A program made the translations under genes and the position numbers. The notes below the pieces were generated by a model. The model made no database searches, had not been told where the DNA came from, and saw only the letters and a list, made by a program, of their open reading frames with translations. This document shows positions 1 to 64,000 of a stretch of 64,000 nucleotides of DNA, in pieces. The DNA is from an uncultured delta proteobacterium. Its GTDB lineage: Bacteria > Desulfobacterota > Binatia > UBA9968. The DNA is taken from contig CAVUZH010000014.1 in NCBI GenBank assembly GCA_963745835.1, positions 566,756 to 630,755 of the forward strand. Direction: 5' to 3'. Each line of letters begins with the position of its first letter. The first letter of the stretch is position 1.

Positions 1-1017
1 CGCCGCGCGCTTGAGCGCACTCATGTCAATCTTGAAGCGCTGTTCCGCCAGCAATCGCAATACAGCTCGGATTTCACCGATGTCAAAGGCCAGCAGCATG
101 TCAAACGCGCATTAGAAGTTGCCGCAGCCGGAGGCCACAACGTAATTATGGTCGGTCCACCCGGCTCGGGTAAGACCATGCTGGCAAACAAACTGCCGAC
201 AATCCTGCCAGACCTGACACTTGCCGAAGCGCTCGAAACCACCAAGATCCACAGCGTCATGGGCCTGCTCAACGGCTCGCCAATCATCGCGACCCGCCCG
301 TTTCGTTACCCGCACCATACCATCTCCGATGCCGGTTTGGTCGGCGGCGGGACAGTGCCTAAACCCGGCGAGGTATCGCTCGCACACAACGGCGTACTCT
401 TTCTTGACGAACTGCCGGAGTTCAAACGCAACGTCCTCGAGGTCATGCGTCAACCCCTCGAGGATGGCAGCATCACCGTCTCACGCGCCATCGGTTCGAT
501 CAATTATCCAGCCGGCTTCATGCTGGTCGCCGCCATGAATCCCTGCCCGTGTGGATTTTTCACCGATCCGCAAAAAGAATGCGTCTGCACGCCGTTACAG
601 ATTCAGCGCTACCGTTCCCGGATATCCGGGCCGTTACTAGACCGCATCGATATTCAAGTCGAAGTGCCGGCGCTGCGCTACCAGGATCTTGCCAGTAAGG
701 ATGCCGGGGAAAGTTCCGATTTGATTCGGCAAAGGGTCAATGCTGCGCGCGCCATTCAGTTGCAGCGCTTCCAGAAAAGAAACATTCACGGCAATGCGCA
801 AATGGGCGTCCGGGATATTAAGCGCCACTGCGTACTCAAAGAAGATGCCGAGAAGCTCCTGGAAAACGCAATCAACCGGCTGGGCCTCAGCGCCCGTGCC
901 TACAGCCGCGTGCTCAAAGTCGGCCGCACCATCGCGGATCTCGCGGGCTCGGAGGAAATCCAAGCGAGTCACATCGCCGAAGCGATTCAGTATCGGAGCT
1001 TGGATCGAAGAATGTAA
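1..1017 (+). CDS. comM: YifB/ComM family Mg-chelatase-like AAA+ ATPase (5' partial)
   Basis: Frame is open from base 1. Motifs [26 protein letters not shown] (Walker A), [23 protein letters not shown] and SGPLLDRID. Confidence 0.95.
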
Positions 1018-1390
1018 CGAGTACGGGCGATCATTTGGTTTGCAATAGCCGTTTACCTGGTCTGGCAGGGTTTTCTCCGAGTCAATCTCGACCTCTTGCA
1101 GATCTCATGAACTAGACGCGCGTCTCGTCAACCACACTTATATTGTTTTGCTATGCGCCTCTGTCACGCATTCCGGCGAACCGTCGCCTTCGCTGAAGCG
1201 CCAAAATCTACGCCATACGATCTTCAACTCGTCAGCTGCGCTTCAACACGAGAGTAGCAGGTCTTCCTTGATGTGACCTCCAAGCAGCGCACCGGCCCAT
1301 TTGTTCGAGTTCGGCAAGAAAAAAACCCCGCTAAGAATTACCTCCACTCCATACGGTCCCGGCACCGATTTAGAGGAGAATCTTGTGCGT

Positions 1391-1420
1391 TTGACACTTC
1401 ATTTTATCAGGCGTTAGAGT
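1391..1420 (+). promoter_or_regulatory. putative sigma70 promoter
   Basis: TTGACA-N18-TAGAGT about 60 nt upstream of the cupin gene. Motif match only. Confidence 0.4.
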
Positions 1421-1482
1421 ACCCAAACTCTGGCGCAAGCACTTCAGCAGAAGTAATTATTGGCTGAACAGGAGAAAATACG

Positions 1483-2538
1483 ATGAGCGACGGACATTCA
1501 TTGGTTGAAACTCCCGAGTTGGCGGCCTTACACCGCCGGCTAGCGGAATATTCGTTGGGAGGACACTGGCAACTCCGAGAAAAAAATCCGGAGCTTGTCG
1601 CTCATCTGTGGCCCTGGTCGGTGATTTATTCATGCCTCATGGAGGCCGGAGACGTTGTCAAACTAGGCGGCATTGATGACGCCGCAAAGCGGCGAACCGT
1701 TCAGTTGGTCAATCCATCATTGACCAACAAAAAAGCCACCACCCGGACTTTGCAGATGTCGATTCAGTTGGTCAAAGCCGGCGAACGCGCGGAGTGTCAT
1801 CGGCATACCGCTGCCGCGTTGCGATTCGTGGTTGAGGCAGACGGCACCGCTTACACCAATGTCGAAGGCGAACAGATGCTGATGGAGCCCGGCGACTTGG
1901 TGCTCACGCCCAATTGGACCTGGCACGATCACTTTAATCCAGGAGATAATAACGTTGTTTGGCTCGACGTGCTCGATATTCATTTAAGCAACCATCTTGA
2001 TGCGGTCTTTCAAGAGAACTATGGCGAAGGTCCAGCCCAGCCTATCGTCAAGTCAGATGGTTATTGTAAACAGAGGCTGGGCGCGATCCGGCCGCGGGTG
2101 AAAAACGCCAGCAACGCGGTACCGTACACGTATAAATGGCGCGATACATTGCGCGCGCTGCAAGACATCGCTGGAGCAGGCGGCAACGACCCGCACGACG
2201 GAGTTCTCCTTGAATACGTTCATCCCTTGACCGGCGGTCCGACGATGCCGACGATCGGCTGTTGGGTGCAGTGGCTCCGTCCGGGTGAAACCACCAAGCC
2301 GCACCGCCACACGAGCAGCACCATTTACCATGTGGTTGAGGGCGAAGGTATTACGACTGTGGGTCCGAAAAAGACCGCCGGAAAAGAATTAGGTTGGAGA
2401 TCAAGAGATTGCTTCTTTGTGCCGTCATGGAACTGGCATCAATTTCAAAACACGTCGAAAAAGGAACCTGCGATCATCTTCTCGGTCACGGACCGGCCCG
2501 TATTGGAGAGCTTAGGACTATTCCGGGAAGAAGCCTGA
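1483..2538 (+). CDS. bicupin dioxygenase, gentisate 1,2-dioxygenase-like
   Basis: Two cupin domains (CHRHT..LRF, TPNWTWHDH, HRHTSSTIYHV, VPSWNWH). AGGAG RBS. Confidence 0.88.
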   Translation: MSDGHSLVETPELAALHRRLAEYSLGGHWQLREKNPELVAHLWPWSVIYSCLMEAGDVVKLGGIDDAAKRRTVQLVNPSLTNKKATTRTLQMSIQLVKAGERAECHRHTAAALRFVVEADGTAYTNVEGEQMLMEPGDLVLTPNWTWHDHFNPGDNNVVWLDVLDIHLSNHLDAVFQENYGEGPAQPIVKSDGYCKQRLGAIRPRVKNASNAVPYTYKWRDTLRALQDIAGAGGNDPHDGVLLEYVHPLTGGPTMPTIGCWVQWLRPGETTKPHRHTSSTIYHVVEGEGITTVGPKKTAGKELGWRSRDCFFVPSWNWHQFQNTSKKEPAIIFSVTDRPVLESLGLFREEA

Positions 2539-2661
2539 TCAATGACTCGCTGCAGGTTAGTCGTATGTCAATTTTCCTAAAGCGCGGAACGCGGCGTCAG
2601 ACTTTCATAATCGATCGGCGCTGTCCGGCTGGCGCCGCCGAGAACAATTTCCGCGAAAAGC

Positions 2662-2904
2662 TCAACCTGCAGTTGCCGCAAAAATTGCGTGCTCGATGTC
2701 CTTTACCGCCGGCGGACAATGATCCCGGGCCATTTCGAGCAGTTCCGTTGCCTGCTGTAAATCGCATTCAAACGAATAGACAGTGACTCCGGCTAATTCA
2801 CTTCGCTGAGCGCGGGCGAGGACTTCGTGCAATGACGCGCTCTCCTTGAAATGGCGCATCAGCAACTCCCGCGATTCTTCGGTTAGTTCGATTTGTATCT
2901 GCAT
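2662..2904 (-). CDS. small hypothetical protein
   Basis: 80-aa ORF with protein-like composition that fills the intergenic space. Confidence 0.6.
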   Translation of the reverse strand: MQIQIELTEESRELLMRHFKESASLHEVLARAQRSELAGVTVYSFECDLQQATELLEMARDHCPPAVKDIEHAIFAATAG

Positions 2905-3052
2905 GGTGAGAGACTAACCAGAGACGGAGTAAAAGCAATATGGGCTGCGGATCATCGAATCTCGACGATAGAGTACCGCTGCAGGTACGGCAGAGATTTT
3001 CAGGCGGACCATCACCGATCACCAACGCTTCGGTGCAATCCTCGCGGGATGA

Positions 3053-4027
3053 TTATTTCTTCGCAATCGCTTGGGGATTGAGCACGTTTTGCGGCCTGCC
3101 TGCGGCGAACGCAAGAATATCATCGACCACCACAGCGTAGTATTCCTCGTACCCTTCCCTGGTGACGTAACCTAAATGAGGCGTGCAGGTGACATTATTC
3201 ATTTTGAGAAGCGGATGATCGGCGCCGATCACTGGCTCTTTTTCGTAGACGTCCACTGCGGCCATACCCGGACGGCCGGCTTTGAGCGCTTCGACTAACG
3301 CGCCGGGGGCAATTAGCCCCGCGCGGCTCGGGTTGACGATCAGCGCCGTCGGTTTCATCCGGTCGAGATCGTCGCGGGTGACAATCCCTTGGGTGTCTTT
3401 GTTGAGCGGCAGATGCAAGCTCAAAATATCCGAGCGGGTAAAAAAATCTTCGCGGCTCTCGGCCACTTCAAACCCGGCGGCCTTGGCGCGACCGGTGGAG
3501 CCCTCGCGGCCCCAACACACCACTCGGGCGCCGAATGCTTTGCCGGCAGCGGCAACGATACTGCCGATTTTGCCGTAAGCGTAAATACCCAGCGTCTTAC
3601 CATTGACTCCGATGCCCAATGTCGATTGCCAATGGCCCTCCTTGAGCCGTTTAACTTCGAACGGAAGGTTCCGCAGCGCGCTCAGGATGAGTCCCCAGGT
3701 CAGCTCTGCGGTTGCATTTGAGTTGCCGGTGCCGCCCGCCGAAACCACGATCCCTTTCTCGGTGCAGGCGTCGAGATCCACGTGAGTCGCGGCGCGTCCG
3801 GTCTGGCCGATCAGTTTCAAGTTTGGCAATCGTTCGATCAAGGCCCGCGGAAAACTCGATCGCTGCTGCGTGAGCACCACCGCATCGGCGTCTTTGAGTC
3901 TGTCGGCCAATTTGCCGATATCCGTTTCCGTATCAGTAAATACCACGACCTCATGGTCGCTGAGCTTCGGGTAAGACTTCAATGTCCGAAATGCGTTCTG
4001 GTAATCGTCAATCACTGCAATTTTCAT
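3053..4027 (-). CDS. D-2-hydroxyacid dehydrogenase family protein
   Basis: MKIAVIDDYQ N-terminus, LGIYAYGKIG Rossmann motif, LHLPL, AAVDVYEKEP and TPHLGY. Confidence 0.93.
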   Translation of the reverse strand: MKIAVIDDYQNAFRTLKSYPKLSDHEVVVFTDTETDIGKLADRLKDADAVVLTQQRSSFPRALIERLPNLKLIGQTGRAATHVDLDACTEKGIVVSAGGTGNSNATAELTWGLILSALRNLPFEVKRLKEGHWQSTLGIGVNGKTLGIYAYGKIGSIVAAAGKAFGARVVCWGREGSTGRAKAAGFEVAESREDFFTRSDILSLHLPLNKDTQGIVTRDDLDRMKPTALIVNPSRAGLIAPGALVEALKAGRPGMAAVDVYEKEPVIGADHPLLKMNNVTCTPHLGYVTREGYEEYYAVVVDDILAFAAGRPQNVLNPQAIAKK

Positions 4028-4076
4028 TGGTTGCTACCTTTCGTCTAATTTCGATAACCAGGTGAGATCTGACGGT

Positions 4077-4715
4077 TCACTTTTCTCCCCAGATAGCGGC
4101 GAGTTCGACCGCGGTGGTGATATCGAAAAAGCTCCCCTCCATCAGTTTCAGCGCCATCTCGTGCAACTCGCGACTTCTAGAGCCGACGCAGTCTTTCAGA
4201 ATCACCACGTCATAGCCGAGATTGCGCGCACTTCGCGCCGTGCCTTCGACACCGCCTTCTGTCGCCACGCCGCTGATCACAATCGTTTTGATGCCATTAC
4301 TCCTGAGCATGAGATCGAAATCCGTCCCGACAAAGGCGTCTGGCCGGCGCTTTTGAAAAACGATGTCCTGAGGGTCGGGTTTCAACTCCGCAATGATTTC
4401 CCGGTCGTGCGGATCGTCCTTCTGTTTCAAGAGTTGAGTCGGATCGTTAGCTTTCGCCCGTTTCATTCTGATGCGCACCCAAACTCCCGCTTCTTCTTTG
4501 GCCAAGTCAAAGCCGGTCTGCACTGAATAGAAAACCCGCACGCCAACCCGGCGAGCCAGGGCGGATAGGTCCTTCAGCTTCGGCATCATGTCCTGATAAT
4601 TGAAAGCATTGGGGCCGATGGCGTACTCCATGTCCCATATGAGCAAAGCTGTCTGCGATGGTTCGACAATTTCTGCCAACGTGCTGGGGATTTTCTTTCC
4701 GGCGATCTCATACAT
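4077..4715 (-). CDS. isochorismatase-family hydrolase
   Basis: ALLIWDME, KRRPDAF and GVATEGGVEGTAR motifs. Confidence 0.88.
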   Translation of the reverse strand: MYEIAGKKIPSTLAEIVEPSQTALLIWDMEYAIGPNAFNYQDMMPKLKDLSALARRVGVRVFYSVQTGFDLAKEEAGVWVRIRMKRAKANDPTQLLKQKDDPHDREIIAELKPDPQDIVFQKRRPDAFVGTDFDLMLRSNGIKTIVISGVATEGGVEGTARSARNLGYDVVILKDCVGSRSRELHEMALKLMEGSFFDITTAVELAAIWGEK

Positions 4716-4951
4716 ATCTCACCTCCATTATAGTTCGCTTCGAGCGGGCATCGGCGGTTAGACCAAAATCGAAAATTAGTCGAAAGCGAAGCTCGTCGTC
4801 AACAGGAGACAGCGCGTTCGAACAATCCCCGGAAAATCAGCGCTGCGCCCTATCTTCAAAACGACGAATTTTGCCGGCGTTCCTGTCCTGGCGGCATCAA
4901 AACATTTCCACGCGCTATCCAACAACTATTGTGGCTGATATGCCCCACAAT

Positions 4952-5677
4952 TCACCATAGGCCTGCTGGCATAGCCGGCCAAGTCGCGAGTAGCTTACCG
5001 TACCCAAGAATGTTGTAACTAAGTCCGAGCTTGGAAAGAATCATCCAAAGCATCGCCGGATTGCTCGCGACAATTGGCACGTTTAGCTCCGACTCTAACC
5101 GATCCAAAATTTTCAGAGGGTCTAACAACGCGCCTTGGAAATAAATCGCATCGACATTAGGATTTGACTCGAACACTCTACGCGTGAGGCTCGCAACGTC
5201 TTCGGAGGTCAGTTTCACCGCGTCCGTGTGCGCCTGCAATAGCTGCGGCGGGTAGACGGCTTCGATAGCGAAATTTGCAAGATAATCGCAATACAGCGCT
5301 TTTAACCGGTCATCGACCGGCGTCATCAGCAGGATCCGTTTAGCAGCAAATATCTTGAGCGCGGCACAGGCCGAGCGCAAGGCAGTGGCAACGGGAACTT
5401 GCAATGCCGCTGCAAGGCGGGCGGTCATGTCCGCATTAAGCACTTCTTTGGGCGCGCCGCTAATGATTAGCCCGTTCCACTCGTGTCGATCTATCAGCTC
5501 ACGCGATTGCTGCAGCAGACCGTCTAGTTTGTCCCTGGCATTCCAAAGCGACCCACCGGAACCTGCCTCCTGAACAAAAGTGAAATCGATATTCGCAGGA
5601 ATAAAGGCTTTGAAGCTATCGTGATGCGGGCTCGCGGGCGCACTCGAGCCGATAAAACCAATCTTGGCTTTGGTCAC
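4952..5677 (-). CDS. Asp/Glu racemase / maleate isomerase superfamily protein
   Basis: VPVATA, RILLMTP, DAIYFQGA and VPIVASNPAMLW pattern. Confidence 0.75.
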   Translation of the reverse strand: MTKAKIGFIGSSAPASPHHDSFKAFIPANIDFTFVQEAGSGGSLWNARDKLDGLLQQSRELIDRHEWNGLIISGAPKEVLNADMTARLAAALQVPVATALRSACAALKIFAAKRILLMTPVDDRLKALYCDYLANFAIEAVYPPQLLQAHTDAVKLTSEDVASLTRRVFESNPNVDAIYFQGALLDPLKILDRLESELNVPIVASNPAMLWMILSKLGLSYNILGYGKLLATWPAMPAGLW

Positions 5678-6768
5678 GAGCGTTTCTCACTCAGCGATGG
5701 CAGGATCTCCTTACCCCAAAGATCGATAACTTCCGCGATATCGGGTCCAGCCGGCACGCCGATGCATACCTGAAAAAAACCATGCTGCGCGGCGAAGGCA
5801 AAAAGCTCGGCAATACGTCCGAGACACTGCGCCGGTGTTCCGGCGATAATCAATCGCTCGACCGCCTCATCCGGGGTGATTGACGCGGCATAATCGATGC
5901 CGCGATTCTGCGCATAGGCCTGACGCACCGGTTCCATACTTTGGGGGTCGATGCCGATGCGTATCAGGGTATCGTCGGGCCAACCCGAAGCAATATGCGA
6001 GACAAAACGTTTGGCATGTTGCTTCGCCGCCTGTCCATCGCGGGATACGGAGGCATTAAGAAGCATGACTTTTCTCAACGGCTCTGCCAAAGCTGACTGC
6101 TTGCGCGCATCGGCAAGAGTGTTCAACGTTTCTTCCATAGCCGTAATGCCGTAGAGCGTTTGCAGAATCACGCCGTCGAAATTCCGGGCAATCAGATTCA
6201 ACACGCCTGGCTTAAGCAGGCTGGGACCGTAGTAGAGGCGAATCGGCGCACGGGCTTTGAAGCGCAACGTGTAGCTTTCAGCGTTCAGATGGAAATAGTC
6301 AGCCAGCGCCGGCATATCGCTGCGCCGGATCGCATCACCTTTGAAGAGCGTTCGTAGCACGGTCGCGAGCTCGACCATGATCGACATCGGTTTCACGCGC
6401 TCAACGTGATGGGTCAGAATAGATCTCGACCCAGGTCCTAGACCGAGAGAAATTTCTCGGCCGTTGGTTAACTCGGACATGGTCGCAAACGCCGCGGCGA
6501 AATCTATCGGATTACGGAAGTACGGTACCGCAATCGCTGTTCCCAGTTTTAGCGGCAACCGGGCTACCAATGCCGCCGAGCTCGCCAGAACGCTGCGATA
6601 TTCCAAATTGTCGTTGGTCCATACCTGAGTAAAGCCGTGCGGCCCGAGAGTCTCGCGCGATTGTTCCGCCAATGCGATAAGTTCGGGTAGAGAGTACCGG
6701 TTCAGAACGTGGAGCGGAAAATGGATACCAATCTCGCCCCTGAAAGTTTCAGGATTATTTGCCATCAT
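5674..6768 (-). CDS. LLM-class flavin/F420-dependent oxidoreductase
   Basis: LKLGTAIAVPYFRNP, GREISLGLGPG and AGTPAQC. Overlaps the next gene by 4 nt. Confidence 0.85.
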   Translation of the reverse strand: MMANNPETFRGEIGIHFPLHVLNRYSLPELIALAEQSRETLGPHGFTQVWTNDNLEYRSVLASSAALVARLPLKLGTAIAVPYFRNPIDFAAAFATMSELTNGREISLGLGPGSRSILTHHVERVKPMSIMVELATVLRTLFKGDAIRRSDMPALADYFHLNAESYTLRFKARAPIRLYYGPSLLKPGVLNLIARNFDGVILQTLYGITAMEETLNTLADARKQSALAEPLRKVMLLNASVSRDGQAAKQHAKRFVSHIASGWPDDTLIRIGIDPQSMEPVRQAYAQNRGIDYAASITPDEAVERLIIAGTPAQCLGRIAELFAFAAQHGFFQVCIGVPAGPDIAEVIDLWGKEILPSLSEKRS

Positions 6769-6873
6769 ACGCGAGGGCTATCACAGCAGATCAAAAACAG
6801 TCAATGAAGTTGTGGCAGCGCAGTTTTTGTTTATTGGCCAAATACTTCGAACAGCCATGCAACTCTAGTGAAG

Positions 6874-6957
6874 TGTCGCGAATCTGTGACACCAAGTAGT
6901 CCGTGCACGATATATTCTCAAGTAAGTCGACAGCTTAGCGGTGGAATATGCTTTGCA
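6874..6957 (+). promoter_or_regulatory. putative sigma54 promoter (6942-6957) with upstream TGTC-N10-GACA box (6874-6891)
   Basis: TGGAATATGCTTTGCA has GG-N10-GC spacing. Palindromic TGTCgcgaatctgtGACA lies upstream. Confidence 0.5.
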
Positions 6958-6987
6958 GTCCGAAAGTGGAGTGATCGATCATAGGAA

Positions 6988-7392
6988 ATGGAAGGGAGGT
7001 GCATCATGTGGATTATTCTTATCCTGCTTTGGGTACTTCCTGTTTCACTGGGATTGGTTATAGCTGCACGACTATTAAGTGGATTACCTGCTGTGAGCAG
7101 AGAAGAGTGGCGCGCGCTTTTCCGCGACAGAAGTGACTTCAAACTTTCTTTCCTGATGGGACTTTTGTTTACCATCTTTGCGGTGATGTTTTTTTTCGTC
7201 GGTGTTCTGCAAGGTGTCGTTTTGATCAATGTCGGGTCGTTGTGGTTCCTGCTGGTGCCACTTTTTACAGGACTGGCAGCACTGTTGCTCATCTTGCTGT
7301 GGCTACGCATCGGAGCTCGCGAAACTCGAATGCGCCCACCGGCCCGAGCAGGCGTACATCATCGGCGCGCGCGGGGTATGTTGTTCCGGTAA
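6988..7392 (+). CDS. hypothetical membrane protein
   Basis: About three hydrophobic segments. A GGGAGG RBS precedes the internal ATG at 7006, the likely start. Confidence 0.7.
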   Translation: MEGRCIMWIILILLWVLPVSLGLVIAARLLSGLPAVSREEWRALFRDRSDFKLSFLMGLLFTIFAVMFFFVGVLQGVVLINVGSLWFLLVPLFTGLAALLLILLWLRIGARETRMRPPARAGVHHRRARGMLFR

Positions 7393-7469
7393 GTTTGTTG
7401 GTTCGGGGTGAAATCTTCTCCGCTGTTCTTCTACCAAACTGATACGATCGGACTATCTGGTTTTCATCC

Positions 7470-7499
7470 AAAAAGGAGGCGGGGTCCACCCCGCCTCCT
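7470..7499 (-). terminator. rho-independent terminator
   Basis: AGGAGGCGGGG-tcca-CCCCGCCTCCT perfect hairpin with an A-tract (U-tract on minus) just downstream of the 7526-7966 gene. Confidence 0.8.
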
Positions 7500-7525
7500 C
7501 ATGGTCTCGACAGCATCTGTCAAAC

Positions 7526-7966
7526 TTATTTAACTCGGCTAGACGGCGACGTACTGCCCTCGGCGCCGAAACTGCTCTCTTTGCCGCTCTGTTCCATATG
7601 TTGCCGTTCTGATCTTGCTGAAGGCATGATTTCTACGCCCAGCCGCTTTGCCGTTTGCTCGTCCACCGTGCCGGTCGCTGGCAGGTTGTTGTCCCGCTGA
7701 AACTTCGAAATAGCTGATTGCGTTTGCGTGTCAATCACGCCGTCGACGCTGCCCGGCTCAAATCCTTTGTCCTGCAATGCCTGCTCGATGTCCTTCTTTT
7801 TTTCTTTTTCTAAGTTGCTCATCTGTGTTCCCGAGTCATGCATTCTCTGCTGCCCAGCTTGGTTCTTATCATACGAATGAGCGCCGCCGCCAGCCGATAC
7901 CGGATTCGCAAGCAGCGCAACTCCTCCTCCCAAAACCGCGGCTCTCAGTAGTGATGTGGTTTTCAT
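7526..7966 (-). CDS. secreted peptidoglycan-binding domain protein
   Basis: Signal peptide MKTTSLLRAAVLGG and PG_binding_1 motif (GSVDGVIDTQTQSAISKFQRDNNLPATG). GGAGG RBS. Confidence 0.88.
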   Translation of the reverse strand: MKTTSLLRAAVLGGGVALLANPVSAGGGAHSYDKNQAGQQRMHDSGTQMSNLEKEKKKDIEQALQDKGFEPGSVDGVIDTQTQSAISKFQRDNNLPATGTVDEQTAKRLGVEIMPSARSERQHMEQSGKESSFGAEGSTSPSSRVK

Positions 7967-8017
7967 ATTTCCCTCCTGTGAATTTGTTTTAGGAGCAACG
8001 CTCCTGATCGTGCAAAA

Positions 8018-8034
8018 CGCAAGGTCAATGCCAG
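8018..8034 (-). promoter_or_regulatory. putative sigma54 promoter
   Basis: Minus strand reads CTGGCATTGACCTTGCG, close to the TGGCAC-N5-TTGC consensus. TGTC-N10-GACA boxes lie at 8137-8154 and 8233-8250. Confidence 0.6.
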
Positions 8035-8310
8035 ACAACCTTCAATTTGCAACGACCAGCATTCATGGGAAATTCAACCTGAAATTTCGGCGCGTCACAT
8101 ATGCGCAACCGGTCCGGCAGAAACTGCTCGAGTGACTGTCATAACTGTGTGACAAGAAACCACCCCCATAACGCTTTGAGATCAACCGCTTGTGGCGGGA
8201 TCGCGAACACACAGGGGTATATCGAATTTTTCTGTCCCCATGGGGAGACAGTAAGAACATCATCAGTGAAGCACCTGCGCTCGGGACAACTGTTTAGAAG
8301 AGCAATGCCG

Positions 8311-8724
8311 TCACAATCGTCCCAGGTCCTGGGCGAGTTCAATCAGATGCCCGTCCGGGTCGCGCAGATAGGCGGTTCGTTGGCCCCAAATTCTGTCTGT
8401 CGGAGGCATCACCGGTTGAGCGCCGCGAGCAATCAACTCGGTAAACGCTGCATCCACATCCGATACTTTAAAGCCGACCTCGAATCCAGGAGCATTGGAC
8501 ACAGGCGGGTCTAACGCCATGCCCAAGGTTTTTGCCATGGCGCTGCGGGTATACAGAGCGAGACGGGTTGTGCCTGTGTCAAGCTGCGCGTAATCGCCGG
8601 AGCGATGTCCGAGCCGAAGTCCCAAGACATCAACGTAGAAGCCAAGAGCGCGATCCAGATCCTCGACGATTAAAATCAGATAGTCCGGAGCGCTCAGGTT
8701 TAATTGTTTAGCCGGCATTTTCAC
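8311..8724 (-). CDS. VOC/glyoxalase family protein
   Basis: VEDLDRALGFYVDVLG and WGQRTAYLRDPDGHLIEL. Confidence 0.92.
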   Translation of the reverse strand: MKMPAKQLNLSAPDYLILIVEDLDRALGFYVDVLGLRLGHRSGDYAQLDTGTTRLALYTRSAMAKTLGMALDPPVSNAPGFEVGFKVSDVDAAFTELIARGAQPVMPPTDRIWGQRTAYLRDPDGHLIELAQDLGRL

Positions 8725-8760
8725 TCGCTCCTGCGATGCTGATGAATGTTATAGCAGGCA

Positions 8761-8901
8761 TCATGTCTTAAGGCACTGCAACACTTCTTCACGCAGCTTC
8801 AACAGTAATGCCTCCACTTCTCTCGGGCTCCAGTCTCGGTCGCGCTTTTCAACCAGCGCGACATATCTGTCGAGAATCGGCTCAATCAGTAGAGCACTCA
8901 T
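8761..8901 (-). CDS. small hypothetical protein
   Basis: 46-aa ORF (MSALLIEPILDRY...) preceded by AGGAGG. Confidence 0.55.
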   Translation of the reverse strand: MSALLIEPILDRYVALVEKRDRDWSPREVEALLLKLREEVLQCLKT

Positions 8902-9627
8902 AATGGCGCCACCTCCTTGGTCATTGTCGCTTGTTCGCAAAGTGGTCCAATGCAATCGCAGCCACATTCCAGCACCAACACTGATGCTTTGTCATAGCAA
9001 CCGCAAAACAATATGTCGGAGCCGTCGCAGCTTGATGAACAAGTTAAATCAATTTGATGTTGACATAAAACTCGATGCCGTCTTATATCAAATTCTCCAG
9101 AGCCAGGAGTAAACCGTATGACCAGCGAAGAAGTCGAGCGTCTCCATCAGCAATCGTTAATCGTCGCTTCGACGGCCTTAAGCCCCTTACAAAGCTGAAG
9201 GAGATTTTCACGTTCAATAGGGATTTGCTTCGTATGTTTGCATGTAACGTTGCAGCAAATTGTGCAACCGCAAAAGCCTACCGCTACAGAAACAAAGCGT
9301 CACCGGACCGCCGAGAGCCCGAGGCGCCAGAAGTGCGCTCGAAAATCGAAATATCTCGTGCACAAAGACGCAAAGGCACGAAGGTCAGAAGACCAGATTT
9401 CGAACTTGACGACTGGCGCGGGAAATCTTTGCCTCTAGGATCTCGATCGTTGGGTTTGCGCATGCTGCGAAGACTTTCGACAATCGGAGTACCAAGAGCG
9501 CGCAATTCCGGAGTTAGAAATTTCCATCCGCCTTCCTGGTTTCGCGTCCTTCGTGGTGAAATACTGTTCGGGCTGGAAGCAAACCGCTTACGAGTAATCA
9601 TTTCCTCTGATACGGTGCCATTACGGC

Positions 9628-10687
9628 ATGGAGAGCATTGAAGTATTAGTCATCCCGCAGGTCTCCGATCAGGTACTCGAGCGCATCGCCAAGCTGGATC
9701 CCCGGATCAAAGTCGTCGATGTCCGGGGATGGTTTGACGTAGAGCTTCGCGCCAGCTGGCCGCAGTGGACCATCGATCGTTATCTTGGCAATCGAGACTA
9801 TCCTGCGAGCACCCTCGAACAGCGCAACCGCGCCTTGGCCTCGGCGCAGATCGTCCTTCTGGGCTGGCCGCCATTGAAAGATTTATTTAGCCGCGCGCCC
9901 CGCCTGAAGTGGGTCCATGAACTCCCAGCCGGCGCGAGCAATCTCGTCGGCACCGATTTATGGGGAAGCGATATTATCGTCACCACCTCACGCGGGCTCA
10001 CCAACAAGCGCCCGATGGCCGAGTATGTCCTGGCCGCTTTCCTCCACTTCTCTCGCGGGCTTCATTGGAGCTACAGGGATCACCGACGCCATCGGTTCGA
10101 GCATCGAACTTACAATCCCATCATGCTCCGGGACAAGACCGCATGCGTTGTCGGCGCGGGCGGCATCGGCCGGGAAGTGGCAAAGCTCTGCGCAGCGGCT
10201 GGGATGCGCGTCGTCGGCACGCGCCGCCTTGCCGATCCGGAGGCGAAGCCGCCACCAGGGTTTGCGCGCTTGGAATCCGCCGGCGCTCTGCACAATCTCC
10301 TGCGCGAGAGCGAATTTGTCGCCATCTGTTGTCCTTGGACGAAAGCAACCACGCACCTGATCGACGGAGCGGCGTTTGCGGCGATGAAATCCGGGACGGT
10401 TTTAGTCAACATCTCCCGCGGCGAAATAATCGATGAAGATGCTTTGATGCGATGCATTGGCCGAACGCAAGCTTCGCGGCGTCGCTCTCGACGTTTACGA
10501 CGGCGAATTCGAGCGCCCGCCTGATGCGCGCTTGTGGGACGATGAGCGCGTCGTCATCACGCCCCACGTTTCTGCGGCAACCGACGTATCGGAACACGGC
10601 GGCGTGAACTTGTTTTGCGAAAACCTGATCCGCTTTCTCGAAGGCCAGCCGTTGGAGAATGTCATCGATTGGCAGCGCGGATATTGA
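9628..10687 (+). CDS. D-2-hydroxyacid dehydrogenase (frameshift near 10450)
   Basis: VVGAGGIG and VNISRGEIIDE in ORF 9628-10524 continue as GVALDVY..TPHVS in ORF 10457-10687. Confidence 0.88.
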
Positions 10688-10861
10688 GAGAAGCAACGCG
10701 CAATTAAATCGCCGAGGCTAACTGCTAAAGCTAAGAACTCTTTCAAACGTGGCAGTCAGGGCCACTGTCACGGATCACTGTGCGGCTGTCTTACCATGAC
10801 AATGACTCTGACTCTGCCAAGAGATGCACGATGCAGGCTTCGTCTCAGCTGATTTTGCCGA

Positions 10862-11703
10862 TTAGTGGGACTGTGGCTCGCTGTAGAAAAAGTCATCCAT
10901 CATGACGATGTCGTTCTCATTATCATCATCCGGCCCCGGGGCTACGTTGCCGGTTGTGATCCGGACCCGCGCGATGCGCGCGTCTTCAAAAAGGATCCCG
11001 AAGAATGAAAGGCTCGCATCGCCTGGTGAAGCCGGAACGAAACTGCTGAATATCAGCCTGCCATCGCGGTCAAAGTACTCCATTAGCGTGCTGTCCCCAC
11101 GAGGGTTCGCGCGCCTCAAGCGAGGTCCGATCCCATTTGACTCGTCAACATCTGTGAAGACCGCGCCGAAGCCACGGACCGTTGCTGGTGAACTCGTATT
11201 GGTAGCCGGGTATGAAAAAGCAGCTTCGGTGAGGTTGCTACCTACGGGGTGAACAGGCGCAAAGGGCTGAAGGTGCTGAAGGTGTCTCCGTAGGTCGGAT
11301 TGTTAAAGAGCGCTTCAAGGCCACCCTGTGGCGCCGCCCGAAGGGGGAGCCTGCGAAAGGCCGACTCCCGAGCGTGGTGAACTGACCGCCCCGGTGTTTA
11401 GGAAAACGTTGAACGGCGTTACGGGTGCTGTCGTGGCGTCACCACCGCCGCCGTCCCAGTTGATCTCGCGCCGACCGCTCTGCAAGCGGCCCTGGGGCAT
11501 TGGCGTTGTTGGGTTCTCCCAGAGCAGCGCGGTACGCATCGACCGTGCCCTGAATCGACTCGGCGGTTGGTCCAGCCGCCTGGAATATCATCGGTGCAAC
11601 CAACTTGCCTTGCGCCTGCGCAGTCTGAGCAAATTGGAACTAGCACCATAACCGACAGAAAGCCAAAAACGGCTACAAGTGTCAAAACCATATGTTTCTT
11701 CAT
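10862..11703 (-). CDS. secreted hypothetical protein, split by several frameshifts
   Basis: Signal-peptide ORF (11703), middle fragment GRREINWDGGG and C-terminal fragment SFFGILF..DIVMMDDFFYSEPQ are collinear. Confidence 0.65.
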
Positions 11704-12300
11704 GGTCGCATGCTCCTATTCCGTATATTTACATTGCTAACAACTACGAGATTGCTCGTTGCTCTTTCTTAGCCGCACTCCACCTGTACTGTTTGCATGC
11801 TGTCCGTTGTTATTCCCGCTGCTCATCTCCACAGCATGACATGCGACTGAGATCTACTTGAGCGAATCTGGGATCTTATCGGAGGAGGACCTCTAGCATC
11901 CCTGATGAGTTGTTCGATTGTGAGAAAGTAGGTGCGGAAGGGAATACAAGCCGCACACCGAAATGGATAAAAAAGCAAAATCGATGGCCTCATCGGCATG
12001 CCTCTCATCGGCGACAGTCATAAAACGACCACCACAGACACAGCACGCACAGCAGCCACGAGCAAATGTGGAGTTTCCATTGCCCGTTTATCACAGGCTT
12101 GGGTTAGGTCAAGAAAAATATTGCGATAAGATTTTGCGATGACTGCGATAAGATTTTACGATGAGAATGATTGCTGAGTCATCTGGGGTTTCATACCATC
12201 ATCTCGCCGCGCCGGTACGCATGGAGGGGAATTATTTAGGTAGTCGCTTTGTTCCGGAAGGTTGGCAGACCACATGCCGGGCTGTGGGATCTCGCCCTTC

Positions 12301-13323
12301 TTACTGGCTCATCAGTTTCTTCAATCGTTCGACAATCTCCGGCGGTTGGGTGACAACATCTTTCGCCAAAGCCTCGAGATCTTCGCCGCGACTCGGAGTG
12401 ATATCCAAATTTTTGCTTTTTGCCTCGGCGATAAATTCAGGATCATTCATCGTCGTCATAAAAGCAGCGCGTAAAATTCTCATCCTGTCCGGCGCGACTC
12501 CTGGAGGAGCCATGATCGGCCGCCCGAATTCCCCGCCCGCCATTACCAACGGCACTAAGCGGCGCGCCGCGTCGGGAGTTTTAAATTCATCCATAAGCTC
12601 TTGGAATGTAGGCGCCTCGGGCAAACGCGGATCTCTAGTCTGTCCCGTCTGCATCACGATTCGCACAAAATTGTTTTTGCGCCAGGTATGATAAGGTTCA
12701 CGCGAGTGAAAAGCCTGAATGGTAAAGGCCCGGCATTGAAGCTCGCCGCGCTCCACCGCCAGATCGATCTCACCGCCGCCTTTGTATCCGGCCACGACAG
12801 TAAACTTGGTGCCGATGGTTTCTTCCAGAAGCTTGGGAAAATAACTTTCTGATGTGCCGACCCCTGTTGAACCGCATTTCGGCGGCACCGCCGCTTGCCG
12901 CACATCGGCAAGGCTCTTGTATGGCAGATCGGAGCGCAGATAGAGCAGCCAGTCCGATTTATCGAGGCTGCCGATCCAACCGAATTTCGCCCAGTCGAAT
13001 TTTACCTCTGACTGCTTTAACAGCTGATTGAAAAAGATTGTCGGTTGCACCGCGCCAATCGTCAGTCCATCGGGTTTGGAAATATTATAAAGATGATTGG
13101 CGCCGATGATCGATCCCGCCCCGGTCATGTTTTGCACGACGAAGGTTGGCTGTCCTGGAATATGTTTGCCCATGTGCGCCGTGAGCAGCCGTGTGTACAA
13201 ATCGTAGACGCTCCCGGCGCTAACCCCAGCCACGACCGTAATCGTTTTGCCTTGGTAGAATGGGCTTTGCGCTTTCAGCTCAGAAGCCCAGATGACAAAG
13301 AACAGGCAAAGTATTTTCTTCAT
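12301..13323 (-). CDS. Bug/TctC tripartite tricarboxylate transporter substrate-binding protein
   Basis: FYQGKTITVVAG, VVQNMTGAGS, KPDGLTIG and GYKGGGEIDLAVERGE. Start placed at MKKILCL. Confidence 0.9.
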   Translation of the reverse strand: MKKILCLFFVIWASELKAQSPFYQGKTITVVAGVSAGSVYDLYTRLLTAHMGKHIPGQPTFVVQNMTGAGSIIGANHLYNISKPDGLTIGAVQPTIFFNQLLKQSEVKFDWAKFGWIGSLDKSDWLLYLRSDLPYKSLADVRQAAVPPKCGSTGVGTSESYFPKLLEETIGTKFTVVAGYKGGGEIDLAVERGELQCRAFTIQAFHSREPYHTWRKNNFVRIVMQTGQTRDPRLPEAPTFQELMDEFKTPDAARRLVPLVMAGGEFGRPIMAPPGVAPDRMRILRAAFMTTMNDPEFIAEAKSKNLDITPSRGEDLEALAKDVVTQPPEIVERLKKLMSQ

Positions 13324-13500
13324 GCAAACGGCTGTAACACGCTGCCGTTGCCGCAGGCAACGGAAAAGTGAGTCGATGGTTGCAGCGCAACTTAAACAGC
13401 TTCTCTTTCCGATGACGGAATCGCGTACGTAAGGTCCTCTAACCAGCAAGCTTCTTGGACGACAATGCAATATCTATCATCGAGTATGACTACAGTAATA

Positions 13501-13580
13501 TAAGGCGTACATCGGCAGTACGTCGAAGCGAGACGAACGAGCGCAACGAAGGATATGAGGCTTGTTTCAGCAGCCTATTA
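13501..13580. repeat. partial copy of the MITE-like CAGGCTGCTGAAA element
   Basis: GTACGTCGAAGCGAGACGAACGAGCGCAACGAAG...TTTCAGCAGCCT matches the right half of 61000-61156. Confidence 0.75.
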
Positions 13581-15107
13581 CTTCTTTTTCAATTTCATCG
13601 ACGTCAGCAACGGAATAGCGCTAATCGCCAGCGCAAACATGTAAGTCACATTCATCGAAGCTACAAAGACTTGCGTATCCCCAGGATTCGGCGTCGTTCC
13701 CGGAATCCCTGAATAGTAGCGAAATGCCAGGGTCAAAAAAATTCCGCTGAGCGAGATGCCCAGCATGTGCCCCAGGCCGAAAATTCCATTGATAATCCCA
13801 ATCGCTGTGCCCCAATGCTCTTTAGGCAACGAACTGATCATCACCGCCTGTGACGGCGTATTAAAAAAAGCCGAGCCGATCCCCGCAAGCGCCAGCTGGA
13901 CCGCGGGCCAGATCCAGTGAGAGTCGGCGCCGAGATTCGCGCCAATAAGAAAAGCCGACATCAGGATGAGCACGCCGCTCATCAAGAGGAAACGGGCGCC
14001 GATACGATCCGTGAGAACGCCGCTCACGGGCGACAACACCATGCTGAGAACCGATGGCGCCAAAAAAATAACTCCCATAAAGGTCGGCGAAAGTTTTAGC
14101 ACCTCTTGAAGATAGAAAGGCGCGACAAACGTAACCAGACCCTGAGTTATGCAGCACATGAGCAGGCCGACCGAGCCGTAGCCGAAAGCAGGGACGGAGA
14201 AAAAAGACAGGTCGATCATCGGGCTAGGGGTTCTTCGCTCATACGCAACGAAACCCCAGAGCGCTCCCACGAAAGTCACAGCCAATAGCGCCTGGCTGAT
14301 GCCGCCCAGAAACTCGGCGAGTTTTTGATCGAGAAGCAGCGTAATCATCACCGTTAGTCCCAGGAAAATCGCTGCCCCGCGATAATCGATCGGCTGACGT
14401 GGCGAAGCATATGCCGCAACTGAGCGTCCGATCACAAAGCAGAGCGCCATGCCGACCAAGCTCGGCACGAACAGCAGGAAAAAAATGCCGCGCCAATGAA
14501 CCAGATCGATGATTAGGCCGCCGATCGGCGGGCCGATAAAAAACCCAAGCTGATGTGACATAGCCATCAATCCCTGGGCCTTGCCCTCGGACCCTGCCGG
14601 CATCGCGCGAAAGGCCAGGGTACGGCCCGAAGATTGAATCATCGCGCCGCCGACTCCTTGTACGAAGCGAAACAGAATCAATTGTAAAACATCCTGCGAG
14701 AATCCACAGAGAAGCGATCCAACGGCCATGATCGCCATGCCGGAAGCGAACATTTTGGGATGACCGTAAATATCCCCCAGCCGGCCACAGATTACGCCAA
14801 GCCCGATCCCCGCCATTTGATAAACGATCAACGCCCAGGAAATGCCTAGAATGTCGGTTTCCAGAGCCGTCGCCAACGTCGGCACCGAAATCATAAACAC
14901 ACGGGTCGAGATTCCAGCGATGGTAACGCCGATGACTGAATTGATCAGAGTAAGCCGGCGCGCTCGCGCCTCCGTGGATGATTGATCTTGGGGTGTTTGA
15001 TTCTGCAAGTTCAAAGTGGCGAGCCTCACACGTATTAAGATGCTCGAGATGATATCTACGACGCGATCACAGGTGGGCCATCCGACTTTATTGTTATCAC
15101 GGCGCAA
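13578..15107 (-). CDS. MFS transporter, DHA2/EmrB-like
   Basis: About 14 TM segments with GRLGDIYG, FRFVQGVGGA and WRGIFFL. The true start is probably downstream of 15107. Confidence 0.9.
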   Translation of the reverse strand: MRRDNNKVGWPTCDRVVDIISSILIRVRLATLNLQNQTPQDQSSTEARARRLTLINSVIGVTIAGISTRVFMISVPTLATALETDILGISWALIVYQMAGIGLGVICGRLGDIYGHPKMFASGMAIMAVGSLLCGFSQDVLQLILFRFVQGVGGAMIQSSGRTLAFRAMPAGSEGKAQGLMAMSHQLGFFIGPPIGGLIIDLVHWRGIFFLLFVPSLVGMALCFVIGRSVAAYASPRQPIDYRGAAIFLGLTVMITLLLDQKLAEFLGGISQALLAVTFVGALWGFVAYERRTPSPMIDLSFFSVPAFGYGSVGLLMCCITQGLVTFVAPFYLQEVLKLSPTFMGVIFLAPSVLSMVLSPVSGVLTDRIGARFLLMSGVLILMSAFLIGANLGADSHWIWPAVQLALAGIGSAFFNTPSQAVMISSLPKEHWGTAIGIINGIFGLGHMLGISLSGIFLTLAFRYYSGIPGTTPNPGDTQVFVASMNVTYMFALAISAIPLLTSMKLKKK

Positions 15108-15389
15108 ACGTGCAGAACTGTGACATGCGGGAGATCGCTCGATTGTACCCAGTCTTAGTCGACTTTTATAGGGATCGGCTGCTCCCTATCGAACTTACGC
15201 GAGCACTGTGCTGTTGGTGTATATAGTTCGAGTGGGATATGAACGATGACTGGGCCTGCTCGAAGTGGTACTTAATTGGCGCAAGTGAGGAGAGATATCG
15301 ATGAAGCCGATTGATCTGCAGGAACTCCGAGTGGGCTTTGGTAAACAGTTTAATAAACGTCGCGCATCATGCTCTCATGATCATCAGCC

Positions 15390-16632
15390 GTGAAATCTCT
15401 TAATCGCTTCTCGCGTATGTCTACGGGACTTTGGTTCGTTCCGTTGATGTGCGTGCTCGCAGGCGTCGGTCTATCGTTTGGCACAATTGCCATCGATAAG
15501 GCCTACGACTATGAGCTTATCCCGCAGTCGATCAGCGGCGGTCCCGACGCAGCGTTGGAGATTTTGGGAACGGTCGCGGCATCGATGGTCAGTCTTGCAG
15601 CACTTGTACTGACCATCACCATGGTGGTCGTGCAACTCGCAATGGGTCAGTTCTCGCCACGAATCGTCCAGCGCATCCTGCAGGACAAACCCAGCCAGCT
15701 CGCCATTGGCACTTTTGTAGGGACTTTCGCGCACGCCATGCTGACGCTCCGCGAAGTGCAAACCGGAAGCGAGGAACGTGGTTCCCGGCGTCGCTGTGAT
15801 CCTGGCCTTCGTGCTCGTCATCATCAGCATCATGGTGCTTGTCTGGTATGTGAATCACATCGGACGCTCTCTGAGAGTATCAGCGCTGATCGAGCTTGTC
15901 GGGACAGATACACGCAAACTGCTCGATAGGCTCTATGCAGATGCTGGCGAGACACGCAGCCCTGAACGGCCGACGATCTGCGCGCCCCACTCGGGCGTGA
16001 TCACTCAGATAGATCACAAAGAGCTGGTGCGAATTGCCGAGGCGGGGAATTGCGTTCTGACGCTTCTGCCATCACTGGGCGAATTTGTGCCGGCAGGCGC
16101 GCCGCTGTTCGAGATTGCGGGCGCACCCGATCGGATCGACACCGACGCCACGGTGCGCGCGATCCAGCTTGGCCCCGAACGGACTCTTGACCAGGACGTG
16201 GCCTTCGGCCTGCGGATGCTCGTCGACATCGCCGAGCGGTCGCTGTCCGACGGACCGTTTCTCGATCCGACGACGGCAGTCCAGGCAATCGATCGGCTGC
16301 ACGATTGCCTGCGCCAGCTGGCGCCACGTTCGTTTCCTGACGGTCGATTCCGCGACGACAAGGGCGAGGTGCGGTTGGTGACGCCGTCGATGACCTGGGA
16401 GGACTATGTCCACCTTGCGTTCGATGAAATCCGAATGGCGGGCGCGGGATCACCGCAAGTTGCACGTCGACTGCGCGCAGCTCTGCAAGACTTGCTTACG
16501 ATTGCGCCGCCGGAACGTCAACTTGCGCTGAAGGAGCAGCTTACTTTACTGCAGTCCGGTATTGAAAGCGCCATCGGCGAAGGGAGCGACCGCACCTATT
16601 CCAAGCGCGGCGATCCACGCGGACTCGGTTGA
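15390..16632 (+). CDS. DUF2254-like membrane protein (frameshift near 15775)
   Basis: VVQLAMGQFSPR in the first ORF. QDVAFGLRMLVDIAERSLS and DPTTAVQAIDRL in the second. Confidence 0.85.
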
Positions 16633-16997
16633 TACATCGCTAAGAATAAGGGAAAACTAGACTCCCGCCCACTTTCCGAGCCGGCTGTAGTCCGAGTTTT
16701 TCTTTTTGTCCGCGAGAAAAGGGGCCCATCTATTCTTGAATGTCCGCTTCTCAAAGAATGTTCAACAGGCAGGCGAGTCACTGCGCCCGCTTACTGCTCT
16801 TACCTATAACATACCGCACAATACAATCGGTCAAGCGCCTGCTGGGAATTTTCTTGACAGTTTGCCGAGTCTTCGCAATAAGGATCGGGAATGGTTTACT
16901 GGCAAGAATTCGCTGATGCTTCATCTGGGTGAAGCACAGACTATTGGTCCGTGAAAACCGCGAGAGAATGTCTTGTTATCGAAAAGGGTGAAATAGG

Positions 16998-18002
16998 ATG
17001 AGCTGTTGGAACCTTCAATCGCTGATGACCGTCGTATCACTCGTATCATCTCTGCTCATGCCACCCGTTATCTCGGCGGCTGACAAGCTCAGCGCGCTCT
17101 ATTCTGCTCAGTCAGTGTCGTACTCGCTGCCGTGGATTGCGCAGGACGCCGGTCTTTTTCGCAAACACAATTTGGATTTCCAGCTTGTCTATATTCCATC
17201 ATCGGGTGTAGCCACTGCGGCTTTGCTCGGCGGCGACGTAGAGATTGCCCTGGCTGGAGGAGTCGGCATCGTGCGCGCCTTCGCTCAAGGCGCCAGCGAC
17301 CTGGTGTTCATCGGCGGCTTCAAAAATGCCCTGACGCATAGCATCGTCGCTAAACCGGATATGACCAAGCCTGAGGATCTCAAAGGGAAAAAGATCGGCA
17401 TCACACGGCTCGGCAGTAACAGTCACTATTTCGCCGTGCAGGCGTTACGGCGCATGGGTTTGGACGCATCACGCGATGTGACGCTCATTCAAGCCGGCGG
17501 CGAGCCGGAAATCGTTGCGGCTCTCATCAACGGCGCCATCGATGCCGGATCGATCACCACGCCGGCGGACAACAGAGCGGTCGCCCAGGGTTTTCGTTAT
17601 TTGTTGTTCGGCCCGGATCTACAAATTGCCTATGCAGCCGCGAATATCGTCACTCGCCGTTCGATGATCGCGAAACGGCCGCAGGCTGCCGCCGCGTTCA
17701 TGCAAGTCATGGCCGAAGCCGCGAAAATTCTCCACACCAACAAAGAATTTACGTACAAGGTTCTGGGGAAATACCTGGGCATCAGCGACCCGAAAATCAT
17801 CGATGCCGCATTCGCGACCGAAATCAAAGTCATGGAGCGGCGCTTGGATGTTAAACCGGAAGGTATTCAAGCGATCCTCGACGAAGTCGTCAAGACAGAC
17901 CCGCGGGCAAAAACCATCCGGCCGCAGGACCTGATCGACCGGCGCTTCCTCGATGCAATGGCCAAGAGCGGATCTTTAGACAAACTATGGGCAAGCAAAT
18001 GA
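16998..18002 (+). CDS. NMT1/SsuA-type ABC substrate-binding protein
   Basis: Signal peptide, WIAQDAGLFRKH and DLKGKKIGITRLGS. Confidence 0.9.
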   Translation: MSCWNLQSLMTVVSLVSSLLMPPVISAADKLSALYSAQSVSYSLPWIAQDAGLFRKHNLDFQLVYIPSSGVATAALLGGDVEIALAGGVGIVRAFAQGASDLVFIGGFKNALTHSIVAKPDMTKPEDLKGKKIGITRLGSNSHYFAVQALRRMGLDASRDVTLIQAGGEPEIVAALINGAIDAGSITTPADNRAVAQGFRYLLFGPDLQIAYAAANIVTRRSMIAKRPQAAAAFMQVMAEAAKILHTNKEFTYKVLGKYLGISDPKIIDAAFATEIKVMERRLDVKPEGIQAILDEVVKTDPRAKTIRPQDLIDRRFLDAMAKSGSLDKLWASK

Positions 18003-18050
18003 GAGTTGCCCGAGCAAAATCCAGCTTCAATCGAAATAGAGGAGCACTTC

Positions 18051-19082
18051 ATGAAAGCTTATTTAGTCGTTGACGCCGATGGACACGTCGAAGAATCATC
18101 GAAAGGACTGCAAAAATATTTAAAGCCGGAAAATCGCGGCCGCCCGCTCTGGACCAGCGACTCCTGGGATCGCAATTTCGGCGGCGCCCTTGGCAAGGTC
18201 AATGAAGACCCTCGTGTGCAACTCGAAGACATGGACGCCGACGGCATCGATGTCCAGGTGGTCTACCCGACGCGCGGAATTTCACTTAGCGCGGCGAGAG
18301 AAGTGGATTTGGCGGTGGATCTCGCCCGCGCGTACAACGATTGGCTGGCCGATTTCTGTTCGGTCAATCCCGCGCGGCTCAAAGGGGTCGCGCTGGTTGC
18401 GCTCCAGGACGTAAACGCCGCTATCGCGGAGGCGCGCCGCGCAGTCGAACAACTGGGCTTCATCGGTGTGATGATGCCGACCAATGTGCTCGATCAGGAT
18501 ATCGGCCACAAACAATTCTGGCCGTTTTACGAAGAGGTCGAGAGACTCGGGGTTGGCCTCGGATTTCACGGCGGCATTCGCGCTTCGCAACGAATGCACG
18601 GCCGATTCGGCAGCTTCATTGCGGTCCATACATTGGCGTTTCCCCTCGAGTGCATGGTCGCTCTTACCGGGATGATTTATGCCGGCGTGCCGGAGCTCTT
18701 CCCGAAGCTGCGAGTCGCCGCTCTGGAAGCGAGCTGTGGGTGGGTTCCGTTCCTGATGGACCGGATGGACGAGGAGTTTGAAAAACGCGGCAGCAGAGAA
18801 GCGCCCCTACTCAAGGCAAAACCGAGCGAGTACATGACCAACGGCCAATTCTACTATGCGTTTGAACTGGAAGAATCGACCTTGCCCTATGTTGCCGAGC
18901 GAGTAGGATCCGACAAATTGCTCTACTCGTCGGATTACCCTCATTGGGATACGTCATGGCCCAACACCGTGCGCACTGTAAGAGAACGGGATGATATTAC
19001 CGAAGCGCAAAAGAAACAATTTTTATCAGACAATGTTCAGAGCTTTTACGGCTTCACAGCAAAGGCATCGAACTCCGTATAG
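18051..19082 (+). CDS. amidohydrolase_2 family metallo-hydrolase/decarboxylase
   Basis: VVDADGHV, AYNDWLADFC, LEASCGWVP and SSDYPHWD. GAGGAG RBS. Confidence 0.92.
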   Translation: MKAYLVVDADGHVEESSKGLQKYLKPENRGRPLWTSDSWDRNFGGALGKVNEDPRVQLEDMDADGIDVQVVYPTRGISLSAAREVDLAVDLARAYNDWLADFCSVNPARLKGVALVALQDVNAAIAEARRAVEQLGFIGVMMPTNVLDQDIGHKQFWPFYEEVERLGVGLGFHGGIRASQRMHGRFGSFIAVHTLAFPLECMVALTGMIYAGVPELFPKLRVAALEASCGWVPFLMDRMDEEFEKRGSREAPLLKAKPSEYMTNGQFYYAFELEESTLPYVAERVGSDKLLYSSDYPHWDTSWPNTVRTVRERDDITEAQKKQFLSDNVQSFYGFTAKASNSV

Positions 19083-19147
19083 CGGTGTATCAAACGATAG
19101 CAACAAACGGCCGGTGACCGCCGATTTCTCTTAAGCTTTTCATGCCT

Positions 19148-20269
19148 CTAAGCCCAGAGAACGGCTGCAGTTTTGGTAACTAGCTCCAGTTTACTCCGTT
19201 GGTTCTCAAGTGAAATATTGTTGCCGACGATCGAGGAGGCAAAGCCGCACTGTGGACTGATAGCCAAACGTTCTAGCGGAACATATCGAGTCGCTTCAGT
19301 CACCTTCTCTGTTAGTGACGCCAACGACTCGAGCTCAGGATTCTTCGTTGTGATCAAGCCGAGAACTATGATCTTGTCTTCAGGCACTTCTCTGAGGGCC
19401 TCAAACGAGCCCGAGCGCTCGTCGTCATATTCCAAGAGCAAGCGCTGTGGCTTTAGCTTGCGAAACAATTCGCCGCTGATAGCTTCATATCCTCCCTGCG
19501 ACAGCCAACGGCTGCCTTGGTTGCCGCGTCAGACGTGAAACCCGAAAGTCACATCGCCAAATCCGTCCACCACCGCGTTGTCCAGCTCGATGCCTAAAGA
19601 GAGCCACTGGTTAAGACTCCAGCCAAGGTTTTCGTAGAAGGCTCGCGTTTTGGCATCGAGCAAGAGGCCATAATGCGGCGCGTCGATTTGAATGTAAGTG
19701 GCGCCGAGGCGCACGAGTTCGGCAACCTCCTCGCGCAGGATGCTGACGATGTCGGCGAGAAACGCATCGAGTGTGGGATACGCCGTTCGCGAATATTTTG
19801 GCGACCAAAAATTGGCCCATAGTGTCGGGCTCGGAATGGTCACTTTGGGAATTCGGCTGGTCTTTTTCTTAAGGTAGGAAAATTCATCGGCTGAGAGATA
19901 TCGACGACGGCTCAACTTTTCGACCACACCCAACTTATCTGGCCGCGGGTGACGATGCACACCCAGTGAGTCGTACCAGTCGCCCCAAAGAAAAGCATCA
20001 AGCCCGAACGCACCGAAACCGTCGACCGCTGCCGTCATTTGACTCTGAAACGATTGCCGCCGCATCTCGCCATCGGTAACAATCTCCAATCCGGCATTTT
20101 CTTGCAAGGCAATCGCCTCGTCGACGGCGTGATCCTCGATTTCCTTAAATTGCACCGTGCTGAGAGTGCCGGCGGCGAGTTGTTTTTGCGCGGCAACCAA
20201 CTCCGCAGGTCGCAGAAGACTTCCCACCACATCGGCATGAACCCTAACAGGCTGCTGAAAAAGACCCAT
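19148..20269 (-). CDS. cobalamin-independent methionine synthase II family protein with in-frame TGA (candidate selenocysteine) at the Zn-ligand Cys
   Basis: ORFs 19529-20287 and 19148-19468 share a frame. The joined protein has ADVVGSLLRP, TDGEMRR, YIQIDAP, HV-TGA-RGN, LLEYDDERSG and SPQCGF. Confidence 0.9.
19500..19516 (-). promoter_or_regulatory. candidate bacterial SECIS hairpin
   Basis: GGCAGCC-GTT-GGCTGTC starts 12 nt after the TGA (19531-19529), with a G-first apical loop. Confidence 0.65.
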
Positions 20270-20300
20270 AGGGTTCGTTGCGTTCAATCGTCTCGCTCAA
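20244..20300. repeat. partial MITE-like element overlapping the 5' end of the MetE-II gene
   Basis: TAACAGGCTGCTGAAAAAGACCCATAGGGTTCGTTGCGTTC is the reverse-complement end of the 61000-61156 element. Confidence 0.75.
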
Positions 20301-20385
20301 TCCGTGTTCGTGATACGCGTGTTCGTGTTCGCTCGGAATTCTCGATCACGTTTTCACGCACACGAGCACGATCGTCCGGTGTCTT

Positions 20386-21374
20386 TCACGGCCGAATTTT
20401 ATACTTTCGCTCGATCTCTTCGACATAGCCGCTTTTGACTACCTTTTCGAGAATGCGCTGATCGAGAAGATCCTCGACGTTGTATTTCGCTATTTTGGGA
20501 TCACGCAGCGCGACGATCTCCTGCACGGTTTTCAAGCCTTTGACCGTCACAAAGGTATACGACGTCAGATCATCGAGGAGAAGCTTGTATCCTGTTTCTG
20601 CGAGTTGCCTGTCTGTCTTGATATGTTTCTGCAGAACGGCGACACCCTTTTCTTTCTGAGCGCGCATAACCGCACTCGCTTCTATCATCGCTTTAATAAA
20701 GTTCTCAACCGTCTGAGGATTTTTTTGAATGAAAGACTCCGCGCTCATATAAGGGCTGGAAGGAAGAGCGATCCGGCTCAAATCTAGCAGCACTTTGACC
20801 CCTAGGCCTTGGAGCCGCACCGATTGCAATTTATCCAAAGCGGCTCCGTCGATAATCCCGTTGCCAGAGCTTGGGCGATCACAGTGCTATCGCCAATCGC
20901 CTGGATACTGATGTTATCCCTCTGAGGATCCAATCCCATTTCTCTCAGCGACAACATAGTAAGGCTCCAGAGAAGCCCGCTGAAATCCTGTACGCCGACT
21001 TTTTTACCTCTCAGGTCGCGCGGATTGGTAATCGAAGGCGATACCAAAAAATCGTAGGACGCTCTTTCGGCGAACAGTGACAAGAGAATTTTGAGCTTCG
21101 CCCCCTGCGCCGCGGCGGAAAGCATACTCGACGCGCTGCCACGGACAAACTGCACCTCATTAGAGACCAGAGCCGAAACTTGCAGAGGCGCGCTGCGGAC
21201 GGTGACAAGATCCGCCTCCAATCCATGCTTGGCAAAGATTCCTTCGTCCTTGGCAAGCCAGAGAGGAGTCCCCGCCGCAGCCACACCGGAGTACGCAACT
21301 CTGATGGACTCGGCCTGAAGCGGTGAAGCAAACAGAACCACAGCTATAATGATCGAGAATGTTTTGGCAAGCAT
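20386..21374 (-). CDS. NMT1/SsuA-type substrate-binding protein (frameshift near 20850)
   Basis: LWLAKDEGIFAKHGLE and DLRGKKVGV. The C-terminal half is in ORF 20386-20838. Confidence 0.87.
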
Positions 21375-21643
21375 AGATCATCCTCCTCGAAATTGCTTCT
21401 AGAGAATTTTCTACGAGGAACCGCGACATCCGTCATCAGCTTCGAATTTTGAGTGAAGCAACAGATCTGATCCGTACATACTCGTCAGCGCTTACGGAAT
21501 CAAGAAATTTCTTGTCGAGGTTGCCGATGGTAGAACAGCGCGAAGGATCCATAAAGCCAAATCAAATGTCCCCAAACACCGGTTCACACAAGAGACGCAG
21601 TATAATTCCATGAGAAAGTTTGTTGGGTTCTTTTTTCCGTTGT

Positions 21644-21772
21644 CAAGATGTCAGTACGAGGATGGTTTACACGCATGTATTGAATCGCGGCGGACGAGGG
21701 GTGCGAAGTCCGGTCGACAGCTTAGGAGCCGGGCTCGACGGTCATTTCGATGATTATAATATACGGAAATAA
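21644..21772 (+). pseudogene. intI: 3' remnant of an integron integrase
   Basis: Translates as QDVSTRMVYTHVLNRGGRGVRSPVDSL, the characteristic IntI C-terminus including the catalytic Tyr. No upstream integrase sequence is present. Confidence 0.85.
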
Positions 21773-21859
21773 CTTTCGGCTTCTATCGGATGACTCGTTT
21801 ATGTGCCTTTACAAGGTATTGTTCTAGTTGTAAAAGCGATTTAACTCACACATATGAGC

Positions 21860-21914
21860 CACGCTATACAGAAGTTATAAAGTTCTATAAAGAACCAGAT
21901 ATTATTGGTTAGGC
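21860..21914 (+). other. putative attI recombination site
   Basis: AT-rich segment (AGTTATAAAGTTCTATAAAG) ending in GTTAGGC (21908-21914), the exact complement of the GCCTAAC that closes the first cassette. Confidence 0.55.
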
Positions 21915-22008
21915 GGCAGCGACGATTCGCGTTAAACTCTGCAGTCGACCTGTCGTGGAGACACAATGCTGATAGTCGCCTGTTTAATCGCGGCGATGGA
22001 GGAGCGAA

Positions 22009-22800
22009 ATGGCCGAAGACACGCAGCGTTTTAGCGATGGCACCGCATATGAGCAGTTCATGGGCCGCTGGACCCGTGCCATCGGTACGATCTTTCTCGA
22101 TTGGCTCACACCGCCGGCTGATGCGCGCTGGCTCGATATCGGTTGTGGCACTGGAGTCTTTACCGATCTTATAGTCAGTACGTGCTCTCCCGCGACAGTA
22201 GTCGCGATCGATCCGTCGGAGCCACAAATCGAAATTGCGCGCAAGAAAGCAATCGCGCAACGCGTGGATTTCCGCGTTGCGGACGTGCAGGAATTACCGT
22301 TCTCAGATAAAGCCTTCGACGTCGTTGTTTCCGCTCTCGTGATTAACTTTATATCGGATCCACCTCAGGCGCTTACTCAAATGTGCCGCGTTTGTCGGCC
22401 CCATGGTGTAATCGCCGGCTATGTTTGGGATTTCGCGGCGCAGCGTGGGCCGGTTGAGCTGATTCGGAACGGATTGCATCAGGTCGGCGCTAAAAATCCG
22501 CCTCACCCGGGCACCGAGCATTCGGGGCTTGATGCATTAACTTCGTTGTTTGCTCGAGCGAAATTAACAGAGATCGGCAGCAGGACGATCGATGTTACGA
22601 TGTCCTTTGCGGATTTCAACGAATTTTGGGTGTCGCAAACGCCTAGTTATACTCCCATGGGCAAGAGGATTGCAGCGCTGTCGGAGACGGATCGTGAGAA
22701 GGTGATTGACTGGGTACGCGCAAGATTGCCAGCTGGCCCCGATGGCCGCATCACTTATTCAGCGCGGGCCAATGCGATCAAGGCGCTTGCACCTGCGTGA
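22009..22800 (+). CDS. class I SAM-dependent methyltransferase (first cassette)
   Basis: YEQFMGRW, WLDIGCGTG and LPFSDKAFDVVVS. Confidence 0.92.
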   Translation: MAEDTQRFSDGTAYEQFMGRWTRAIGTIFLDWLTPPADARWLDIGCGTGVFTDLIVSTCSPATVVAIDPSEPQIEIARKKAIAQRVDFRVADVQELPFSDKAFDVVVSALVINFISDPPQALTQMCRVCRPHGVIAGYVWDFAAQRGPVELIRNGLHQVGAKNPPHPGTEHSGLDALTSLFARAKLTEIGSRTIDVTMSFADFNEFWVSQTPSYTPMGKRIAALSETDREKVIDWVRARLPAGPDGRITYSARANAIKALAPA

Positions 22801-22838
22801 TTTTACCTACGTTCAGGAACTGCGAATTTGCAACGTCC

Positions 22839-22919
22839 GCCTAACAAACGGCTTGAGAAGGACCTTCGACCCGCTCGCTCCGCTCGCTGGCCTCGCCCTC
22901 TCAGCCCGATACGTTAGGC
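22839..22919 (+). repeat. attC site 1
   Basis: GCCTAAC..CGGCTTGAGA...TCTCAGCCCG..GTTAGGC. Confidence 0.9.
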
Positions 22920-23158
22920 GGAGGTAACTTGCGACATGGACGGCATCGTGCTCTCCGCGGGAAACTTCGAGAAGTACATTGATCGACGTCAGCGATAGCG
23001 CATACGCATGATCGAGGGGAGGGTGACGGTCATGTCCGATGTAACTTCGATGCTTGCAGCCAATCTTGTCGAGGCCTTCAAACAACTCAATCAGTTTGTG
23101 ACGCTGGGGCCTTGTAACCTCAATATCGGCTCTAGCGCTTGATTACCAAGAAAAGCCA

Positions 23159-23566
23159 GTGGGTCGCCGGAACGACCCGAGTTCCACGCCTGATGAAAAA
23201 GTGGCGGTCGTGGGAGGCTTTGCCCCTGTATCGCGAGAGGCCGCGCAACTTCTCTTCGTTGGCGTCTCCTACGTAGCCGCACTGATGGGATCCTATTCCC
23301 TGCAGAGCGCCTCGTACATCGTCGGTAGGCTGGGCGTTTCTACACCGATGGTCGAAGCAGCCTGCACCTACTCGAGCGTTGCTACTGGGCCCGTCGGCAT
23401 CCGAGTCGCCGGCGCCGGACTACCGGCCGTATTCGTTGGCCTGGTCATCGGGAGGAAGTGGTGGAGGCTACGCGAGCCCGGCCTGTTCTGGATGCTTGCC
23501 ATCTTCGTCGGTACGTACGCAATTCTTGGCTTCGGCGTGGTCCGCGTGCCATGCACGCCCCATTGA
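23159..23566 (+). CDS. hypothetical membrane protein (degraded cassette region)
   Basis: Three hydrophobic stretches. Start is uncertain. Confidence 0.4.
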   Translation: MGRRNDPSSTPDEKVAVVGGFAPVSREAAQLLFVGVSYVAALMGSYSLQSASYIVGRLGVSTPMVEAACTYSSVATGPVGIRVAGAGLPAVFVGLVIGRKWWRLREPGLFWMLAIFVGTYAILGFGVVRVPCTPH

Positions 23567-23604
23567 CGCTGTTCGAGCTGGCGCTTGCCTCTAGACGCGA
23601 CAAG

Positions 23605-23692
23605 TTCGGGAACGACGTGAGAGCGGACCCGCGGTCTCGGCAGACTGGAAGCCCAACGAGGGCGCTCGCGGCTGAGCACTTGTCCGTTAGCA
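23605..23692 (+). repeat. degenerate attC site 2
   Basis: The right half (CGCGGCTGAGC...GTTAGCA) is recognisable but the left core site is eroded. Confidence 0.5.
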
Positions 23693-23720
23693 CTATGTAA
23701 TGAACGACGTATCCTAATCC

Positions 23721-24376
23721 ATGCAGCATTCCGAGAAATGTGTTTATTGCGGTGACAATCCGAGAATTACCGCTGATCATGTGCCGCCGAAAAGCTTTTT
23801 CCCACAACCGAGACCTTCAAATCTGATCACTGTTCCGGCCTGCCAAAAGTGTAATTCGGATGCTGGGAAGGATGAAGACTATTTTTTAGCAACTTTCATG
23901 TTCAGCGAGGCAGGAATTACTGACGCTGGCAAAACCCTTTGGAAACAACGACTAAATCGGATGTTCCACAAAAATTTAGGTCTCAAACGAAGAATTGCGA
24001 AGGGGTTGTCTTACAGGCCGGTGGTTACACCGACGGGAATTTACTTGGGCCGCCGGATGGGATTGCAATTCGACGAACAACGGTTTGGACGTGTGGTTCA
24101 AAAAATATTCGTGGTCTTTATTACTTTGAATATGGAGAAGCCCTGGCAGCCCGGACCGAAGTAATGACATTATTTTTGAGCACGAAAGCCCGTTTTGAAA
24201 CTGCTGTAGGTTACGCTAGTCAACTTGGTTGGGGGAGGCGACAGTGGCCGGGTATCTTCGAGTACCGTTGCGGTCGCGTGCCTGATGTTCCACAGGAGTC
24301 GGTCTGGCTGATGAGATGTTACACCAATGCTCATTTTTGGGCTATATCTGGACCAGATAAAGCGCTGGAAAAATAA
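23721..24376 (+). CDS. HNH-like nuclease domain protein (frameshift near 24105)
   Basis: CVYC..TADHVPPK..VPACQKCN. The C-terminus continues in ORF 23939-24376 up to the attC. Confidence 0.8.
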
Positions 24377-24377
24377 C

Positions 24378-24435
24378 GCCTAACCAATCGCTTCAGACCG
24401 ATCGCTAAGAGCGCCGCCTGAGCGTGGCGTTAGAC
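24378..24435 (+). repeat. attC site 3
   Basis: GCCTAAC..CGCTTCAG...CTGAGCG..GTTAGAC, 58 bp. Confidence 0.88.
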
Positions 24436-24476
24436 GGCATTCTCTGAGAATCCACTCTCTTCAATAGGAGTAGACG

Positions 24477-25373
24477 ATGAGATTATTCAGTCGAAACGCA
24501 GGGGTGGCGATTCTATGTCTTTTGCTGGTATCCGCGACCGGATTCGCACAGGACAAGTTTTTCGATTCGAACGGGGTGCGCATTCAATATGTGGACCATG
24601 GGAGTGGAGATGCAATCGTCCTGCTTCATGGCGACGGGGGCACACTCAACACCTGGATCGATTCGGGCGTGCTGCCAAATCTGGCACAAGATTACCGAGT
24701 CATCGCTTTTGACACCCGCGGCTCTGGCAAGAGCGGAAAGCCACGCGACGTGAAAGCCTATGGACGCGAGCAGGGCCTGGATGTCATCCGCCTGCTGAAT
24801 CATCTCGGGATTCGAAGAGCACACATCATTGGTTACTCGATGGGGGCGCACACCACGGCGCAATTGTTGACGACTCATGCCGAACGGTTCATTAGCGCCA
24901 CGCTCGGCGGTGCCGCCGGCAGGTTTCGGTGGACCGACGAACAGGCTGCGGGTGCGGAGCAAGAGGCGTCGGAAAGCGAGCGTGAGTGTGTGAGTCGCAG
25001 CCAGATTTACCGCCTTGCGCCCACCAATGCACCCAAGCCGGACGAGGAGGCGATCAGGCGGTTGTCAGCGGTGTGTATGGCTAATCCCAACGAAGATCGA
25101 TTTGCACGGGCGGCACGGACGCGCTCACGGAAGGATTACGTCATCACGCCCACACAGGTCGCAAGCGTGAAAGTGCCGACTCTCGGTATCGTCGGTAGTC
25201 TCGATGGATACCTGACGGATTTTCAGGAATTGAGGAAGTTGCGGCCGGAAGTGAAGCTCGTGGTCATCGATGGTGCCACGCATGGTGGGGCTCGTTGGGC
25301 GGGTCGTCGACCCGAGTTCATCGCCGCCGTTCGCGAGTTCATCGGCTCGAATCGAACTCCATCGTCGCATTGA
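24477..25373 (+). CDS. secreted alpha/beta hydrolase
   Basis: Signal peptide, VLLHG, FDTRGSGKS and GYSMG nucleophile elbow. Confidence 0.92.
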   Translation: MRLFSRNAGVAILCLLLVSATGFAQDKFFDSNGVRIQYVDHGSGDAIVLLHGDGGTLNTWIDSGVLPNLAQDYRVIAFDTRGSGKSGKPRDVKAYGREQGLDVIRLLNHLGIRRAHIIGYSMGAHTTAQLLTTHAERFISATLGGAAGRFRWTDEQAAGAEQEASESERECVSRSQIYRLAPTNAPKPDEEAIRRLSAVCMANPNEDRFARAARTRSRKDYVITPTQVASVKVPTLGIVGSLDGYLTDFQELRKLRPEVKLVVIDGATHGGARWAGRRPEFIAAVREFIGSNRTPSSH

Positions 25374-25380
25374 ACGAACC

Positions 25381-25447
25381 GTGTAACCACCGGCTGGAGA
25401 GTGACGCTCCGCGAGCGCAGCGGGCATCTCACCCGGACACGTTAGAC
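25381..25447 (+). repeat. attC site 4
   Basis: GTGTAAC..CCGGCTGGAGA...TCTCACCCGG..GTTAGAC. Confidence 0.85.
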
Positions 25448-25461
25448 GTTATCCTGAAAAG

Positions 25462-25935
25462 ATGGAACGCTGTGTGTTTCTTTATTTGCTCGCCTTCTCT
25501 GCTAGTGGGATGTGGTCGAGCCGAGTACTCGGCAGAATACAATATTCCAGACACGGAGCTCACCTTGCGAATCGACTTAAAGCAGATAAATCCGCCGCTT
25601 GCTGAGTACGAGAGGAGCCCTCGTCGTCATTCGCGCTGGATCGCTTCTTCAGAGTGTAGTGCTGACTTCCGATATAGGAGGATACAGCCTTCTCAACCTT
25701 TACAAACTGCCGAGCGGTGAGTACGTTTTGGATTATGACGGCAATCCTGACTATCGTATTGATCCAAGAACTGGAACGGTACACGCCAAGTTGAGAGGAA
25801 TACCTATAGGTGAACCGGACAGGCCACTCAGAGGAATCTATATTGGTGCGTGATTTCGACCACCACTATGTATGGCAATTTTGTCCGGCTTCGCTGCGCG
25901 CCGAACGCAAAGTTGGACTGCCTTATGCGCCGTAA
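25462..25935 (+). CDS. putative lipoprotein cassette, multiple frameshifts
   Basis: The LLVGC lipobox fragment and collinear fragments fill the space between attC4 and attC5. Confidence 0.6.
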
Positions 25936-26023
25936 GTCTAACCCGCGCCTTAAGACTGATGTCGAGAATGCTCGCCTTTAAGGCTCGCTTCTTTCGCCAC
26001 GGCTTAGCCGCATCGAGTTAGAC
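25936..26023 (+). repeat. attC site 5
   Basis: GTCTAAC...GCTTAGCCGC..GTTAGAC. Similar to attC6 and attC9. Confidence 0.88.
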
Positions 26024-26027
26024 CTCG

Positions 26028-26816
26028 ATGTCGTTCAAAGGAGGACAAGTGACTTGTTATGCGGTACATCTCGGCGATTGTGCAGGAGGTCTCTCCAAGG
26101 AGCACTACGTGTCGGCGTCGGTTCTGGAGATCGCGGGGACGGCTGTTCAAGTTACGGGCTTTCCATGGCAACCGGGGGGTGAGACGGCGCAAATCGGTAC
26201 TGCTTCGCTCGCGGCAAAAATCTTATGCAAGCATCATAACGAACAGCTCTCGCCTCTTGATTCGGTCGCGAAAGTATTTCTTTCTGGCCTGAAGGCGAGC
26301 TTTCAAGAGGCATCCGAGAATCGGTTGTCGAATAGCACGTATCAAACTTCCGGCAGCTCCTTCGAGCTTTGGTTACTCAAAGTTCTCTGCGGATTACTGC
26401 CACTTTGGAAGGTCGCTGTCCCGCACACGTGGGTCGACATTCTTTTCCAGCGGAATCCCTGGCCCCCCGAAGCCGGGTTGCACATTTTCGGAACTCCTGG
26501 GGTTGCTAGCTGGTACTTTACACTTGTCAGGGTAATGTCGGTTATGGCTACAGAGGACCCGAGCCGAATTGCAGGAGCGAAGTTCGGGATCGGAGGACTC
26601 GCGCTGCTTCTCGCCTTGGGCACACCTAGGTTTACCGAGCCAGGTATGCAAGCGTTGTATAGGCCAGCAGGCTTATTAATTGAGAGAGACGGAAAACAGA
26701 ATGAGCATGTGCTGTCGTGGGATGATCACGGCGCACATGGGACCATGAACCTCCGAATAACCGGCGAGATAGCGAGCGGGGTGGGACCTCGGCCAATCGT
26801 TGAGCCGGCAGGCTAA
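26028..26816 (+). CDS. hypothetical protein with HNH-like motif
   Basis: CY....C...SKEHYVS and KILCKHHNEQLSPLD. Confidence 0.75.
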   Translation: MSFKGGQVTCYAVHLGDCAGGLSKEHYVSASVLEIAGTAVQVTGFPWQPGGETAQIGTASLAAKILCKHHNEQLSPLDSVAKVFLSGLKASFQEASENRLSNSTYQTSGSSFELWLLKVLCGLLPLWKVAVPHTWVDILFQRNPWPPEAGLHIFGTPGVASWYFTLVRVMSVMATEDPSRIAGAKFGIGGLALLLALGTPRFTEPGMQALYRPAGLLIERDGKQNEHVLSWDDHGAHGTMNLRITGEIASGVGPRPIVEPAG

Positions 26817-26891
26817 CATGAAGACCGATGTCGAAACCGCTCGCCTTCAAGGCTCGCTTGTTCATCACGAATTAGCCGCATGGCGTTAGCT
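26811..26891 (+). repeat. attC site 6
   Basis: GGCTAAC...ATTAGCCGC..GTTAGCT. The left arm is shortened relative to attC5 and attC9. Confidence 0.8.
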
Positions 26892-26894
26892 TTT

Positions 26895-27275
26895 ATGGAT
26901 GACATTGCCGGTAAGATGAGAATCCCTGACTGGGAGTTCAGAGTTGTCATAGGAACGACGAAAATCGATTATGATCTAGATAAGGAATACTCGAATCGCG
27001 AGAAGCATGGCTATTCTCTTGCGAGCGCCGTTTCGCTGCTTGAGCGAATCGTGTTCCCGTTTGGAGAATCGCTACCGAGCATGACCAGCGATGGCTTCAT
27101 GGAAGGAGGTGAGGTTCGCCACATGCACATGAGCGTGGATGACTCATACAACGTAGTACTTATGGTGACGACCATGCGCGACGATGAAACCGTGAGGATC
27201 ATTTCTTTTCGTCGAGCGAGTGAGGAAGAACGTGAGCAGTTCTATCAGAACACGGGCTTTCGGGAGCGCGTATAG
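26895..27275 (+). CDS. BrnT-like (DUF497) ribonuclease toxin
   Basis: DYDLDKEYSNREKHGYSL...VRIISFRRAS. Confidence 0.8.
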   Translation: MDDIAGKMRIPDWEFRVVIGTTKIDYDLDKEYSNREKHGYSLASAVSLLERIVFPFGESLPSMTSDGFMEGGEVRHMHMSVDDSYNVVLMVTTMRDDETVRIISFRRASEEEREQFYQNTGFRERV

Positions 27276-27276
27276 A

Positions 27277-27361
27277 AGCTAACCCGCGCTGGAGCCGACC
27301 GCGAGATCCAGTGATAGATGGCTCAATTGTACACTAGCGGCTCAGCGGCATAACGTTAGAC
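27277..27361 (+). repeat. attC site 7
   Basis: AGCTAAC..CGCTGGAGCCG...CGGCTCAGCG..GTTAGAC. Confidence 0.87.
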
Positions 27362-27377
27362 TCAGGGGAGTGGCACT

Positions 27378-28259
27378 ATGCCTTTCAGCTACGTCCAATT
27401 CATGACCGAATTAATGGCCCCCAAACGTTATCCGCGGCAACCCGTTTTTGCACCACCCGGGCTGACCCCGTTACGTAAGTCGATTTCCCGATCAACCATC
27501 GGCATCTTCACCAGTGCTGGCATTCAACTTCGCAGCGATACGCCTTTGGCTGAGACCAATGACCTCTCCTACCGCCTCATTGATCGCGCCGTTCCTTACT
27601 CGGACCTAACTCTCGCCCACCAGACTCCCGTCAGGGTTTGGGCGCTGGAAGATTTAAATGTTGCGTTTCCGCGAGAACGGCTCGCCGATCTTGAAGCCGA
27701 GGGAACTATCGGCCGCTTGGCGTCGCGAGCTGTCTCCATGGTGGGCTCGATCACAACATTTACGGGGTTACTGGAAAAAGTCGTGCCTGCAATTCAACGA
27801 GAACTCGAGGACCAGGGTGTCGATCTGCTTTTTCTATTTCCTTTTTGACCCGCATATCATCGGTCCGTCGGACTGATCGCGAGAGCGCTCGAAGCAAGAG
27901 GATTGCCCACCTTGTGTATGAGCACCCTTTGGGAAAACAGCATGGCGTTTAAGCCGCCGCGCACGGTTTTTCTCGATTTTCCGCTGGGCTGCCCTGCTGG
28001 GAAACCGAATGAACCTGAATTGCAGCGCATGATCCTGCGTGCGGCTCTGGAAGCAGCACCTCTTTTTGGCGAGCCCTGGAGGATCGCGCAACTTCCTTTT
28101 CAATGGTCCGAGGACGGTAATCGGGATTGGGAAGAACGCGTTAGAGAACTCTATCGTAAAGGTTTAGGAACTGTGGAGGCCCATGTGGCCGATCATCAGG
28201 CGAAGGGCGAGTCTCTCGTCGGTCAAGAAAAGGAATTCGCAATTCGGTGTAATTGCTAA
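27378..28259 (+). CDS. glycine/sarcosine/betaine/D-proline reductase selenoprotein B-like protein with in-frame TGA (Sec157)
   Basis: ORFs 27378-27848 and 27903-28259 share a frame. Motifs IGIFTSAG, DLNVAFP, PF-TGA-PAYHRSVGLIARALEARGLPT and PPRTVFLDFPLG. Confidence 0.88.
27859..27877 (+). promoter_or_regulatory. candidate bacterial SECIS hairpin
   Basis: ATCGGTCC-GTC-GGACTGAT starts 10 nt after the TGA (27846-27848). Confidence 0.7.
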
Positions 28260-28293
28260 AAACCCGGGCTAAAGTCCGTTTATCAACAGACTT

Positions 28294-28375
28294 GTCTAAC
28301 AATCGGCTTGAGACAGACTTTCGGACCCGCTCGGCTTTGCTCGCTGGCCGCGAACTGCTCATCCTTGCGTTAGAC
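28294..28375 (+). repeat. attC site 8
   Basis: GTCTAAC..GGCTTGAG...CTCATCC..GTTAGAC. Similar to attC1. Confidence 0.85.
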
Positions 28376-28416
28376 AGAGAACGGCCGTGCGGTATGCTTC
28401 CCTGAGTCGAAGGTTT

Positions 28417-28631
28417 ATGAAGAATGAGTTTACCGCGATCATCGAACGCAATGGAGATTGGTATATCGCCTATGTCCTGAGATTCCTGGCGCAAATGGGC
28501 AGGCTCGAACCAAGGATGAAGCTCGGGAAAATTTAGCCGAAGCTATCGAACTGATTCTTGAGGACCGGCGAGAGGATGCGCTCCGTGGAGTTCCGCCCGA
28601 CGCGATTCGCGAGACCGTTACGCTCAAATGA
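28417..28631 (+). CDS. hicB: HicB-like antitoxin (1-nt frameshift near 28473)
   Basis: MKNEFTAIIERNGDWYIAY / PEIPGANGQARTKDEARENLAEAIELIL. Confidence 0.8.
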
Positions 28632-28801
28632 AACGGAGCACGCTGCTCCAGCACTTGCGCAGGCACGGCTGTTCTCACTCGTTCTGGACGAACCCAGCGA
28701 GCGGCGCCGTGGAAGCGATCCCGCGTCACACCGAGATTTCCAACCGCCTTGCCAGGAAAATTTGTCGAAGTCTTTCCATACCGCAAATTGGCGAGGAGTA
28801 A
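28628..28801 (+). CDS. hicA: HicA-like toxin, apparently with a short in-frame deletion
   Basis: MKRSTLLQHLRRHGC-SHSFWTNP..EAIPRHTEISNRLARKICRSL. ATGA overlap with hicB. Confidence 0.78.
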   Translation: MKRSTLLQHLRRHGCSHSFWTNPASGAVEAIPRHTEISNRLARKICRSLSIPQIGEE

Positions 28802-28806
28802 TTCCC

Positions 28807-28893
28807 GTCTAACCCGCGGCTTAAGAACGATGTCGAAACCGCTTACCTTCAAGGCTCACTTGTTCATCACGGCTTAGCCGCAGCGCGTTATAC
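28807..28893 (+). repeat. attC site 9
   Basis: GTCTAAC..GCGGCTTAAG...CTTAGCCGC..GTTATAC. Confidence 0.88.
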
Positions 28894-28912
28894 GCTACTT
28901 TGATTCTTCTCT

Positions 28913-29539
28913 ATGATCCCGCTTGATTTCCTCTCCGTGTATTTCACAGCATCGCTCTTATTGGCCCTAGCACCGGGACCCGACAACATGTTCGTTTTGA
29001 CGCAAGCTGCGATTCGAGGGTGGCGTGCGGGACTGGCGATTACCATTGGCTTGTGCACGGGTTTGTTGGTGCATACCGCCGCAGTGGCGTTCGGAGTTGC
29101 CGCAATTTTTCAAGCATCTACGGTTGCGTTCACCGGCCTCAAGTTAATCGGAGCGGCATATCTTTTGTATCTGGCATGGCAAGCTTTTCATGCTCCCGCC
29201 GAATCGCTGGAACTTACGACTGGACCGGCTATGGCGCTTTTTCCTTTGTATCGCCGCGGAATTGTCATGAACATTACCAATCCGAAAGTGTCAATTTTCT
29301 TTTTGGCCTTCTTGCCTCAGTTCGCCGATCCTTCTCGAGGATTGTTAGCATTTCAAATGATTGTCCTGGGGATCGTTTTTATGATTGCGGCGGTATTGGT
29401 TTTTACTTTTATTAGCGTGATGGCCGGTGCCATAGGGAGCCGACTACGGAGCAGGCCATCTGTTCAGATCTACATGAATAAGATCGCAGGAGTCATATTT
29501 GCGGCGCTAGCCGTTAAACTAGCTTTTGCAAAGAGATAG
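28913..29539 (+). CDS. LysE/RhtB family translocator
   Basis: APGPDNMFV and NITNPKVSIFFLAFLPQF. Confidence 0.93.
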   Translation: MIPLDFLSVYFTASLLLALAPGPDNMFVLTQAAIRGWRAGLAITIGLCTGLLVHTAAVAFGVAAIFQASTVAFTGLKLIGAAYLLYLAWQAFHAPAESLELTTGPAMALFPLYRRGIVMNITNPKVSIFFLAFLPQFADPSRGLLAFQMIVLGIVFMIAAVLVFTFISVMAGAIGSRLRSRPSVQIYMNKIAGVIFAALAVKLAFAKR

Positions 29540-29540
29540 C

Positions 29541-29592
29541 GTATAACATTCGATCGAGCCGACGAGACCGCGGGTCATCGTTAACGTTAGCC
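29541..29592 (+). repeat. attC site 10 (short)
   Basis: GTATAAC..CGATCGAGCCG...CGGGTCATCG..GTTAGCC, 52 bp. Confidence 0.78.
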
Positions 29593-29608
29593 GGACAAGA
29601 GACAGAAT

Positions 29609-30160
29609 GTGGAACCCCTAATTGATGCCATTCAGAGAGACCTGCTAGATCCCAAGACCCTTATCGGAGCGTTGGTTTGGGGCGTCGTGTTCATTGGTAT
29701 TGCGGCCGTACTAGCGGCCGGGGTTCGCAAGTTTGCTCAGCGCGTCGAGTCACACCTGTCGGACGTTACTGGACTTCGATTTACCAGCGCATTTGCCCAG
29801 GTGGTGGTATACGTGGTGGCGTTTATCTTGTATAGCCATCTCATCCCTGAGCTGCGCACACTTGGAACAACACTTCTCACGGGCGTCGGCATCGCTTCTG
29901 TGGTTCTTGGTCTTGCTGCCCAGAATACGCTGGGCAATCTGGTCGCAGGAGTATCGCTGGTGCTTTACAGGCCCATCCGAATAGGCGACAACCTGCAGCT
30001 GAATACTCCAAGGGGGCTAACGACTGCGACTGTGGGGGTGATCTCTCTCGGTTATACTGTTCTTCGTGATGCTGACAGCCACGAGATAATTGTCCCTAAC
30101 AGCGTGATGGGTAGCAGCGTAGTCATTCGGCTCAGTGGATATTCCAATACCGCCGGCTAA
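29609..30160 (+). CDS. MscS-family mechanosensitive channel (short form)
   Basis: VLGLAAQNTLGNLVAG, RPIRIGD and IIVPNS. Confidence 0.88.
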   Translation: MEPLIDAIQRDLLDPKTLIGALVWGVVFIGIAAVLAAGVRKFAQRVESHLSDVTGLRFTSAFAQVVVYVVAFILYSHLIPELRTLGTTLLTGVGIASVVLGLAAQNTLGNLVAGVSLVLYRPIRIGDNLQLNTPRGLTTATVGVISLGYTVLRDADSHEIIVPNSVMGSSVVIRLSGYSNTAG

Positions 30161-30225
30161 TAAGGCGCTGCAGCTGACGGCCAACCCGCTACGCGGCATG
30201 TCCGCAGCTGACTTGATCGTTTACG
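30155..30225 (+). repeat. attC site 11 (degenerate cores)
   Basis: GGCTAAT..GCTGCAGCTGACGG...CCGCAGCTGA..GTTTACG. Confidence 0.7.
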
Positions 30226-30300
30226 CGGACGTGAACAATAGTGAACGAGAGTACATTGGAGAGGTGTCTTCATTGTTGGCGGGAAACGCCGTCAGCTCGC

Positions 30301-30455
30301 GCCGCTTTCCGTCATTGGCAAGGCAATCGAAGACGGACGCTGTTCAAAAGACAACGAAGACTACCGCCACTTCGAGCTGCTGTTTGGCGAAGTGGAAGCG
30401 CGCCACTCCCTCACCATGTTCGCCTATGTCTTGACGCCTAATCATCTCCATCAAC
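30301..30455 (+). pseudogene. remnant of a REP-associated / IS200-like Y1 (HUH) transposase
   Basis: Frameshifted translation GNRRRTLFK / DNEDYRHF...MFAYVLTPNHLH matches the RAYT N-terminal motifs. Confidence 0.7.
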
Positions 30456-30522
30456 TAAACAAAGCCTGACAAGGATCTCCTGCGGATCTCCGCTTCTTGA
30501 TTAGATCCAGAGAGAAAGACCG

Positions 30523-31519
30523 TTAAGGCTTTTTGTTTTTAAGATTGTCGATGAAACCGCGCTCGTCGAGTTCTTTGATAAATTGGCTGTCGATGAAATC
30601 CTCCGGCTTTGCCTCTTTAGCTTTGGGATTGTCCGCCACCAGCGAGTCAATTACGGTCTTGAGGCCCGGTTGCGACGGATACTGCTTTGCCGGAAACGTG
30701 TGCTCCGTGACTGAAGCGTCGTAACTCTTCTCGAGCAGTTCCTGATCGGACGTGCCACCCATGTATTTTGCCTAGGACCTTGAGCCCGGTGGCTCGTTCG
30801 CTTTTCATCAGATGTACAGCCTCGATTTGTGACTTGACGTATCGTCTCACCACCTCGGGCTTATCGTTGATGAATTTCCGCGTCGTCACCACGCCATTAT
30901 TTTGAAACGGCAATGTGCCCAAGTCGGCCAGCACATTGAAACCTTCTCGCTGAGCTACGAAGGTCGTGGGCGGATTGAGCAAAGTCGCTTGTATTTTTCC
31001 GCTCCTAAGAGCGATCAAGCGTTCAGGCGTGCCGCCGATGACGATCACGGAAGTGTCTTTACCAGGCACGAGTCCAAGTTTTCTCAAAACAAGCTGGGTG
31101 GCTGTGGCTGAAGCCCCGGTAAGTCCGGAGACGCCTAACAGCCCGCCTTTAAGCTGCTCTGCCGATTTGATATCGCGTTGGCTCATGAGCCAATATTCAA
31201 AGCCGACGTATCCGGCAGCGACGTAGACGGTGCCGAAGCCTCTCAGGTTACTCTGTACGACTGCCGGAGCAGCGCCTTGAATCATATTCAGCTCTCCCGA
31301 AAGCAGCGCCATCACCGAAGTCGCAGCCTGGGCGCGAATCAGCTGAACATCCAAACCATTTCTGCTAAAGATCCCGGTTTCTTTCGCAACCCACACCGGA
31401 AGTTGCGTCGGACCCACGCCGGTATAGCTGACCGTGACCTTGAGCGCTTGCCCGGCAGCGGTTGAAACGGCACTAAAGAAGCCGATGACACAGATTAAAT
31501 TAAAGATAACCCATTGCAC
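30523..31519 (-). CDS. NMT1/SsuA-type substrate-binding protein (frameshift near 30770)
   Basis: VWVAKETGIFSRNGLDV. The C-terminus is in ORF 30523-30762. Confidence 0.87.
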
Positions 31520-31567
31520 CGTTGCGTCTCCTCACTTAGATAACCAACGACATGACACGAGTTCGGC

Positions 31568-32350
31568 TCAGACCGCCCACCCTTCTTCTGATAACTCTAA
31601 ATGAGTTCCATCAGGATCTTTTAGCGACATCGTCTTGTAGGGACCCTCAAATACGGTCGCGCTCGATGGCCAGCGGCGCCTCGCCTTTGTAGGTCAGACC
31701 CGCGCGCCTCTTTCAATCGCTCCTCGACCTGCTCAATGCTGTTCACTTGAAATCCTAATACCTGAAGGCCTTCGCGCGGCACCGGCGGGTTCATGATCAA
31801 GCCCAGATTGATGGTGCCGTCCGAGAGATAGATTGCCCGGCTCTCGGTTCGCGGGTTATCCATTCTGTCGACTTCCTTCATGGAGAAAATATATTTATAA
31901 AACTCGGCGAGACGTTCGGGATTATTAGTTTTGATACCGACGTATCTTACACCGGGAAGATTTTTATCATCCCTCGTTCCCCATCCTCGTTCCGCGACAT
32001 CAACACCGTTGCCATCGGGATCCAGAATACGAACCTCGGTGTAACGGCCATCGTTTGGCCTGGAACCCAAGCTGATTGGCGGATCGAGCTGACTAAGCTT
32101 GCTTTTTGATCTCATTGAGGCTATCGACTTTAAAACCAAAGTGGTTGATGCCGACATCTCTTTTTACTTCGGCGATCGTTTGATGGATTTGTAAGCAGTT
32201 GAGATTGAAATAGCCATCGGTCACGTAGAAGGCATACGGGCTGTTTTGCTCTTCATTCCAGACCTCCTCCATCCCCAAGATCAATTGATAGAACCGCGCA
32301 AGGCGACGGTTGTTATTGGTGCAATTGGCCATATGTCTTATCTCGGACAT
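31568..32350 (-). CDS. two-domain VOC family protein (frameshifted)
   Basis: IRHMA..LARFYQLILG, GINHFGF, DPDGNGVDV, YLSDGTINL and KDPDGTHLELSEEGW in collinear fragments. Confidence 0.8.
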
Positions 32351-32560
32351 TTTTTACCTCCCGATCACTTCAGGCTTGTAAGTTTATAAAATTTACGGCG
32401 TCGTTAATTTCAGCCCGACATTACGTTAGCGCGAACGATGCCGTCAAGACCACTACGCATGTTTGACTATTGGATCAGCTCGGAACTATGATCTGGCACT
32501 ACCGCTCGAACAACCGTGCTGGCGTAATCTCATCAGCACGATGTAGAAGGTAAAGCTCGA

Positions 32561-33505
32561 ATGAAAAGAAAACTGCTCATTACTATCTCGCTGCTGTTTA
32601 TTTCTGCCAAACTTACGAGCGCCGCCGAGCTGCAGGTCATCACCGTCGCGCTCGTCTCGCCGAGTTGGAGTACCGGGCTGCCAACGGCGGTCGCTCGGGG
32701 CGCCGGCTTCTTTAGAAATGAAGGCTTAGAGGTTCGGCCGGTGACACTCGCCAGCAGTGGCCCCATCATGATGGCTTTACTGATGAGCGGCCAGGCTGAA
32801 ATGGTTATCGCCGGCGGCGTCGCGATTTTGCGGGGCATTGCCCGAGGCGCACCTGTCGTCGTCGTTGGCGGACATCTGAGCAGGATGAGCTATGCGTTGA
32901 TCGGCGCCAAGGGTTTGAAGACTGTGGACGACCTCAAGGGCAAGGCGATAGGAATTACCGGCATCGGCGGCATAGGGGAATTTGCCGTTGTCGAATCGCT
33001 TAAGCGAAACGGGTTGGTCAAGGACCGTGACTTCACCCTGCTCAATATAGAGGGAGGCACGGCAGCAAGGATGGCGGCCCTCAAGGCCGGCAAGGTGCAC
33101 GCAGTGCCGGTGACACCAGGGCAGCGAGTACAGGCTGAGAATGACGGATTTACGATTATTCTTGATGTGAGAGATTCGCTTGCGGATCTTCCGTCGAACA
33201 TTGTCGCGTCGACGAAAGAGTTTGCCAAGTCCAACCCGGACAAAACGATTCGCTTTCTAAGGGCTCTCGGCAGGGCTGTAGATTTAATTCGGCAGGATAA
33301 GGATAAGGCGATAGCGCTGGGCAAGACTAATGGCTTGCGTGGAGACGCAGCGATGGAACGAAAAGCGCTCGATTATTATGTTCAGGATCTGGACATCCGC
33401 ATCAACAAAAACAATGTCGAGGCTCTGTTGAAATTGCTTGACATCGCGGATCCTCCTGAAAAATTCTTCGATGATACTTATCTAAGCCGAGCCCTTGCTC
33501 GATAA
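32561..33505 (+). CDS. NMT1/SsuA-type substrate-binding protein
   Basis: GFFRNEGLEV and DLKGKAIGITG. Confidence 0.9.
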   Translation: MKRKLLITISLLFISAKLTSAAELQVITVALVSPSWSTGLPTAVARGAGFFRNEGLEVRPVTLASSGPIMMALLMSGQAEMVIAGGVAILRGIARGAPVVVVGGHLSRMSYALIGAKGLKTVDDLKGKAIGITGIGGIGEFAVVESLKRNGLVKDRDFTLLNIEGGTAARMAALKAGKVHAVPVTPGQRVQAENDGFTIILDVRDSLADLPSNIVASTKEFAKSNPDKTIRFLRALGRAVDLIRQDKDKAIALGKTNGLRGDAAMERKALDYYVQDLDIRINKNNVEALLKLLDIADPPEKFFDDTYLSRALAR

Positions 33506-33553
33506 TAGACGAAGACAATATAAATTTTCTAACTTCTACTGAGGGGGTGGCTC

Positions 33554-34168
33554 ATGGACACTAAGCAGCTTTTGGAAGTTTCTCCTGAAAACACCGGCCT
33601 AATCATCGTTGACATGCAATCCGAAGGTTGCGAACGACATGGGCCGACTCTAAAGCCGGTTATCAAAAATATCCGAGCTCTTCTAGATAGGTTTCGGCAA
33701 GCAAACGGAAACATTATTCACGTTCAGTCGGTTCGGGCTAAAGATCATCCGGAATTTACGGTTTTCGGGAAGGATTATTCTTTGATCGAAAATACCCCGG
33801 CGGTCGAGTTCGTTGACGAGTTAAAGCCGCTACAGAATGAGATCGTGGTGCAGAAGTTCTCGCACGACTGCTTTTATCGGACCACCATGGAAGATGAGCT
33901 TAGAAGGATCGACCTTCGCCCTTGCAGAGACCGCATCGTTGTAACGGGCATTGGTTCAAACAACTGTGTTTATCACGCCGTTATCGGATTTCATATTAGA
34001 AATTACTTCGTGATTGTCCCGGAGGATTGTATTCACGCCAGCCGTCCCGAAGGCCAACAGTTTGCCTTGAGTCAGTTCCGGTCGCCTGCCTACAACTTCA
34101 ACGTAACGGTCACGCGGTCGGAAAATATCAAAATTGCCGGCGGCGTCAAACAGAGAGCCTTGGGCTAG
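33554..34168 (+). CDS. isochorismatase-family cysteine hydrolase
   Basis: LIIVDMQ, VQKFSHDCF and GIGSNNCV (D-K-C triad). Confidence 0.9.
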   Translation: MDTKQLLEVSPENTGLIIVDMQSEGCERHGPTLKPVIKNIRALLDRFRQANGNIIHVQSVRAKDHPEFTVFGKDYSLIENTPAVEFVDELKPLQNEIVVQKFSHDCFYRTTMEDELRRIDLRPCRDRIVVTGIGSNNCVYHAVIGFHIRNYFVIVPEDCIHASRPEGQQFALSQFRSPAYNFNVTVTRSENIKIAGGVKQRALG

Positions 34169-34245
34169 CCAATTCCGGGCGAGCCGCGTCATTGACACCC
34201 ATCGAAGCCGCGATTTCAAAGAATAGGTTTCACGTCGGCCGTGAA

Positions 34246-35259
34246 CTATTTGATGTAGCCTTCTTTCACCAGTTGATCGATCAAACTCGAATCGATGAAT
34301 GATCCGGGATCGGCTGCGGCTGCTTTCGGCGTCGTCTTCTTGATTGCTTCTATTGTGCTGTGAATCCCTTCAGCTTTAGGTCTAGGAATTCGATCGACCC
34401 ATTTCGCGTAGGCCTGATAGGCATACTCCGCGTCTGACCGATCGATTGCCAAAAATTCAGTTAAATAGGCGACGCTTTTCTCTTTCTGCTCAAAGTAAAA
34501 TTTCATCGCGTCAGCTATGGCGCGAGTAAATCTCAAAACCGCATCACGGTTTGTTTTCAGATAAGATCTCTGCACCCATTCACCATTGTTCTGCCATGGA
34601 ATGCCGAGCTCCGGCAGCGAAATCAATGGACGAAAGCCGCGTTTCTCCGCAATTCGGTCAAACGGAGGCGCAAGCGGGCCAAACTGCACGTCGCCTCTTT
34701 CCATCTGGGCAATGATGTTAGCGGGATCGGGCCTGGCGATTTGAACTAGCCTCACGTCCTTCTCTGGATCGAGTCCAAGCTTTGTGAGCGCGAACCTCAG
34801 GGCGACGTCAGGGATGGCGCCGAAGGGCGCGCCGACGTGACCGACTTTGCCTTTGAGATCCTGCGGAGTTTTGATGTCCTGTTGCACCATCACCGTATAA
34901 GGAAAAACATTGACCCAGGAAGAAACCAGAACGAATCCCGGAGCTCCTTCCGCCGTCGCAGTGACAAATGCAGCTGCTCCGGAACCGGTTGACATTTGCA
35001 TAGTGCCGCCAAGCATGGCCTGAACTGCGGCTGTTGTATTGGTCGCTACGATGTTCACATCGAGCCCATGCTTGAGGTAAAACTTTTCCTTTTGAGCAAT
35101 AAAATACAAGCTTGTTCCAGGGTTTATGCCTGTTTGTCCAACGGTAAGCGTTACGTTCTGTGCGACTGGGTTCTCTAATAAGGACGGAACTACCAGAAGT
35201 TCAATTACGAGGGAGACGACTAGGAGTGAATAGAAGCGAAAACGTGCTGCGGACTTCAT
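34246..35259 (-). CDS. NMT1/SsuA-type substrate-binding protein
   Basis: IAQKEKFYLKHGLDV, DLKGK and LGLDPEKDV. Confidence 0.9.
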   Translation of the reverse strand: MKSAARFRFYSLLVVSLVIELLVVPSLLENPVAQNVTLTVGQTGINPGTSLYFIAQKEKFYLKHGLDVNIVATNTTAAVQAMLGGTMQMSTGSGAAAFVTATAEGAPGFVLVSSWVNVFPYTVMVQQDIKTPQDLKGKVGHVGAPFGAIPDVALRFALTKLGLDPEKDVRLVQIARPDPANIIAQMERGDVQFGPLAPPFDRIAEKRGFRPLISLPELGIPWQNNGEWVQRSYLKTNRDAVLRFTRAIADAMKFYFEQKEKSVAYLTEFLAIDRSDAEYAYQAYAKWVDRIPRPKAEGIHSTIEAIKKTTPKAAAADPGSFIDSSLIDQLVKEGYIK

Positions 35260-35387
35260 CGAGAAATCTCCTTAGAGCACATGATCTGTAAACCTCGGCG
35301 GCATTCTTCCTGGGAATCTCTTACCGGCGATAATCGATTGTTTGGGTAAGGGACAAATTAAGATGTATCTGTCCAGCGGCGGCAAAC

Positions 35388-36302
35388 TCATTTAGCGCCT
35401 TCGTCCAGTTCGTGCCCTTCGTAGTTGGATCGCCACCACGAGGCCAGTTCATCATGGGTCGTGAAAATCGCTCCGGGAAATTGCTGCGCGTACGACAGAA
35501 AGTCGTCTAGGGCTTTAGCTCTCGATGGACGGCCGGTGATGAAATCATGCACCGTCAACGGCAGCATGAGCGGTCTTTCGCTGCCGCTCTCGTAGAGCGC
35601 ATCAAACCACGCCTTCATAGCCCGCAAGGTAAACTCGGGTGGATTGCAATCCCAGGTGTTTGAGGAGTTAGGCGGCTGCGGACTTGTGATGCGCACCGAC
35701 AACGACGAATCGGCATCGTAGATGAAAGGAATTTCGACAATGTCCCGTCCATGCCCCTGGATAATATAGGGCTTGTCATCATTGCGACGGCTGCAATCCC
35801 AGTCGAAATGAAAATGTTCGAGAAGTATATCGAGGGTGTTATGGCTCGGAAAGCAGGTCCGCCAACCTTTTAGCTGTTCACCGATCACATCCTGAAATGC
35901 TGCAACTGTTTTTTTGATGACCTGAAGCTCCGCTTGGGGCGGCAAGTTGCACATGAATTCATGATGGTAGCCATGCCCCGCTATGCAATGCCCCGCAGCT
36001 TTGGCAGCTCGTGAAATCTGTGGATAGCGCCTGGCAGTCGCGCCGCAGATAAACCAGGTGGCTTTAATCTCATGCTTCGCGAGAACTTCAAGGAGCCGCC
36101 AAGCACCCCGACGTCCGCCATATTGCCGTTCACTGAAATCGAACGGGTCCGGTTGGCCATCAGGCAGCGGGCACGGAGCTTCCTCGGATTGGTGATGCAC
36201 GCTTACCATGATCGGCAAGCGAACGCCCGCCGGCCATCGGGCTTTGCGCTCAGGGTGTTTTTCTTTCCACATCGAATTCTCTATTAACCGGTAGTTCCTC
36301 AT
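35388..36302 (-). CDS. polysaccharide deacetylase-like (PuuE-type) protein
   Basis: QYGGRRGAWRLL, IAGHGYHHE and LTVHDFITGRPSR. Confidence 0.88.
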   Translation of the reverse strand: MRNYRLIENSMWKEKHPERKARWPAGVRLPIMVSVHHQSEEAPCPLPDGQPDPFDFSERQYGGRRGAWRLLEVLAKHEIKATWFICGATARRYPQISRAAKAAGHCIAGHGYHHEFMCNLPPQAELQVIKKTVAAFQDVIGEQLKGWRTCFPSHNTLDILLEHFHFDWDCSRRNDDKPYIIQGHGRDIVEIPFIYDADSSLSVRITSPQPPNSSNTWDCNPPEFTLRAMKAWFDALYESGSERPLMLPLTVHDFITGRPSRAKALDDFLSYAQQFPGAIFTTHDELASWWRSNYEGHELDEGAK

Positions 36303-37125
36303 TGGGTTCCAGCAGCTGTGCCAGATCACAACAGCGGGCAAACCAGATGTCGGGGAGCGACGAGAGACGCTCGAGAAATTTTGTCAAAGTTCTAAGAACT
36401 ACCGGACGGCCGCTAGCCCACGTTTGCAAGCTCAATATGAAAAACCTTGGAGCGCGTTGACTCTCTTCATACAAGAGAGCGAACTCGCTATCCCATGCGT
36501 TGGCCAGTCCATCCGGTCCTCCGCGCTGCGGCGGAGGGTCGCCGACGAAGGCCTTATCGGCGGTCGAAGTGGTAAATGGAATCTCGACTATGCGATGGCT
36601 TCCACACTCTAGCAGGTAAGGTAAGTCATCATTGAGAAGGCTGCTGTCCCATAAAAATCCCTCCTCGGCAAGAATGTCGTGCGTTTGTGGGCTTACCCGG
36701 TAATCCGGGCAACGCCAACCTTGGATTCGCGTGCCGGTCACATCTTCCAGAACAGCAGCGGTCCGACGCACGATGGACCTTTCCCGTTCGGCGCTAGACG
36801 TGTGGATACTCTCAAAATTAAAGCCCATTCCGGCGATTTCATGTTTCGCTTGCTCAACCGCACGGGCGGTTTCGGGATAATTCTGAGCCGTCAAACCCGA
36901 AAACAAGAAGGTAGCCCTGACAGAATATTTTTCCAGTGCTTCGAGGATATTCCAAATTCCTTGACGCGCGCCGTATTGCATAATGTCGCTCGAGCGATAA
37001 TTAGGCCGATTACCTGGCATGGATAAAGCGCCCTCACCCGCTTGATGCTCGAAAGTGAGAACCACGGGTAGAGAAATTCCATTAGGCCATGCAAAGTCCC
37101 GGGCGCGTTTGATTTCTTCTAACAT
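36250..37125 (-). CDS. polysaccharide deacetylase-like (PuuE-type) protein lacking metal-ligand histidines
   Basis: QYGARQGIWNIL, HEIAGMGFNFE, GWRCP and WDSS. Confidence 0.85.
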   Translation of the reverse strand: MLEEIKRARDFAWPNGISLPVVLTFEHQAGEGALSMPGNRPNYRSSDIMQYGARQGIWNILEALEKYSVRATFLFSGLTAQNYPETARAVEQAKHEIAGMGFNFESIHTSSAERERSIVRRTAAVLEDVTGTRIQGWRCPDYRVSPQTHDILAEEGFLWDSSLLNDDLPYLLECGSHRIVEIPFTTSTADKAFVGDPPPQRGGPDGLANAWDSEFALLYEESQRAPRFFILSLQTWASGRPVVLRTLTKFLERLSSLPDIWFARCCDLAQLLEPNEELPVNREFDVERKTP

Positions 37126-37540
37126 TCATCCTCTCAATGGCTTGAATTACCTCGTGATCTCCATTTTCTGTGCGTTCCATGCAACGATCATCAAACTTGA
37201 ACCTGCCGGTCTCAGCATCGATAGAAGGGACTTTTATACGGATGCTTTAAAACTCGCAACGAGAAACAGCGATTTTCTAGAGCAGCGGATGCGCATCAAC
37301 CAACATCAACTACACGCATGATTTAATATGAACTCTCCGCTCTCGAACAAAAGTTTTGTCTGTTGTCGGTTCGATACTGACGGTAACCGAAGCCTGGATG
37401 AAATATTCTTGACGGCTACCTGCATTACTGAAAAGCAAAGGAAGAGATCCAATTTCGTGATCAGTGTGATGCCTGTGCATTGACTGGTCATCCCGGTGTC
37501 AGTATGGTTACCCGACGTACTTCACAGGAGGTTTCAAACA

Positions 37541-38584
37541 ATGCGCATAAGGCCGGCGTACCTGGCGATTTTCTTTCTATGGCTCGCTGCATTAAGCGAC
37601 CAATCGATTTCACCTGCCGGTGCGCAGGAAGCTTTTTTTCAGGGCAAGACAATCCGCATCATCGTCGGTTTTTCCGCCGGTGGCGGTTTCGATGTTTACT
37701 CCAGGACGACTGCTCGACACATGGGCAAACATATTGCCGGATCACCCTCTGTCCTGGTCGAAAACATGCCAGGCGCCGGAAGCATGATCGCCGCCAATCA
37801 TCTCTATAATCAAGCGAAGCCGGATGGACTTACCATTGGAAATTGGATCGGCGGCCTGATTCTTCAGCAAGCTCTCGGTGCCAAAGGCATTGCTTTCGAC
37901 GCCGCGAAGTTCGAATGGATCGGCGCTCCGGTACGGATCAATAATGCCTGCCTGCTGGCGCGCAAGAGCGGTATCACCAGCTTGCAGCAGTGGATGGAAT
38001 CGAAAACCTTGGTGAAAATCGGCGCCGAGGCAGCGGGCTCCACCACCTCGGATATCCCGCGGCTCCTGATGAAGTACACCCAACTTCCTTTACAATTGAT
38101 CGAAGGCTACAAAGGAGTTGCCGATGTTCGCATCGCCACTGAGGCCGGTGAGGTGGCGGGTTTTTGTTCAAGTTGGGAAGGAACCAAAACATCGTGGCGC
38201 AGCGTGCTGGAAAGCAAGGAAGCTTCGGTGATACTGCAGGCGGTTCCGCAACCGCACGCCGACCACCCCAAGGCGCCGCTGGCCATTGATCAGATCAAGT
38301 CCAGGGAGGGGCGCGAACTTTTTAAACTTGTGGTTCACGACATCGGCGGAACCATCAATCGGCTCTATGCATTGCCGCCCGGCACCCCAAAGGAGCGTGT
38401 GAAGATTTTGCAGAAGGCATTTCAGGATACCATGAAGGATCCCGAGTTCTTGGCGGAGGCAAAGAAAGTCAGGCTGGATATCGACCCTTTAAGCGGCGAA
38501 GAAATCGAAAAAACCGTAGCTGGAGTTAAAAACATCCCTGCCGCAAGCCTGACGACACTGAGAGACATCCTACTGCCGAAGTAG
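37541..38584 (+). CDS. Bug/TctC family substrate-binding protein
   Basis: FFQGKTIRIIVGFSAGGGFD and VENMPGAGS. AGGAGG RBS. Confidence 0.92.
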   Translation: MRIRPAYLAIFFLWLAALSDQSISPAGAQEAFFQGKTIRIIVGFSAGGGFDVYSRTTARHMGKHIAGSPSVLVENMPGAGSMIAANHLYNQAKPDGLTIGNWIGGLILQQALGAKGIAFDAAKFEWIGAPVRINNACLLARKSGITSLQQWMESKTLVKIGAEAAGSTTSDIPRLLMKYTQLPLQLIEGYKGVADVRIATEAGEVAGFCSSWEGTKTSWRSVLESKEASVILQAVPQPHADHPKAPLAIDQIKSREGRELFKLVVHDIGGTINRLYALPPGTPKERVKILQKAFQDTMKDPEFLAEAKKVRLDIDPLSGEEIEKTVAGVKNIPAASLTTLRDILLPK

Positions 38585-38587
38585 CCG

Positions 38588-41365
38588 ATGGCCGACAGAT
38601 CTTCGTTAAGACGGTTACGCTTCGAGTTGAATGGTCAGTGGCGTGAGGCTGACGTCGAGCCTCAGGTTTTACTTGCCGACTTCATCCGCAATCACCTCGG
38701 TCTCAAGGGAACAAGGAAGAGCTGCGAAGTGCAGATTTGCGGCGCCTGCACTGTGCTGGTGAATGGTAGGCCCGTCAGTTCCTGCATGACTCCTGCATTC
38801 GAGATCGATAATAAGTCGGTCATGACCATCGAAGGCTTGGCTCAAGGCGACAACCTTCATCCGATACAACAGGCGTTTTGGCAGGAAGGCGGATTAGAAT
38901 GCGGCTACTGCACTCCGGGCATGATTCTGACGGCATATGCGTTGCTCAGCGAGAACCCGGATCCGAGCGAAGAAGAAATTAAACATTGCGTAAGCGGCAA
39001 TATCTGCCGTTGTACGGGCTATGTGCCGATCATTGCGGCTATTAAACGGGCAGCTTATTTGATGCGATCTGATACCACAGCAATTCTTTCACTGCCGCAA
39101 TCAGACGAGCGCCGCATCGACGGCCCTGCTAAAGTCCGCGGCGAGGCAATTTACACAGCCGACCTCGTTCGCCCGGGCATGCTGTACGGCAAAATACTGC
39201 GTAGTCCGTTGCCGCATGCGATAATCAAAACCATCGATGTTGCGGCCGCCGAGAAGCTGCCCGGCGTCGTGACCGTTCTCACCCGCGATGATCTCAAGGA
39301 CATCAACCCTTACTTCGGCCCGCTGGTCAAGGACCAGGCCATTCTCGCGTTGGACACAGTACGTTACGAGGGTGATCCGGTTGCGGCGGTCGCGGCCGTC
39401 AGTGAGGAGATCGCCGCAGAAGCCCTCGGCCTCATTCACGTCGCCTACGAAGAGCTCAAACCGCTACTTTCGATCGATGAAGCCTTGGCTGACGATGCGC
39501 CAAAAATTCATGAAGTCACCAGCGAACATGGGGAAAAATTCCCGGGCTACCCGAGTGTCGATGAGGAAACCAAGAAATATCGCAACGTAAGTTTTCATTT
39601 CGGTTGGAACAAGGGCGACATTGCACAAGGGTTGGCCGAATCACATCGCGTTTTTGACAACTGTTTTTATTTTTCTAAAGTCGCTCACTATTCACTGGAA
39701 CCGCACATGGTTTTGGCTGAGTGGCGCGACGAGACCGTGACCCTCTGGAGCTCGACACAACATCCCTTCCTCGTGCAACAAGAAATCGCCGACATGTTCG
39801 GCATTGCCAAAGAGAAGGTCCGCATTATCGTCCCCTATGTCGGTGGCGCCTACGGCAACAAAAACCACACCAAGTTCGAGCCGCTGGCCACTGCGCTGTC
39901 GCGCAAGACTCGGCGACCGGTGTATCTCTCGCTTTCCACGGAAGATACTTTTCGCACCGTGAGCAAACCGGCCATGCGTGTACGGATAAAAACCGGCGTG
40001 AGTCAGGATGGCGTTCTAATTGCGCGAGAGTCGGTCGTTCATGTCGATGGCGGGGCCTATTCTGATGCCGGACCGCGGGTCACACAGAAGGCGGGTTACC
40101 GCGTCCACGGGCCCTATCGTATTCAAAATATCAAATCCGACGCCTATACCGTCTACACCAACACGGTACCCGCCGGCGCATTCCGCGGCATGGGGACGCC
40201 GCAAGTAGTCTGGGCCTACGAGTCACAGATGGACATGATCGCCGACGAGCTGGGTTTGGATCCCGTGGAATTTCGTCTCAAGAATCTTTTGGAGCGAGGT
40301 GACGAATTCTCGCCCGGTGACACACCGTTGGATTGCGATTTGAAGGAGGGCCTGCTGCGTGTCTCTCGAGAGATAGGATGGAGTGAGACACAAGAGCCGG
40401 ACTGCGGTATCGGTGTGAGTTGCGCCTTGAAAGACGGCGGCGGCAACTACAAGATTTCCGAGGCACGAATCGAGATCGACGGCGAGGGTAAAGTAACGCT
40501 TTTCGAGGGTACGGTGGAGATCGGCCAGGGATCGAATACGGCGCTGCGAAAAATTGCCGCCCAGGAACTCGGTCTTGCTGCTGAGAGAATCGAGCTTGCT
40601 CCCCTGGACACCTCGCGCACGCCGCTTGACTTCGGCACCTACGCAAGCAGCGGCACGACTGTTATGGGACTCGCGGTCCAAAGAGCAGCACAGGCCGTTA
40701 AAACTCAGCTCATCGATGGCGCCAGAAGCTTGACCGGCCGTCACGATGCAAGCTTTGAGCTTGATAATGGTTTCTTGCGTGTCGGTGAGATTGCTGTCAG
40801 CTTTCAGGAGGTGGTCCGGCACGTTAAGGGCGCGATGGGAACGATGATTGGCGAAGGGCGCTATGAAAGCATTAGAGACAAGAATCTTCTCTTGGGCGCC
40901 AAGGCGCCGTTCTGGGAAGTCAGTTGGGGCGCCGCCAAAGTCAAGGTCGATCGCGTCACGGGTGAGATCAAGATTGTGAAATTCGTCACGATCGCCGACG
41001 CCGGTAAGGCGATCAATCCACAACAATGTCACTCGCAGGAAATCGGCGCGATGGTACAAGGAATCGGTCAAGCGTTTTTTGAGCAGACCCTGTATGAAAA
41101 CGGCATCATGCTGAATCCCGGTTTAATCAACTACCGCGTCCCTGGAGTTTATGACCTGCCGGATGAGCTGGTGACGATCTTGTTCGAGAACGGCAACGGA
41201 CCGGGTCCTTACGGAGTAAAGGGCATTGGCGAGAGCGGTTTGCTTACCGTGCCGTCGGCTATCGGTAATGCCCTCTTCTCAGCGGCTGGGGTTCGCCTCT
41301 CAGAGCTTCCTCTGACGCCGGAGAAGGTCTGGCGCGCGCTCCACCAAGGAAACTTCAACCAGTGA
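38588..41365 (+). CDS. xanthine dehydrogenase-family molybdoenzyme with fused N-terminal 2x[2Fe-2S] domain
   Basis: CEVQICGAC, ECGYCTPG, CRCTGY, VGGAYGNK, AFRGMG, EIGQG and KGIGE. Confidence 0.93.
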   Translation: MADRSSLRRLRFELNGQWREADVEPQVLLADFIRNHLGLKGTRKSCEVQICGACTVLVNGRPVSSCMTPAFEIDNKSVMTIEGLAQGDNLHPIQQAFWQEGGLECGYCTPGMILTAYALLSENPDPSEEEIKHCVSGNICRCTGYVPIIAAIKRAAYLMRSDTTAILSLPQSDERRIDGPAKVRGEAIYTADLVRPGMLYGKILRSPLPHAIIKTIDVAAAEKLPGVVTVLTRDDLKDINPYFGPLVKDQAILALDTVRYEGDPVAAVAAVSEEIAAEALGLIHVAYEELKPLLSIDEALADDAPKIHEVTSEHGEKFPGYPSVDEETKKYRNVSFHFGWNKGDIAQGLAESHRVFDNCFYFSKVAHYSLEPHMVLAEWRDETVTLWSSTQHPFLVQQEIADMFGIAKEKVRIIVPYVGGAYGNKNHTKFEPLATALSRKTRRPVYLSLSTEDTFRTVSKPAMRVRIKTGVSQDGVLIARESVVHVDGGAYSDAGPRVTQKAGYRVHGPYRIQNIKSDAYTVYTNTVPAGAFRGMGTPQVVWAYESQMDMIADELGLDPVEFRLKNLLERGDEFSPGDTPLDCDLKEGLLRVSREIGWSETQEPDCGIGVSCALKDGGGNYKISEARIEIDGEGKVTLFEGTVEIGQGSNTALRKIAAQELGLAAERIELAPLDTSRTPLDFGTYASSGTTVMGLAVQRAAQAVKTQLIDGARSLTGRHDASFELDNGFLRVGEIAVSFQEVVRHVKGAMGTMIGEGRYESIRDKNLLLGAKAPFWEVSWGAAKVKVDRVTGEIKIVKFVTIADAGKAINPQQCHSQEIGAMVQGIGQAFFEQTLYENGIMLNPGLINYRVPGVYDLPDELVTILFENGNGPGPYGVKGIGESGLLTVPSAIGNALFSAAGVRLSELPLTPEKVWRALHQGNFNQ

Positions 41366-41377
41366 CGGAGATTTCTA

Positions 41378-41599
41378 TTGCCTATCAAAGTAGACCCCAA
41401 CAAATGTGACGGCTGCGGCATTTGCGTTTACGATTGCGGCGCTGACGTCTTTCGCTTTAACGATAAAAAGGACAAAGTTTTCCCGTACGGTAACAAGTAC
41501 TGCGTCAACTGTTTTCTTTGCGAACTGGTGTGCCCTGAAGACGCGATCGAAGTAGTTCTAACGACGGCAAAACTAAACGGTAAGACTTCCGTTCCATGA
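41378..41599 (+). CDS. 2x[4Fe-4S] ferredoxin (AprB-like)
   Basis: CDGCGICVYDC and CVNCFLCELVCP. Confidence 0.9.
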   Translation: MPIKVDPNKCDGCGICVYDCGADVFRFNDKKDKVFPYGNKYCVNCFLCELVCPEDAIEVVLTTAKLNGKTSVP

Positions 41600-43278
41600 C
41601 CGATGTCGGCCAAATATTTGACTGTGACGTATTGATCATCGGCGGCGGCTTGGCTGCCTGCATGGCGGCCATCGAAGCGTCAAAGCGCGGCGCCGATGTG
41701 ATTCTCGTCGACAAGGGCAGACTCGGCAGAAGCGGTTCCAGCCCGACATCGGGAGGAGTACCGCAGGCCGCCTTCGGCCATGCGGATCCGAATGATAGCA
41801 AGGACGCGCACTTCAGCGACACGGTCATTGGCGGCGACTACATTCCCCATCAGAAAATCGTTCGAGCAGTGGTTTCGGAAATCACCGATCGGATTATTGA
41901 GCTCGAAGAAATCGGTCTTCACTTCAAAAAAACCGCGGATGGAAAGAAGTTTTACCAGGAGAAAAGACTGGGAAGCTCGTTCGCGCGCAGCGTTCCGCCG
42001 ATTGGCGGCAGCGTCGGCATGATGGGTACTCTCAGGAAAGAAGTTTTTAACCGCGAGGTCAACGTTCATCAGTGGACGATGATCACGAAGCTATTCAAAG
42101 ATCAGGACCGCGTTGCCGGCGCGCTTGGCCTGAATGTTCAGACCGGCGCAACCCGCCTGTACAAAGCCAAAGCTATTATTCTGGCGGCAGGCAGCGCCGT
42201 TGCTCTACAAAAATACACCAGCGCAAACTTCCAGACTACCGGCGACGCTTATGTTGCGGCCTTCGATATCGGTGCCGAGCTCGCAAACCTGGAGTTTTTA
42301 GAATTCACGCTAATCCCGGCTCCCAAAGGCATCACCGTTCCGATGGCGGGTCTGTCGCCTTTCACCAGCAAAGGTGGGCGATTTCTCAACGCGGCCGGAG
42401 AGCGTTTCTTGGAAAAGTACGATCCGGAAAGACTTGAGGGCACAACTCGAGCGATTCTCGTACAGGCCACTTACAAAGAGATGCTCGCCGGGCATGGGCC
42501 GATCTCAATCGATCCGTCGTTCATTCCCGACGAGAAGTGGGATGATGAGATTCAATATGAGTATGCACCCAAATTGTCGGCCGCCGGCATCGACTGCCGC
42601 CGCGACCGATTCGAGTGGGTTCCGGCACTTCATACGTTTCTCGGCGGTGTTTTCATCAACGAACGATGCGAATCTCGAGTTTCCGGGCTGTTTGCTTGCG
42701 GAGAGTCATCTACCGGCATGCATGGATCGAACCGGCTATCCGGCAATGCGATTGCCAGCTGCATGGTTCTCGGCGCTCGATCCGGAAAATTCGCGGCACT
42801 TTTCGCCGGCGCCAACGATTTTGCCAAGCTTGAACCATTGGCAGCTTCACAGGAGCTAAAACGGCTCGAAAGTTTTTACGGCGAGAGTAAATTGGACCCA
42901 AACGATTTAGAGCGGGAGATTAAAAATCTCGCCTGGGAATCGGCTGGCGTCGTCCGAAATGAAACCGGCCTCAAGGCAGGTGTTGATCGATTTGAAGAGA
43001 TTCGCCGCGACAAGATCCCGCTGTTAAAGGGCAACGATCAACGCAGCTGGATCAAAGCGTTAAACTGCGCGAACCTAGCATGGGTTGGAGAAATGGTGAC
43101 TAGGAGCGCGTTAGAACGACGGGAATCCCGGGGGCAGCATTACCGTGACGATTATCCAGTCAAGGAAAAAGGTTTGCCGAAGTGGATTAAAATTTCCAAA
43201 AATGAGAAGAGCATCGAGTGTAAAAGCGAGTCGATATCGTTTGGCGAAGGAGACCTGATGCCTGGCACCAAAGGATAG
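41596..43278 (+). CDS. SdhA/FrdA/AprA/NadB-superfamily flavoprotein
   Basis: DVLIIGGGLAA, HTFLGG, HGSNRLSGNA and RRESRGQHYRDDYP. Confidence 0.9.
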   Translation: MTDVGQIFDCDVLIIGGGLAACMAAIEASKRGADVILVDKGRLGRSGSSPTSGGVPQAAFGHADPNDSKDAHFSDTVIGGDYIPHQKIVRAVVSEITDRIIELEEIGLHFKKTADGKKFYQEKRLGSSFARSVPPIGGSVGMMGTLRKEVFNREVNVHQWTMITKLFKDQDRVAGALGLNVQTGATRLYKAKAIILAAGSAVALQKYTSANFQTTGDAYVAAFDIGAELANLEFLEFTLIPAPKGITVPMAGLSPFTSKGGRFLNAAGERFLEKYDPERLEGTTRAILVQATYKEMLAGHGPISIDPSFIPDEKWDDEIQYEYAPKLSAAGIDCRRDRFEWVPALHTFLGGVFINERCESRVSGLFACGESSTGMHGSNRLSGNAIASCMVLGARSGKFAALFAGANDFAKLEPLAASQELKRLESFYGESKLDPNDLEREIKNLAWESAGVVRNETGLKAGVDRFEEIRRDKIPLLKGNDQRSWIKALNCANLAWVGEMVTRSALERRESRGQHYRDDYPVKEKGLPKWIKISKNEKSIECKSESISFGEGDLMPGTKG

Positions 43279-43313
43279 CTGATGCCGGGCAGAGAAAAAT
43301 CACATTCTAGAAG

Positions 43314-44387
43314 TTGATGTTCCTGGCGCCCGTCATCTACTTCTTCGGCAGACATTTTGTTCTTGCTATTGCAAGGCCAAGTGATGTGAAGCTTTTGCCT
43401 TTCAAATCGCTGATTCCCTCCGTGACACTCTTATCTCTTCTGCTGATCTCAGGCATGACCGCAGCGGCCGACAAGCTCAGCTTGCTCTATTCCGCTCAGT
43501 CGGTATCGTACTCGATGCCCTGGATCGCGCAGGACGCCGGATTGTTTCGCAAGCACGACCTGGACGTTAAATTGGTCTACATCCCCTCCTCGGGCGTGGC
43601 CACCGCGGCTCTCCTCGGTGGCGACATTGAAATTGCTTTGGCTGGAGCGGTAGGCATTGTGCGCGCATTCGCTCAGGGCGCCCACGATTTGGTGTTCATC
43701 GGCGGCTTTAAGAACGAGCTCACGCACAACATTGTCGCGCGACCGGAAATCAAGCGACCGCCGGACCTTAAAGGCAAAGTCATCGGTGTCACCCGCCTTG
43801 GCAGCAACAGCCACTACTTCGCCGTGCAAGCGCTGCCACGCTTCGGCCTCGATCCGGCTCGCGATGTAATCTTCCGTCAAATAGGCGGCGATGTTGCTGC
43901 TCTTGCGGCGCTCATCAACGGCACTATCGATGCTATGGTGATGCTTACTTACGGTCAAAGCGCCATCGCGCAAGGGTTTCACTACGTCATCAACGGTCGC
44001 GACCTGCATATTCCTTACGCCGCTGCGAGTGTGACAACGCGTCGATCGGTGATGGCGCGTCGCCCTAAAGTCATTGCCGCCTATATGCGTTCATTGGCTC
44101 AGGCAGCCAAGATCTTTCACACGGACAAAGAGTATACGTTCAGAGTCTTATCGAAGTACCTGCGCATCGCCGATCGACGAATTGTCGAGAGTTCCTACGA
44201 AGCCGAGATGCCCGCTCTAGAACCACGGCTTGATATCCGAGAAGAGGCGATAAAGCCAGTCCTCGAAGATGTCGCACAATCGGATGCGCGGGCCAGGAAT
44301 ATCCAACCACAACAGCTGATCGATCGCCGCTATCTCGAGGAGATGGCAAAAAATGGATTTTTAGACAATCTATGGGCAGGCAAATAA
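43314..44387 (+). CDS. NMT1/SsuA-type substrate-binding protein
   Basis: Close paralog of 16998-18002. The true start is probably near 43386. Confidence 0.9.
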   Translation: MMFLAPVIYFFGRHFVLAIARPSDVKLLPFKSLIPSVTLLSLLLISGMTAAADKLSLLYSAQSVSYSMPWIAQDAGLFRKHDLDVKLVYIPSSGVATAALLGGDIEIALAGAVGIVRAFAQGAHDLVFIGGFKNELTHNIVARPEIKRPPDLKGKVIGVTRLGSNSHYFAVQALPRFGLDPARDVIFRQIGGDVAALAALINGTIDAMVMLTYGQSAIAQGFHYVINGRDLHIPYAAASVTTRRSVMARRPKVIAAYMRSLAQAAKIFHTDKEYTFRVLSKYLRIADRRIVESSYEAEMPALEPRLDIREEAIKPVLEDVAQSDARARNIQPQQLIDRRYLEEMAKNGFLDNLWAGK

Positions 44388-44401
44388 TCGCCGCGCCGCT
44401 C

Positions 44402-45007
44402 CTAGTGCCCCGTTGAAATTCCGCGTGACTTAAGGGTGCGCTCGATCTTTGCTTGATACAGCTTCATCAACTGGGCCCGCACTGAATCCCCTTCTATGAT
44501 CCCCAAGCCATGGGCTATAGCTTGTAGCGTCGCCATCCGTTCGGGTTTACTCTGGGCGCGCAGTTGAAAAATCGAATTGTTCGGCGTGCTGATCTTCACT
44601 CTTGGCAAATCTATTAGCTCTGGATGGCGAGAGTGGATTTTCCGTGCCTGCCGCCAGGTTCCGTCCGGAACCAGGAGCTGAATCGGCCTTGCCTCCTGCA
44701 TCACCAATGCTTGATCGAGTTCGACGGCATCAGCGGACGGATAAAAGAGAAAGCTTCGATACTGTCCGGTCAGCAGGTCTTTTAAATCCAGAGCTTCTCG
44801 TCGCTCCCCTCTAACGCGCACTTCGCTATTGACCAACGCTCTAATTGCTAGGAGACCTGTATTGCTGCGCCGCGACAGTTCTCTGTGATGAATCACCAGA
44901 CAAATCTTGGTCTTTAATTCAATTCTAGGGACCGCGTCGCACAGGCACGCTGTTGGAGATGCGCCGCAGGTCTCACAGCACCCGTTTATCGTTGCTTGAT
45001 GCTTCAT
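44402..45007 (-). CDS. DTW-domain tRNA aminocarboxypropyltransferase (TapT-like)
   Basis: N-terminal CxxC..CxC, SNTG and DGTWRQA. Confidence 0.88.
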   Translation of the reverse strand: MKHQATINGCCETCGASPTACLCDAVPRIELKTKICLVIHHRELSRRSNTGLLAIRALVNSEVRVRGERREALDLKDLLTGQYRSFLFYPSADAVELDQALVMQEARPIQLLVPDGTWRQARKIHSRHPELIDLPRVKISTPNNSIFQLRAQSKPERMATLQAIAHGLGIIEGDSVRAQLMKLYQAKIERTLKSRGISTGH

Positions 45008-45285
45008 TTAAGAGTGCGAAAATCCACTGACTTGGTCCCGAGGATTATCGGTTGTCCCTACATAGCTCGTGATTGACTCTGCTCTACACTGCATCGTTGT
45101 TCCAACGGTTTAACACGGCAACTTCTATTCCGCATCAGAGCGATACTTGAGCGCGCTTAGGGCCCGTGTGGAGGAACGGTCTCTTTGCTTTGAAATTCGG
45201 CGAAGCCAATTCCTTTCTTATAGACGGCGGACACGCTATAAAGAGCGATTAAAAAGGAGAGCACCCTATTCGCATCTTCGATTCG

Positions 45286-46464
45286 TTGCGCTACAGAGAT
45301 TACGCCTTATTCTGGTCCAGCGATCTATTGGGTTCCCTCGGCCACTTCGTCCAAGAGGTGGCGCTCTACTGGATCGCTTACGAGATCACCGGATCGGCGA
45401 TGGCATTGGGCATCTTGGGCCTGTGTGGCGCCGCGCCGCGTTTGCTCCTGGGAGCGCTCGGAGGCGTGCTGGTGGACCGCTACGACCGCAAGCGTCTGTT
45501 GATTCTCATCCAATTCTTTTCAACCCTTCCGGTGTTGGTCTTCCTGATCGTCTATACTTTTGGGGCGCTCCAATTTTGGCACCTGCTCGCTGTGGAAATT
45601 CTTTTTGGTTCGATCCGCGCCGTAAATCCTTCGGCCTCTCAGTCTATCCTTGCCGAGTTGGTGCCGCGCCAGGATTTGATGAATGCGGTTTCTCTCTACA
45701 CAATCGGTTTTAATTTCGCCCGCATCATCGGCCCGTCGCTGGGAGGTATTCTGATTCTGTGGATCGGCGTCCCTGGCTGCTATGGAATTTTTTTGATAAG
45801 CCTCATTCTTTCCGGATGCGGAATGGCGCTGATCCGATTGCAAGACCAACGAGCCGCTAATCCCGAGCAAGACTTCGTGCGCGAATTCAAGCAAGGCTTT
45901 CAGTACGTTTGGGCTTCACCCTTGATCTTGAGCAGCATCATCGCGGCCTATACCTTCAGCATTTTCATCGTCACCTATCAGCGCTTTATGCCGGTTTTCG
46001 CCAAGGAAATCTTTGAAGTCGGGCCGGACGGGTTAGGGTTGCTAATGGCAGCGCCGGGAATCGGTGCGATTGCATCCCTGACTTTTCTCGCGTCAGTGGG
46101 CGAGCGTTGGAACCGGGCATGGCTCTTGTGGATTACCACGACTCTGACGCCTATTTTTCTCATTCTTTTTTGCCTCTCTCCGGTGTTTTGGATTTCGGTG
46201 ATCTTACTTGGCATCGTCGGAGCAGGACAGGTCAGCTTCCGCACCATCAGCCGAGTGATCATTCAGATCGAGGTGCCGCGGGATCTTTTAGGACGGGTGA
46301 TGAGTGTCTTTAATATGGACCAGGGGATGCGCTCACTTGGTTCCGTGGTTCTGGGCGCGTTCGCCACACTGTTCGGCGCCTCTCTTGGGCTCGCCCTGAC
46401 GGCTGGTCTCTCGCTGATCATCACCACCACACTTTTTTACCGCCTGCTGGGACGGAGAGGGTGA
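45286..46464 (+). CDS. MFS transporter (MFS_3-like)
   Basis: 12 TM segments with GVLVDRYDRKRLL, NFARIIGPSLGG and LLGRVMS. Confidence 0.9.
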   Translation: MRYRDYALFWSSDLLGSLGHFVQEVALYWIAYEITGSAMALGILGLCGAAPRLLLGALGGVLVDRYDRKRLLILIQFFSTLPVLVFLIVYTFGALQFWHLLAVEILFGSIRAVNPSASQSILAELVPRQDLMNAVSLYTIGFNFARIIGPSLGGILILWIGVPGCYGIFLISLILSGCGMALIRLQDQRAANPEQDFVREFKQGFQYVWASPLILSSIIAAYTFSIFIVTYQRFMPVFAKEIFEVGPDGLGLLMAAPGIGAIASLTFLASVGERWNRAWLLWITTTLTPIFLILFCLSPVFWISVILLGIVGAGQVSFRTISRVIIQIEVPRDLLGRVMSVFNMDQGMRSLGSVVLGAFATLFGASLGLALTAGLSLIITTTLFYRLLGRRG

Positions 46465-46758
46465 TCGAAAGCTTTGATGGAACTCAGTGGAAGTTTTGCG
46501 CTAATGTCCAGCGATCAATCGCTTGACGCTATGCTCGCGCAGGTTTGCACGTTGATTGCTAAGAGTACTAAAGTATGTTAGCCGCAGAATTGACCCAGAC
46601 ATACTCAGCTGAAGAGCATGGTATTGCGCGGTCGGTTGCCGCACATTGCGAAACTCTGGCGCGCGTTGCTGGTCTGTAAAATCCAGCGTAACTTCACTTT
46701 TCTTGTGAGTCCTGTAGATCAGCGGTAGAGGCCAAGTCTTTTTATCGTTGATGAGTCG

Positions 46759-47691
46759 ATGGCCGCAGCAACATTTTCGTCGGCGCGAACTGCCTATAAC
46801 AAACTGACCTCGCTAGTCAGTTTGATCATACCAGCATTTTGGCAATGGTATAATCACAACGCTTTCCAGATGGCGGCTGCGCTTGCCTACTACACTCTTG
46901 TCTCATTGGCGCCGCTGATCATTATTCTGATCGCCATTGTCGGTCCATTCTTTGGAACCGCTGCAACCGAAAACTACATCGTCGGGGCGATCGCCAGCAT
47001 CGCCGGTGAGGAAAGCGCGAGGGCAGTCCAGGCAATTGTCCACAACGCTAACCAGTATGGCAGTGGCGTGCTCGCGTCCGTGGTCGGAGTCACCCTATTG
47101 TTGCTGGGCGCCGGCGCCGTCGTCGGTCAACTGCAACAATCGCTTAACGTCATCTTTGGAGTCACGCCCAAAGCGGATATCGACTGGTGGGCTTTCATTC
47201 GCGCCCGGTTTTTCTCCTATGCAATGCTTCTAGCGATCGGCTTTCTTCTGCTGGTATCGCTTATTGTCACGACGATTTTATCGGCGATCAGCAAATACTT
47301 CGGAGATCTTCTGCCCTACCTTGCCGCGATCTGGCCGGCCGTCGACCTGGCCTCATCTTTCGCTCTGGTCGCGCTCCTGTTTGCGATGATCTACAAGATT
47401 TTGCCCGACGTAAATATTGCCTGGAAAGATGCCCTGATCGGAGCGGCTTTGACTTCCTTCCTGTTTAGCGTGGGAAAGTTTTTAATCGGCCTGTATCTGG
47501 GAAGAAGCACCGTTGCCGCTGCCTACGGCGCAGCCGGATCAGTGGTGACGATCCTACTGTGGGTTTATTACTCGGCGCTGATAGTATTTTTCGGGGCTGA
47601 AATAACCCAGCTCTATGCGAGCCAAATCGGCAGCGGCGTCAATGCCAATGAGCTAGCCGATAAAACCGAACCGGCCGAAAGAAACCCGTGA
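46759..47691 (+). CDS. YihY/virulence factor BrkB family membrane protein
   Basis: AAALAYYTLVSLAP and YGAAGSVVTILLWVYYSA. Confidence 0.93.
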   Translation: MAAATFSSARTAYNKLTSLVSLIIPAFWQWYNHNAFQMAAALAYYTLVSLAPLIIILIAIVGPFFGTAATENYIVGAIASIAGEESARAVQAIVHNANQYGSGVLASVVGVTLLLLGAGAVVGQLQQSLNVIFGVTPKADIDWWAFIRARFFSYAMLLAIGFLLLVSLIVTTILSAISKYFGDLLPYLAAIWPAVDLASSFALVALLFAMIYKILPDVNIAWKDALIGAALTSFLFSVGKFLIGLYLGRSTVAAAYGAAGSVVTILLWVYYSALIVFFGAEITQLYASQIGSGVNANELADKTEPAERNP

Positions 47692-47777
47692 CAAATGGCA
47701 GTACACGACAAACGCCTGCACGAAGAGCGCGACGTTCTCATCGCCAGTGATCCCAGCATCAGCTCTTGAGGCGGCCG

Positions 47778-47907
47778 AGCAGGCTGCTCAAAAAGAGCCA
47801 GATACGACGCCCGCGGAAATCGACGAGTGGAGGCGCTACCTATGTACGTCGTAGCGACACGATCGACTGCAACGATGCCTATGAGTTTTAGATCAGCAGC
47901 CTGCTAG
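47778..47907. repeat. MITE-like element copy
   Basis: Terminal inverted repeats AGCAGGCTGCTCAAAA...TCAGCAGCCTGCTAG with an internal palindrome. Confidence 0.8.
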
Positions 47908-48251
47908 CTCTTGACCGATAGCTGCTTAGCGCAGGCTTCCGAAACCCCGCTCTCGGCCTTGTCCTCGCCAGGCATGATCGCCCAACTCTGAGTATCGATA
48001 TAGCGGCTCTTGTCCCAGTTGTCTTTGCCCTTCATGTCGATCAGCTTCTGGCTCTTTGCGGTGTCCCGGTTGAACTGCGCAACGCAAATCGTCCCTAGCC
48101 GCTCGGCCACCGCGGTGGCCGAAATCTCCTTCGCCATTATTCGGGCCCCGCCGTCGGTCATCCACCCGGCGGCGTTAAAGCCGACGTACATGGTCACCAG
48201 CGAGCCGCCGACGACACCCCATGACACTAATTTAATCTTTTCCCAATCCAT
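47904..48251 (-). CDS. hypothetical membrane-anchored protein
   Basis: N-terminal TM segment and two Cys. GGAGG RBS. Confidence 0.8.
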   Translation of the reverse strand: MDWEKIKLVSWGVVGGSLVTMYVGFNAAGWMTDGGARIMAKEISATAVAERLGTICVAQFNRDTAKSQKLIDMKGKDNWDKSRYIDTQSWAIMPGEDKAESGVSEACAKQLSVKS

Positions 48252-48564
48252 CAGACACCTCCCTTAGGTGCGGACTTTGAGCACGCCGATTCAACTCACT
48301 GCAGCAGTGACAAATCCAATAGTCCGAGTATCTTTTTGTGACGGAGTATTCTGCGCAAATTTCACAGTGGCGATGTTGGCAGCGCTCACAACCGGCGCTG
48401 CCAGTCGATCCCGAGACGCGCCCGGCCTTTGCCCATGCCTGCTTCGCAGAAGCGGCTTCTACAAGAAAAACTCTTTTTTTGTGGCCAACTGGGTATTGTT
48501 GAGTCACCCGTTCGATGACATGGTTTCCGACATCAACCGCATAAAACGCCATAATACCTTCCAT
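48232..48564 (-). CDS. hypothetical Cys-rich protein
   Basis: CERC..CEIC..CHCC motifs. Overlaps the start of the downstream gene. Confidence 0.65.
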   Translation of the reverse strand: MEGIMAFYAVDVGNHVIERVTQQYPVGHKKRVFLVEAASAKQAWAKAGRVSGSTGSAGCERCQHRHCEICAEYSVTKRYSDYWICHCCSELNRRAQSPHLREVSDGLGKD

Positions 48565-48958
48565 TCTTTCAGGCGAGACCTCATGCCAGAGTTACTTAGC
48601 ACAGACTTTGGTTCTCAGCCTGTGCCGACTTCACGGGGATTGCTGTCTACTAGTGAACAAACCTAAAACATTATTTACCGGGCGAGGGGTAAGCACGGCC
48701 ATCCTGAGGCAACCTCTCCGGCCAGTCGGTAATTAATCAGTATTTCCGGTAACTTCTCGATCCGCTCTCCTAGTGCTTCATCTTGGATTGCGGCTCCTAA
48801 ACCCCCAACACACGATCTTCAGTGATATGCGTCGTGAAAGTAGCTGGCGGCTGACTACTCCAGTGTCAAGGTTGATCATCCGAGCCCACCTTTACTTTAC
48901 GCCCGGTTGAGAATTGATATAAGGTGGCGCTAATTTTTAAAACGAATGGTAGTGACTT

Positions 48959-50638
48959 ATGAGCAACGAAAAATCTGCGACAGTGACGAAGCTGACGGTG
49001 ATACCGCCGCGCCAATATCCGGATCTGCACGAGCATCTCGACAGGCTCGAACGCGAAGGGCTGTTGATCCGGGTCAAAGAACCGGTGGACAAGGACCAAG
49101 AGATGCATCCGCTGGTGCGCTGGCAGTTTCGCGGCGGTATCAAGGAGAAGGATCGTAAGGCGTTTCTTTTTGAGAAGCCGGTAGACGCTAAAGGTAAGAC
49201 TTACGATATCCCCGTCGCCATTGGCATCTTAGCAGCCAACCGAACAATCTACGGAATCGGTCTCGGCTGTGATCCAACTAAGGTAAACCAGTTGTGGGCC
49301 GAAGCGAAAACCAATCCGATCGCGCCGGTGGAGATTCCTACCGAAGCCGCGCCGGTCCATGAAGTTGTCTATCAAGAGGACGATTTCAAAGTACCCGGGC
49401 AAGGCGTCGATGGCATCCCGGTGCCGATCTCGACCCCCGGTTGGGACAACGCGCCTTATATCAGCGCCGCGCATTTCATCACAAAAGATCCTGACAGCGG
49501 CATTCATAACATCGGCACCTACCGCGCCATGATCAAGTCGCCGGACCGGGTCGGCTGCAACCCGTCGTTGGAATTGGGCCAAGGCATCTACGTGCACTGG
49601 GAAAAGTACCGAGCGCGTCAGGAAAGAATGCCGGCGGCTTTGTGCATCGGCGGGGTGCCGGCGATTTCCTACGTCGCCGCGCAGAAACTGAATTACGACG
49701 TCGACGAGTTCGCCGTCGCTGGTGGCCTGGTCAAAGCGCCGATCCGCGTTGTCAAAGCGAAGACCGTGCCTCTGATGGTTCCCGCAGACGCGGAAATCAT
49801 CATCGAAGGCTGGGTGAATACCGAATGGTTGGAGCCCGAGGCGCCGTTCGGCGAGTCCCACGGCCACGTCAATCCCAAAGAATACAATCCGTATATGGAA
49901 GTGACCGCGATTACGCGGCGCAAGAAAGCCATCTTATGCTCGATCATCAGCCAGGTGACGCCATCGGAATCCAGCGTGATCAAAAAGATGGCGTACGAAC
50001 CGCTCTACCTCGATCACCTGAAGAACGTGCTCGGGGTCAAATGCGTCACCCGCGTCATGCTGCACGAGCCGTTGACGGCAACGCAGAAGTTGACCGTGAT
50101 CCAGATGCGCAAGCCGAGCCGGGCGGAAGTCTGGCGCGCCATGATGGGAGCGGTGGCTTTCCGGCCGTCGATGTCCAAGATCGTCATCGCCGTGGACGAA
50201 GATATTGATCCCGAAAATATGGATGCGGTTTTTTGGGCGCTGGGCTATCGCTCGCAACCGCATCGAGATGTGCAAATTATCCGCGGCACGGATATCGGCC
50301 ATGCGCCGCGCCACGACGCGCGCGGTTCCGCCGACGACTCTTGCCTGCTGTGGGACGCAACATTGAAAGAGACGTTCCCGCCGATCTCGCTGCCCAAACA
50401 AGAATACATGGAGCGCGCCCGCAAATTATGGGAGAAGCTCGATCTTCCCAAACTGGAGCCCGAATCACCGTGGCATGGCTACTCCCTTGGCGATTGGAAC
50501 CCGGAACTTGACGAAGAAGCGAAGCTCGCTGTCGCCGGCGAGTTTTGGCAAACCGGCAAGAAGATCGCGCTCGAGCGCCGCCGCACTGAGGAGATGCCTT
50601 TGAATACTTCATATTACGGACATCAGAAGGAAAAATGA
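48959..50638 (+). CDS. UbiD-family prFMN-dependent decarboxylase
   Basis: HNIGTYR, VPADAEIIIEG, EAPFGESHG and VIAVDEDID. Confidence 0.93.
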   Translation: MSNEKSATVTKLTVIPPRQYPDLHEHLDRLEREGLLIRVKEPVDKDQEMHPLVRWQFRGGIKEKDRKAFLFEKPVDAKGKTYDIPVAIGILAANRTIYGIGLGCDPTKVNQLWAEAKTNPIAPVEIPTEAAPVHEVVYQEDDFKVPGQGVDGIPVPISTPGWDNAPYISAAHFITKDPDSGIHNIGTYRAMIKSPDRVGCNPSLELGQGIYVHWEKYRARQERMPAALCIGGVPAISYVAAQKLNYDVDEFAVAGGLVKAPIRVVKAKTVPLMVPADAEIIIEGWVNTEWLEPEAPFGESHGHVNPKEYNPYMEVTAITRRKKAILCSIISQVTPSESSVIKKMAYEPLYLDHLKNVLGVKCVTRVMLHEPLTATQKLTVIQMRKPSRAEVWRAMMGAVAFRPSMSKIVIAVDEDIDPENMDAVFWALGYRSQPHRDVQIIRGTDIGHAPRHDARGSADDSCLLWDATLKETFPPISLPKQEYMERARKLWEKLDLPKLEPESPWHGYSLGDWNPELDEEAKLAVAGEFWQTGKKIALERRRTEEMPLNTSYYGHQKEK

Positions 50639-50744
50639 GATTCCAGAGACTCAATGTTTATTTGAATAGCGCTCTTAATTGAGAGCCAGCCACTATCCCA
50701 CAACGAACGCCGGCGGGCCACTACAGACAAAAGTAAATCTATTT

Positions 50745-50819
50745 GACCACAAAGCACAAAGAGCACGAAATTTAAATAAGATCTCCCATCGTTCGTGTGC
50801 TTCGTGCTCTTCGTGGTGA
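50745..50819. repeat. REP-like palindrome
   Basis: ACCACAAAGCACAAAGAGCACGAA...TTCGTGTGCTTCGTGCTCTTCGTGGT. Related halves occur near 9360-9560 and 55890. Confidence 0.65.
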
Positions 50820-50845
50820 GTAGAGCTAATCAGAAGGAGTCTTCA

Positions 50846-51760
50846 ATGAATTATAAGGCGCTCAGATGGTCGGTGCACGACAATCCGTCGAATCCCGGCG
50901 AACCTGCCATCGGCGTGATCACGCTCAACCGTCCGGACCGGCTCAATGCGGTCGATCCGCTAATGCGTTTGGAACTCGATGCCCTGTGCAACGAAATCGC
51001 TCGCAACTCCATCGTCAAAGTCGTGATCGTTACCGGCGAAGGCCGGGGCTTTTGCGCCGGCGGCGATCTCACCTCCGAAGGGGAAGTGTTGGGCGCCTTC
51101 GAAGGCAGCATGGGCATCACCGGGCCTTATAAAGAAATGGCGGAGTACTTCTTCAACGACCTGCGCCATCGCGTCTTGCAGAGCGCCATGCGCAAGCTCG
51201 AAGATCTGCCGCAAGTGACAATCGCCGCCATCAATGGACCGGCGGTCGGCGTTGGCCTGGAGATGGCTACCTTGTGCGATATGAGAATCGCGTCTGATCG
51301 CGCGCGCTTTGGCGAAGTCGCCGTGCCGGCGGGGTTCGTGCCCGAGAGCGGCGGCGCGAGAAATCTTCCCAAGCTCATCGGCATCGGCCGAGCGATGCGC
51401 TTGATCCTCACCGGTGAAATCATCGATGCTAAGGAGGCATTGCGCATCGGCTTAGTCGAAGAGGTTGTTCCCCACGACAAGCTCCTCGACACAGTAGTCG
51501 AACTTGCCGGTAAAATCGCCGCGAATCCCTATCTCTCGGTGCGCCAAGCCAAGCGCTTGGTAAAAATGTATTGGAACTGGAATCGCACCGACGAAGGTTA
51601 CCAGCAAGAGTTGGACGCGGTGTTGGAAATCACCCGCACGAAAGATTGTCAGGAGGGCATGCGCGCCTTCAGCGAGAAGCGCCAGCCGCGATATAGTTAT
51701 CCGTACGATGCCGCCTGGCCATTTCCGTCCAAGGCGCCGGCCAAAAAGAAGCAGAAATAG
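50846..51760 (+). CDS. enoyl-CoA hydratase/isomerase family protein
   Basis: ITLNRPDRLNA, FCAGGDL and AAINGPAVGVGLE. AAGGAG RBS. Confidence 0.93.
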   Translation: MNYKALRWSVHDNPSNPGEPAIGVITLNRPDRLNAVDPLMRLELDALCNEIARNSIVKVVIVTGEGRGFCAGGDLTSEGEVLGAFEGSMGITGPYKEMAEYFFNDLRHRVLQSAMRKLEDLPQVTIAAINGPAVGVGLEMATLCDMRIASDRARFGEVAVPAGFVPESGGARNLPKLIGIGRAMRLILTGEIIDAKEALRIGLVEEVVPHDKLLDTVVELAGKIAANPYLSVRQAKRLVKMYWNWNRTDEGYQQELDAVLEITRTKDCQEGMRAFSEKRQPRYSYPYDAAWPFPSKAPAKKKQK

Positions 51761-51763
51761 TCG

Positions 51764-53356
51764 ATGGACGAGCCTAACGAAGTCCAACGCCCCTGGCCGG
51801 GCTATAGAAAATATCCGGAGCGGCTAAATCTTGCCCAAGAAGTTCTCGAGGCATCCATCGAGCGCGGTTTGGGCAATCGCGCCGCGCTGATCGGCGACGC
51901 CGGCACGATTACATACGAAGAGTTGAATCGGCAAGTCAACGCGCTCGCCGCTAACCTGATCCAACGCCGACTAAAAAAACGGGACACTGCGCTGATCGTG
52001 ATGGGCAACGGCACGGAGTTCGCCGTAGCGTTTCTGGCTGCAGTCAAGCTCGGCATCATTCCTGTTCTAGTGAATTCTCTACTCTCTGCGGATGAACTCA
52101 GAATGATCGTGGAGCAAGCGCGAACGGTCTGGGTTTTCACCGAAGCGCCCCGGGCCGCTGCGGTGCGCGAGCTGCGCCGTGCTGGATTCTTCAACCATGT
52201 CGTGTGCGCCGGGGAGACGGAACCGGACGAGATTTCCTTTGCGTCGCTGGTACAGGATCGAGGGATGTTCGTAACTGCCAGCGATACTGCCGCGGACGAA
52301 GCGGCCTTCATCGTCTACACGTCCGGAACCACCGGCAAACCCAAAGGCATCGTCCACGCGCACCGCTGGATCGTCGCCCTCGGCGATCTGAACCGATATC
52401 GGCTGCCGCCCCAAGAAAATGACGTGATCATGGCCACAGGTGAATGGAGCTTCATCAGCGCCCTCGGCCACAATCTGCTTTTTCCGCTGCGAAACGGCGT
52501 TACCGGCGCGATTTTGTCAGGCCGCGCAACGCCGGAAAACGTTCTCCGCTATATTGAAAAATACCGGATCACCGTGCTGCATTCGGTGGCGACCGTATAC
52601 CGCAGGCTGCTGGCGATGCCGGCATTCGAAAAGCAGCACGATCTCAGCAGCCTGCGCTGCGCTCATTCCACCGGCGAAGCCTTGCGCGCAGTTACCTATA
52701 ACGAGTGGAAGACTCGTGTCGGCTCCGAGCTTTACGAACACTATGGCGTGTCCGAATACCAGCTCGTGATCGGCCACGGTGTGCGGCATCCGGTGAAGCC
52801 CGGTTCGGTAGGCAAATTACTGCCCGGTGTCGAAGCTGCGATTTTGAAGGATGACTTTAAACCAGTAGAAAACGGGGAGCTCGGGTGGTTTGCGATCTCG
52901 ACGGCCGATCCCGGTCTATTTCTCGGTTACTACAAAGACCAGGAAAGAACCGAAGCGGTTATTCGTAACGGCTGGTACTTCACCGGCGATCTCGCCTATA
53001 AAGACGATGAGGGATATTTCTTCATTGCCGGCCGGCGTGACGACTGTTTTAAGAGCCGCGGCATCTTCATCTCGCCAACCGAAATCGAAAATGCTCTTCA
53101 GAAACATCCCGCCATCATCGAAGCCGCGGTTGTTGCCCAACCTAATGTCGAGATCGGCAACAAGATTCGGGCCGTGGTAGTTTTAGCGCCGGGCCAAGCG
53201 CCGTCGGATAACATGGCGCAATCGGTGCGCGACCTGCTGCGAACTCAAATTGCCCCTTATAAAATCCCGCACATCATCGAATTTGCTCAGCACTTGCCGA
53301 AAAGCGCCGTGGGAAAGATTCTTAGAAGCGCGCTCATTCTACAGCGTGACAAGTGA
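51764..53356 (+). CDS. acyl-CoA synthetase (benzoate-CoA ligase-like)
   Basis: YTSGTTGKPKG, HYGVSE, TGD, GRRDD and PKSAVGKI. Confidence 0.92.
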   Translation: MDEPNEVQRPWPGYRKYPERLNLAQEVLEASIERGLGNRAALIGDAGTITYEELNRQVNALAANLIQRRLKKRDTALIVMGNGTEFAVAFLAAVKLGIIPVLVNSLLSADELRMIVEQARTVWVFTEAPRAAAVRELRRAGFFNHVVCAGETEPDEISFASLVQDRGMFVTASDTAADEAAFIVYTSGTTGKPKGIVHAHRWIVALGDLNRYRLPPQENDVIMATGEWSFISALGHNLLFPLRNGVTGAILSGRATPENVLRYIEKYRITVLHSVATVYRRLLAMPAFEKQHDLSSLRCAHSTGEALRAVTYNEWKTRVGSELYEHYGVSEYQLVIGHGVRHPVKPGSVGKLLPGVEAAILKDDFKPVENGELGWFAISTADPGLFLGYYKDQERTEAVIRNGWYFTGDLAYKDDEGYFFIAGRRDDCFKSRGIFISPTEIENALQKHPAIIEAAVVAQPNVEIGNKIRAVVVLAPGQAPSDNMAQSVRDLLRTQIAPYKIPHIIEFAQHLPKSAVGKILRSALILQRDK

Positions 53357-53680
53357 AAGGCGTCGTTCTTTCTAGTCTTGCTTGGGATCACAACTCGCGA
53401 ATCGCATCGAACTGGGCGGAATACCGGCCGGGATCGATCCGAGCCTCGATGATGGAGAGTGTATCGGAATGCATGGGCATCATACCTCGTTTTACCAAGC
53501 TGTTGAAAAACGCTCATGCAAACAAAAACGGAAGGGAGAAAGCGGAAAGATGAAGAATAGCCTTCCGAGCGTGTCTGCCATGTTTCATCCTTCATAATTC
53601 ATCCTTCAGATCGCGACCCATCGCAGAAACCTTTTGACAAGCTGCTAACAATGCTTTTCGCGAATCTCGGTCTCATCCGA

Positions 53681-55180
53681 TTAACCTGCGGAGGCGGTGC
53701 CCCACCATTTGCGCACGGCCGGCGCCGCCATCACGATCAAGATGAGAATCGTAGCGACGATAAAACCAAGGCTGATTGGCCGCGTGACGAACACCGAGGG
53801 ATCCCCCCGCGAGACCTGCATCGTCCGGCGCAGGTTTTCCTCGACCATCGGCCCGAGCACGAAGCCAAGCATCATCGGCACCGGGCTGCAATCGAGCATC
53901 CTCCAGACGATGCCGAGGATGCCGAAAATTGCCATGAGGTAAATATCGAACGAGCTGTTGTTCACGCTGTAGATACCAATGGCGGAGAACGCCATGATCG
54001 CGGGGAACAGCAGGCGATAGGGCAGCTTGAGCAGGCTCACCCACATGCCGATTAACGGCAGATTGAGCACGAGCAGCATCAAGTTACCGATCCACATGCT
54101 GGCGATCAGGCCCCAGAAGAGATCGGGCTTGTCGGTGATCACCTGCGGCCCGGGCGCGATGCCGTAAATCATCAGTGCGCCGAGCATGAGCGCCATCGTC
54201 CCGCTTGCGGGAATCCCCAGGGTGAGCATCGGGATGAACTTGCACTGCGCGTCCGCGTTGTTGGCGGCTTCGGGACCGGCCACTCCTTCAATGGCGCCCT
54301 GGCCGAAGCGTGAAGGGTCTTTGGCGAGCTTCTTCTCGATCATATAGGACGAGAACGAGGCAATCGCCGGTGTCGTCCCGGGCAATACGCCGAAGAACGC
54401 GCCGACTCCGGTGCCTCTGACGATCGCGCCGAAAGAGCGCCTCAGGTCATCCTTCGTCGGCAAAAGGTTGGTCACTTTGGAGGTGAAAACCTGGCGCTCC
54501 TCAGGGTTGCTCAAGTTGCTCAAGATCTCGCCCACCGCGAATACCCCCACCGCGATGGTCACAACGCCGATGCCGTCCGCCAACTCGTAGAAGCCGAAGG
54601 TAAAACGCTTGAGCCCCGAATTGACATCGGCGCCGACAATGCCGAGCAATAGGCCAACCACAACCATGGCCAGGGACTTCGCCATACTACCGTGGGAGAG
54701 CACCGCTGCCGCCACCAGGCCCATCAGCATCAGCGAGAAATACTCCGCCGAGCTGAACCTCAGCGCGAAGGCGCCGAGTGGCGGCGCGAACAGAGCGATC
54801 AACAAGGTGCAGACGGTACCGGCGAAAAACGACCCAACGGCCGCGATAGCAAGAGCCGCCCCGGCACGCCCCTGCCGCGCCATTTGGTAGCCGTCGATGC
54901 AGGTGACCACGGAGGCGGTTTCGCCGGGAAGGTTGACCAGGATCGAAGTCGTTGAGCCGCCGTACATGGCGCCGTAGTATATGCCGGCAAGCATGATCAT
55001 TGCCGCAACCGGCGGCACGTTGAAGGTGAGCGGCAGGAGCATTGCGATGGTCGCCAACGGCCCGATGCCGGGAAGGACGCCGATCAAGGTACCGACCAGT
55101 ACGCCGACAAAACAGTAGAGCAGATTTTGCAGCGAGAGGGCGACGCTGAAGCCAAAGATCAGATCGTGGAAGAGCTCCAT
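53681..55180 (-). CDS. tctA: tripartite tricarboxylate transporter permease TctA
   Basis: GVLPGIGP, GIYYGAMYGGS and GVAGPEAANNA. Confidence 0.95.
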   Translation of the reverse strand: MELFHDLIFGFSVALSLQNLLYCFVGVLVGTLIGVLPGIGPLATIAMLLPLTFNVPPVAAMIMLAGIYYGAMYGGSTTSILVNLPGETASVVTCIDGYQMARQGRAGAALAIAAVGSFFAGTVCTLLIALFAPPLGAFALRFSSAEYFSLMLMGLVAAAVLSHGSMAKSLAMVVVGLLLGIVGADVNSGLKRFTFGFYELADGIGVVTIAVGVFAVGEILSNLSNPEERQVFTSKVTNLLPTKDDLRRSFGAIVRGTGVGAFFGVLPGTTPAIASFSSYMIEKKLAKDPSRFGQGAIEGVAGPEAANNADAQCKFIPMLTLGIPASGTMALMLGALMIYGIAPGPQVITDKPDLFWGLIASMWIGNLMLLVLNLPLIGMWVSLLKLPYRLLFPAIMAFSAIGIYSVNNSSFDIYLMAIFGILGIVWRMLDCSPVPMMLGFVLGPMVEENLRRTMQVSRGDPSVFVTRPISLGFIVATILILIVMAAPAVRKWWGTASAG

Positions 55181-55190
55181 GGCGATGGTG

Positions 55191-55643
55191 TCAGAAGCCT
55201 TTGATCAACGGGTACGGCAGGCCGAGGCCCCAGATGAATATGGCGACCGAGAGCCCGGTCAGTATAACGGTAAGCAGCAGAACTTCCACGAACTTGAACT
55301 CGCGCCCCGCTGATGCCGACCCGAAGACGAGCAGCGCCATCGCTGGTATGAAGCCCGCATGTGTCATCAAGACTCCGAAGGCGATCAGCGAGAGAGGCAG
55401 GACGATCAATGCCCGAGTCGAGCAGCGCACGGTGATTGTCTCAGCCGTGCGCAGTCCGATGATCATCACATAAATGCCGAACAGAACGAGGATGGTGCCG
55501 AGCACACTCGGGAAATAACCGGGCCCCATTCGCATCGTGCTGCCGAGGGGATAACCACGGGCGATGAAGATCGACGCCGCGCCGAAGGCAATCAGCATGA
55601 TGCCGGCCCAGAAGTCTTTGTTGTTGCGCAATGCGGTGTTCAT
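55191..55643 (-). CDS. tctB: tripartite tricarboxylate transporter TctB
   Basis: MGPGYFP motif and 4 TM segments, adjacent to tctA. Confidence 0.92.
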   Translation of the reverse strand: MNTALRNNKDFWAGIMLIAFGAASIFIARGYPLGSTMRMGPGYFPSVLGTILVLFGIYVMIIGLRTAETITVRCSTRALIVLPLSLIAFGVLMTHAGFIPAMALLVFGSASAGREFKFVEVLLLTVILTGLSVAIFIWGLGLPYPLIKGF

Positions 55644-55703
55644 TCGAAAGTTTCAATAGTGTGGTCGAACCAAAATGCGCAAAACAAATAAGCGCCCTGC
55701 CAG

Positions 55704-55793
55704 CGTCATACCCGCGAAAGCGGGTATCCAGAGCATTTTGATTTTCCTGGATTCCGGGTCGTGCTAGCGATCGCCAGCTTGCCCGGAATGACG
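55704..55793. repeat. REP/dRS3-like palindromic element
   Basis: CGTCATACCCGCGAAAGCGGGTATCCAG...CTGGATTCCGGG...CCCGGAATGACG. Confidence 0.8.
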
Positions 55794-55924
55794 ACTGAAG
55801 GATGTAACGAACCTCGGAGAGACGACTCAAGCGCCCGTCCAGAAGGAAGAGATGGGAGGGCGCATTTGCGCAGCATTGTTATTCTATGTGACTCTTTCGT
55901 GGTTAAATCTGTTCTTCAGAACTT

Positions 55925-56899
55925 CTACTCTGCTTTGATGTTGGCTTCCTTGATGACCTTCCCCCATTTAGCCGTTTCGGCCACGATGTACGGACCAAAC
56001 TCGGCCGGGCCCAATTTGTCCACTTCCGCGCCTTGATCGCCGAACACCTTCTGTGTTTCCGCCGAGCTCAGGATAGCCGAGATCTCCTTGTAGAGCCGGT
56101 CGATGATCGGCCGCGGCGTGCCGGCGGGCGCAAGGATTCCCCACCAGTTGTTCGCTTCATAGCCGGGGACACCGGCTTCGGAGATCGTCGGCACATCCGG
56201 TAATGTGACGCTGCGCTTCGCTCCGCCGGTGCCCAACGCCTTGACTTTGCCGGACTTGATATGGGGCATGAACTGAATTAGCGAGCCGAGGGCGGCAGGG
56301 GTATGGCCGCCGATCACGTCGATCATCGCGGGGCCGCCGCCTTTGAACTGGACGATGCCGACGTCAACACCAGTCATCGACTTGAAAAGCTCGCTGCCTA
56401 GATGCTGAAAGCTGCCGACGCCCGCCGCCGCGAAATTCAGCTGGCCGGGTTTTTCCTTGGCGAGAGCGATGAACTCTTTGACGGAGTTGACCGGAACGCC
56501 GGGATGGACGGCGAAAACGTTCGGCCCGGTTCCGACCTTGGCGATCGCGGTGAAGGCCTTGACCGGATCGTAGGGCAGTTTGTAGAGCGAGGTATTGATC
56601 GCATACGCGGAAGAGATGACGAGCAAGGTGTGACCGTCGGGATCCGATTTCGCCGCGGCTTCAGTGCCGATGACGCCGCCTGCGCCGCCGCGGTTGTCCG
56701 CGACGACTTGTTTGCCGAGCCGTTCGCTCAGCTTGGTAGCGATGAAACGGCCCACGATGTCGTTGCTTCCGCCCGGCGGAAAAGGAATGATGAGACGAAC
56801 GTTCTTCGACGGATACGTCTGTGCCGCTACGATCGCAGGCGACAGGACGACCGCACAAACGAGCACTATCGCGGAAAGACTGTTCACTTTGTACTTCAT
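55925..56899 (-). CDS. tctC: tripartite tricarboxylate transporter substrate-binding protein TctC
   Basis: YPSKNVRLIIPFPPGGSND and PDVPTISEAG. Upstream of tctBA. Confidence 0.92.
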   Translation of the reverse strand: MKYKVNSLSAIVLVCAVVLSPAIVAAQTYPSKNVRLIIPFPPGGSNDIVGRFIATKLSERLGKQVVADNRGGAGGVIGTEAAAKSDPDGHTLLVISSAYAINTSLYKLPYDPVKAFTAIAKVGTGPNVFAVHPGVPVNSVKEFIALAKEKPGQLNFAAAGVGSFQHLGSELFKSMTGVDVGIVQFKGGGPAMIDVIGGHTPAALGSLIQFMPHIKSGKVKALGTGGAKRSVTLPDVPTISEAGVPGYEANNWWGILAPAGTPRPIIDRLYKEISAILSSAETQKVFGDQGAEVDKLGPAEFGPYIVAETAKWGKVIKEANIKAE

Positions 56900-57139
56900 T
56901 TCACCTTCCTCCCTAGTGTTTTTTCTCCGGCTTCCTTCAGTGCTTGATGATCCTGGTATCAACAGATTGTCACTTGGCTGCGCGAGGTATGAGAGCAAAG
57001 AGTCCATGCAACGGGTGCATCTTATATCCAATGCGCTGCGGCCGGTCAAACTTCGTTTTCTCAGGTCTTGCTTGCAGCGTGAATTGATTGTGAATAATTT
57101 GTCAACCAGACCCAGCGGCCCCCATCCACGAGACTATCG

Positions 57140-58115
57140 ATGAAGATCGCCGTAATCGATGACTATCAAGACACATTCCGCAAGCTTCGCTGTTATTCAA
57201 AATTCATCTGGACACGAGCTTCTGATCTACAACGACACAGAAAAGGATCCCGTTCGTTTGGCCGAGCGCTTGCGAGAGGCGGAAGCGGTCATCCTGACCC
57301 AGGCACGCTCGCCTTTTCCGCGCGTAGTGATCGAGCGCCTGCCCAAGCTTAAACTTATCAGCCAGACCGGACGCAGCACCGGGCACATCGACATCGATGC
57401 CTGCACCGAGCTCGGCGTGGTGGTCTCTGCGGCAGGATTCGCTACCCCGCACCCAACCGCTGAGCTTACCTGGGGCCTTATTCTCGCCGCGCTGCGGCAC
57501 ATCCCCTATGAAGTGGAGCGGCTCAAACAGGGCTACTGGCAATCGACGCATGGGAATTTCCGTGCAGGGAAAAACACTCGGCATCTACGTCTACGGCCGC
57601 ATCGGCAGCTTGGTCGCGAAGGTCGGGCGCGCGCTCGGCGCTCGCGTACTGTGCTGGGGTCGAGAGGGTTCACTGGCGCGCGCGCAAGAGGCCGGCTACG
57701 AGGTCGCGCAAAACCGAAACGCCTTCTTCGCGGAAAGCGATATTTTGAGTCTCCATCTGCCGCTCAACACTGAGACGCGCGGCATCGTCACGGCTGAAGA
57801 CCTCGCGCGCATGAAATCCAATGCGCTGATCGTCAATACCAGCCGCGCTGGGATCATAGCCGAAGGCGCGCTGGTGAGGCTCTGAAGACGGGCCATCCAG
57901 GCTCTGCAGCGGTGGACGTCTTTGAAGACGAGCCGGTGATCGGCGCGAGTCATCCGCTGCTTGAAATGGATAATGTGATCGCTACTCCTCACTTGGGCTA
58001 CGTCGAAAGGGACAACTATGAGCTCTACTACGGGCTCGCGATCGATCAGATTCTCGCCTATGCGAGCGGCAACCCGATCAACGTGCTCAATCCCGAGGCG
58101 ATTGGCAAGAATTAA
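57140..58115 (+). CDS. D-2-hydroxyacid dehydrogenase (three frameshifts), paralog of 3053-4027
   Basis: MKIAVIDDYQ, LKLISQTGR, LGIYVYGRIG and TPHLGYV lie in four collinear fragments. Confidence 0.88.
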
Positions 58116-58444
58116 AAATGGAAGTTTCAGGGTTGGAAAAACTTATTCATCTTTTTGGCGGCTGACCGTTCCTCAAACGACTGCCAAGCGTTTCAATTCG
58201 CTGTGCAATTTCGCTTTATTGCCAAATTCATCTGCAAGTTTTCCTAATGTTCCTGACACTGCTGGTTCTGGTATAACTCCGCGCCAGCTTATTCCTTGAG
58301 CCGCTTAACTCCAAATGGCCGAAATCCGCTCTGCCGCCCTATGTTTCTTTGATCTCCGCGAGTGTTAGACTAAACAGTAAGAAAATTTAGGCCGAATCTT
58401 TAGATCGGCGCAACAAATCTCAAGCGCCGCAGAAAGTGAATCAT

Positions 58445-58561
58445 ATGGTCCGGATATTATTATTCTTTGTTCGCGCGCTGGTATACTTGCTCGGCGGCTT
58501 CGGATTATTTTTGTCGTTGTTGTTCTTTTTCGCTAATCGACAGGATCGGAAAAGCGGCTAA
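58445..58561 (+). CDS. putative small single-pass membrane protein (38 aa)
   Basis: MVRILLFFVRALVYLLGGFGLFLSLLFFFANRQDRKSG. Confidence 0.45.
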   Translation: MVRILLFFVRALVYLLGGFGLFLSLLFFFANRQDRKSG

Positions 58562-58661
58562 CTGTAGAGATCACCCCGAAATACTTGGGTAAGTGAAAAC
58601 CCGCCGCTAGAAGTCAGCCGTCATGGATGATGCTGTTGACCATCAATGCGAGATTTGGTTT

Positions 58662-58815
58662 CTAGGCAGTTTGCTGAAAACTGTGACTACTAAAGGCTGC
58701 TGATAAAGACCTCAGAGGCAAGGCCGGCGAAGTTTCGATGAACTCGAAGCGTACGTTCAGTGTTGAAGCGAGTCGACCAGCGCAACGAGGCATATGAGTC
58801 TTTCCAGTAGCATGC
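58662..58815. repeat. degenerate MITE-like element copy
   Basis: GGCTGCTGATAAAGACCTCAGAGGC...GCGCAACGAGGCATATGAGTCTTTCCAGTAGC aligns by eye with 61000-61156. Confidence 0.75.
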
Positions 58816-58833
58816 GACTGAAGCGCGGTATCC

Positions 58834-59174
58834 ATGCTTAAAGCACTTAAAGCAAAGCTGGCAACGTTTCAAAGCAGGCTTGCCCGGCCGCCGCTTCCAG
58901 AAACAGTTTCGGCTGCGCCAACGGCTTCGCAGCGGTGCCAGCTCGAAAAGCATTATTCATGGCGGCCGGCATCTTGACCGCGGCAGCGGGATTCTTTTCT
59001 TTTTGCCCCGGACCTGGCATTATCATTTTTTTGTTCGGCGCAGTCGTCATCGCCCGGCAGTCCTCTTTCGCTGCTCGGGCATTCGATCGGATCGAAATCC
59101 GTTTACGGAGATTTATAAAGCCGAATTCGTGGTACGCGGCGGCCTCACCGCCACTGAGAGAAGGCTCTGTGTAG
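58834..59174 (+). CDS. PGPGW-like membrane protein (frameshifted)
   Basis: MLKALKQSWQRFKAGLPGRRFQ followed by a hydrophobic segment containing PGPG. Confidence 0.6.
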
Positions 59175-59182
59175 GGAAGCAA

Positions 59183-59344
59183 ATGGTCGAGGAAAACTCC
59201 CAATGTCCGGAATGCGGCAAAGGATTGATGAAACTGATACTCGATACGACAGAGCTTACGCCACAAGGGATCAAGACCAGCTTACGTGCTCGTTGCACCC
59301 AATGCGGCCACGAGGACAATGTTAGAACGAAGGATTCCGCTTGA
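59183..59344 (+). CDS. small zinc-ribbon protein
   Basis: CPECG...CTQCG in 53 aa. Confidence 0.65.
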   Translation: MVEENSQCPECGKGLMKLILDTTELTPQGIKTSLRARCTQCGHEDNVRTKDSA

Positions 59345-59549
59345 AACTTTCCCGCGTTTAGCGAAAACCAAAATTCCGATCTCAGCCATTGGATCGCCGG
59401 CTATCGGAACATCAGGCGCTGTTGGAACTCCATTGCCGTTGACACGAGGTAAATCTGTCGGATAAATTTTCTGGCAAAAAAGTTCAACAGCATACGCTGA
59501 GCGGGCCTAATTCATTAGGCTGTCCGCGGAGACCATAGAGGATAGAAAC

Positions 59550-60428
59550 ATGACCAACGACGTGCTCGCCCATTCAGTCAAAATTCGTCCGGGGCTCCCT
59601 TCCGACATCGAGCCATGCGCCCGGATCGTTTTCGATGCGTTTGCCGCGATTGCCGCCCAGCACAACTTCCCACCTGATATTCCTTCCATCGAGGTCGGTA
59701 CTGAACTCATGACCATGTTGCTTACGCATCCGCATTTCTTCAGTGTCGTGGCAGAGCTCGACGGCAAGATCGTCGGCAGCAATTTTCTTGACGAGCGCTC
59801 TGCAATCGCCGGCGTGGGCCCGATTACCGTAGAGCCCAGCATCCAGAACCGCGGGCTCGGGCGCCGGCTGATGGAAGCTGTTCTCGATCGCGCCAGCGAA
59901 AAAGCACATCCAGGCGTACGATTGCTCCAATCCGCCTATCACGGCCGCTCGCTAGCGCTATACAGTACGTTGGGCTTTCAAGTGCGCGAAGGAATTGCTT
60001 GCATGCAGGGCTCCCCAATAGGCGCCTCGCTGGCGAGCTACCCTGTACGCCCGGCGCGAGAGGAAGATCTTGAAGCTTGCGATCGGATTTGCCGTTTCGT
60101 CCATGGACACGACCGTCATCGCGAGCTGCTTGACGCTGTTCAGCTTGGCACAGCGAAGATCGTCGAGCACGATGGGCGAATCACCGGTTACGCCACTGAC
60201 TTTGGTTTCTTTGGACATGCTGCGGCTGAAACAACCCGCGACCTGATCGCGCTGATTAGTTCGGCTTCTGCTTTTACCGGTCCAGGCATTCTTGTTCCAA
60301 TGCGCAACGCACCGCTATTTCAATGGTGTTTGAGTCAGCGCTTGAACGTCATACAGGTGCTGACTCTAATGACGCGCGGGCTTTACAATGAACCGGCAGG
60401 AGCTTACTTGCCGACGGTGCTGTATTAA
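59550..60428 (+). CDS. GNAT family N-acetyltransferase
   Basis: VEPSIQNRGLGRRLM and ALYSTLGF. Confidence 0.92.
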   Translation: MTNDVLAHSVKIRPGLPSDIEPCARIVFDAFAAIAAQHNFPPDIPSIEVGTELMTMLLTHPHFFSVVAELDGKIVGSNFLDERSAIAGVGPITVEPSIQNRGLGRRLMEAVLDRASEKAHPGVRLLQSAYHGRSLALYSTLGFQVREGIACMQGSPIGASLASYPVRPAREEDLEACDRICRFVHGHDRHRELLDAVQLGTAKIVEHDGRITGYATDFGFFGHAAAETTRDLIALISSASAFTGPGILVPMRNAPLFQWCLSQRLNVIQVLTLMTRGLYNEPAGAYLPTVLY

Positions 60429-60608
60429 TGATGAAGGCCTAGGTAAAAGAGTCGAGCTGGGATGCCTGCTCGTAATCGTACCCTACTCAGATGTTGGAAC
60501 TGGTGAAAGTGCGCGCGATGCGATGGAAAACGCCGGACCTGATGAAAACGGCGCAACGACTGCTGCATGAGCCTTCAGCATAGTAATTCGTTGACTTTTC
60601 CGGCCCAG

Positions 60609-60971
60609 CTATTTGCGCCGACGTGTGCGCCGGCGCTTCTTGTGCGTCGTCTTGCCGGATTCTGACGTTGCCGCGGGGAATTGAATGTTGATCCCTACGA
60701 TTTGATCGGAATAACGATCGGCAAGACGGCCTAGGAAGGCGCTGAAGAACTGCCACTCGCGGCCGGGTTTACGCGGGCTTATCACTTCGCAATTGATCAT
60801 GCCATCATGGGCGGACCAGTTCATCCAACCCGGATACAGTACATTCTTATGTTGGATTCGCCGCCCACGCTTGGTCGCTTCGAAGGTGCGCAGTTCGCCG
60901 GCCCGCATTGCATCGACAAGTGTCTTCTGAAGATTTACCCCGGTCCGTTCGATAATTTGAAAGCGGATCAT
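60609..60971 (-). CDS. hypothetical protein
   Basis: GGAGG RBS and a coherent 120-aa ORF. Confidence 0.7.
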   Translation of the reverse strand: MIRFQIIERTGVNLQKTLVDAMRAGELRTFEATKRGRRIQHKNVLYPGWMNWSAHDGMINCEVISPRKPGREWQFFSAFLGRLADRYSDQIVGINIQFPAATSESGKTTHKKRRRTRRRK

Positions 60972-60999
60972 GCTCGGCACCTCCCATTGTACCCGTTGT

Positions 61000-61156
61000 C
61001 TAGCAGGTTGCTGGAGAACTCTGTTTGCAGGCTGCTCAAAAAGATCTCAGAGGCGAGGCGCGCGAAGAATCGACGAGCAGAGGCGTACTTTGAGTACGTT
61101 GATGCGAGGCGAACGAGCGCAACGAAGCATATGAGTCTTTTTCAGCAGCCTGCTAG
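61000..61156. mobile_element. MITE-like element (best-preserved copy)
   Basis: CTAG-flanked. Terminal inverted repeats CAGG(T/C)TGCT...AGCAGCCTG and a palindromic interior. Confidence 0.75.
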
Positions 61157-61467
61157 CGAAAACATGTCTGGCGCAAAGATTGTACGGATAGCCACTGAAC
61201 TTGGCAAGCACGGCAATGCAGGAGGCATTCTGGGGCGAAACTGCTGAACCATTTCCTGCCGTTGAGCTATTCTTCCCGATGCAGGGAATAGAGTCATTGG
61301 GCAATGCTCGGCGATCCTGGTGCGCCATTCATGTTGAAAGCTACGGGATCGTCATTCTTTCGAACTGAAGAAAACGTTGACATGCGAGCAACTTAATTGT
61401 TAAGGCAAGCCGTGGTCCGATGGCGCATTGAGAATGATCGCCATCCATTGGGCCAAACGGACAGCGT

Positions 61468-62249
61468 ATGAGTGTATCTTTAGTGCGTAAACTGATTTTC
61501 AGCTTGGTTCTTGCCCTTCAATTATCGACCTCGGGAGTCCTGCAGGCTCAGACACTCAAGGTTCCCTATGTATCGCTGTCCCCCACCGCCGGTCCGTTGT
61601 GGATTGCCTATGAAGCGGGTTACTTCAAAAAAAATAATGTCAGTACCGAGTTACTCTACATCCCGGGCGGATCGACGATCATTCAAGCGATCATCTCCGG
61701 CGATGTCAGAGTAGCCAATATGGCTCCACCGTCAGCCATCGGCGCCTGGGCCAAAGGTTTCGATCTTACGTTGATCGCTAGCGGCGTCGATCAGCTGCTG
61801 GAAACGGTCGTGACCAGCCCTGCGATCAAAACCGCGGCCGATCTAAAAAATAAGAAAATCGGCGTCAGCCGTTTCGGTTCGCTGACGGACATGGCACTGC
61901 GTGAAGCCTTGCGGCATCACAAGCTCAATCCGGATAAGGACGTCACGATTTTGCAGACTGGAGGCGAAGCGACGCGCTTTGCCGCTCTGACCAGGGGCGT
62001 CATCGATGGAGCGATGCTTTCAGGCGATAAAAAGGTTCAGGCGGAAAAATGGGCTTTCACGTGGCGATCGATCTCAGCCAATTGCCAATTTACTATCCGG
62101 TAAACGGCGTGGTCTCCTCGAAGAAGTTTATCGCAAGCAATCCGGAGCTGGTTGAGAACTTTCTCAAGAGCTGGCTCGAGGGAATAAAGGCTTTCAGGAC
62201 CGATAAAGAACTGTCACTCAAAGTTCTCGCCAAATACGAGTCGGACTGA
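61468..62249 (+). CDS. NMT1/SsuA-type substrate-binding protein (frameshifted, C-terminally truncated)
   Basis: LWIAYEAGYFKKN and DLKNKKIGVSRFGS. Continues in ORF 62049-62249 and ends earlier than its paralogs. Confidence 0.8.
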
Positions 62250-62293
62250 GACAGCAATCAAAGCACAGCAGCCAACCATCGTCGTGAGTGAAC

Positions 62294-63526
62294 TTATTTG
62301 CCGCTGTTAACTTGACGCACGAACCGATCATCGAAGAACTGCGCCGGCGCCGCCTGCTTTGCTTCCGGAATTGTTTCCGATAAGAAATCCAGAATACCCT
62401 GAACTCCAGGCTCGGAGGTTACCAGCTCACGTCTAAAACCCGCCCGCCGATAAAACTCATATGTCTTGTTGAGCACGTCGGCATCGGTCTCTTTGGTGTA
62501 TTTGCCGATAACTTTCGTTGCGAAATCTTTGTCGCTGTAGTAGCGCTCAATGCCTGCGCGGACCGAACGTAACAGCGGCACCAGACGCGTGCCGAGCTCC
62601 TCCATGCGGCTGCGCCGTACGACAATGCCGACATTTTGATACGGAACATCCAATAGGTTCACCATCGAGCGAAAGCCGGCACGCTCCAAAAGAAAGCTGG
62701 CCGGTGGCGAGCCCAGTCCACCGACAATCTGTCCACTATGAAGGGCGGCGACCACCTGGGCACTGCTGCCAAGAGGAAATAATTGAACGTCTTTCGGTGT
62801 GAGCCCCATCTTCTTGAGAGCTACCAACGTTCCATAGGCACCGGGCGTGGCCGGCCGGTCGGTGCCGATTATCTTGCCCTTGAGTTGTTCCGCGCTTTTT
62901 ATTTCCGGACGAGAATAAAAGTCCCAAATCATGGTGTTGAGTAAACCCGCAACGAACACGACATCATGGCCGCGCAAAGAAGCGGTAATGACCGGCGCCG
63001 CCGACACCTGAACAGCATCGATCTCATTGGCGATGAGCGCCGGAATGGCGACACTAGACGCCATGGATAAAACCTCGACGTCGATCTTTTCCTTGGCGAA
63101 GCCGCCAATCTCTTTAGCCATCCAGAGCGATGCCATCGTCGCTGACGTGCTGAGATAAGCGACTCTTAAAGGCCGGCTGGCACGCGGAGATAATTGCGCC
63201 AGAGTGATTTGCGGCTCAGTGAATGGAGACAGTGGCGATCGAAGCGAAGGCGCCGCTCCGGCTTCGGCGGTGATAAACATCTCAATGATCATGCCGACAA
63301 TCAATATCGCGCTACGACGAAGCCTGTGCCTCAAAAAAGCTGAAGTAAGAGATTGGCAAGACCCATTGACGATTTTTCGAGGTCTCCGAGGAAGCACTTG
63401 TTGTCTTTCTTGTTTCACTAGTGTGGTGATAAAAACATTAGACTGAATTATCCGCCAAAGTTGCTCCCCAGCAAGATAAAGCAGGTCGAAAACCAAGATC
63501 AAGTAAAACACATCTGCGCTACGCAT
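62294..63526 (-). CDS. NMT1/SsuA-type substrate-binding protein
   Basis: LWMAKEIGGFAKE, QLKGKIIG and QFFDDRFV. The true start is probably downstream, near 63300. Confidence 0.87.
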   Translation of the reverse strand: MRSADVFYLILVFDLLYLAGEQLWRIIQSNVFITTLVKQERQQVLPRRPRKIVNGSCQSLTSAFLRHRLRRSAILIVGMIIEMFITAEAGAAPSLRSPLSPFTEPQITLAQLSPRASRPLRVAYLSTSATMASLWMAKEIGGFAKEKIDVEVLSMASSVAIPALIANEIDAVQVSAAPVITASLRGHDVVFVAGLLNTMIWDFYSRPEIKSAEQLKGKIIGTDRPATPGAYGTLVALKKMGLTPKDVQLFPLGSSAQVVAALHSGQIVGGLGSPPASFLLERAGFRSMVNLLDVPYQNVGIVVRRSRMEELGTRLVPLLRSVRAGIERYYSDKDFATKVIGKYTKETDADVLNKTYEFYRRAGFRRELVTSEPGVQGILDFLSETIPEAKQAAPAQFFDDRFVRQVNSGK

Positions 63527-64000
63527 GGATCGCCGCTTCGTCCACTCACAATCAGCGGAACACAGCTTAAGAGCTTCGTCTCACAAATATCACAATAACT
63601 TGCACGTTCCTGTGAAAGGCTCAATAGCTTGAACTAGTTGAACCGCTCGGCCATGAAGAACGTGCATCGCTCTGCTGTTCGTGTTGCGGTTTGCTCAAAG
63701 ACAGCCGGGCCTGTGGAAGTATCCCAGTTGGTAAACGCCGGCCGGTCTAAGTAATCGGTGACCGTGGGACAGTGCTGCCATATGGAAGTCAGGGTAGAGC
63801 TCAGTGGCGCGGTCAGGTGAGCGAGACGATCGGGGCTTGACGGCCATGAGCGCCTGTCTGCGCCTAGTACACTTCGGTCATAGCGGGTGACGGGTTGTTT
63901 GCAGCAGATAGCTGACGAGCAAAAGAGTAGCGCTGAGGAAAAACCTGGGCGTATGCAAGTTGGAGTTGTGGACTGCCCGCTAGAAGAAGTCGACTCCCTT

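What the first reader, a model, noticed from the sequence alone, without database searches (positions are those of the whole stretch)
19148..20269. Candidate selenocysteine-containing cobalamin-independent methionine synthase II: Sec replaces a zinc-ligand Cys
Seen in sequence: the two ORFs share one frame and are separated by a single TGA (19531-19529) in TTT CAC GTC TGA CGC GGC AAC, i.e. FHV*RGN. The downstream half is intact (LLEYDDERSG, SPQCGF). A hairpin GGCAGCC-GTT-GGCTGTC starts 12 nt after the TGA. Established: in MetE-II-type enzymes HxC(RGN), a Glu and the SPxCG Cys bind the catalytic Zn that activates the thiol substrate, and bacterial Sec insertion needs a hairpin just 3' of UGA. 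Inference: this is a ~373-aa selenoenzyme with a Zn-selenolate site. I do not recall this family among the classical selenoproteins, and gene callers would split it or call it a pseudogene. Novelty needs a literature check.
Basis: partly seen in the sequence, partly recalled or inferred. Interest (0 to 1): 0.92.

Follow-up and report, generated by a model that had tools for sequence, protein, structure and literature searches.

The report
Selenocysteine at zinc site of MetE-like enzyme
This soil bacterium's short methionine-synthase-like gene carries a conserved in-frame TGA that most likely encodes selenocysteine at a zinc-binding position, which would make it a selenoprotein family missing from current catalogues.

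Summary
Window 19148-20269 (-) is one frame with a single TGA (19529-19531) in FHV-TGA-RGN, and a 7-bp hairpin starts 12 nt downstream.

The TGA is neither an error nor a pseudogene.
- It sits in the same column in 28 of 28 relatives' loci examined, 23 of 25 further genome loci and 13 of 79 metagenome loci.
- All other homologues have Cys there, including 120 of 120 full-length database proteins at 62-75% identity.
- The frame stays open for 126 more codons, with dN/dS about 0.12 downstream against 0.10 upstream.
- Ten of 32 Sec-form genes end on TGA themselves.
- The genome has selA-selB-selD, tRNA-Sec and Sec-type fdhA. Its fdhA SECIS elements share the 12-nt spacing and a GGU-starting loop.
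- The hairpin meets all four published bSECIS criteria. Its loop holds GpU in 44 of 44 Sec forms but 8 of 31 Cys forms.

The residue aligns with the HxC zinc ligand of MetE, and the three homocysteine-binding residues are conserved.

The family is absent from a May 2026 table of 119 prokaryotic selenoprotein families.

Caveats: selenium and zinc are unmeasured, the substrate and methyl donor are unknown, the hairpin core also occurs in Cys forms, and three TGA-bearing MAGs show no selABD.

The parts
19148..20269 (-). Complete coding sequence of the MetE-like protein: 373 residues, ATG at 20269-20267, TAG stop at 19150-19148, read through one TGA.
   Evidence: Pfam PF01717 E 1.6e-18 over residues 14-345. 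PDB 1ypx E 1.7e-45 over residues 8-372. AF2 model pLDDT 83.7, pTM 0.87. Foldseek to 1ypx and MetE structures.
19529..19531 (-). In-frame TGA, codon 247: the proposed selenocysteine codon, at the Cys of the HxC zinc-ligand motif.
   Evidence: Same column is TGA in 20 of 20 and 8 of 8 relatives' loci, 23 of 25 genome-contig loci and 13 of 79 metagenome loci. It is Cys in all others and in 120 of 120 database proteins.
19500..19516 (-). SECIS-like hairpin: 7-bp stem (19516-19510 pairs with 19506-19500) and 3-nt loop GUU (19509-19507), starting 12 nt after the TGA.
   Evidence: RNAalifold consensus. 97.6% of 288 cells paired, and one pair shows CG, GC, AU and GU. Hairpin alone folds at -9.5 kcal/mol. 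Loop GGU or GUU in 44 of 44 Sec forms. Lowest synonymous diversity of the gene.
19494..19520 (-). Extended SECIS: two more pairs (columns 21-22 with 46-47 of A1/A2) below an internal loop.
   Evidence: helix 1: 100% paired, CG 22 / UG 10 and CG 32. Folds at -12.6 kcal/mol.
19535..19537 (-). His245 codon, aligned with the His zinc ligand (E. coli MetE H641).
   Evidence: Alignment to 3pph and 1ypx. Invariant in A3. Ligand list from PMC7857596.
19430..19432 (-). Glu280 codon (LLLEYDD), proposed Glu zinc ligand. It lies 61 residues before Cys341, the same spacing as E665 to C726 in E. coli MetE.
   Evidence: Invariant in A3. It ends strand E276-280 in the model. The assignment is inferred: HMMER aligned this stretch to MetE with a shifted gap.
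19247..19249 (-). Cys341 codon (SPQCGF), aligned with the last Cys zinc ligand.

Best explanation
The gene encodes a genuine bacterial selenoprotein of the short ('core', single-domain) MetE-like family (PF01717; named 'cobalamin-independent methionine synthase II family' in databases).

Shown by comparison: the UGA at codon 247 is conserved, alternates only with Cys, is followed by a conserved hairpin that fits the bacterial SECIS model, and lies in a frame kept under purifying selection to its normal end.

Inferred mechanism of decoding: SelB carrying Sec-tRNA(Sec) binds the hairpin 12 nt downstream and inserts selenocysteine at the UGA, as at this genome's own fdhA genes.

Inferred role of the residue: Sec247, with His245, Glu280 and Cys341 at the C-terminal ends of barrel strands, binds the catalytic zinc. 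That zinc activates the thiol of a homocysteine-like amino acid, since the three homocysteine-binding residues (here Ser17, Glu68, Asp196) are conserved, for alkyl or methyl transfer. The methyl donor is unknown: there is no folate-binding N-terminal domain, and no MesX or corrinoid-protein gene was seen nearby.

The Sec form is a lineage-specific variant, mainly in MAGs labelled Binatia or Deltaproteobacteria, of a widespread Cys-containing orthologue group. Sec and Cys have swapped several times.
For: Conservation of the TGA.
- Among 61 related genomes, 31 matches in 30 genomes at 61-100% identity each carry exactly one TGA.
- I confirmed the column in 20 of 20 and 8 of 8 loci.
- TGA is also in 23 of 25 genome-contig loci and 13 of 79 metagenome loci.

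Sec/Cys pair.
- The 5 own-genome paralogues have TGC there.
- L050 and L056 have TGC.
- 120 of 120 best full-length database proteins have Cys.

Translation continues past the TGA.
- The frame stays open for 126 codons after the TGA in nearly all loci.
- Median dN/dS is 0.116 downstream and 0.096 upstream (630 pairs of 36 sequences).
- RGNQGSRWL immediately after the TGA is invariant, while the next in-frame start lies 20 codons on.

TGA is still a stop in these organisms: 10 of 32 unique Sec-form genes end on TGA.

SECIS.
- The hairpin meets all four criteria in the Fig. 2 legend of PMC13188914: a 3-nt loop on a 7-bp stem; G in loop position 1 followed by G or U; 19 nt between UGA and loop; -9.5 kcal/mol.
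- 97.6% of cells are paired against 30.9-71.2% for slid partners. Pair 27:39 shows CG 25, AU 2, GC 2, GU 1.
- The 10 codons after the TGA have the lowest synonymous diversity of the gene, 0.47 against a mean of 0.78.
- The loop holds GpU in 44 of 44 Sec forms and 8 of 31 Cys forms.
- Both fdhA copies of this genome have UGA + 12 nt + a 6-bp stem + loop GGUCU.

Machinery: selA, selB and selD (selD itself with a TGA) lie on C22:65710-70161, and tRNA-Sec on C13. SelA is found in 58 of 61 relatives and in 3 of 3 Sec-form genomes given other phylum or class labels.

Zinc site: H245-x-U247 and C341 align with the HxC and C of MetE and 1ypx. The ligand list comes from PMC7857596. The fold is confirmed.

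Switching: the tree of 131 rows needs at least 7 Sec/Cys changes, 5 of them forced by starred branches.
Against: - No selenium, zinc or activity has been measured.
- The single-sequence fold is not better than shuffles (z -0.91).
- The hairpin's core comes from the codons of S-R-W-L, which are conserved in Cys forms too. Nine of 31 Cys forms have all 7 pairs, and the mean folding energy does not differ (-15.8 against -16.7 kcal/mol).
- The Sec/loop association is phylogenetically confounded. Only 3-4 independent pairs exist; GpU goes the same way in about 1.8 and never the other way, and full stem pairing does not track Sec.
- Only one stem pair shows changes on both sides.
- Three TGA-bearing MAGs (G007 96%, G015 100%, G032 86% complete) show no selA, selB or selD. 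In G000 these three genes form one cluster, so a single missing contig could explain this.
- In the window's own copy the start codon and first 7 codons lie in a dispersed repeat. The usual M-I-T-x-HADVVGS start is replaced and no clear ribosome-binding site is seen.
- The NCBIfam family models score below their cut-offs.
Confidence: 0.86

Rival explanations
1. The TGA is a nonsense mutation or an assembly or sequencing error, and the gene is a pseudogene or a split gene giving a 246-residue fragment, with or without a separate C-terminal piece.
For: Standard gene calling gives two ORFs. The best full-length database protein is only 75% identical and has Cys, although contigs with 79-89% identical orthologues are public. 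This suggests callers do not call the Sec forms whole. A paralogue in G021 has a TGA at another site that looks like a plain nonsense codon.
Against: The same TGA appears in 44 distinct Sec-form sequences from many assemblies and in contigs of three DNA studies. dN/dS downstream is 0.116. The frame stays open for exactly 126 codons. The 20 codons between the TGA and the next start include the invariant RGNQGSRWL. A 246-residue product would lack two zinc ligands and three barrel strands.
Confidence: 0.02
2. The UGA is read through, but not as selenocysteine: by a near-cognate tRNA (Trp or Cys), by Cys-tRNA(Sec), or under a lineage-wide reassignment of TGA.
For: No direct evidence for selenium. 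Three TGA-bearing MAGs show no selABD. The hairpin core is explained by protein coding.
Against: TGA ends 10 of 32 Sec-form genes. All 8 Trp codons of the gene are TGG. Paralogues, selA and selB have no in-frame TGA. The codon alternates only with Cys, the classic Sec/Cys pattern. The loop carries the G[G/U] motif in 44 of 44 Sec forms, with the same spacing as fdhA in this genome.
Confidence: 0.05
3. Selenocysteine is inserted, but it is not (only) a spectator zinc ligand. It is the reactive nucleophile, for example a methyl or alkyl relay through Se-alkyl-Sec, or it guards the site against oxidation. The enzyme may not be a methionine synthase at all.
For: The enzyme lacks the folate-binding domain, and no corrinoid-protein or MesX gene was seen near it. 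Binatia carry 5-10 paralogues per genome, which suggests varied substrates. Conserved neighbours in the main Sec clade are an isochorismatase-family hydrolase, a TauE/SafE permease and a PEMT/ICMT-like methyltransferase, not methionine genes. Oxidised T. maritima MetE exists as a solved structure (1xr2, title).
Against: All four zinc-ligand positions and the three homocysteine-binding positions are kept. Cys forms of the same orthologue group are common and presumably do the same chemistry.
Confidence: 0.07

Closest known systems
Short MetE-like proteins of the PRK06520 / PRK06233 type; solved structure 1ypx (Listeria, 'putative vitamin-B12 independent methionine synthase family protein')
   Same: Same length and single-domain architecture, aligned end to end (residues 8-372 with 5-365, E 1.7e-45). 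Same fold (Foldseek E 2.6e-20, TM 0.86 on the target). Same HxC(R/K)GN, LEYD and SPQCGF motifs.
   Different: Cys at the HxC position in 1ypx and in all 120 database relatives; TGA here. The NCBIfam models score below their cut-offs (239.9 of 313 bits; 224.5 of 576). To my knowledge no biochemical function is established for this subgroup (recalled, not from a call).
Cobalamin-independent methionine synthase MetE (E. coli, T. maritima, C. albicans, A. thaliana)
   Same: Catalytic (beta/alpha)8 domain. Zinc ligands His, Cys, Glu, Cys (E. coli H641, C643, E665, C726) and homocysteine-binding Ser, Glu, Asp (S433, E484, D599) per PMC7857596. Here these align with H245, U247, E280, C341 and S17, E68, D196.
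   Different: No N-terminal folate-binding domain (373 residues, only PF01717), so 5-methyl-tetrahydropteroyl-triglutamate is unlikely to be used in the MetE manner. There are 33 rather than 22 residues between the HxC and the Glu. Sec replaces the first Cys.
Core methionine synthases MesA-MesD (Price et al. 2021, PMC7857596)
   Same: Single-domain MetE homologues that keep the zinc and homocysteine residues and take methyl groups from donors other than methyl-folate (passages read).
   Different: Only a weak match to the MesD structure 3rpd (E 6e-8, against 1.7e-45 for 1ypx). No MesX (PF08908) was found in the genome, though that search rang in no control either. No corrinoid-protein gene was seen next to it. 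None of these families is described with Sec.
Known bacterial selenoproteins in which Sec binds a metal or metalloid (FdhA Mo/W, [NiFeSe] hydrogenase, arsenite methyltransferase, predicted SaoB/SaoC, HgcA)
   Same: Sec in place of a metal-binding Cys; UGA plus a downstream SECIS in the coding region; Cys-containing homologues (Table 1 and text of PMC13188914).
   Different: Those metals are redox-active or soft toxic metals. Here the partner would be the catalytic Zn(II) of a non-redox alkyl-transfer enzyme. No PF01717 entry is among the 119 families and subfamilies in that table.

Membership tests
Bacterial selenoprotein gene (Sec-UGA with bSECIS) | In-frame UGA aligned with Cys in homologues (Sec/Cys pair) | tested here: met
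   Cys in 5 of 5 own paralogues, 120 of 120 database proteins and 66 of 79 metagenome loci. TGA in 44 distinct orthologue sequences.
Bacterial selenoprotein gene (Sec-UGA with bSECIS) | bSECIS model (Fig. 2 legend of PMC13188914): 3-9 nt loop, 4-16 bp stem, G in the first two loop positions, 16-37 nt from UGA to loop, MFE <= -7.5 kcal/mol | tested here: met
   3-nt loop GUU or GGU, 7-bp stem, 19 nt spacing, -9.5 kcal/mol. I applied the criteria by hand; the bSECISearch program itself was not run.
Bacterial selenoprotein gene (Sec-UGA with bSECIS) | Hairpin conserved by selection on the RNA, not only on the protein | tested here: inconclusive
   For: one pair with four pair types, the synonymous-diversity minimum, and loop GpU in 44 of 44 Sec forms against 8 of 31 Cys forms. 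Against: the core stem also occurs in Cys forms, and only 3-4 independent contrasts exist.
Bacterial selenoprotein gene (Sec-UGA with bSECIS) | Host has selA, selB, selC and selD | tested here: met
   for G000. SelA found in 27 of the 30 TGA-bearing genomes, G000 included. Not found in G007, G015 or G032.
Bacterial selenoprotein gene (Sec-UGA with bSECIS) | Region after the UGA is translated (purifying selection, frame kept) | tested here: met
   dN/dS 0.116 downstream. 126 codons to the stop in nearly all loci.
Bacterial selenoprotein gene (Sec-UGA with bSECIS) | Selenium actually incorporated at the UGA | not testable with these tools
   Needs 75Se labelling or mass spectrometry.
PF01717 Meth_synt_2 (MetE catalytic domain) | Profile match above the gathering score | tested here: met
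   67.5 bits against a cut-off of 21, residues 14-345.
PF01717 Meth_synt_2 (MetE catalytic domain) | Zinc ligands His-x-Cys ... Glu ... Cys | tested here: met
   H245, U247 (Sec for Cys), E280 and C341. The Glu assignment is inferred from invariance, strand position and the 61-residue spacing.
Canonical two-domain MetE (TIGR01371) | N-terminal folate-binding domain; about 750 residues | tested here: not met
   373 residues. TIGR01371 scores 44.4 bits against a cut-off of 929.95 and matches only positions 431-623. No Meth_synt_1 hit.
NCBIfam PRK06520 / PRK06233 (short MetE-like) | Score above the curated cut-off | tested here: not met
   239.9 bits against 313; 224.5 bits against 576. These are the closest named models, but this protein is not a member by their thresholds.
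MesD-type core methionine synthase | Partner MesX (PF08908) in the genome; close similarity to MesD | tested here: inconclusive
   No MesX match in G000, but the control rang in no genome. 3rpd gives only E 6e-8.
Methionine synthase (function) | Homocysteine-binding Ser, Glu and Asp conserved; methyl transfer to homocysteine | tested here: inconclusive
   S17, E68 and D196 align with the GS, GE and D-x-P motifs of C. albicans MetE and are invariant in A3. Activity and methyl donor are not testable here.

The most novel reading that the evidence does not exclude
The selenolate is not just a heavier copy of the thiolate ligand. In a core MetE that lacks both a folate domain and a corrinoid partner, Sec247 would act as the methyl (or alkyl) relay: it takes the group from a poor donor as Se-methyl-Sec and hands it to the zinc-activated thiol. 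That would be cofactor-free group transfer, the first natural Zn-Se catalytic centre in a non-redox enzyme, and an explanation for why several lineages have switched between Sec and Cys.
Probability: 0.07. Interest if true: 0.9.

Novelty: new member of a known kind. Interest (0 to 1): 0.66.

Why it matters
Most known bacterial selenoproteins are redox enzymes or bind redox-active or toxic metals. A selenocysteine at the zinc ligand of a methyl- or alkyl-transfer enzyme would extend selenium use to Lewis-acid zinc catalysis. It would also give bioinorganic chemists a natural Zn-selenolate site, with matched natural Cys versions for comparison.

The family is absent from the 119-family table of May 2026. 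It scores below the cut-offs of the nearest NCBIfam models. It is probably called as two fragments or a pseudogene in dozens of public MAGs, so annotation pipelines would miss it.

It also shows how a SECIS can arise. The codons of a conserved S-R-W-L peptide already form most of the hairpin, so few changes (a loop G or U, and the basal pairs) may be enough to allow a Cys-to-Sec switch.

The carriers are abundant soil and rhizosphere bacteria (Binatia), with 5-10 paralogues of this enzyme per genome.

Tried and rejected
- Single-sequence folding gave no significance (z -0.91).
- Rfam found nothing relevant in 19100-20300: one chance snoRNA hit at E 3.5.
- The phylogenetically independent test of Sec against the loop motif or the full stem has only 3-4 pairs and no power. 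I therefore quote the Fisher test (6.6e-13) only as a raw, non-independent association.
- I first read the Cys form L050 as lying in a genome without SelA. A SelD fragment at the very start of a contig of that genome shows the sel cluster is probably just unassembled, so I dropped that argument.
- A cluster of 18 loci that seemed to share an aromatic-amino-acid-lyase neighbour was an artefact of overlapping spurious ORFs. tblastn finds it in 3 Cys loci only.
- The 40%-identical G021 paralogue flagged '1 TGA' has its TGA at another site (PVVE-TGA-LRLT) and is not a second Sec family. The TAG-bearing G016 paralogue showed no motif in the stretch fetched.
- The MesX search rang nowhere, controls included.
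- The phylum sample (401 genomes) found orthologues only in G000 and G015. Labels of other phyla on some MAG contigs were not checked.
- Read laying: bins without cover (for example 19276-19407 in X5 and 19936-20023 in several runs) say nothing.
- Literature searches found no paper naming a MetE-family selenoprotein.
- What I read of each paper: PMC13188914, outline, sections 5 and 7 (parts 1-2) and term passages. PMC13326102, PMC12013277, PMC9402790, PMC10418091 and PMC7857596, term passages only.
- Supplementary tables are closed and may list more families, for example the family list of BSepDB (Table S2 of its Additional File 1) and Table S2 of deep-Sep.
Full report
OBSERVATION. On the - strand the window reads TTT CAC GTC TGA CGC GGC AAC, with the TGA at 19531-19529. 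Twelve bases later comes GGCAGCC-GTT-GGCTGTC at 19516-19500. The two ORFs that a standard caller gives, 19529-20287 and 19148-19468, share one frame. Reading 19148-20269 with TGA=U gives 373 residues, one recoded codon (U247) and a terminal TAG. The gene has 8 TGG, 1 TGC and this single TGA. Taken alone, the 71-nt stretch folds no better than shuffles (z -0.91), so the hairpin's meaning had to be tested by comparison.

WHAT THE PROTEIN IS. The read-through product matches Pfam PF01717, the MetE catalytic domain, over residues 14-345 (E 1.6e-18). The closest NCBIfam models are the short MetE-like PRK06520 and PRK06233, both below their cut-offs. The best solved relative is 1ypx, aligned end to end (E 1.7e-45). 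An AlphaFold2 model built on an 18-row alignment is confident (pLDDT 83.7, pTM 0.87) and matches 1ypx and the MetE structures.

Price et al. 2021 (PMC7857596, passages read) list the E. coli MetE zinc ligands as H641, C643, E665 and C726, and the homocysteine-binding residues as S433, E484 and D599. In the alignments, H245-x-U247 and C341 fall on the HxC and final Cys. S17, E68 and D196 fall on the GS, GE and D-x-P motifs. All are invariant in alignment A3. E280 (LLLEYDD) is my assignment for the Glu ligand. It rests on its invariance, its place at the end of strand 276-280, and the 61-residue spacing to the last Cys. HMMER's gap placement there was off. There is no folate-binding N-terminal domain.

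IS THE TGA REAL AND CONSERVED? Among 61 related genomes, 31 matches in 30 genomes at 61-100% identity carry exactly one TGA. The paralogue matches shown (at most 45% identity) carry none, apart from two odd cases (159 further matches were not listed).
- I confirmed that the TGA is in the same column in 20 of 20 loci and in 8 of 8 further regions.
- The five full-length paralogues in this genome have TGC there.
- A scan of species-representative genomes gave 27 loci, 25 covering the site: 23 TGA and 2 TGC. Most titles are 'Candidatus Binatia' or 'Deltaproteobacteria' MAGs.
- A metagenome scan gave 80 loci, 79 covering the site: 13 TGA and 66 TGC or TGT.
- The 120 best full-length database proteins (62-75% identical, often named 'cobalamin-independent methionine synthase II family protein') all have Cys.
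- Contigs from three DNA studies and one RNA-library contig bridge the site, with no listed difference at the codon. Eighteen differences were not shown.

IS THE DOWNSTREAM PART TRANSLATED? The frame runs 126 codons beyond the TGA in nearly all orthologues. Over 630 pairs of 36 sequences, median dN/dS is 0.096 upstream and 0.116 downstream. The peptide right after the TGA (RGNQGSRWL) is invariant, although the next possible start lies 20 codons further on. Ten of 32 unique Sec-form genes end on TGA, so TGA has two meanings within one gene. That is context-dependent recoding, not a changed genetic code.

THE HAIRPIN. RNAalifold finds a 7-bp stem with a 3-nt loop, plus two more pairs below an internal loop.
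- On 33 Sec-form sequences, 97.6% of cells are paired, against 30.9-71.2% when partners are slid.
- One pair, the third positions of a Gly and a Leu codon, shows CG 25, AU 2, GC 2 and GU 1. The other pairs vary on one side or not at all.
- By my reading of the aligned sequences, sequences with Ser-to-Ala changes re-pair in a register shifted by a one-base bulge.
- The 10 codons after the TGA have the lowest synonymous diversity of any window in the gene, 0.47 against a mean of 0.78.
- The element meets all four published bSECIS criteria (Fig. 2 legend of PMC13188914): loop of 3 nt, stem of 7 bp, loop G followed by G or U, 19 nt from UGA to loop, and -9.5 kcal/mol.
- In the same genome both Sec-type fdhA genes have UGA, 12 nt, a 6-bp GC stem and loop GGUCU. 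selD has a GUU-loop hairpin further downstream.

AN IMPORTANT CONTROL. The Cys-form orthologues keep the S-R-W-L peptide, and its codons already make the inner 4-5 pairs.
- Of 31 distinct Cys-form segments, 9 have all 7 pairs, and folding energies do not differ from those of the 44 Sec forms.
- What differs is the loop: GGU (39) or GUU (5) in all 44 Sec forms, against GCU 21, GUU 5, GGU 3 and GAU 2 in Cys forms. The basal pairs also differ: 34 of 44 Sec forms have all 7 pairs, against 9 of 31 Cys forms.
- These contrasts are not phylogenetically independent. Only 3-4 independent Sec/Cys pairs exist. In them the loop motif goes the expected way in about 1.8 and never the other way, and the full stem does not track Sec.
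- The hairpin therefore fits a SECIS, and the loop is suggestive, but RNA-level selection is not proven.

MACHINERY. G000 has selA, selB and selD in one cluster (C22:65710-70161; selD itself has a TGA), tRNA-Sec on C13, and Sec-type fdhA. SelA is found in 58 of 61 relatives. It is also found in the three Sec-form genomes labelled Gammaproteobacteria, Methylomirabilis and Acidobacteria. Three TGA-bearing MAGs (G007, G015, G032) show none of selA, selB or selD. One missing contig would explain this, but it stands as counter-evidence. Because almost every genome in the order has SelA, co-occurrence is not a discriminating test here.

EVOLUTION. A FastTree of 131 proteins gives a well-supported orthologue group of 90 rows (47 Sec, 43 Cys).
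- A main Sec clade of 44 rows holds three nested Cys forms.
- A second, mixed group holds L054/L055, L058, L076, L077 and L092 (Sec) among Cys forms.
- At least 7 changes of state are needed, 5 of them forced by starred branches.
- In a sample of 401 genomes of the phylum, only G000 and G015 have an orthologue at E <= 1e-95.

CONTEXT. In the window the gene is convergent with an Amidohydro_2 gene (18006-19082). An NMT1-like binding-protein gene lies on each side. In the main Sec clade the usual neighbours differ: an isochorismatase-family gene (18 loci), a convergent TauE/SafE permease (27 loci) and a PEMT/ICMT-like methyltransferase (14 loci). None of these is in the window. No corrinoid-protein gene was seen nearby. 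The MesX search was uninformative. The methyl donor and even the thiol substrate remain open.

NOVELTY. Table 1 of the May 2026 review by Zhang et al. (PMC13188914), read in full, lists 119 prokaryotic selenoprotein families and subfamilies, none with PF01717 or a MetE-like name. The main texts of BSepDB (PMC13326102) and deep-Sep (PMC12013277) do not contain 'methionine synthase', 'MetE', 'PF01717', 'cobalamin-independent' or 'homocysteine'. Searches found no report.

VERDICT. This is a real, conserved Sec/Cys position at a zinc-ligand residue of a short MetE-like enzyme, with a SECIS-compatible hairpin in a Sec-competent host. It is very probably a new selenoprotein family. Selenium insertion, zinc binding and the reaction catalysed are inferences that need the experiments listed.

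Noticed in passing
window 20244-20300 (overlaps the gene's ATG at 20269-20267): A dispersed repeat of about 57 nt has about 59 copies in this genome, on both strands (85-97% identical). It causes a very large depth spike in metagenome contigs (up to about 3966 in run X5 at 20244-20287). It supplies this gene's ATG and first 7 codons (MGLFQQP), where orthologues start M-I-T-x-HADVVGS. A second repeat at about 20316-20371 sometimes accompanies it. Its nature is unknown.
   Followed up: partly
window 20386-21374 (-): An NMT1-like substrate-binding protein gene is split into two overlapping ORFs in different frames (20802-21374 and 20386-20838). In the close relative L016 the two parts lie in one frame, with a gap one base longer. 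This suggests a 1-nt frameshift or an assembly error in the window.
   Followed up: partly
G000 C18, C14, C20, C9, C19 (loci L008-L012) and relatives: The MetE-like family is strongly expanded. This genome has five further full-length Cys paralogues (39-42% identical), and relatives show up to 10 matches per genome.
   Followed up: partly
L018:2612-3475 and 26 other Sec-form loci; L038:3138-3920; L044:3818-4354: The main Sec clade has conserved synteny: an isochorismatase-family gene, the Sec gene, a convergent TauE/SafE permease and a PEMT/ICMT-like methyltransferase. The window's own copy and its nearest relatives have moved to another neighbourhood.
   Followed up: partly
L061 (G021:C157:7778-10908): A 40%-identical paralogue has an in-frame TGA at a different, non-ligand position (PVVE-TGA-LRLT). 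This is probably a nonsense mutation or an error. Its zinc-ligand codon is TGT.
   Followed up: partly
G000 C18:417030-419831 (L143): The Sec-type fdhA match contains a second in-frame TGA (context KTNQ-TGA-EGRV) upstream of the canonical QARL-U-HSSS site. It was not examined further.
   Followed up: no
L016 / L035, 5' end of the orthologue: In this 87%-identical orthologue the usual ATG-ATC-ACA start region is one base shorter than in L015, which puts the ATG out of frame. This is either an assembly error or a different start.
   Followed up: no
G000 C22:65710-70161: selA, selB and selD lie head to tail in one cluster, and selD is itself a TGA-containing selenoprotein gene. A MAG that lacks this one contig would appear to lack the whole Sec pathway.
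   Followed up: partly

Follow-up and report, generated by a model that had tools for sequence, protein, structure and literature searches.

Positions 27356–28369 of the window, the whole stretch of 64,000 nucleotides that was analysed, most probably represent a genuine integron cassette carrying a stand-alone UGA/SECIS selenoprotein gene of the PrdB/GrdB superfamily. We assign a probability of roughly 0.85 to this reading. The cassette would be number eight in an array of about ten, within a chromosomal integron that appears to have lost all of its integrase gene but the last ~27 codons. In bacterial selenocysteine (Sec) decoding, a SECIS hairpin recruits SelB together with Sec-tRNA(Sec). In the present gene, the UGA at codon 157 would be decoded as Sec, and a GUC-looped hairpin with an 8-bp stem, starting 13 nt downstream, would serve as the recruiting element. 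The cassette should then function in any host that has selABCD and a SelB accepting this hairpin; the present host offers all four sel genes and, in addition, an endogenous paralog with a SECIS of like shape. As for the origin, a single capture from an ordinary chromosomal gene of the Sec-type subfamily was probably followed by placement in at least four array contexts through attC recombination. The features concerned are listed in Table 1.

Table 1 Positions, in the window, of the array features and of the elements of the selenoprotein cassette
Feature	Position	Strand	Remarks
intI remnant	21644..21724	+	Last ~27 codons, ...VSTRMVYTHVLNRGGRGVRSPVDSL; TIGR02249 profile positions 289–315, 27.9 bits
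attI-like region	21725..21914	+	Ends in core GTTAGGC (21908–21914); presumed attI function
attC7 (putative, atypical)	27277..27361	+	85 nt; AGCTAAC...GTTAGAC; attC of the preceding BrnT-like cassette
Gene cassette proper	27356..28369	+	1014 nt (TTAGAC ... G); cassette 8 of about 10; core-to-core identity with L028–L030
Shine-Dalgarno-like GGGGAG	27365..27370	+	7 nt 5′ of ATG; presumed function
Selenoprotein CDS	27378..28259	+	293 codons + TAA; distant PrdB/GrdB-family member
UGA codon 157	27846..27848	+	Predicted Sec codon; aligns with homolog Cys
Codon 160, TAT (Tyr)	27855..27857	+	Second residue of the U-x-x-C motif; TGT or TGC (Cys) in relatives
SECIS hairpin (predicted)	27859..27877	+	8-bp stem AUCGGUCC/GGACUGAU, loop GUC; conservation, synonymous constraint
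attC8	28294..28375	+	Cassette's own attC, GTCTAAC-AATC-GGCTTGAG...CTCATCC-TTGC-GTTAGAC; attC model

The reading frame and its UGA codon

The single 293-codon frame that had been proposed in the preliminary description was reproduced, and its only in-frame TGA is codon 157, in the context LFLFPF*PAYHRSVGLIARALE. The position of the Shine-Dalgarno-like element is occupied by GAGGAG in three other copies of the cassette (L028–L030, see below). When homologs were surveyed for TGA or Cys at this codon, as had been suggested, TGA was found in 31 of 33 full-length loci; it reaches down to 62% amino acid identity, and 28 of these 31 loci are otherwise intact. The corresponding residue is Cys in 16 of 16 aligned homologs and, among the matches listed, the Cys of a C-P-x-C motif in all of the 120 full-length homologs. 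Conversely, 112 of the 120 short database proteins among the matches listed have 156 aa and end exactly at this TGA. The dN/dS values are 0.08–0.18 in the half upstream of the TGA and 0.06–0.15 in the half downstream of it (codons 158–293). Judged from these comparisons, codon 157 probably directs the insertion of Sec.

The SECIS hairpin and the host machinery

The hairpin reported 3′ of the TGA, ATCGGTCC-GTC-GGACTGAT, was found at its place within the reading frame, beginning 13 nt after the U of UGA. Its nucleotides are conserved in the homolog loci: no stem base differs among 31 loci, and variation is confined to the third base of the loop. The synonymous-codon entropy is lowest at codons 161–167 among 108 seven-codon windows (0.25 relative to a gene mean of 1.14). 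A paralog with 35% identity, on contig C13 of the same genome, carries a ATGAGACC-GTC-GGTCTCAT hairpin at an equal distance from its TGA, and in this hairpin three of the eight pairs are changed with the pairing kept, that is, in a compensatory manner. No such hairpin was found in the Cys-form locus L027. The folding energy of the window's hairpin is not distinctive in comparison with shuffled sequences (z 0.04). Because the SECIS lies within the ORF, the cassette is self-contained, as had been claimed. However, bacterial SECIS elements always travel with their ORFs, and carrying its own SECIS is thus the rule for a bacterial selenoprotein gene.

The Sec machinery was looked for in the host genome, and selA, selB, selD and tRNA-Sec were all present. 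On contig C22, the profile scores of selA, selB and selD are 608.6, 394.3 and 383.4 bits, respectively, all above the cut-offs, and a tRNA-SeC(tca) is located on contig C13. The selD gene itself contains a TGA, and further TGA-containing selenoprotein genes are present in the genome. The quality figure of this genome is 9.33% contamination, and a common origin of its contigs is assumed here; their GC content is uniform (0.525–0.556). Compatibility of the cassette's hairpin with SelB and present-day expression of the cassette gene are presumed.

Cassette borders and attC sites

The crossover in integrons takes place at G|TT, and the cassette proper therefore extends over 27356–28369. The limits given in the preliminary description were right for GTTAGAC at 27355–27361, where the upstream site ends, but the statement that the cassette ends with GTCTAAC was loose: this heptamer forms the R″ core on the 5′ side of attC8, and the last seven bases of that site are GTTAGAC at 28369–28375. 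The architecture of attC8 is canonical, with 7-bp R″/R′ cores, 4/4-nt spacers and an L″/L′ stem (GGCT[T]GAG versus CTCATCC) having one extra base on the 5′ arm. Orthologous attCs lie 3′ of the gene in L028, L029 and L030. The two sites fared differently with a home-built attC covariance model, which was trained without attC7, attC8 or the attC8 orthologs: attC8 passes it with 48.5 bits (E 1.7e-9), while attC7 fails with 6.9 bits (E 2.6). The R″ of attC7 also has one mismatch to RYYYAAC. The site lies directly 3′ of the stop codon of the ORF at 26880–27275, 19 of its first 25 bases pair with its last 25, and it is exactly at its GTTAGAC core that the homology with the other three copies of the cassette begins. 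In folding energy, neither attC8 (z −1.41) nor attC7 (z −0.15) was better than shuffled sequences.

With the same model, 7 co-oriented sites were found in the window at E ≤ 0.01, and three more putative sites were recognized by eye; over the 7.3-Mb genome, there were 10 matches at E ≤ 0.001, 6 of which are in the array. An Rfam scan of the whole window at the gathering thresholds gave 0 matches. An attC scan that demanded arms identical without gaps gave no site, since the arms of attCs contain bulges. Since loose regular-expression scans for attC gave many false positives in the window (17 on the + strand), only sites of the form YCTAAC...GTTAGRC were kept. Near homologs in L031, L049/L050 and L053, attC-like candidates had non-canonical cores (TTCAAC/GTTGACA and similar) and were not counted; the candidate in L031 is slightly ambiguous.

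The array and its integrase remnant

Over 65 nt, the intI remnant and the 3′ ends of the intact intI genes of relatives have 83% of their nucleotides in common. The attI-like region that follows is co-directional with the remnant and the cassettes, and sequence blocks in it recur just 3′ of the intact intI of relatives (in L083, as seen with blastn and on visual inspection; in L079, as a shared ..ATGGTTAGCG.. core). The selenoprotein cassette lies ~5.5 kb from the attI-like end. No TIGR02249 match above the family cut-off was found in the genome, and intact IntI genes are present in 10 of 41 related genomes. The array, without an intact integrase, may be a fossil; with the integrase lost, movement today would need IntI in trans.

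Integrons can carry any gene, and toxin-antitoxin cassettes are typical of sedentary chromosomal integrons. The present array resembles the latter in having about 10 co-oriented cassettes, several attCs of one sequence family, BrnT-like and HicBA-like toxin-antitoxin cassettes, and cargo mostly without an assigned function. Unlike them, it has a cargo that needs UGA recoding, and its truncated intI points toward the array, not away from it. In RNA runs, a fraction of 0.05–0.12 of the sampled words was present.

The same cassette in other arrays

The same cassette was found on three metagenome contigs, with nucleotide identities inside the borders of 94.3% (L028), 89.9% (L029) and 88.8% (L030). 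Outside the borders, the identity of the flanks is 46–55% in a global alignment, and the drop occurs exactly at the cores. All four copies start with TTAGAC directly after a G, and the sequences upstream of it are unrelated between the contexts. The 6 nt after the 3′ G of the cassette also vary between the contexts, as the G|TT crossover predicts. The neighbours differ on both sides, where visible, among the window, L028, L029 and L030. In the phylogenetic tree, the four copies form one clade (99/94), which lies within a larger clade of non-cassette genes (15 rows, 100/99). That the gene has been mobilised as an integron cassette, as the preliminary description held, is borne out by its occurrence in three other arrays with exact core-to-core borders. 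The comparison points to cassette movement between array contexts; transfer from species to species is not claimed. Joints connecting 27361 to 28293 and 26818 to 28805 were seen in the contigs of runs X3 (side 27) and X7 (side 32, with 18 extra letters), respectively. Both joints are short-sided and may stem from related attC sites in other arrays.

Protein family, partners and likely chemistry

Among the curated families, TIGR04483 (PrdB) scored best with the read-through protein (E 1.6e-35; its 122.7 bits are far short of the cut-off, 300), residues 22–244 being aligned with profile positions 13–235 of 238. When the protein was searched against the GRDB family, as had been proposed, Pfam PF07355 was just passed, with 22.6 bits for a gathering cut-off of 22; only the last third of the ~430-aa GrdB profile takes part in this match (positions 221–341 of 347). 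TIGR01918 gave 31.9 bits, below its cut-off of 65.45, and weaker profile matches were obtained with GrdF, GrdB and GrdH. On these scores, the protein is to be taken as a distant PrdB/GrdB relative; as PrdB proper it fails the curated cut-off.

The protein is similar to PrdB in being short and single-domain and in having Sec in what we take to be the U-x-x-C type redox motif of that family. It differs from PrdB in a C-terminal extension of ~50 residues that closes with an invariant C-x-C, in the Tyr found at the motif Cys in the window copy, and in the lack of an adjoining PrdA both here and in 13 homolog loci. With GrdB, GrdF and GrdH (PF07355) it shares Sec in the homologous region, but it has no adjacent GrdA or GrdE. 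The motif of GrdB is given as UxxCxxC in a published source (PMC13188914). The same length and architecture are seen in Cys-containing homologs of 294 aa from this subfamily, which are 55–62% identical. The motif F-P-F-[C/U]-P-A-C-H-R and the invariant residues C205, C291 and C293 are shared as well; these homologs differ in having Cys in place of Sec. L027, the one Cys-form locus checked at the DNA level, has neither the SECIS hairpin nor attC sites. In their source records, the Cys homologs are named 'D-proline reductase (dithiol) PrdB' or hypothetical protein.

The usual partners had been described as missing from the vicinity, and this holds for the window: no GrdA, GrdE or PrdA was found among the 31 window ORFs scanned. 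The genome, however, has GrdA and five GrdE/PrdA-family (Gly_reductase-family) genes on contig C3. No such partner was found among the 46 neighbour ORFs of 13 non-cassette homolog loci either, so that the subfamily as a whole seems to stand alone. Next to the non-cassette homologs lie genes for glutathione S-transferase, MOSC, amidohydrolase and NMT1-type binding proteins, and these hint at the reduction or detoxification of small molecules more than at Stickland fermentation. A structure model places Sec157 between a beta-strand and the N-terminus of a helix; if this placement is right, Sec157 and Cys160 would form a redox-active U-x-x-C pair. Among solved structures, phmmer gave 0 matches, a profile search gave one irrelevant match (E 0.88), and Foldseek gave none at E ≤ 0.001. 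VIA-align reached at best Z 7.7 (7yyl_C), within a plateau of generic alpha/beta folds, and this led to no fold assignment.

Tyrosine at residue 160 and alternative explanations

Sec had been placed in a UxxC motif. It is at the expected position, but the window copy reads U-P-A-Y and is without the Cys of U-x-x-C (C160Y), which the preliminary description missed. U-P-[AQ]-C is found in 31 of 31 other Sec-type loci, and the Cys-type proteins among the matches listed have C-P-x-C in 120 of 120 cases. Both of the run contigs covering base 27856 (X3 and X7) have G there, giving Cys160, and none supports A; the contigs of runs X1 and X8 do not extend over this base. The X3 contig is near-identical to the window, with 2 differences in 1419 nt, and since it reads Cys160, C160Y should be either very recent or an assembly error. 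Hence, the window copy with Tyr160 is either a recently disabled allele or the product of a base-call error.

It is possible, though on the whole doubtful, that the window copy is a dead or dying allele in a fossil integron, with no working selenoenzyme being made and no movement today: its resolving cysteine would have been lost through C160Y, no integrase is left, and any promoter is far away. The invariance of Cys160 in the other Sec-type loci and the listed Cys-type proteins fits this possibility, as do the four private amino acid changes of the window lineage (R17, L79, E133 and Y160), the lack of any IntI above the cut-off in the genome, and the broken state of neighbouring genes, DUF2254 and an NMT1 gene each being split in two frames and the HicB-like ORF of cassette 9 being frameshifted. 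On the other hand, the SECIS and the remaining frame are intact, dN/dS between the window and L028 is 0.13, which is not above the values among other copies, and Cys160 stands in the near-identical X3 contig. This possibility concerns present activity only, and it is compatible with a genuine selenoprotein cassette as the best explanation of the nature of the element.

The remaining alternatives concern that nature itself. If TGA157 were a true stop, the locus would be a pseudogene or would consist of two genes, one for a 156-aa N-terminal protein and one for a 118-aa protein starting from TTG 27903. ORF calling with table 11 returns exactly these two ORFs, and the public gene calls have 156-aa and 113-aa pieces entered as separate proteins. 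However, such a stop would hit an invariant active-site Cys codon, and 31 of 33 loci would have kept it while the coding sequence on either side is under purifying selection; the 18-codon stretch from the TGA to the TTG ranks among the most conserved of the protein, a constrained hairpin follows the TGA, and the Cys-form homologs are single chains of 294 aa. A true stop, and with it a pair of separately translated genes, is already contradicted by these conservation data as far as sequences can tell, and we regard it as extremely improbable. Nearly as improbable to us is a fixed chromosomal gene whose flanking inverted repeats are not recombination sites and arose by chance or belong to another repeat family (e.g., REP-like). 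The non-significant attC7, the unremarkable fold energies, the lack of a working integrase and the loose attC-like patterns elsewhere in the window would be in keeping with a fixed gene. It is nevertheless already contradicted by the junction comparison of the aligned contigs: the homology to three of them begins and ends exactly at GTTRRRY cores and is absent beyond, and the 6 nt after the 3′ G differ with the context. Furthermore, the intI 3′ remnant and the attI-like region stand at the array head, the YCTAAC...GTTAGRC sites are confined to 22.8–28.9 kb of the window, and more distant homologs are without such sites.

Implications for selenoprotein transfer

Selenoprotein genes are patchy across bacteria, and horizontal transfer is often invoked. 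To our knowledge, concrete vehicles for such transfer have rarely been shown. The vehicle visible here is a 1-kb cassette that has exact borders, occurs in four arrays and carries the UGA and the predicted SECIS together. No paper describing a selenoprotein gene cassette was found in our literature search; the find extends known biology and overturns none of it. As a tentative and rather speculative extension, the integrons of selenium-using soil bacteria may circulate Sec-encoding cassettes as plug-in, free-standing selenoenzymes, in which the Sec157/Cys160 pair would be the redox center and the C-terminal C-x-C may relay redox, replacing partners of the GrdA/PrdA type. If this is true, a host with a SelB accepting the GUC-looped hairpin would gain a selenoprotein in a single recombination step, and integrons would form an unrecognised route by which selenoproteomes expand. 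Such genes would also have systematically escaped cassette surveys, since gene calling breaks them at the UGA. Catalogues would list the two pieces (156 aa and ~113–118 aa) as two unknown ORFs, not as one selenoenzyme.

The subfamily stands alone and is abundant, with hundreds of database clusters, and is a reasonable target for biochemistry. The nearest named records bearing homologs are MAGs with the titles Candidatus Binatia, Syntrophobacteraceae, Syntrophobacter and 'delta proteobacterium'.

A conserved in-frame TGA in the cassette gene

The gene in cassette 8 of the array is a single frame of 293 codons followed by TAA, in which codon 157 is the sole in-frame TGA (context LFLFPF*PAYHRSVGLIARALE); ORF calling with table 11 divides it into a 156-aa ORF and a 118-aa ORF starting from TTG 27903. 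The frame, TGA, hairpin, GTTAGAC and inverted-repeat site of the preliminary description were all confirmed on the window sequence.

Features of the array, its flanks and related loci (window positions unless a contig of the same genome, C3 to C18, is named)
Feature	Position	Strand	Basis
Read-through frame (protein P0001)	27378-28259	+	window translation
TGA, codon 157	27846-27848	+	
Hairpin ATCGGTCC-GTC-GGACTGAT	27859-27877	+	sequence
attC site	22839-22919	+	pattern and fold
attC site	24378-24435	+	pattern and fold
attC site	25936-26023	+	pattern and fold
attC8, GTCTAAC...GTTAGAC inverted repeat	28294-28375	+	pattern and fold
Putative attC	near 23590-23680	+	by eye
Putative attC	near 26811-26891	+	by eye
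Putative attC7, core GTTAGAC 27355-27361	27277-27361	+	by eye
Putative attC	near 28807-28893	+	by eye
Putative attC	near 29541-29591	+	by eye
Extra attC site	25381-25447		covariance model, E 0.006
intI remnant	21644-21724	+	last 27 positions of TIGR02249 profile
Cassette 7, BrnT-like toxin	26880-27275		E 2.9e-10
Cassette 9, HicB-like/HicA-like pair	28387-28801		E 0.003 and 0.011
DUF2254 gene	15390-16632		
NMT1-type binding protein gene	20386-21374		
MscS-like channel gene	29609-30434		
PrdB-like paralog (locus L066)	C13:879242-880009		
GrdA / Gly_reductase genes	C3:1192467-1203229, 673743-674942, 759875-761047		
Putative off-array integron remnants	C14:6808-6894, C14:9668-9790, C18:532884-532965, C15:279074-279131, C3:1446042-1446124		

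A search among 5.8 billion proteins gave 318 near-length matches, and the best 120 listed all carry C-P-x-C at the aligned site, with identity of at most 64%. Among shorter proteins (575 matches, 120 of these listed), 112 are exactly 156 aa long, ending in ..FP[F/I/L], so that the closest relatives all end at the same codon; the listed 156-aa proteins share 74-97% identity with the N-terminal half of P0001. DNA was fetched for 7 loci in genomes and 37 in metagenomes, and the 33 spanning the whole gene were compared, leaving out 11 partial ones (L042, L047, L055, L056 and L058-L064). TGA occupies codon 157 in 31 of the 33, followed by P-A-C in 30 and P-Q-C in one; L027 is a Cys form with TGC there, L057 is frameshifted, and further defects occur in three TGA loci (L021, L041 and L053). 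In six pairs with unsaturated dS, dN/dS ranged from 0.08 to 0.18 before the TGA (codons 1-156) and from 0.06 to 0.15 after it (codons 158-293). The cysteine aligned with the TGA, the conservation of the TGA and the low dN/dS on both sides of it rule out a pseudogene as well as two separately translated genes. The reading of the cassette gene as a selenoprotein gene is well supported by these sequence comparisons.

The hairpin downstream of the TGA

The hairpin block CATCGGTCCGTNGGACTGAT is identical in all 31 TGA loci except for the third loop base, while the flanking codons vary freely at synonymous sites. Synonymous-codon entropy was computed in seven-codon windows over 27 non-identical intact sequences; excluded were L033, L044 and L050 as duplicates, L041, L053 and L057 as broken, and L027 as a Cys form. 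Of the 108 windows, that at codons 161-167 scored lowest (0.25; mean over the gene 1.14). No SECIS-type hairpin was found in L027. A paralog in the same genome, L066 (35% identity, one TGA, motif U-P-F-C), carries the hairpin ATGAGACC-GTC-GGTCTCAT 13 nt past its TGA, the same distance as in the cassette, and shares the 8-bp stem and GUC loop, with three pairs altered and pairing kept. The folding energy is unremarkable on its own (z 0.04), and the case for a SECIS rests on conservation and covariation. Distant PrdB-like matches (31-37% identity, one TGA) were also seen in many of 41 related genomes, and L066 therefore looks like the core copy of the PrdB-like selenoprotein gene in this lineage.

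The UxxC motif that had been described for GrdB/PrdB-family proteins stands at the 31 other Sec-type loci but not in the window's copy, where codon 160 is TAT (Tyr). Cys occupies this position in all of those loci and in the 120 Cys-type proteins listed; TGT is the only difference there in L028, a metagenome contig with the same cassette. When contigs of four public sequencing runs (X1, X3, X7 and X8) were aligned to the window, an X3 contig spanned 26700-28118 and differed from the window in only two places, including 27856, where it has G for A; an X7 contig also has G, and those of X1 and X8 leave this base uncovered. Tyr160 is thus private to this assembly, and either arose by mutation very recently or is erroneous. 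The active site of this copy is possibly damaged; no relaxation was seen in dN/dS between the window and L028 (0.13).

Family and possible function

P0001 spans nearly the full NCBIfam PrdB profile (E 1.6e-35), yet its 122.7 bits are far under the equivalog cut-off of 300 bits. The proposed GRDB membership held narrowly in Pfam (22.6, cut-off 22) but not in TIGR01918 (31.9, cut-off 65.45). These scores make P0001 a distant relative within the PrdB/GrdB superfamily rather than PrdB proper. Searches of solved structures by sequence found no relative, and comparison of the AlphaFold model (pLDDT 84.7) with the PDB gave no specific match; the model places residue 157 between a predicted strand (150-154) and helix (158-173). 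The protein may be a reductase that works through thiol or selenol chemistry, Sec157 and Cys160 forming the active pair, and the invariant C205 and C-terminal C291-x-C293 are candidate relay cysteines.

The usual partners had been described as missing near the cassette, with a stand-alone function suggested. Neither PrdA, GrdA, GrdE nor PrdC occurs among 46 neighbour ORFs of 13 non-cassette homolog loci, which extends this suggestion beyond the cassette; the subfamily would thus function without the classical partners. Recurrent neighbours there are Amidohydro_2 proteins, NMT1-type binding proteins, glutathione S-transferases and MOSC proteins. In the cassette's own genome, a GrdA gene containing one TGA lies elsewhere, on contig C3, as do five genes of the Gly_reductase family (GrdE/PrdA-type), GrdA and three of the five being grouped within about 11 kb, and the host seems from its gene content to run glycine/betaine-type reductases. 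The selenium machinery that decoding would call for was found: selA, selB and selD, each over its curated cut-off, lie together on contig C22, selD itself containing one TGA, and aragorn located tRNA-SeC(tca) on contig C13. The contamination of this assembly is 9.33% by its quality figure, and GC is uniform over the contigs (0.525-0.556).

Movement of the cassette and the state of the array

The three nearest relatives are also cassettes: L028, L029 and L030 (96%, 93% and 92% aa identity) have TTAGAC after a G, 14-16 nt upstream of the start codon, and an attC8 ortholog downstream. Their DNA is 94.3%, 89.9% and 88.8% identical to 27356-28369 within the borders, and global identity falls to 46-55% outside. 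Upstream lies another attC (62 nt) in L029 and unrelated sequence reaching the contig end in L028 and L030. This sequence (L028 1-52, L030 1-70) contains two TTTTGAC repeats with no visible R'' core. It may be attI, in which case the selenoprotein cassette would head its array, or else the terminal part of a long attC. The following cassette differs among all four contexts, and the six bases past the 3′ G (TTAGAC, TTAAGC, TTAGAC, TTAGGC) vary as predicted for a G|TT crossover. No such flanking attC sites were found at the homolog loci of at most 90% aa identity.

A tree was made of the window's copy, 30 full-length loci and, as outgroups, 5 Cys proteins (36 rows; L041, L053, L057 and partial loci excluded). 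In it the four cassette copies group together (99/94), nested among non-cassette genes in a clade of 15 rows (100/99), which fits a single capture of a chromosomal gene into a cassette that would then have spread. Of the horizontal spread proposed earlier, the four contexts show movement between arrays, whereas transfer between species is inferred. Five of 41 related genomes, counting the cassette's own, have the close gene form (E<=1e-140), as do 2 of the 8 of its genus; IntI over cut-off occurs in 10 of the 41. Unpublished genomes were part of these tallies (G012 of both, G018 of that for the gene), but all five genomes in which the gene was found are published.

A profile search of the cassette's genome found no integrase over the TIGR02249 cut-off. 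The intI remnant, oriented toward the array, encodes ..VSTRMVYTHVLNRGGRGVRSPVDSL, and its DNA is 83% identical to the 3′ ends of relatives' intact intI genes. Over the following ~190 nt, which end in GTTAGGC (21908-21914), there are sequence blocks in common with what lies downstream of an intact intI in a relative (L083) and with the GTTAGC core region in L079; the stretch from the remnant to 21914 is read as a putative attI. An attC covariance model was built from eight sites without attC7, attC8 and the three attC8 orthologs, and run unfiltered on the window sequence. It regained all five training sites located there and recognized attC8 (48.5 bits, E 1.7e-9), but of the two proposed borders attC7 was weak (6.9 bits, E 2.6). 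Genome-wide, 10 matches had E<=0.001, six within the array. The other four, one near another integrase C-terminal fragment (61.7 bits), suggest further integron remnants in this genome. The element is well supported as a formerly mobile integron cassette in an integrase-less array.

In a full-text search, outside which most subscription journals lie, no report of a selenoprotein gene carried by an integron cassette turned up; such cargo would be new, the element itself being known. In the two nearest matches, PMC1382264 and the preprint 10.1101/2025.02.12.637893, selenocysteine lyase is the sole Sec-related mention; a 2026 review (PMC13188914) gives the GrdB motif as UxxCxxC and describes PrdB, and 'integron', 'plasmid' and 'mobile' do not occur in it.

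Other cassettes and flanking genes

The other cassettes carry a methyltransferase, an HNH protein, an alpha/beta hydrolase, a LysE transporter, a BrnT-like toxin, a weak HicB/HicA-like pair and ORFs without a family. The BrnT-like ribonuclease toxin has no obvious BrnA partner in cassette 7. Because the start codon listed for it falls within attC6, its translation probably begins at a later codon. The HicB/HicA-like scores are below the Pfam cut-offs, and the HicB-like frame is broken in the window; the X7 and X8 contigs have one additional T after 28472, and X3 has the window's version. An X7 contig joins the end of cassette 6 (26818) to the start of attC9 (28805) with 18 other letters between, cassettes 7-9 being absent; one side of the joint is only 32 nt and attC6 and attC9 are 88% alike, and the joint could reflect a variant form of the array or an artefact of the repeats. 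Two overlapping frames were found in the DUF2254 gene (profile positions 3-119 and 120-367) and in the NMT1-type gene adjoining the intI remnant, either real frameshifts or assembly errors. Past the last putative attC, the MscS-like gene, apparently in two pieces (183-aa and 99-aa ORFs), is either a further cassette or chromosomal flank.
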